A stretch of DNA of 18,196 bases from Leptolyngbyaceae cyanobacterium. GTDB taxonomy: Bacteria > Cyanobacteriota > Cyanobacteriia > Phormidesmidales > Phormidesmidaceae. Shown here piece by piece: positions 1-18,196 of this stretch; position 1 is the first letter of the stretch, and every line of letters starts with the position of its first letter. Both the position numbers and the translations under genes were made by a program. The notes beneath the pieces were generated by a model that made no database searches, was not told the origin of the DNA, and worked only from the letters and a program-made list of their open reading frames with translations. The stretch is from assembly GCA_965263355.1 (NCBI GenBank), contig CBDHHL010000036.1, forward strand, positions 1 to 18,196, in the 5' to 3' direction.

Positions 1-2654
1 TGCTGTGCTTGCAGGTCGTTTAGCCGTTGTTGCGCATCCAGTTGTTCTAACGCGGCTTTTTTGGCTGCCTCTGCTTTTTTCTCGGCTGCCTCTCTAGCCG
101 CATCTTGCGCATCAATTTCACTTTCAATGCTTTCCAGCGTCAGGTCTGCTATCTCCTCCCTGGCTGCCCTAATCTGATCCGTAGCGTCTTTTTCAGAAAT
201 GACTTGCCGACTAGCGAAGTCTTCAATTTTTGCTATTTCCGCCTCACGCAGTTGGATTCTCTCCCGAATTGCATCAGATTCGATCTCACTGACCTGTGCG
301 TCAGCCTGCTCCTCAGAAATATTGCCAGCCGCTTGATTCTGCCGTACAGCCGCAATGCGGTTTTGTTGGGCAATGTCAATATTGGCCAGAGCTTCTTTTT
401 GGGCTTCTTCGAATTTTTTAGCGGCTTCTTCGTTGGCTTTAGCCCGTTCCTGTGCTGCCGCCTTGGCAGACCGCGTAGAATCGGCGGCTATCTGTTCATT
501 GCTGCTTCTCGCGGCTCTTACAAATTTATCCAGCTCATCTTGCTGTGGAACCGCGTTAGATATATCAATTTCGGGGGCGGCTACAGCTTCCTGGCCCCCA
601 AAAAAGCTATCAAACGCTGTCTTTGCAGTCCCAATGACTGGGCCAAATCTGCCAACATTTTCAACCGCATTCCGCAGCCCTGGGACGGAGCCAGATACTC
701 GCTCGACGCCATCAGCGATTGAGCCAAGCCCATCAACAACGTTACTGGCTACAGACACTATCGCCTGCAGTGCATCAGCCAAGACTCCCAGCCCTGAGGC
801 AACTGCTTCAGTGTCAACAAGTGACGAGTAAGTTGATCCTACCAATATCAAGGCATCGGCTACAGCTATGCCAATTTCTACTAAATTCCCCAGCGCTTCC
901 CCTGATGTCTCAATTCCCTCCGCAAATGCTTCTATATTTTCAGGGTTCTCTAGTGCTTGGCCTATTCGGTCAAGAACCGTAGCAACAGCCGATGCGCCAC
1001 TATCTGCTAAGCTCGCCAAAGCTTCCCCTAGTCGTTCTGTTAATTCTGGATTTGCACTTAAAGATTCAGCGAGTCGATCCCCAGCAGCACTCAAAATATC
1101 TAAAGCTTCTGAGCTATTGGCGGTTTCCTCTAATGTTGCGGTTAGTGTTTGGAGCCCAGCACCCAGCGCAGGCTCGAATGCTTTGAATAATTGCTCTTGA
1201 AACTGAGTGACCGTGTCCCCTAGGTTGGAGATTTGGCCAACGACCGTTCCTGACTGGGTTCCTAGTAGATCGAAGAATTTTCCGCCTTCTCCCGTGAGGC
1301 TAACAAATGCCTGCTCTAGCTCAGCAAATCCTATCTGGCCAGACTCAACTAGCTCGCGAACTTCAGATTCCGCCACTCCAAATTGAGCCGCGAACTCAGC
1401 GATAATCGGGACGCCTCTCCCTGTTAGCTGATTGATGTCTTCTGCGAACAATCGACCCTGGACCCTGGCCTTCCCATATATTTCAGCTAGTTCATCAAAG
1501 GGGACGTTAACCCCCGCCGCGACATTGCCTATAGCCTCTAACGTTGGGATTAATTCATTAGTATTAAATCCAAAAGCTAAAAGTTGCTGGCCAGCCGAAC
1601 GAATGCCAGGCAAGTCAAATGGTGTGGTCGCAGCGAAGTTTGACAGATCCTGTAGGACCGATTGGGCTTCCTCGGCTGAGCCTAAAATCGTAGTCAAGGC
1701 TGACTCTGCAGACCGTGCAGCCCCTCCGACCTGGAGCGTCTCGGAGACGAACCCAACGACTGCTTCAGCAGCGCCCCCAAACGCATCAACCAACCGGTCG
1801 ACCACCGCAAAAGCAGCCCCAGCCGCAAGCCCAGACAAAGCAGAGCTAAAAGATTTTGTTTCGTTCTCAGCTTTTTTGGCCGCATCGGCAGTGCTGCCTA
1901 GTTCTCGCTGCAGCCTGCCTAACGTCGCAGCCGCGTCATCCCCGCTAAGCCCCTCCAATGTTCTATCTAGCTGGTTTAGCTGAGCCCTCGCATCTCCTGT
2001 ATTGGCCTCTACTTTGATCCTGCGGGCTTCTAATTCATTGATCTTTGCTTCAAATTTAGCTGCTTCAGAATCAACATTGTCAATCGTCGCTTGCACTTTG
2101 ACGCGACGTGACTCAAGTTTTTCGATCCGAGCGTTAACATCTATCAGCTCGCGCTGAGCTTCCTCCGATTCAACATCCAACTCAAGCCGCACTGCATCAC
2201 GAGTTAACGCCTTAAGCCGTTCGTCAACAGCTTGCACTTCAGCCGCTGCAGCCCGCGCATTAACATCGACCTGAATCCTTTTGTCTCGGAGCCCTTGGAG
2301 TTGTGAGTCAAGCCTAGCTAAGTCAGCGTCCCCACGGGCAACTTTGAGTTCAACGTCGATCCGTTGACGCTGCAACCCTTCAATAGCCTGCTCCAACGTC
2401 AGTAGCTCATCTTTAGCTGACTGAACAGAACGAGACAACTGCTGAGTATTTGCGCTGAAATTAAACTCAGGGATTTGGATATTCGAGAAAGCATCCTGAA
2501 CAGTTCTAGCCGCTCTAGCTGCTGGGCCTGCATCAGGAATCTTTAGGTCAATATCGCCAATCCCAGCAAAGCGCTGCTCAAGCTGAGAGATAGCGCGATC
2601 TGCTGATGCGCGGTCAATCCCAACCTGAAAAATAACTCTGCCAGCGTTAACCAT
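1..2654 (-). CDS. Tape measure protein (5' part; runs off the left edge)
   Basis: Not in the ORF track because it has no stop in the window. The ATG at 2654-2652 overlaps the upstream TAA (TAATG) and reads MVNAGRVIFQVGIDRASADRAISQLEQ..., open to position 1 (>880 aa). It is Ala/Glu/Leu-rich and helical, contains the typical tape-measure segment LTTILGSAEEAQSVLQDLSNFAATTPFDLPGI...LAEIYGKARVQGRLFAEDINQLTGRGVPI, and lies directly after the tail chaperones. Confidence 0.95.
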   Translation of the reverse strand, partial: MVNAGRVIFQVGIDRASADRAISQLEQRFAGIGDIDLKIPDAGPAARAARTVQDAFSNIQIPEFNFSANTQQLSRSVQSAKDELLTLEQAIEGLQRQRIDVELKVARGDADLARLDSQLQGLRDKRIQVDVNARAAAAEVQAVDERLKALTRDAVRLELDVESEEAQRELIDVNARIEKLESRRVKVQATIDNVDSEAAKFEAKINELEARRIKVEANTGDARAQLNQLDRTLEGLSGDDAAATLGRLQRELGSTADAAKKAENETKSFSSALSGLAAGAAFAVVDRLVDAFGGAAEAVVGFVSETLQVGGAARSAESALTTILGSAEEAQSVLQDLSNFAATTPFDLPGIRSAGQQLLAFGFNTNELIPTLEAIGNVAAGVNVPFDELAEIYGKARVQGRLFAEDINQLTGRGVPIIAEFAAQFGVAESEVRELVESGQIGFAELEQAFVSLTGEGGKFFDLLGTQSGTVVGQISNLGDTVTQFQEQLFKAFEPALGAGLQTLTATLEETANSSEALDILSAAGDRLAESLSANPELTERLGEALASLADSGASAVATVLDRIGQALENPENIEAFAEGIETSGEALGNLVEIGIAVADALILVGSTYSSLVDTEAVASGLGVLADALQAIVSVASNVVDGLGSIADGVERVSGSVPGLRNAVENVGRFGPVIGTAKTAFDSFFGGQEAVAAPEIDISNAVPQQDELDKFVRAARSSNEQIAADSTRSAKAAAQERAKANEEAAKKFEEAQKEALANIDIAQQNRIAAVRQNQAAGNISEEQADAQVSEIESDAIRERIQLREAEIAKIEDFASRQVISEKDATDQIRAAREEIADLTLESIESEIDAQDAAREAAEKKAEAAKKAALEQLDAQQRLNDLQAQ

Positions 2655-3043
2655 TACTCAATTGCAGCTAATTTCATTTTGTCTAAATCAGTCATCTCAT
2701 CCACCCAGGCAGGGATGATGGAGCCGTTATGCAGCTCAACATACTTTTTCGCTAACTCAGGGCTAAAGTATTTATTTGCCTCTCGTTTTCTCTGGATAAG
2801 CTCATACTCGTTAAACCAGGTAGATTCTGGTTTTTTAACTCCATGAAGTTTCGCTGTCACTACTCCTAAGTTCGCTAATGGCCTTGATTGATATTCCAAG
2901 GTTTTCAGTCGCTCTTCTTCATGAGCAGCTAAAGCATCTGCAACTATGTGGACTGGGCAACGTCCAAAGTTTTCTTGGCTGAATAGTTTGACCCCTGGGT
3001 AGTAGAGCTGGAGCTTCCAGAATATATCTCCCCAGTTGGGGTC
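2654..3043 (-). CDS. C-terminal (gpT-like) part of the tail assembly chaperone, reached by -1 frameshift from the 3387 ORF
   Basis: The -1 frame is open from the slippery site (3051-3043) to TAA at 2656-2654 and reads DPNWGDIFWKLQLYYPGVKLFSQENFGRCPVHIVADALAAHEEERLKTLEYQSRPLANLG...LAAIE. It contains the track ORF 2654..2899, which has only a TTG start. Confidence 0.85.
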   Translation of the reverse strand, partial: DPNWGDIFWKLQLYYPGVKLFSQENFGRCPVHIVADALAAHEEERLKTLEYQSRPLANLGVVTAKLHGVKKPESTWFNEYELIQRKREANKYFSPELAKKYVELHNGSIIPAWVDEMTDLDKMKLAAIE

Positions 3044-3387
3044 TTTTTTTTGGCTGATTCCTCCTCTAATTCAACAATCTCTGGCTTGCCTTGAGCCCCG
3101 TAAAAAAACAAGTTAAACAACTTAGTCGTCAGGCCAACAGTAAGCTGAGCTGACACATCAGATTCACTAACCGATTCGTCAATAAGCCCCCTGAGCTTTA
3201 GCGAAAACATAACGTATCGCTTGGCTGCATCGACCGAAGAGATTGCGTGATCTTTCTTTAGTTCAGCCCACAGAACCGCTTCATCTACTAGTTGAGAGGG
3301 ATATATCGGCACATCAAATGATGTCGCGTCATCAATCTCAATCTTGACGTACGTTGGTTTTAGCTTCCAGGGAATCGGCTTGGACAT
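2944..3387 (-). CDS. Tail assembly chaperone (gpG-like), ~147 aa
   Basis: Lies between the tail tube and tape measure genes. The likely start is MSKPIPWKLKP at 3387 (track start 3447). It ends in ...EEESAKKKTPTG with an A8G slippery run. Confidence 0.85.
   Translation of the reverse strand: MSKPIPWKLKPTYVKIEIDDATSFDVPIYPSQLVDEAVLWAELKKDHAISSVDAAKRYVMFSLKLRGLIDESVSESDVSAQLTVGLTTKLFNLFFYGAQGKPEIVELEEESAKKKTPTGEIYSGSSSSTTQGSNYSAKKTLDVAQST
3043..3051 (-). other. Programmed -1 ribosomal frameshift site (AAA AAA AAG; heptamer A_AAA_AAG at 3049-3043)
   Basis: The minus strand reads GCC AAA AAA AAG ACC in the chaperone frame, and the -1 frame stays open for 129 codons to the stop overlapping the tape measure ATG. 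Confidence 0.85.
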
Positions 3388-3592
3388 AAGGCAAAAAAAT
3401 ATCAGTGTGGATCTGGTCTGTTTCTTGAGGAATCTCAACCATTCCATGGATGGTTTGCTCTAAGCGATTCCATAGCTCTTGAGTAGTTCCTGGCATGGAT
3501 TTGAGCCTCAGCCAAACAGCATTAGCCCAAATCCCGCCAGGTCGAACCTCACCAAGCACAAACACGTCACGGTTACTAAAAATCTTCATCAA
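3338..3592 (-). CDS. Hypothetical tail-module protein, 84 aa
   Basis: Its start overlaps the tail tube stop (ATGA, 3592-3589), and it fills the gap to the chaperone gene, overlapping it by 50 nt. Confidence 0.6.
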   Translation of the reverse strand: MMKIFSNRDVFVLGEVRPGGIWANAVWLRLKSMPGTTQELWNRLEQTIHGMVEIPQETDQIHTDIFLPYVQADSLEAKTNVRQD

Positions 3593-4299
3593 GTTTGAGG
3601 CTCGATGCGGTTAACAGCACCAGAGATGGTGAAAGTCGTATCTGCACCAACATTGGACCCATCCTGAGCGTTGGAGGTTAACCCCGTCAGGATTGCGATC
3701 GCCCAGTCGATAGGGCCTGTGCTAAACACGCTGCCATCGGGTGATGGCAATTCTCGCTCAATATATAACTTCTGGTTGTTGTCTTTGGCGTACTTAGCAG
3801 TAGCTACAAACGCGTCATAGTAGTTGTAGCCACCATTAACGGTTAATGTTCCTGAGCCCTCCCCGATGCTCACATCAGAAGTGCTGTGATCGAATGAGCT
3901 AAACGCTGTAGTCGCGACAGTCTCGGCTAAATCCGCTGACTGCCTGATTCTGCCTACGACTGGAAATACAGCTGTAGACCCTGTTGGGATAGTCTCATTA
4001 GCTGTTAGTTCAAGGCTAGTCCCTGCTGCGTTGTACAGAGTACGGACTTGGGCTAAGACAGAGGTTCCAGCAGGAGCAACAAACTCAAGCCATTGCCCAA
4101 CCTGGACAACGCTGTTGATGGCGGCTGACAACGTAGCTGTAACTGACTCAGCGGTTCCCTCGGTCGTGACATCCGTTGAGCCTGATGTGGTGAACGTTCC
4201 AGCTACGGGTCTAGCTGTGCTTCCCGTTGGGATAAGTGCACATCGAGGAATAACATTTTTTGCTTGGGGCGGAGTGAACGGTTGTCCAGCAGCAGGCAT
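3589..4299 (-). CDS. Major tail (tube) protein
   Basis: 236 aa, Thr/Ala/Gly/Val-rich and beta-type. It has a GGAG RBS, sits upstream of the chaperone and tape measure genes, and ends in a tube-like C-terminus (...VGADTTFTISGAVNRIEPQT). Confidence 0.8.
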   Translation of the reverse strand: MPAAGQPFTPPQAKNVIPRCALIPTGSTARPVAGTFTTSGSTDVTTEGTAESVTATLSAAINSVVQVGQWLEFVAPAGTSVLAQVRTLYNAAGTSLELTANETIPTGSTAVFPVVGRIRQSADLAETVATTAFSSFDHSTSDVSIGEGSGTLTVNGGYNYYDAFVATAKYAKDNNQKLYIERELPSPDGSVFSTGPIDWAIAILTGLTSNAQDGSNVGADTTFTISGAVNRIEPQT

Positions 4300-4311
4300 G
4301 ATTAATTTCTC

Positions 4312-4566
4312 CTATTTATGGTCAAAACTAGAAAACGTTGGAGTTTGAGTCTGAGTAGGCTGGGTTTGCGCTATTGAAGCTTGATTCAAGGGCAGGCAAG
4401 CGGTAGCTCCCTCAGGGATATCTTTTAGAGCAATAATTCTGAGTAAGTTCGATACTGGCAAAAGCTCAATGCTAGCTGTCGCGATAAGTTGCCCTGTAGT
4501 TGGGTCTAAAAATCCTAAAACCAAGGTTGGGTCTGTAATTTCTTTGTTTTGCGGCTGTGATGGCAT
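4312..4566 (-). CDS. Hypothetical tail-associated protein, 84 aa
   Basis: Tightly packed between the putative terminator gene (2-nt gap) and the tube gene (12-nt gap). It has a Q/T/P-rich linker ending in TFSSFDHK. Confidence 0.65.
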   Translation of the reverse strand: MPSQPQNKEITDPTLVLGFLDPTTGQLIATASIELLPVSNLLRIIALKDIPEGATACLPLNQASIAQTQPTQTQTPTFSSFDHK

Positions 4567-4568
4567 AG

Positions 4569-5012
4569 CTAAGACCTCGCGTTTTGAATGATTTCGAAAC
4601 TTTGTTGCTCAACTGACTGAATCCCAGCGTTCCTAACGATGCGTGGCCCTACAACGTCAATTAAGCTTGTTAATTCCTGTAGCAAAAGAGACCGCGCAGT
4701 TTTTACCGTGCTAGATAGGTCAAACTGCTTCAGCGTGATCCGTGTAGTGTGAGTTAGGAAATAGTCGCCAGGGGTCACCAACGGCTGAATATTGCTATCA
4801 ATCTCTGGCTCAATTACACATTCAAGCCCAGTGTGCTTAACAGGCTTTTGCTCCCAGGCTTTTCCGCCAACAGTTTTTACACTGCCATCATCGACAGTGA
4901 GCGCCTGGACCGTAACCTCTCTCCCACCCCGAACCATATATGTTTTGGTCCCTAACTCGCTGGCCAGTGCTGTTGCTATTCGGCTGCGGAGTTCTTGTAG
5001 GGTAATACTCAC
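4569..5012 (-). CDS. Putative tail terminator / tail completion protein
   Basis: 147 aa with an N-terminal helix (LQELRSRIATALASELG) followed by beta-rich segments. It occupies the canonical slot between the gp10-like gene and the tube gene and overlaps the upstream gene (GTGA). The call rests mainly on synteny. Confidence 0.55.
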   Translation of the reverse strand: MSITLQELRSRIATALASELGTKTYMVRGGREVTVQALTVDDGSVKTVGGKAWEQKPVKHTGLECVIEPEIDSNIQPLVTPGDYFLTHTTRITLKQFDLSSTVKTARSLLLQELTSLIDVVGPRIVRNAGIQSVEQQSFEIIQNARS

Positions 5013-5410
5013 GCATACCTCCTGACGCTATCGCCAAATAACTCAGTAGGGTCTGTAATTTTATGGGCTTCTGCTACTGGGTTGCGGGCGGGGAAGCTGT
5101 TCCCTGCAGTGGTTGTATAGCCAAAAAAGATTTGTGGGGCATAGTCCACACTGCCCCCTCCCCAGCTAAATTCCGCTAAGAATGGATTAATGAATCGATA
5201 TTCTTGAGAGTCGCGGAATGCCCCCAGATCAACGATATTCCTAGTTGTCCCAGCGCGTTCTCCTGACCGTCGGAGTGTTTCTCCTGGCCACCCATAGCGA
5301 GGGGATTCGATGGCAGTCGTATACGCCTGATCAAGTTCGCGGGCTGTGTCCTTCAGTCCGCTAATCAGTGCATTGTAAATAGCTGGTTGGTTGATGAGTA
5401 CAGTAGCCAT
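5009..5410 (-). CDS. Putative neck / tail completion protein (HK97 gp10-like)
   Basis: Contains RNIVDLGAFRDS, VDYAPQIFFGY and FPARNP, which resemble the PVDTGxLRxS / YAxxVExGT / xxARPF pattern of HK97 gp10-like proteins. The start is either 5410 (MATVL) or 5416. Confidence 0.7.
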   Translation of the reverse strand: MATVLINQPAIYNALISGLKDTARELDQAYTTAIESPRYGWPGETLRRSGERAGTTRNIVDLGAFRDSQEYRFINPFLAEFSWGGGSVDYAPQIFFGYTTTAGNSFPARNPVAEAHKITDPTELFGDSVRRYA

Positions 5411-5473
5411 GAACACAGCATGGCTGAAGATCCTGCCATTAAGTTAAAATTCCAGATATCCTGGAAAATCGCA

Positions 5474-5812
5474 ATGGCTAACAAAGAGATTAGAGCGACC
5501 GGACTATCTGACGCGGTATGTGATCGCTGGCAACAAATATCAGACCTCGTAGGCGGGAGTACTAATAGCGCAACGATGACTGCTGTTGTTAATCTCATTT
5601 ATCTGCTGTATTTCTCTAGCCGATGGGAGGATGTCCAGCGAAAAGCAGCCACACTGATAACAGCACAGTGGGCCAACAGAAACCAAGAAATTGTCCCAAT
5701 GCATCCGTCAGAAGTGAAACGCGTTTCTATGGATGCGAACAAGACGCTGGTCTATACTCTCGGGCAAGGGGAGCCCTATGTACTGAGCAAAGAGGCATGG
5801 GAAAGGGGCTGA
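5474..5812 (+). CDS. Hypothetical protein with a possible N-terminal ribbon-helix-helix domain
   Basis: The likely start is MANKEIRATGLSDAVCDRWQQISDLVGGSTNSATMTAVVN (strand-helix-G-helix pattern). The track start at 5387 would overlap the divergent gene. Confidence 0.5.
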   Translation: MANKEIRATGLSDAVCDRWQQISDLVGGSTNSATMTAVVNLIYLLYFSSRWEDVQRKAATLITAQWANRNQEIVPMHPSEVKRVSMDANKTLVYTLGQGEPYVLSKEAWERG

Positions 5813-5836
5813 AGTCACGACTAATAGGATAAAACC

Positions 5837-6238
5837 ATGACCTGGATTGCCAAAAACACAGGCGCAACCGCCGTTGATATCACATTCCGATTAGCCAGGG
5901 CGATCTCTGACGATGGCGAAGGCGGCGCGCCGTCTGGCTCTAGTTCGTTGGTCATCCCAGTGCGCCTAGTGCCAATCACTGGGGCGAATGACGCTAACAA
6001 CATCATCCAAAACCAATTCCCTGGAGCAAATACCTATGACTATCTGTTCTGGGGCTGGATAAACGATAGACGGAATTATAAATTCCCCAAAGAACTTAGG
6101 CAGCAGCAACGGCCTATCGGGGAATGCACACTCCCTGACCTAGGCAGTGGTCGAATTGAGTGCAGTATTGGCCTATACAATCCAACCGCAGCTCAGAAGA
6201 TCGGGGAAAAGTTCACAGCAATCTGGACTAGGGCTTAA
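5837..6238 (+). CDS. Hypothetical phage protein, possibly head-closure/connector-like
   Basis: 133 aa with an AGGA RBS and a beta-rich pattern (VDITFRL...DDGEGG...SLVIPVRL). The size and the DxxG loop are compatible with head-closure proteins. The function is weak inference. Confidence 0.5.
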   Translation: MTWIAKNTGATAVDITFRLARAISDDGEGGAPSGSSSLVIPVRLVPITGANDANNIIQNQFPGANTYDYLFWGWINDRRNYKFPKELRQQQRPIGECTLPDLGSGRIECSIGLYNPTAAQKIGEKFTAIWTRA

Positions 6239-6297
6239 TACTCATCAAGCCAATAAGCCTTAGCCATGCTATTATTCCTTTAAGATATTTGCTTGAC

Positions 6298-6332
6298 AAA
6301 GCACCGTTTGGCTTCTCCCCTGACGGCGCTTT
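6298..6332 (-). terminator. Hairpin/terminator-like element after the HTH-GIY-YIG gene
   Basis: Minus strand AAAGCGCCGT-N15-ACGGTGCTTT (10-bp stem, one G.U pair), with A/T tracts on both sides. It could act bidirectionally. Confidence 0.6.
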
Positions 6333-6908
6333 TTATTTTAGATTCGCTTTGGTTGCTCCTAGATTAAATATCGTTTTTTCTATGCCTACAACCTCACTTT
6401 TGGGAAGCAGGAACCACTCACCATCTTGTCGATATTGGCTAAATTGCTCATGAGCCAAGTTTTCTAGTTCGCCCATATCGCCGCACTGAATTGCGACCAA
6501 CAAGGTTACCTTGTCCCGCCTTTGATTGTTTATCGCTTGCGCCCTCTTTTTTGGGTTTTTGCTTGAGCCAATTTTATAAAGACCTGTTCCGCTTTCCTCT
6601 AGCACATAAACAAACCCTGGCTTCCCCCTTTGGGCAAGTGTTGGTCTTGGAAGTTTGCTCCATTCAGGGATTAGCCCTGCAGCGATTAGTTCGTTTAGCC
6701 CATTCTTGCACGACTCTTTCCCAGCAGGCGAGCACTGGCCGAGGTGGTCAATGACATCGCCCTTTGTTTTTGTCAGCAGGTCCGGCTTAGAGAGAATGTA
6801 GGCCATCATCCCCCGAGCTTTAAGTGAAAGATTCTTCTGTCGGATCAGCTCATTACTTATGGCCGTCCCGCCGTCACCTACCGGATATCCAAGTTGTGTT
6901 ATATTCAT
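6333..6908 (-). CDS. HTH (phage replication-initiator-like N-terminus) fused to a GIY-YIG T5orf172/MUG113-like domain
   Basis: The N-terminal part reads ISNELIRQKNLSLKARGMMAYILSKPD...LNELIAAGLI. The C-terminal part reads PGFVYVL...YKIGSSKNPKKR...LENLAHEQF...GEWF. The start MNITQ at 6908 has an AGGA RBS (track start 6917). Confidence 0.85.
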   Translation of the reverse strand: MNITQLGYPVGDGGTAISNELIRQKNLSLKARGMMAYILSKPDLLTKTKGDVIDHLGQCSPAGKESCKNGLNELIAAGLIPEWSKLPRPTLAQRGKPGFVYVLEESGTGLYKIGSSKNPKKRAQAINNQRRDKVTLLVAIQCGDMGELENLAHEQFSQYRQDGEWFLLPKSEVVGIEKTIFNLGATKANLK

Positions 6909-6931
6909 AGGTAGCATTCCTATTGATTATC

Positions 6932-6974
6932 AAAAGCACCGAGCACATGGGCCGCTAACCCGCTCGGTGCTTTT
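6932..6974. terminator. Perfect 13-bp inverted repeat (terminator/attenuator-like) in the leader of the HTH-GIY-YIG gene
   Basis: AAAAGCACCGAGC (6932-6944) / GCTCGGTGCTTTT (6962-6974), with an inner GGG-CCGCTAA-CCC mini-stem. Confidence 0.7.
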
Positions 6975-7165
6975 ATTTTAGCCTATTTGCATTGCCGATG
7001 AATCGCGTACGTCTCCCCGATTCCCCAGGTCCACGACGCAACAGTAGGCCTAGGCCACGGTATGGCACGGTGAAGCCTCCCCCATGGTCGATGCCTGGTT
7101 ATCTGTTCGTAGAGAAGCCTGAGGGTGGTTGCTGGTGGATTAGAGAGGATATTTGCGAGAAACAA

Positions 7166-7195
7166 AAACCGCCAAGCTTTTAGGCTCGACGGTTT
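7166..7195 (-). terminator. Probable intrinsic terminator downstream of the RHH gene
   Basis: Minus strand AAACCGTCGAGC-ctaaaa-GCTTGGCGGTTT (two G.U pairs) followed by TTGTTT, about 25 nt after the stop at 7220. Confidence 0.65.
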
Positions 7196-7219
7196 GGGAT
7201 TGATTCAGTTGACTTTGCT

Positions 7220-7423
7220 CTAGGGAGAAAGATAGGCCGAAATAGCGTCATTTATGAGCTGGCTTAGGCTTAATCCCAGCTCTGTTGCCTTGCTATTTGC
7301 CTTGGCTTTTAGCTGAGTGTCTAACATGATGTTAGTCCTTTGCCTGCGTTCGCTTCCTATCGGCTTTGCCCCGGCGTTGCGGGGATTGCGGGAATTATGT
7401 GTGGCCATATAATTAAAATTCAA
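7220..7423 (-). CDS. Ribbon-helix-helix (CopG/Arc-like) DNA-binding protein
   Basis: RNAGAKP arm followed by RQRTNIMLDTQLKAKANSKATELGLSLSQLINDAISAYL, a canonical RHH pattern. The start is 7423 or 7408. Confidence 0.85.
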   Translation of the reverse strand: MNFNYMATHNSRNPRNAGAKPIGSERRQRTNIMLDTQLKAKANSKATELGLSLSQLINDAISAYLSP

Positions 7424-7731
7424 TATTCAATGTCAAACTGGTTTCCACCGTCATAAAACTCCGGCGCTCTCCATGCGTCATCGTCTAGGCTTAAGCCCAG
7501 CTCGATAAATGCCGCCTCAATCGCCTCTTCAAAAGAACAGTCTCTAAAGACAGAGGACTTCCAACGCGTGGCTCCACGGCTCTGCTCAATGCAGTTCTTA
7601 ACAATCGAGGAGAAAGACTCACAATCCTCACCACCCCAGTCAGTTGAGTTAAGCAGCGCACGTTCTTTAGCGGCAAGCTTTGCTGACTGCGTTTCAAAAA
7701 TCAAAGCTTGCGCAAGATCGTTATTCATCAA
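7420..7731 (-). CDS. Hypothetical acidic protein, co-transcribed with the RHH gene
   Basis: About 102 aa, with a GGAG RBS upstream and a 4-nt overlap with the RHH ORF. Confidence 0.7.
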   Translation of the reverse strand: MMNNDLAQALIFETQSAKLAAKERALLNSTDWGGEDCESFSSIVKNCIEQSRGATRWKSSVFRDCSFEEAIEAAFIELGLSLDDDAWRAPEFYDGGNQFDIEY

Positions 7732-7761
7732 AGCAACTCCGTTTTCCTCAATTACTCTTTT

Positions 7762-7792
7762 AATTTAGCACACACCTAATTAATTGTGTGTG
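7762..7792 (-). promoter_or_regulatory. Candidate promoter/operator of the 7731-RHH operon
   Basis: Inverted repeat CACACAC-ctaattaatt-GTGTGTG (7769-7792) abutting an extended -10-like TGcTAAATT on the minus strand. Confidence 0.5.
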
Positions 7793-7851
7793 TATATATG
7801 TACGGATAAAAAGACAAACCGCCAAGTTTTTGCACTGCGTTAATTCCATGG

Positions 7852-8109
7852 CTAAAAACCATTGAGGTAGACTTCTTCAACCATTGGGAACGCCAGCAGG
7901 CCATCTCTGGCAACAGCTTGCATGGCAACATTTAGCCATGCCTCTTGGTCGATTGACTCATGCTTTTGCTCGTCCCCCAGCGCTGTAAGCAGCCCAGTGA
8001 ACTGATAAGCAAGACCTTCAGGCATTTCAAGTTGAAGTGTTGCAGCCAGAGCCTTCACGTTCTCAACAGCCTCACTAGATGGGAACTTGAAAGAATAATT
8101 TATTTCCAT
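7852..8109 (-). CDS. Hypothetical protein, 85 aa
   Basis: Strong AAGGAG RBS, 8 nt downstream of the previous stop. Confidence 0.75.
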   Translation of the reverse strand: MEINYSFKFPSSEAVENVKALAATLQLEMPEGLAYQFTGLLTALGDEQKHESIDQEAWLNVAMQAVARDGLLAFPMVEEVYLNGF

Positions 8110-8117
8110 TTTTCTCC

Positions 8118-8408
8118 TTAATCTGCGTCTAAGACGGTGTATCCGTTTAATTGCTCTTTTTCATGGTCAGTCAGGAAACCGCCAAGTTTTTGATAAGCCT
8201 TTTGGGTTAAAAACACCCACCTAGTCGACACATGGCCGTAGTGCTCCACTGCATAAACCCCTGTGTTGCCATCGAGAAAGGTTGTCAGGTTGCAGTTTGC
8301 CGCCTTGATATCGTATTTAAGCTGCTGTAAATCACTGAGTGTTTTTACGGCTTTACAATGCTCTGCAACGGCTCCCTGGTTATTAAATACGTAGAATTTT
8401 CTTTTCAT
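8118..8408 (-). CDS. Hypothetical protein, ~96 aa
   Basis: AGGAG RBS before MKRKFYVFNN at 8408. The track start at 8462 is less likely. Confidence 0.75.
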   Translation of the reverse strand: MKRKFYVFNNQGAVAEHCKAVKTLSDLQQLKYDIKAANCNLTTFLDGNTGVYAVEHYGHVSTRWVFLTQKAYQKLGGFLTDHEKEQLNGYTVLDAD

Positions 8409-8462
8409 CGTTGTTTTTCTCCTAAGTATTTTTCTTTTCTTGACTAGTTGCGTCCAGGGCAA

Positions 8463-8732
8463 CTAATCAACATCGCCAGAGTCCTTTTCTGTCAAGCTTT
8501 TTATTGGCAATATGATTACCGCTGGACTATTATTGGACTCTTTTTCGAGCATCTTTATATATTCCAATATAGAGCCAAGTTGAGCATTAGATAGGTTCTT
8601 TTCCCTTTCGTCAATTCCCTGCCTGTTCTTTAGCCCCAGCGCCCTAGCGGCTTGCGCCTTAACAGGGACTTGTGACCTTCTCCATTCAATCAAAAGGTCT
8701 GGCAGCGCTTCGATAAACTCGCTTAATTTCAT
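8463..8732 (-). CDS. XRE/Cro-like helix-turn-helix regulator
   Basis: LLIEWRRSQVPVKAQAARALGLKNRQGIDEREKN...LGSILEYIKML fits the XRE HTH layout. The start MKLSEF at 8732 lies downstream of a good leftward promoter. Confidence 0.7.
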   Translation of the reverse strand: MKLSEFIEALPDLLIEWRRSQVPVKAQAARALGLKNRQGIDEREKNLSNAQLGSILEYIKMLEKESNNSPAVIILPIKSLTEKDSGDVD

Positions 8733-8756
8733 GTCAATTCTAGTATTTACATCTGG

Positions 8757-8785
8757 ACTATAGCAAAGCAAAATTAATCTTGCAA
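8757..8785 (-). promoter_or_regulatory. Leftward sigma70-type promoter
   Basis: Minus strand TTGCAA (8785-8780), 17 nt, TATAGT (8762-8757), with a TGn extension. Confidence 0.65.
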
Positions 8786-8801
8786 ATAGTCAATAAATTA
8801 C

Positions 8802-8830
8802 TTGACATCTGAAAAGCTATCGTTTAGCAT
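8802..8830 (+). promoter_or_regulatory. Rightward sigma70-type promoter
   Basis: TTGACA (8802-8807), 17 nt, TAGCAT (8825-8830), 24 nt upstream of the ATG at 8855. Confidence 0.7.
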
Positions 8831-8854
8831 TTGAAGTGTAATTGAGGCCGAGCA

Positions 8855-9349
8855 ATGGCAAAAGTATTTAAAGTCAAAACACAAATCCCACCTAGACAGC
8901 TTGGGCTAGTGGGCGATAGATCGTGGGAAGAATCCGAAAATCTTTTCTATGCGATTGAGTTTATCCAGGCTAAAGACCAAAAAGAAGCCATGGCGATCGC
9001 GGCTAAGTATGGAGCGATAGTTTCAGTGGAGGAAACAACCATCAAGCCGAAATCAAAAAGGCAGCAAGCCATAGAAAGCCTACTGTCTGTCAATTCGGCA
9101 CAAGAAAAAACATGGCACGAATTTGTATGTGAGTACCTAGTCCTTGTGACTGGGCTTAAGAAAAATAGAGATCTTGTAAGTGGCTACCAGCTGAAGAAAA
9201 ATAAGAAAGGATATTCAATCCGTTGGGGCGGAAGAGACATCATGCTAAATGATATGGCTGCTGACGTTGCTTATTCTTTCTGTTTGCGCCATGGACTATC
9301 GTACTTTGTGAGGGAAGCCGAAAATTATAGGATGGATTTATTAGCCTGA
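8855..9349 (+). CDS. Hypothetical protein, 164 aa
   Basis: Has a GAGG RBS and an upstream promoter. No recognisable motif. Confidence 0.8.
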   Translation: MAKVFKVKTQIPPRQLGLVGDRSWEESENLFYAIEFIQAKDQKEAMAIAAKYGAIVSVEETTIKPKSKRQQAIESLLSVNSAQEKTWHEFVCEYLVLVTGLKKNRDLVSGYQLKKNKKGYSIRWGGRDIMLNDMAADVAYSFCLRHGLSYFVREAENYRMDLLA

Positions 9350-9368
9350 TTTTTTGTCAAGAAAACAC

Positions 9369-9620
9369 ATGACATCTGAAAAGATATATAAAGCCGACGC
9401 AACAGGCGACTATCAGAACGACGTCGCCGCTTTAAGCCAGCTAAGACAAAGAGGTTTTGAGTGCGGCATTGACGTTGGAGGCTTATGGTTTCTGGCTGAG
9501 CCGACTGAACTATGGCGGGCTAAGGCAGTCTTGGATAGATACGGGCTAAAGGTTGTCGACGAAACAACCGCGAGGTTATTAGCGATGGATCGGCTTAATG
9601 AAGATCCAAGCTCAATCTAA
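9369..9620 (+). CDS. Hypothetical protein, ~83 aa
   Basis: The likely start is MTSEKIY at 9369 (track uses TTG at 9354). It converges on the secreted-protein gene. Confidence 0.65.
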   Translation: MTSEKIYKADATGDYQNDVAALSQLRQRGFECGIDVGGLWFLAEPTELWRAKAVLDRYGLKVVDETTARLLAMDRLNEDPSSI

Positions 9621-10049
9621 ACCACCCTCAACCTCACTAGTGTTGGTGCCTGGTGGCAGCCTAAACTCTATCTCAACTCTGCGCTGCCCTCGCTCGCGCC
9701 TGACCGTGTCAACACTCCATCTACGGCCATCTTGATGCACTACGTAGGGATTAACTGTAGCGCCTTCCTGCGCTGCCCTGGCAAACGTAACTCGCCCAAC
9801 TGCTTTCCCATCCTGGGCGATGCGGACAACCTGGAAAGATGCGATAGGCTGGGTTGAGGGTGGATCTTCTTCCCTGACTGGGGGCTTACTGCCACTTGCT
9901 GCGATAGTTGGCTGTGGCTCGCTGATGTTGCATATACTTTCCAGGTTTATTAGTTCCCCCTGGGCTGTAACCATGTAGCAGAAAGGGTTAGCGATCGCAG
10001 GAGTGCTAACGCCAAGGACTAAAGCAACAGGCAAAAAATATTTGAGCAT
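9612..10049 (-). CDS. Secreted/periplasmic protein of cyanobacterial type
   Basis: Sec-type signal MLKYFLPVALVLGVSTPAIA, then CYMVTAQGELINLESIC (a CxMxxxxGxxINLxxxC motif I associate with cyanobacterial hypothetical proteins), a Pro-rich linker and a beta-rich C-domain. Confidence 0.75.
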   Translation of the reverse strand: MLKYFLPVALVLGVSTPAIANPFCYMVTAQGELINLESICNISEPQPTIAASGSKPPVREEDPPSTQPIASFQVVRIAQDGKAVGRVTFARAAQEGATVNPYVVHQDGRRWSVDTVRRERGQRRVEIEFRLPPGTNTSEVEGGLD

Positions 10050-10252
10050 AGCTTGATATCTCATAAGGGCAGTATAGCTATACTTCAGTGACAGCAAACC
10101 CATCTCGGGATTAACGCCCACTTCCTCGATGACGCAATTTCATAGACTTACCTTGACTCAGCCTTACTTTATACAGGGGCTAAGCCAAAGTTCAGCAGGC
10201 TTTACGAGAGCTTCGCAGTAGTGTGAATCTGTGGTGATACTTCCCCTGAAAG

Positions 10253-10783
10253 TTATCGAATATTCAGGCCTAGCTCTCTTAGCTGCCTAGGAGTGCTGCT
10301 ACTCGCCTTCAGCGCTGCTGCTTTATCTGCATTGCTTGCTCCGTTCCACATGCGGTTCAGCTTATACTTGCCCACCTCGTAAGCTTGTCTAGCGGTTGCC
10401 AGGGAATGCGAGCCGATACTTGTTCCCCCGCCTGCGTCAATGTCTTGTTTGAGATTGCTGGCGAATGTCAGCGTTGCCAGGAAACCGCCGCCGGAAGAAT
10501 CAACCATTTGCGCCCGTGTTGGGTTGGCATAGCTAGCATTCCAGTCCATGCGGTCAAATGTTCCGTCGTTATCGAATACTCTTAAGTTTTGGCCAGACAC
10601 AATCTCGCTCATAGCCGCTGCCGCCGCATCGTTTGGCAGGGCGGAATTTAGTGTAATTTCTGAATTGGCTGCGATAGGCTCAAGTCTGCGCTCTGACTCA
10701 GCAGCCAAAAAAGTAGAGTCTGTTACGCCAGTAGCTGTTGAGCCACCCGCAGATCTGCCACCACCACCTGAACTTCTACCCAC
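10253..10783 (-). CDS. Gly/Arg-leader protein 2 (MGRSSGGGGRSAGG...), unknown function, 176 aa
   Basis: GTG start preceded by AAGGGG. It shares only its N-terminal leader with the upstream ORF. Confidence 0.8.
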   Translation of the reverse strand: MGRSSGGGGRSAGGSTATGVTDSTFLAAESERRLEPIAANSEITLNSALPNDAAAAAMSEIVSGQNLRVFDNDGTFDRMDWNASYANPTRAQMVDSSGGGFLATLTFASNLKQDIDAGGGTSIGSHSLATARQAYEVGKYKLNRMWNGASNADKAAALKASSSTPRQLRELGLNIR

Positions 10784-10865
10784 TGTAGCCCCCCCTTATA
10801 AAATCACTGTGTTCTAACTGCAAGATCCATCGTATGTAGATAAGAACTGCTTTTGCATGGACTGA
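10776..10865 (-). pseudogene. Orphan 3' fragment of a second DUF4417-type gene
   Basis: A frame with no start codon reads SVHAKAVLIYIRWILQLEHSDFIRGGYSG*, compared with ...RQWILQLEHSDFIRGNYG* in 11582..12673. Confidence 0.75.
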
Positions 10866-11633
10866 CTTAAAATTGCTCCCCTACCACATAAACTCTAACC
10901 TCAGTATTTGCTCGCCTAGCTGTGGCTACTGCAGCCGCGTCTCCAATGGGCCTGTAGCTATCTGGTCCAACCCTAACGACAGGCTGAGTGATCCATGTGG
11001 ACCCCTTATTAGATCTAATCGTTCTGGCCGCTTTATCTATCTTGGATTGCGATGCCTTCGTTCTTCCTCCAATAATTGAGCCAGGGCTTACTATTCTTTC
11101 AGTGCCTACCTCTGAAAATGATGACTGCTGGCCCCGCGCATTCCGGCCAAATCTAGGTTTCCCTTGAATTGATGCGGCTGCCTGCGCAGAAGATAAATCA
11201 TTTCTAGCAATAACTTGTACATTTATATTGTTAGCCCCCGACACCCTGCCACTCGCCAGGATTTTAGCGCTGACAGAGTCAACAGGCTCATACTTCCCCT
11301 GATTATTAATGGAAACTAATGCGGGGGTTTGGTTGAGTTCACCACGACTAAAAGCTCTGACCATCCTTGGATCAGGGCTCGCAGATCCAAGCAAGAATTG
11401 AGAGCGAAGCTCGCTTGAATCAAAAACACTCAATGCGCCAGGGCCGCCAGCACCAAATATAAATTCTTTTTCCGCAGACGTTCTCTCTTTTGGTTCCTCT
11501 GTAGGCTCCCCCAACGGGGCCTGATTAACACCACCAGCGCTTCTACCCCCGCCTGAACTTCTGCCACCTCCCCCGCTGCTTCTACCCATAATTACCCCTT
11601 ATAAAATCACTGTGTTCTAGTTGTAAAATCCAT
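10792..11633. repeat. 39-bp direct repeat pair (10792-10830 and 11595-11633; 35/39 identical, 25-bp perfect core)
   Basis: CCCCTTATAAAATCACTGTGTTCTA occurs at 10792-10816 and 11595-11619. CTTCTACCCA also occurs at 10773-10782 and 11579-11588. Confidence 0.95.
10867..11589 (-). CDS. Gly/Arg-leader protein 1 (MGRSSGGGGRSSGGGRSAGG...) with two degenerate ParB/Srx-like domains
   Basis: Its start overlaps the DUF4417 stop. The segments TPALVSINNQGKYEPVDSVSAKILASGRVSGANNINVQVI and KIDKAARTIRSNKGSTWITQPVVRVGPDSYRPIGDAAAVATARRANTEVRVYVV follow ParB-fold spacing but lack GxxR. Confidence 0.75.
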   Translation of the reverse strand: MGRSSGGGGRSSGGGRSAGGVNQAPLGEPTEEPKERTSAEKEFIFGAGGPGALSVFDSSELRSQFLLGSASPDPRMVRAFSRGELNQTPALVSINNQGKYEPVDSVSAKILASGRVSGANNINVQVIARNDLSSAQAAASIQGKPRFGRNARGQQSSFSEVGTERIVSPGSIIGGRTKASQSKIDKAARTIRSNKGSTWITQPVVRVGPDSYRPIGDAAAVATARRANTEVRVYVVGEQF

Positions 11634-12673
11634 TGCCTAGGCGCATCCTGAAATGTTGTTGGCCTTGCTCCATAGACTAACAAAACACACTCATCTGTTC
11701 CAGTGTAGTCAACAATCGCATGCCAGTCGCTCATGGTTGCGTCGTAACCGGCAACGTTGCCATCATCGAAGCTGGCAAGATATCGAGTCGCAAAGTAGCG
11801 CCATTCTTTTGGCACTCCAAGGAAATTCAGGTCATGAAGATGGGGCGACGTGTTCACATCCACCCACACCCTCACGCCTTTCTTCTGCCAATAGCGAGCT
11901 AACCATCGCTTTTTATAAATATCTGTCATGGCCAACGCTCGTGGCATATTCGCCCAGGTGGAAAAGTTTGGCTCAATTACTACGCTGCAGCCAGTCTCTA
12001 ATAAGTCGTCGGGCTTATCCCATACTGCGCTGAATTTATAGTCGTCAGTGTAGAAGTGAATGCCGCCGTCGTGCGTGGCTGTCCTCTGCTGAACCCCCCA
12101 CTTTAGCCAGTCAATATCTGTCGTATCAGGCTGCATGTTGAGATCTAGGTCTGGGATATCCCACTCATTGGAGGAGGGGAATATGTCGTTGGGTTCGGGG
12201 GATGACTCGGAGTCTTCGAGATCGCCCTCTCCATCTATCAGCTGATTAAGTTCGTTCGTTGCGCTTTCAGATAACTGTTCTATTAACTCTTCATACTCTT
12301 GGTCATCGTAGCCGGTGAATAAGCTGGAGTCTGCCTGTGCGATTTCTTCCAGTTCAGCTACTAATAATTGCAAGTCATAACCTGACTCATTAGTTTTGTT
12401 GTCTAAAACTCTAGCGGCTTTTATCGCTGCATCCGCCGACAGTGGAGATATATAGCAAGGCAACTGGGTTAATCCCATCTTGAGCCCAGCCAAGCGCCTA
12501 CCGTGGCCCTTGACGATTAGGAACTTATCGCCTTGCGGGACAACCACCAATGGAACATCAAAGCCTGACAGCTTAATTGATTCCGAGATCGCGTCTATCT
12601 GCCAGTCTGGATGCAGCTTGGCGTTATTCTCATAAGGGACCAGTAGGTTTATATCGATGTCTTGAATGTTCAT
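11582..12673 (-). CDS. ParB-like N-terminal domain + DUF4417 domain protein
   Basis: The N-terminus (LVPYENNAKLHPDWQIDAISESIKLSGFDVPLVV...IVKGHGRRLAG...DNK) is ParB/Srx-like. After an acidic linker, IHFYTDDYKF...IEPNFST...IYKKRWLARYWQKKGVRV...GVPK matches the DUF4417 pattern. Confidence 0.85.
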   Translation of the reverse strand: MNIQDIDINLLVPYENNAKLHPDWQIDAISESIKLSGFDVPLVVVPQGDKFLIVKGHGRRLAGLKMGLTQLPCYISPLSADAAIKAARVLDNKTNESGYDLQLLVAELEEIAQADSSLFTGYDDQEYEELIEQLSESATNELNQLIDGEGDLEDSESSPEPNDIFPSSNEWDIPDLDLNMQPDTTDIDWLKWGVQQRTATHDGGIHFYTDDYKFSAVWDKPDDLLETGCSVVIEPNFSTWANMPRALAMTDIYKKRWLARYWQKKGVRVWVDVNTSPHLHDLNFLGVPKEWRYFATRYLASFDDGNVAGYDATMSDWHAIVDYTGTDECVLLVYGARPTTFQDAPRQWILQLEHSDFIRGNYG

Positions 12674-14055
12674 AGGCTTCCCACCAACTCAGCTGTTTCA
12701 TTAGTCAGTTTTTCATAGCGCCTCAGAATCACCTCGCAGTACTCAGGTGATAACTCCATGCCATAAACAGTGCGATTACCTGGCATTTGTTGGGCGGCAA
12801 TGAGGGTGGTACCTGAACCCAGGAAAGCGTCAAAGACGACATCGTTGCTTCTGCTGCTGTTGCCTATTGCATATTCAACTAACTCAACAGGTTTCATCGT
12901 GGGGTGCAAATCAGACTTTAGGGGTTTGTCGAATTCCCACACAGACATTTCGGAACGGCTTTCTGTGAAGTAATGGCCGCCCCCTGGCTTCCATCCGTAA
13001 TGAATGGGCTCATGCTTTAACTGGTAATCTCCTCTGCCAAGTACGTGATTGTTTTTAACCCAGATTACTTGTGGTTTTAGCAGCCAGCCTGTTTCATGCA
13101 ACGCCATCATCATCATCATCATCAGTTCTCCACCCTGGGGAGAGCAGACGTAGTAAGGGCACCCAGGTTTTGCATTATTGAATAGCGCACTAAAACAAGG
13201 CTTCCATAAATCCTCCAAGCATTCTTCACTTTCTAGGTGATCATTTTCAATAGGAGTCTGAATGCTGTTTCCCCGTCCAACCGCATTCAGACTCCTATTT
13301 TTGTCGGCATAACTAACCCCATAGGGAGGATCTGTAAATATCAAGTCGATAAGGGCACCATTTAACAACGCCCTAACATTGCCTTCATCCGTACTATCAC
13401 CACAGGCAATCCTATGCCTGCCGCACGCCCATATCTGACCAAGCGATACACGACTCTCTATTTCACCGCCAGCAGCTTTATCAAGGTTGTCTGCCAGGGC
13501 ATCCTCATCGTCTTCTAGATCGGGTTCTTCATTGCCAATCATCTCTATCAGCAGATCCAAATCATCCCCATCCACTGTTACGGGCAACGAATCAGCCTGG
13601 GCTAATCGCTCAAGCAATTCCAAATACTCAGCAGGATTGTATAGCCCAGAGATATCCAGCGCAGTGAAAACCCCGCCCGCCATAGTGAGGCTATTATGGT
13701 CCAGGCTGTATGCCAATCCTTCGGCTTCGGTGGCACTGTTGCCCCCAACGATGCAAGGTACAGCCCAATCACCTGACTCGGTGAGCTTGATATAGGCTGG
13801 TGGCACCTCACCTTGTTGACGCAGACACAGCAGCGCTTCTAGCCTGCCGTTCCCCTCGACAACTCCACCTTTGCCATTGTTCAATGCAGCGTCTATAGCT
13901 AGTGGATCGCGAAAACCATAACGCTTAATTGAGGTGCAAATAGCACCAATATCATGCCGCTTTGCATTGCCTTCCAGAAACTTCTCTGAGAGTTCAGAAA
14001 GAAGCAGATAGTTTATGGATAACTGAAGGAGGTCGGCTGCTGCTGTGGTGACCAT
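12670..14055 (-). CDS. ParB-like domain + beta-class N6-adenine/N4-cytosine DNA methyltransferase
   Basis: The N-terminus has NAKRHD...SIKRYGFRDPLAID...VVEGNGR. The MTase has motif IV TDPPY preceding HPTMKPVEL and motif I DAFLGSGTT, plus GMELSPEYC. Confidence 0.93.
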   Translation of the reverse strand: MVTTAAADLLQLSINYLLLSELSEKFLEGNAKRHDIGAICTSIKRYGFRDPLAIDAALNNGKGGVVEGNGRLEALLCLRQQGEVPPAYIKLTESGDWAVPCIVGGNSATEAEGLAYSLDHNSLTMAGGVFTALDISGLYNPAEYLELLERLAQADSLPVTVDGDDLDLLIEMIGNEEPDLEDDEDALADNLDKAAGGEIESRVSLGQIWACGRHRIACGDSTDEGNVRALLNGALIDLIFTDPPYGVSYADKNRSLNAVGRGNSIQTPIENDHLESEECLEDLWKPCFSALFNNAKPGCPYYVCSPQGGELMMMMMMALHETGWLLKPQVIWVKNNHVLGRGDYQLKHEPIHYGWKPGGGHYFTESRSEMSVWEFDKPLKSDLHPTMKPVELVEYAIGNSSRSNDVVFDAFLGSGTTLIAAQQMPGNRTVYGMELSPEYCEVILRRYEKLTNETAELVGSL

Positions 14056-14124
14056 GGCGGCGATTTGCTAGGATTCTAGTATATAGTAGCAAGTACTTTG
14101 CTTGTACCTTATCTGTACTTCAAC

Positions 14125-14643
14125 GTGGGCGGGAAACCAATTAATTGGCCTCATTGGCGAAAGGAGTTTGTGCAAGGCGGGGACGAGATCACCCTGACAG
14201 CTTTATCTAAGCGTCCGCATTCACCTGCGCTACAGACATTTAAGAATAAGTCCGCCGAAGAGAACTGGGACGAACAGCGTAAGCGTTATCGGCGTGAGCT
14301 GGAAAGTCGAGGTGCCTATGATTCTGCGAAAGACGAGATTAAGCCCGAAATTGCTGCTGCCATTGATCGGACGGAGAAGATAATTGACACCGCCGAGATG
14401 CTTACTCAACACAATGCGATCGCTAAAGCATTGATCGGGATAGGTGCTGCGGGCATTAAGGAATTTCAGCTAAATAATTTTGCTAAGGCAAAACAGATGA
14501 AGCCCCGAGAGCTTTTAGAATTCGCTAAGTTTGGCATAGAAATGCAGCGCATTATCGAAGGCATGGCCACCAGCAAAACAGAAATAGATTTCAAGGGCAT
14601 GTCTGACGCGGAATTAAACGCAATTATCGATGGCGACACTTAG
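14125..14643 (+). CDS. terS: Terminase small subunit
   Basis: N-terminal HTH-like NWPHWRKEFVQG...TLTALSK...ENWDEQR, a helical body, and a C-terminal EIDFKGMSDAELNAII. It overlaps the TerL start. The start is probably GTG at 14125 (track 14098). Confidence 0.8.
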   Translation: MGGKPINWPHWRKEFVQGGDEITLTALSKRPHSPALQTFKNKSAEENWDEQRKRYRRELESRGAYDSAKDEIKPEIAAAIDRTEKIIDTAEMLTQHNAIAKALIGIGAAGIKEFQLNNFAKAKQMKPRELLEFAKFGIEMQRIIEGMATSKTEIDFKGMSDAELNAIIDGDT

Positions 14644-16153
14644 AGATCGGGCGCTAGCGGAGAAGGAACGGCGTAGGCGACTGCGGGAAAAAGAGACGGG
14701 AAATGGAGTTATCAAGCCCCCATGGCCAGAATTCGCTAGGCAGACTCGCATCAGATCAGGCCGCAACCTAGTTCTGTTTGACCCATATCCGTATCAAATA
14801 GCTTTTATTGAACAAGTAGAAAAGCACTATGGCACGGTTGCTATCAAGTCTCGGCAGATGGGATTTACTGAGACCATAGCTAATTACTTTTTATGGAAGG
14901 CCTTTAGAGATCCTGGCTACCTCTCCGTCATCTTTTCTAAAAACCAAAGCGATACAGCCAACATCGCTAAGCGTGTCCGCTTGATGATCTCATCAAGATC
15001 TGACCTATCCTTAGCAACTGACAGCCTTCAAGACTTAACACTAGTGGACGGAGGTCGGCTGTTATTTAAGCCAGCAACGCCCAATGCGGCAAGAAGTTTA
15101 GAATCTGTCTCAGACATATTATTTGATGAAGCAGCCTTTGTTGATGGGATTGAGGGCATCTATTCAGCTGCCATGCCATCAACAGAAATGCTAGGCGATG
15201 CCGCCAGAATAATTATTCTGAGCACTCCAAACGGACAATCTGGGTTTTATTGGGACCGAGTGAATGAAGCGAATGGGTCTATTAGCATTATTGAAGCCTG
15301 CCAAAATGCTCGGGTTGGTGAGCCGGTGAAATATTGGACTGACCAAGGGGGGTGGTGCAAGTTTTTAGCGCACTGGCGAGCCCATCCAGTTTATTCAAAA
15401 AAACCAGATTATCTGGAGGGTTTGGCAACGCAAAAGCGGATGCCAGCATCCAAAATTGAACAAGAATACGACTTAAGTTTCACTAAGTCTCAAGAAGGCA
15501 GGTTGATCAAGAAATTTGATGAGAACCGTCACGTATTGCGTGGCTTTGATTCAATACTCTGTACATATGACAATAAGCTGCCACTACATCTAATTTTCGA
15601 CTTCAACCGATCACCGGCTACGGCATTAGTAGGCCAGCAGCATACATCAGAGTTGAGAGTAATCTACGAATTTTGTCTTTGGGATTCAGATACCTTTGAA
15701 TTGGCTGAAAATGTTTGCCTATGGGTTAAAGAAATAGGTCATCAAGGCCCTTGCTATATCTATGGAGACGCTACTGGGCGCAATCCTAGCGCCAACAGCA
15801 GACAAACGAACTGGCAGATTGTATGGAGTAAGCTGGCCGCCCATGGGATAAGAGCATTTAAGCGCTACAAAAACTCAAATCCATCTGTTGCGGACAGTGT
15901 TTTGAGCCTAGAGTATGCGTTTGAGATAGACAAAGTTTTCATCAATGGCGAGGCTTGCCCCGAGTTGATAGCGGACTTAAACACTGTCAAGGGCAAGGAT
16001 GGAGGTATTGCTAAGATTGACAAGTCTGATCCTAAACGTACTCATTGGCTGGATGAATTAAGATACTGGGTGGACAGCCTCATGCCATATCGTGGCAATC
16101 AAGCCAACAGGCCACGCGAAGCCCGCCAACGACTAAAAGGAATTGTCAGCTAA
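14630..16153 (+). CDS. terL: Terminase large subunit
   Basis: Adenine-binding PYPYQ, Walker A KSRQMGFTE, Walker B ILFDEAAF, coupling motif IIILSTPNG, EQEY, and RNase H-like nuclease motifs LIFDFN, YGDATG and HWLDELRY. Confidence 0.96.
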   Translation: MATLRDRALAEKERRRRLREKETGNGVIKPPWPEFARQTRIRSGRNLVLFDPYPYQIAFIEQVEKHYGTVAIKSRQMGFTETIANYFLWKAFRDPGYLSVIFSKNQSDTANIAKRVRLMISSRSDLSLATDSLQDLTLVDGGRLLFKPATPNAARSLESVSDILFDEAAFVDGIEGIYSAAMPSTEMLGDAARIIILSTPNGQSGFYWDRVNEANGSISIIEACQNARVGEPVKYWTDQGGWCKFLAHWRAHPVYSKKPDYLEGLATQKRMPASKIEQEYDLSFTKSQEGRLIKKFDENRHVLRGFDSILCTYDNKLPLHLIFDFNRSPATALVGQQHTSELRVIYEFCLWDSDTFELAENVCLWVKEIGHQGPCYIYGDATGRNPSANSRQTNWQIVWSKLAAHGIRAFKRYKNSNPSVADSVLSLEYAFEIDKVFINGEACPELIADLNTVKGKDGGIAKIDKSDPKRTHWLDELRYWVDSLMPYRGNQANRPREARQRLKGIVS

Positions 16154-16173
16154 TCCATCAAGGGGAGGTAACA

Positions 16174-16542
16174 ATGAGCGCAGTAACTAACTTGATTTGC
16201 ACATACGGACTTTGCGCAAATGATCTTAATAATGAAAAGATCCTAGAAAAGATAAATGAATGCTGCCCAGCTTTTGGCAAGTTAACGCATATTGATAGCA
16301 ATACATTGCCAAACGGATGGTATGCCAATGGCAAATCTGCAGAAACCAATATTGCCATTGGCACGTTCAACCATCTAGATATCGACCAATGGGTAAAAAA
16401 TATTCGCGAAACTATCCCACTTATCGACGCCTTTGAGTGCGACTATCTGCAATTCATCGTAAGTGACGACAATTCAGAAGGCTTTGGGATAATCAATGTT
16501 TTATCGACAGAGCAATTCAACCCGTTCAAAGGATACTCCTAA
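16174..16542 (+). CDS. Hypothetical protein inserted between TerL and portal
   Basis: Strong GGAGG RBS, 122 aa, and visibly more AT-rich than its neighbours. Confidence 0.8.
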   Translation: MSAVTNLICTYGLCANDLNNEKILEKINECCPAFGKLTHIDSNTLPNGWYANGKSAETNIAIGTFNHLDIDQWVKNIRETIPLIDAFECDYLQFIVSDDNSEGFGIINVLSTEQFNPFKGYS

Positions 16543-16546
16543 CACT

Positions 16547-18196
16547 ATGCCACCCACCCTCAAACAACTTGTCCGACGTCATTCTGAGCATATGAAATAT
16601 GCAGAACAATGGATGCTGCTGTCTGCATTGGCGGAGGGTGGATGTGCGGTCGATGACAACGTAAAAAAGAAGTTACTCATTAATCCTGACGATGCAGAGC
16701 CCGAGGTTTATAACACTCGGATCAGACTAGCCCCCTACGAGCCTATTATGGGTTCAATCCTGATGAAGCTGGTTAGCCAAATAACTCAGGATCAAGCTAG
16801 TTATGAAGGCAGTACTGATTCATTCTGGGAAGATGAGTTTTTCCCTAATGGCGTACTCAGCGATGAGGAATCGGACCCCAGGCAATCGCTGCAGTCGCTG
16901 CTAATCAGAGAAATGCTACAGGGCTTGGTGCAGGGCAAGATGATTGCCCAGGTTGACACTGCATCAGCCGCAGGAGAAACTCTTGCAGAACAGCAGGCCA
17001 ATGGAGGCGACTCAGCCTATGTCGTGCTTAGAAGGAGGGAGGAATTATGGGACTGGGCAAGTGACAACCAGGGTTTAATTTACGCCAAGCTCCATACGTA
17101 TCGAGAGGAGAGGCCGTCCTGGGATGCTAAGCCTGTGCAGCTGCATGAATTCCAGATTTATCAACGCGAGAGTAACGGACAAATCACGACATCGGTCTAT
17201 ACCGTTCGCAACTCTCAGGATGACAAGGTCGTTGATTACAGTAGTATGCCTAGCTTTGGCTGGAAAGATTTGCTAGCGCTAAGCGAGAGCAATGCAGTTA
17301 TTGACGCGAAGGTGGAGAATCAACCAATCTTCTCTACCACATCAGGGCTATTCCGGTTCCCTGTCATCTGTCGTTCTATCCCGAAGCCATTGGTTATTGC
17401 TGATCAGCTGTTCGACCTGGTCAGATCTCACTATAACCACGTTGCCGGTGGTGAATGGGCATTGGTCCAAACTAATTACGCCATGCCTGTTTTTACTGGC
17501 GTAGACTACCCACACGAAGAGGGCAACAGCAATCCTGCACGATTTCAAAAAGCAGGCAATGGTTTCTGGTGGGAACTGCCGCCTGGAGTTGACTGCAAAT
17601 GGTTTGTTCGTCCTGGGAGTGACATCCAACTGAGTCTGGATTATCAGGACCGCCAAAAGCAAAAGATGCTGGATTTGGTTCATAAGATCGCTGAAACTGC
17701 GGCCAATGCTTATGCAATGCGGATGCAATCAGGTGAATCTAAAAAAGAAGGCAGGCGCGACCTGGATATATTGCTAGAAGTTTACGGGGAAGAACTCAGG
17801 GGCTTTGCTAAGTCGATTCTGGATGCCGCCTCAATTGTTCGCAATGAAGATACTGAGTGGAGTGTGAACGGATTCACCGACTACAACACCACTGGCCTAA
17901 TGGAGGCATTGCAGGAATACACAGCCCTGGATCAAGCTGGGATTGATAGCGATACACTGAAGCGTGAGAGCAGGATTGCGATTGCCAACAAAGCAGTGGC
18001 TAGTCTCAACCTATCGCCTACGATTGTGTCGGAGATCGCTGATGAGATTGGGGAAGATTCGCCATTTACGCTGCAGCCAGAGGGCATGAATGCATTGGTG
18101 CAATTGGCTGGGTCTAACTTGATATCTCCTGGTGACTTGCATCAGATATTCCAGAAAGCTGGCATTATCCCGCCTGACATGGATTTGATGGCGTTG
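16547..18196 (+). CDS. Portal protein (runs off the right edge)
   Basis: Not in the ORF track. The ATG at 16547 reads MPPTLKQLVRRHSEHMKYAEQW...EGG...YNTRIRLAPY...ELWDW...FPV...QSGESKKEGRRD..., open for 550 codons. It follows TerL, and the H-x-x-W / YxxR / SGxxK motifs are typical of SPP1-like/DUF4055-type portals. Confidence 0.88.
   Translation, partial: MPPTLKQLVRRHSEHMKYAEQWMLLSALAEGGCAVDDNVKKKLLINPDDAEPEVYNTRIRLAPYEPIMGSILMKLVSQITQDQASYEGSTDSFWEDEFFPNGVLSDEESDPRQSLQSLLIREMLQGLVQGKMIAQVDTASAAGETLAEQQANGGDSAYVVLRRREELWDWASDNQGLIYAKLHTYREERPSWDAKPVQLHEFQIYQRESNGQITTSVYTVRNSQDDKVVDYSSMPSFGWKDLLALSESNAVIDAKVENQPIFSTTSGLFRFPVICRSIPKPLVIADQLFDLVRSHYNHVAGGEWALVQTNYAMPVFTGVDYPHEEGNSNPARFQKAGNGFWWELPPGVDCKWFVRPGSDIQLSLDYQDRQKQKMLDLVHKIAETAANAYAMRMQSGESKKEGRRDLDILLEVYGEELRGFAKSILDAASIVRNEDTEWSVNGFTDYNTTGLMEALQEYTALDQAGIDSDTLKRESRIAIANKAVASLNLSPTIVSEIADEIGEDSPFTLQPEGMNALVQLAGSNLISPGDLHQIFQKAGIIPPDMDLMAL

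What the first reader, a model, noticed from the sequence alone, without database searches (positions are those of the whole stretch)
10253..14055. Candidate new system: packaging-linked ParB-MTase / ParB-DUF4417 operon with cargo proteins sharing an MGRSSGGGGRS leader
Seen: four co-oriented genes are transcribed divergently from terS, the first three with overlapping stop/start codons. The last two proteins (240 and 176 aa) show no similarity I can detect except a near-identical N-terminus, MGRSSGGGGRS(S/A)GG, written with different codons, so the peptide appears to be under selection. Both lack Cys and are rich in small residues. Established: Met before Gly is normally removed, exposing an N-terminal Gly. 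ParB-fused modification enzymes often sit next to terminase genes. T4 internal proteins use a shared N-terminal capsid-targeting peptide. My recollection (unverified) is that DUF4417 genes are often followed by ORFs starting MGGRG-like. Inference: the leader is a recognition tag for the DUF4417 enzyme, which would either modify the cargo, attach it to phage DNA, or load it into the head so that variable effectors (for example anti-defence proteins) are delivered with the genome.
Basis: partly seen in the sequence, partly recalled or inferred. Interest (0 to 1): 0.9.

Follow-up and report, generated by a model that had tools for sequence, protein, structure and literature searches.

The report
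Phage enzyme with swappable tagged cargo
Next to its DNA-packaging genes this phage encodes an enzyme shaped like base-swapping enzymes, followed by two unrelated proteins that start with the same short glycine/arginine tag; the pairing recurs in many phages and may be an untested way of fastening effector proteins to the viral genome for delivery into the next host.

Summary
ParB-methyltransferase, ParB-DUF4417 and two Cys-free proteins sharing MGRSSGGGGRS run divergently from terS/terL. Three refinements. The 240-aa protein is a degenerate tandem ParB/Srx fold. The 176-aa gene is preceded by a relic DUF4417 3' end, so the two tags share ancestry. The tag is not always Gly-first. The pairing is general: 31 of 62 DUF4417 clusters are directly followed by a strict-tag ORF, against 1 of 202 control stops, and the tags head about 79 unrelated body families, some of them ADP-ribosyltransferases. 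DUF4417 models as a partial TIM barrel closest to TGT/DpdA, without a conserved Asp on its last strand. New here: the same two cargo bodies also occur with other tags (one pair 94% identical). In the two phage contigs with the closest terminases, a radical-SAM enzyme plus a different tag stands beside terS instead. Best reading (0.42, untested): the enzyme recognises the tag and covalently couples cargo to phage DNA for co-packaging. The scan noted the DUF4417-tag pairing before on other DNA. My literature searches found no description of it.

The parts
12670..14055 (-). ParB-like domain fused to N6/N4 DNA methyltransferase (461 aa); variable neighbour rather than a core part of the module
   Evidence: PF01555 E 2e-24; phrog_498 E 2e-93
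11582..12673 (-). ParB-DUF4417 fusion (363 aa). ParB domain with an intact GxxR motif (KGHGRR); DUF4417 domain about 11582-12190, a partial TIM barrel of TGT-like shape with invariant YTDDY aspartates
   Evidence: PF14386 108 bits, ParB_N E 1e-3; model pLDDT 89.5; fold searches; conservation
10867..11589 (-). Cargo 1 (240 aa): tag plus two tandem degenerate ParB/Srx-fold domains (about residues 52-144 and 162-240) lacking the GxxR arginine
11530..11589 (-). Tag of cargo 1, MGRSSGGGGRSSGGGRSAGG (motif present twice); overlaps the DUF4417 stop by 8 nt
10792..10830 (-). Relic of a DUF4417 3' end (reads WILQLEHSDFIRG), 90% identical to 11595-11633, with the purine-rich likely ribosome-binding site of cargo 2
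   Evidence: repeat D1, translation, four synonymous differences
10253..10783 (-). Cargo 2 (176 aa, GTG start): tag plus a conserved body of unknown fold with 7 homologs at 59-85% identity
   Evidence: no Pfam, PHROG or NCBIfam hit
10742..10783 (-). Tag of cargo 2, MGRSSGGGGRSAGG
14098..14643 (+). Putative terminase small subunit, divergent from the module
   Evidence: position before terL; 33-36% identical to the genes before terL in L402/L404; no HMM hit
14630..16153 (+). Terminase large subunit
   Evidence: phrog_2 E 2e-31; Terminase_6N E 2e-4

Best explanation
An enzyme-addressed cargo system of a tailed, probably cyanobacterial, phage. SHOWN: a DUF4417 gene travels with one or more downstream genes whose bodies are freely exchanged but which start with a short acid-poor Gly-rich tag (K/R-x-x-G-G-x-R, or MGGRG in a sister clade), often beside the terminase genes. 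INFERRED: the genes are expressed late. ParB holds the enzyme on phage DNA. The TGT-like barrel attacks a base (guanine, by analogy), using its invariant Asp pair, and resolves the intermediate with a nucleophile from the tag: the alpha-amine freed by Met removal, or the conserved Lys/Arg, whose guanidinium could sit in a guanine pocket. Cargo is thereby tethered to phage DNA, packaged, and ejected with the genome, where it acts before phage genes are expressed (anti-defence or host takeover). Cargo 1, a two-domain ParB/Srx fold without the catalytic Arg, would be a decoy or binder rather than an NTPase. Cargo 2 is of unknown activity.
For: Association: 31 of 62 DUF4417 clusters (70% identity) have a strict-tag ORF directly after the stop, against 1 of 202 control stops. 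Within -1.8/+2.6 kb the figure is 32 of 62, against 1 of 62 on the opposite strand. In reverse, 71 of 80 listed MGGRGASSG loci carry DUF4417 within 2.5 kb. Modularity: 368 tag ORFs fall into 86 body families (79 after removing 7 non-cargo families by eye). Their Pfam hits are ADP-ribosyltransferases, a Gln amidase, and weak CdiA_C, LPD3 and MuF_C matches; ARTs and LPDs are among the head-delivered effector domains discussed in PMC5512222 and PMC9503650 (passages). Tag tracks enzyme: all 16 MGGRG rows sit in one DUF4417 clade with [STA]73/D75/[TS]111, and 32 of 33 other-tag rows have E73/N75/D111. Both cargo families also occur with a Q-x-G-N-G-G tag (P0082 vs P0084 94% identical over 216 aa). 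In L402/L404, whose terS/terL are the closest to this window among fetched loci, that tag follows a radical-SAM gene beside terS. Its nearest cultured matches are M6 gp53 and Yuavirus relatives (27%, E 8e-4); gp53 acts on glycine attached to DNA thymine (PMC8989533). The 79.7-kb L402 record has no DUF4417. Fold: TGT/DpdA chains are 4 of the top 5 of 48,161 (Z 8.9-9.3, rmsd 3.3-3.9, 171-177 aligned). Precedent: the TGT-family Cap10 holds a Gly-rich M(G/S)G(G/S)GG N-terminus in its active site, poised for transfer (bioRxiv 2025.04.06.647259). Timing: in D29/L5 late transcription starts about 230 bp from the left end (PMC5712189), upstream of the DUF4417 and MGGRG genes of D29-like phages.
Against: No binding, chemistry or virion data. 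The TGT rank is tied within 1 Z unit with unrelated barrels; Foldseek's best E is 3e-3; hhalign with small TGT alignments gave no signal. The last strand has no conserved Asp, so the TGT nucleophile seems absent, although the mapping rests on aligned ranges only. No QueC partner is in the window. By general knowledge, a folded 15-25 kDa adduct is hard to pass through a portal unless it sits at genome ends, unfolds, or is attached inside the head. Half of the clusters lack a strict tag (31 of 62); many have a looser one, some none (Mic1). Gly-rich basic starts also occur on 9 of 17 loci without DUF4417. The tag regex was written. The radical-SAM parallel rests on two related contigs (93% identical enzyme); a further pattern scan gave 7 unrelated hits. 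The clade-tag match is one split on a quick tree.
Confidence: 0.42

Rival explanations
1. T4-like loading: the tag is a non-covalent capsid- or DNA-targeting arm (basic, Gly/Arg-rich) that gets cargo into the prohead. DUF4417 is only an adaptor or chaperone, or an independent DNA-modifying enzyme in the same late operon.
For: T4 internal proteins are diverse defence proteins sharing only a capsid-targeting sequence (PMC3012670). 91% of cargo families are net basic. Similar Gly-rich starts occur on long proteins without DUF4417 that resemble tail-tip and ejection proteins (resemblance recalled, not tested). The TGT nucleophile is not evident.
Against: The tag type follows the enzyme clade or enzyme family. 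The tag stays next to DUF4417 across phages of many host phyla with different head genes, and inside a tRNA cluster away from head genes in phage Tyson. DUF4417 keeps invariant polar residues (D50 74 of 74, Q102 97%, R95 90%).
Confidence: 0.25
2. DUF4417 modifies the tag with a small group (a nucleobase or similar) or binds a modified tag, as Cap10 does with NDG-CdnD. This licenses loading or keeps toxic cargo inactive until delivery (an antitoxin-like role); no DNA link is formed.
For: Cap10 precedent; the QatB N-terminal glycine motif (PMC13279940); toxic cargo classes such as ARTs would need silencing during late expression; QueC lies near DUF4417 in one Bacteroides phage cluster.
Against: No QueC-like gene in the window or seen in most loci inspected; in that Bacteroides cluster QueC sits with its own TGT-like genes. 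One enzyme serving about 79 unrelated bodies fits addressing better than immunity. ParB fusion points to DNA.
Confidence: 0.2
3. The target is RNA or host DNA rather than the phage genome: DUF4417 fastens tagged effectors to host tRNA or chromosome inside the infected cell.
For: The TGT fold acts on tRNA; in cluster L mycobacteriophage Tyson the pair lies among tRNA genes and the enzyme is annotated as queuine tRNA-ribosyltransferase.
Against: Location beside terminase genes in the window and in several annotated phages, late expression in D29/L5, and ParB fusion.
Confidence: 0.08
4. The tag is only a recombination and translation-coupling anchor: a conserved junction where new genes are swapped in behind DUF4417, with no role as a peptide.
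For: The relic DUF4417 tail plus tag upstream of cargo 2 shows recombination at this junction.
Against: The peptide is conserved with 6 of 11 codons changed. 0 of 96 other second-position cargos have such a relic. Tags also occur upstream of or distant from DUF4417.
Confidence: 0.05

Closest known systems
T4 internal proteins (IPI etc.) with capsid-targeting sequence (PMC3012670, passages)
   Same: Diverse small effector bodies that share only a short N-terminal tag; proposed delivery with the genome
   Different: The T4 tag is described as targeting to the scaffolding core; here the tag is Gly/Arg-rich and acid-poor and co-occurs with, and co-varies with, a dedicated DNA-modification-fold enzyme. 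Virion location is not shown here.
Type IV CBASS Cap10-CdnD with Cap9 (bioRxiv 10.1101/2025.04.06.647259, parts 1-2 of 5 read) and QatBC (PMC13279940, passages)
   Same: A TGT-fold enzyme paired with a protein whose flexible Gly-rich N-terminus enters the active site; proposed transfer of a protein to a target
   Different: Host defence rather than phage; one fixed substrate; needs QueC-like Cap9 to add a deazaguanine; Cap10 keeps the nucleophile Asp (D248) and Gly2 is essential. Here there is no QueC in the window, cargo is variable, and position 2 is G, A or S.
TGT / DpdA base-exchange transglycosylases
   Same: Best structural neighbours of the DUF4417 model (Z 8.9-9.7); a T-D-D motif plausibly in the place of TGT's T-D-S
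   Different: About 200-aa truncated barrel, 6-10% identity, no zinc subdomain, no conserved Asp on the last strand, fused to ParB
MuF-fused polymorphic and polyvalent phage effectors (PMC5512222, PMC9503650; passages)
   Same: Overlapping effector repertoire (ART, LPD3, MuF_C, CdiA_C-like, papain-fold) near terminase-portal genes
   Different: Addressed by a folded MuF head domain in cis; here by a 10-15-residue tag with a separate enzyme gene
Phage M6 gp51/gp53 glycine-thymine DNA hypermodification (PMC8989533, passages)
   Same: Phage enzymes that join glycine to DNA bases; gp53 is among the nearest cultured matches to the radical-SAM enzyme paired with the alternative tag
   Different: Uses free glycine, not a protein tag; the similarity is weak (27%, E 8e-4) and concerns L402/L404, not this window

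Membership tests
DUF4417 (PF14386) | Score above the Pfam gathering cut-off | tested here: met
   108 bits against 28.9
TGT/DpdA transglycosylases | TIM-barrel fold closest to TGT | tested here: inconclusive
   Partial barrel; TGT family ranks first but is tied within 1 Z with other barrels; no profile signal
TGT/DpdA transglycosylases | Nucleophilic Asp on the late barrel strand (DxFD motif) | tested here: inconclusive
   No conserved Asp at positions 187-192 over 74 rows; strand equivalence inferred from aligned ranges only (model 18-202 with TGT 12-291)
TGT/DpdA transglycosylases | C-terminal zinc-binding subdomain (recalled feature of tRNA TGTs) | tested here: not met
   The protein ends at the barrel; no invariant Cys in alignment A1
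TGT/DpdA transglycosylases | Base-exchange activity | not testable with these tools
   Needs biochemistry
Type IV CBASS Cap9/Cap10 | QueC-like partner and CD-NTase substrate in the operon | tested here: not met
   No such Pfam hit among 22 window ORFs; cargo 1 is a ParB fold; the rest of the genome is not held
Type IV CBASS Cap9/Cap10 | Substrate N-terminus M(G/S)G(G/S)GG with essential Gly2 | tested here: not met
   Window tag is MGRSSGG; family-wide position 2 is G 53%, A 36%, S 10%, position 3 mostly K
T4-type internal proteins | Shared short N-terminal tag on unrelated bodies | tested here: met
T4-type internal proteins | Encapsidation, proteolytic maturation and injection | not testable with these tools
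   No virion proteome found in the paper searches
MuF polymorphic toxins | N-terminal MuF domain on the effector | tested here: not met
   No MuF head-domain hit in window cargos or in 105 scanned cargo proteins
ParB/Srx superfamily (cargo 1) | ParB/Srx fold | tested here: met
   The six matches at Z 5 or more of 48,161 chains include KorB Z 7.6 (rmsd 3.0, 84 aligned), PadC Z 7.3 and sulfiredoxin Z 6.9 (rmsd 2.6, 76 aligned), covering both halves; top 12 rows are ParB/Srx-type by my knowledge
ParB/Srx superfamily (cargo 1) | GxxR nucleotide-binding motif | tested here: not met
   No conserved Arg at that place in either repeat across 20 aligned homologs

The most novel reading that the evidence does not exclude
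Tailed phages have a general, undescribed delivery route in which a DNA-base-modifying enzyme covalently staples any protein bearing its cognate short tag onto the phage genome. It has evolved at least twice, with a TGT-like barrel (DUF4417; K/R-xx-GG-x-R and MGGRG tags) and with a radical-SAM enzyme (Q-x-GNGG tag), and the same cargo bodies are re-addressed by swapping tags.
Probability: 0.35. Interest if true: 0.95.

Novelty: new variant of a known kind. Interest (0 to 1): 0.8.

Why it matters
DUF4417 is common in cultured phages (492 GenBank records, including D29-like mycobacteriophages and Streptococcus phages) and has no assigned function. The tag gives a simple sequence handle for finding a large set of candidate injected anti-defence or takeover proteins (about 79 body families here; 93 of 105 scanned proteins had no Pfam hit). 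If the link is covalent it would be a new protein-DNA conjugation chemistry and a new delivery route, and a two-part enzyme/tag tool. It is directly testable in D29 or StarStuff on Mycobacterium smegmatis.

Tried and rejected
Cargo 1 and 2 as paralogues: rejected. Independent convergence of the two window tags: rejected, because of the relic DUF4417 tail. Relic tails as a general growth mechanism: 0 of 96 other second-position cargos. Obligatory N-terminal Gly: rejected. Sequence-level link of DUF4417 to PDB chains or TGT: none (0 hits, hhalign against 6 TGT and 2 phage TGT-like sequences, probability 0.1%; these alignments were shallow). The window's own genome is not held. Genomic context of cargo homologs: metagenome scans with cargo 2 and its alignment confirmed nothing (597 and 207 candidate stretches); the cargo 1 alignment was too diverse to scan; tblastn of P0043 and P0057 against cultured phages gave no match. 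So the link between the alternative tag and the radical-SAM gene was not seen on cargo 1/2 homologs themselves. A second pattern scan for the alternative tag gave 7 hits, none a tag ORF of this kind. ESM Atlas: cargo 1 only sub-0.9 leads to ParB-like clusters, cargo 2 nothing. The enzyme-peptide co-fold was not available. No RNA holder was listed. Contig depth over cargo 1 was lower than over cargo 2 and the DUF4417 core in all 3 runs; the tool warns that contig depth cannot rank genes, so I do not use it as evidence. Promoter and terminator scans were at or below chance; no Rfam hit. Literature: DUF4417 appears in 4 papers, 3 listed, and in the passages read it is only an annotation or a ParB fusion partner. 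Searches for tag strings with 'phage' and for enzyme-mediated protein-DNA attachment in phages found no description. Most subscription journals and all bioRxiv supplements are outside the library. No virion proteomics was found for a carrier phage.


Full report
OBSERVATION. The four minus-strand genes, their overlaps and their divergence from terS/terL are as described. The window is a tailed-phage segment (terL phrog_2). A cyanobacterial host is my inference from the look of its genes and the Microcystis phage Mic1 top hit; it is not shown. The two small proteins share their first 11 residues while 6 of these codons differ. Their bodies are unrelated by BLASTP and by profile comparison of their families.

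First, the 83-nt gap before cargo 2 holds a 39-nt copy of the last codons of the DUF4417 gene. All four differences are synonymous in the DUF4417 frame. Cargo 2 therefore once followed another DUF4417 allele directly, and the tandem arose by recombination; the two tags are related by descent. None of 96 other second-position cargos had such a relic. Second, cargo 1 has 21 relatives and folds (pLDDT 85.5) as two tandem ParB/Srx domains (KorB Z 7.6 for residues 52-144, sulfiredoxin Z 6.9 for 162-240) without the GxxR arginine. Cargo 2 has 7 relatives and no fold assignment.

IS THE PAIRING GENERAL? From 251 DUF4417 genes in loci fetched with DUF4417 queries (and annotated phages), 63 clusters at 70% identity were formed and 62 scored (one lacked downstream DNA). 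A strict tag pattern begins the next ORF in 31 of 62, against 1 of 202 control stops; a looser pattern gives 43 of 62 against 14 of 202. The patterns were written after viewing, so the controls matter more than the rates. Within -1.8/+2.6 kb, 32 of 62 have a strict tag ORF, 8 have two or more, and the opposite strand gives 1 of 62. Reverse tests on viral contigs: MGRSSGGGGR-type, 4 of 7 hits directly follow DUF4417; M[GA]K-type, 8 of 17, several being contigs already found; MGGRGASSG-type, 71 of the 80 listed loci out of 124 found, mostly related gut phages. The 9 M[GA]K misses include long proteins that I recognise, from memory only, as tail-tip and ejection proteins, so Gly-rich starts are not exclusive to this module. 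Some DUF4417 genes have no tag nearby (Mic1). In a large Bacteroides phage cluster the tag genes, where present, lie 0.5-1.5 kb further on.

WHAT THE TAG CARRIES. 368 tag ORFs form 86 single-linkage body families; I dropped 7 as non-cargo by eye, leaving 79. Median length is 133 aa and 91% are net basic. Position 2 is G 53%, A 36%, S 10%, and 49 of 53 non-MGGRG families have Gly-small-x(0-3)-Arg. Of 105 proteins scanned, 12 had a Pfam hit: three ADPrib_exo_Tox, one Gln amidase and one DUF3626 above cut-off; ART, three CdiA_C, LPD3, MuF_C and one other below it. ARTs and LPDs are among the head-delivered effector domains discussed in PMC5512222 and PMC9503650 (passages only).

THE ENZYME. The DUF4417 model (pLDDT 89.5) is a partial TIM barrel. 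TGT-family chains are 4 of the top 5 of 48,161 representatives (Z 8.9-9.3), but unrelated barrels lie within 1 Z; Foldseek's best E is 3e-3 for TGT; residues 18-202 align with TGT 12-291. D50 is invariant in 74 rows and D49 is in 65 of 74; the last strand has no conserved Asp. So it works plausibly like a base-excising barrel, but I do not file it as a TGT. A quick tree of 74 rows splits into two clades (support 100). All 16 MGGRG rows fall in one, with [STA]73/D75/[TS]111; 32 of 33 other-tag rows have E73/N75/D111, the exception being a locus with two DUF4417 genes. This is one split, with sampling seeded by each tag type, so it fits enzyme-tag matching but does not show co-evolution.

TAG SWAPPING AND A SECOND ENZYME. 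Relatives of both cargos carry the same small set of alternative N-termini: MGRSS/MGRGG-GGGR, Q-x-G-N-G-G, and MAAKGGTWTK types. P0082 and P0084 are 94% identical over 216 residues yet carry different tags. A scan for the Q-x-GNGG tag found one viral contig, L402. There the tag gene lies between a radical-SAM gene and terS. A second contig, L404, has a 93%-identical enzyme followed by the same tag type on a body that differs by eye and has a weak ART match. These two have the closest terS (33-36%) and terL (41-42%) to this window among all fetched loci. The 79.7-kb L402 record with terminal repeats has no DUF4417, and three DUF4417 records lack the radical-SAM gene; all five may be incomplete. 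The enzyme's nearest cultured matches are M6 gp53 and its Yuavirus relatives (27%, E 8e-4). Gp53 isomerises glycine attached to DNA thymine (PMC8989533, passages). Two unrelated DNA-base-modifying folds thus each sit beside terS with their own tag and swappable cargo. The support is thin: two related contigs, a further scan with no true hit, and no context for the cargo 1/2 homologs with that tag.

MECHANISM. Shown: gene anatomy, association, modularity and folds. Taken from papers: Cap10, a TGT-family enzyme, binds a Gly-rich modified N-terminus in its active site (bioRxiv 2025.04.06.647259, parts 1-2 of 5); T4 uses a shared tag to encapsidate diverse defence proteins (PMC3012670, passages); in D29/L5 late transcripts start about 230 bp from the left end (PMC5712189, passages), upstream of the DUF4417 and MGGRG genes of D29-like phages. 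Inferred: the enzyme recognises the tag and couples cargo to phage DNA for co-packaging and injection (0.42). Rivals: non-covalent T4-like loading (0.25), a small modification or silencing of the tag (0.2), an RNA or host-DNA target (0.08), a mere recombination anchor (0.05). The enzyme-peptide co-fold was not available, so binding is untested.

NOVELTY. DUF4417 appears in 4 papers of the library, and in the three read in passages only as an annotation or a ParB fusion partner. Searches found no description of the tag or of enzyme-mediated cargo attachment; the library lacks most subscription journals, and supplements were not read. Earlier notes of this scan report the DUF4417-tag pairing on other DNA; they are unchecked AI notes and not independent support. 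I found no note on tag swapping or on the radical-SAM counterpart. Verdict: a real, widespread, undescribed module. On what is shown it is a new variant of tag-addressed phage cargo; it would be categorically new if the covalent link holds.

Noticed in passing
L402:7277-9378 (-) and L404:1-1397 (+): Radical-SAM gene (Rv2578c/M6 gp53-like) followed by a Q-x-GNGG-tagged cargo just before terS; a candidate second enzyme-tag system. In L402 an HNH gene with a duplicated N-terminus precedes it, its Cys motif is separated from the rest by a frame break, and a Mom-like gene lies upstream.
   Followed up: partly
L261, L267, L269, L275; L265, L266, L272: MGKGGGGGG-type N-termini on long proteins without DUF4417 nearby; from memory they resemble lambda-J-type tail-tip proteins and podophage ejection proteins.
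   Followed up: no
L014:3968-8048, L059, L067: Bacteroides gut phages carry DUF4417 next to two TGT-like (phrog_887) genes and QueC; tag genes are displaced 0.5-1.5 kb or absent.
   Followed up: partly
L413:392-2097 (StarStuff, KX897981): The MGGRG-tagged ORF overlaps the 3' end of the DUF4417 gene; the annotated start (1318) omits the tag.
   Followed up: partly
proteins P0060/P0047, P0063/P0066, P0070: Further N-terminal types on the same cargo families (MAAKGGTWTK-, MSxKCxPxLS-, and a Cys-rich motif), suggesting more addressing systems.
   Followed up: no
window 13100-13120 (-): Run of six Met codons in the methyltransferase; one run's contig has a 3-nt deletion there.
   Followed up: no
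window 13249-13299: 21-nt inverted repeat, 95% complementary, 9-nt loop, inside the methyltransferase gene.
   Followed up: no
window 7166-7182, 7816-7832, 8176-8192: Three copies of a 17-nt repeat among small minus-strand ORFs; possible operator or promoter element near an RHH repressor gene (7220-7423).
   Followed up: no
window 9612-10121 (-): 169-aa ORF downstream of cargo 2 with what looks like a signal peptide; no family hit.
   Followed up: no
L161:4911-5952 (Tyson, MT771349): DUF4417 and an MGRGR-tagged ORF lie inside a tRNA gene cluster; depositors annotated the enzyme as queuine tRNA-ribosyltransferase.
   Followed up: partly
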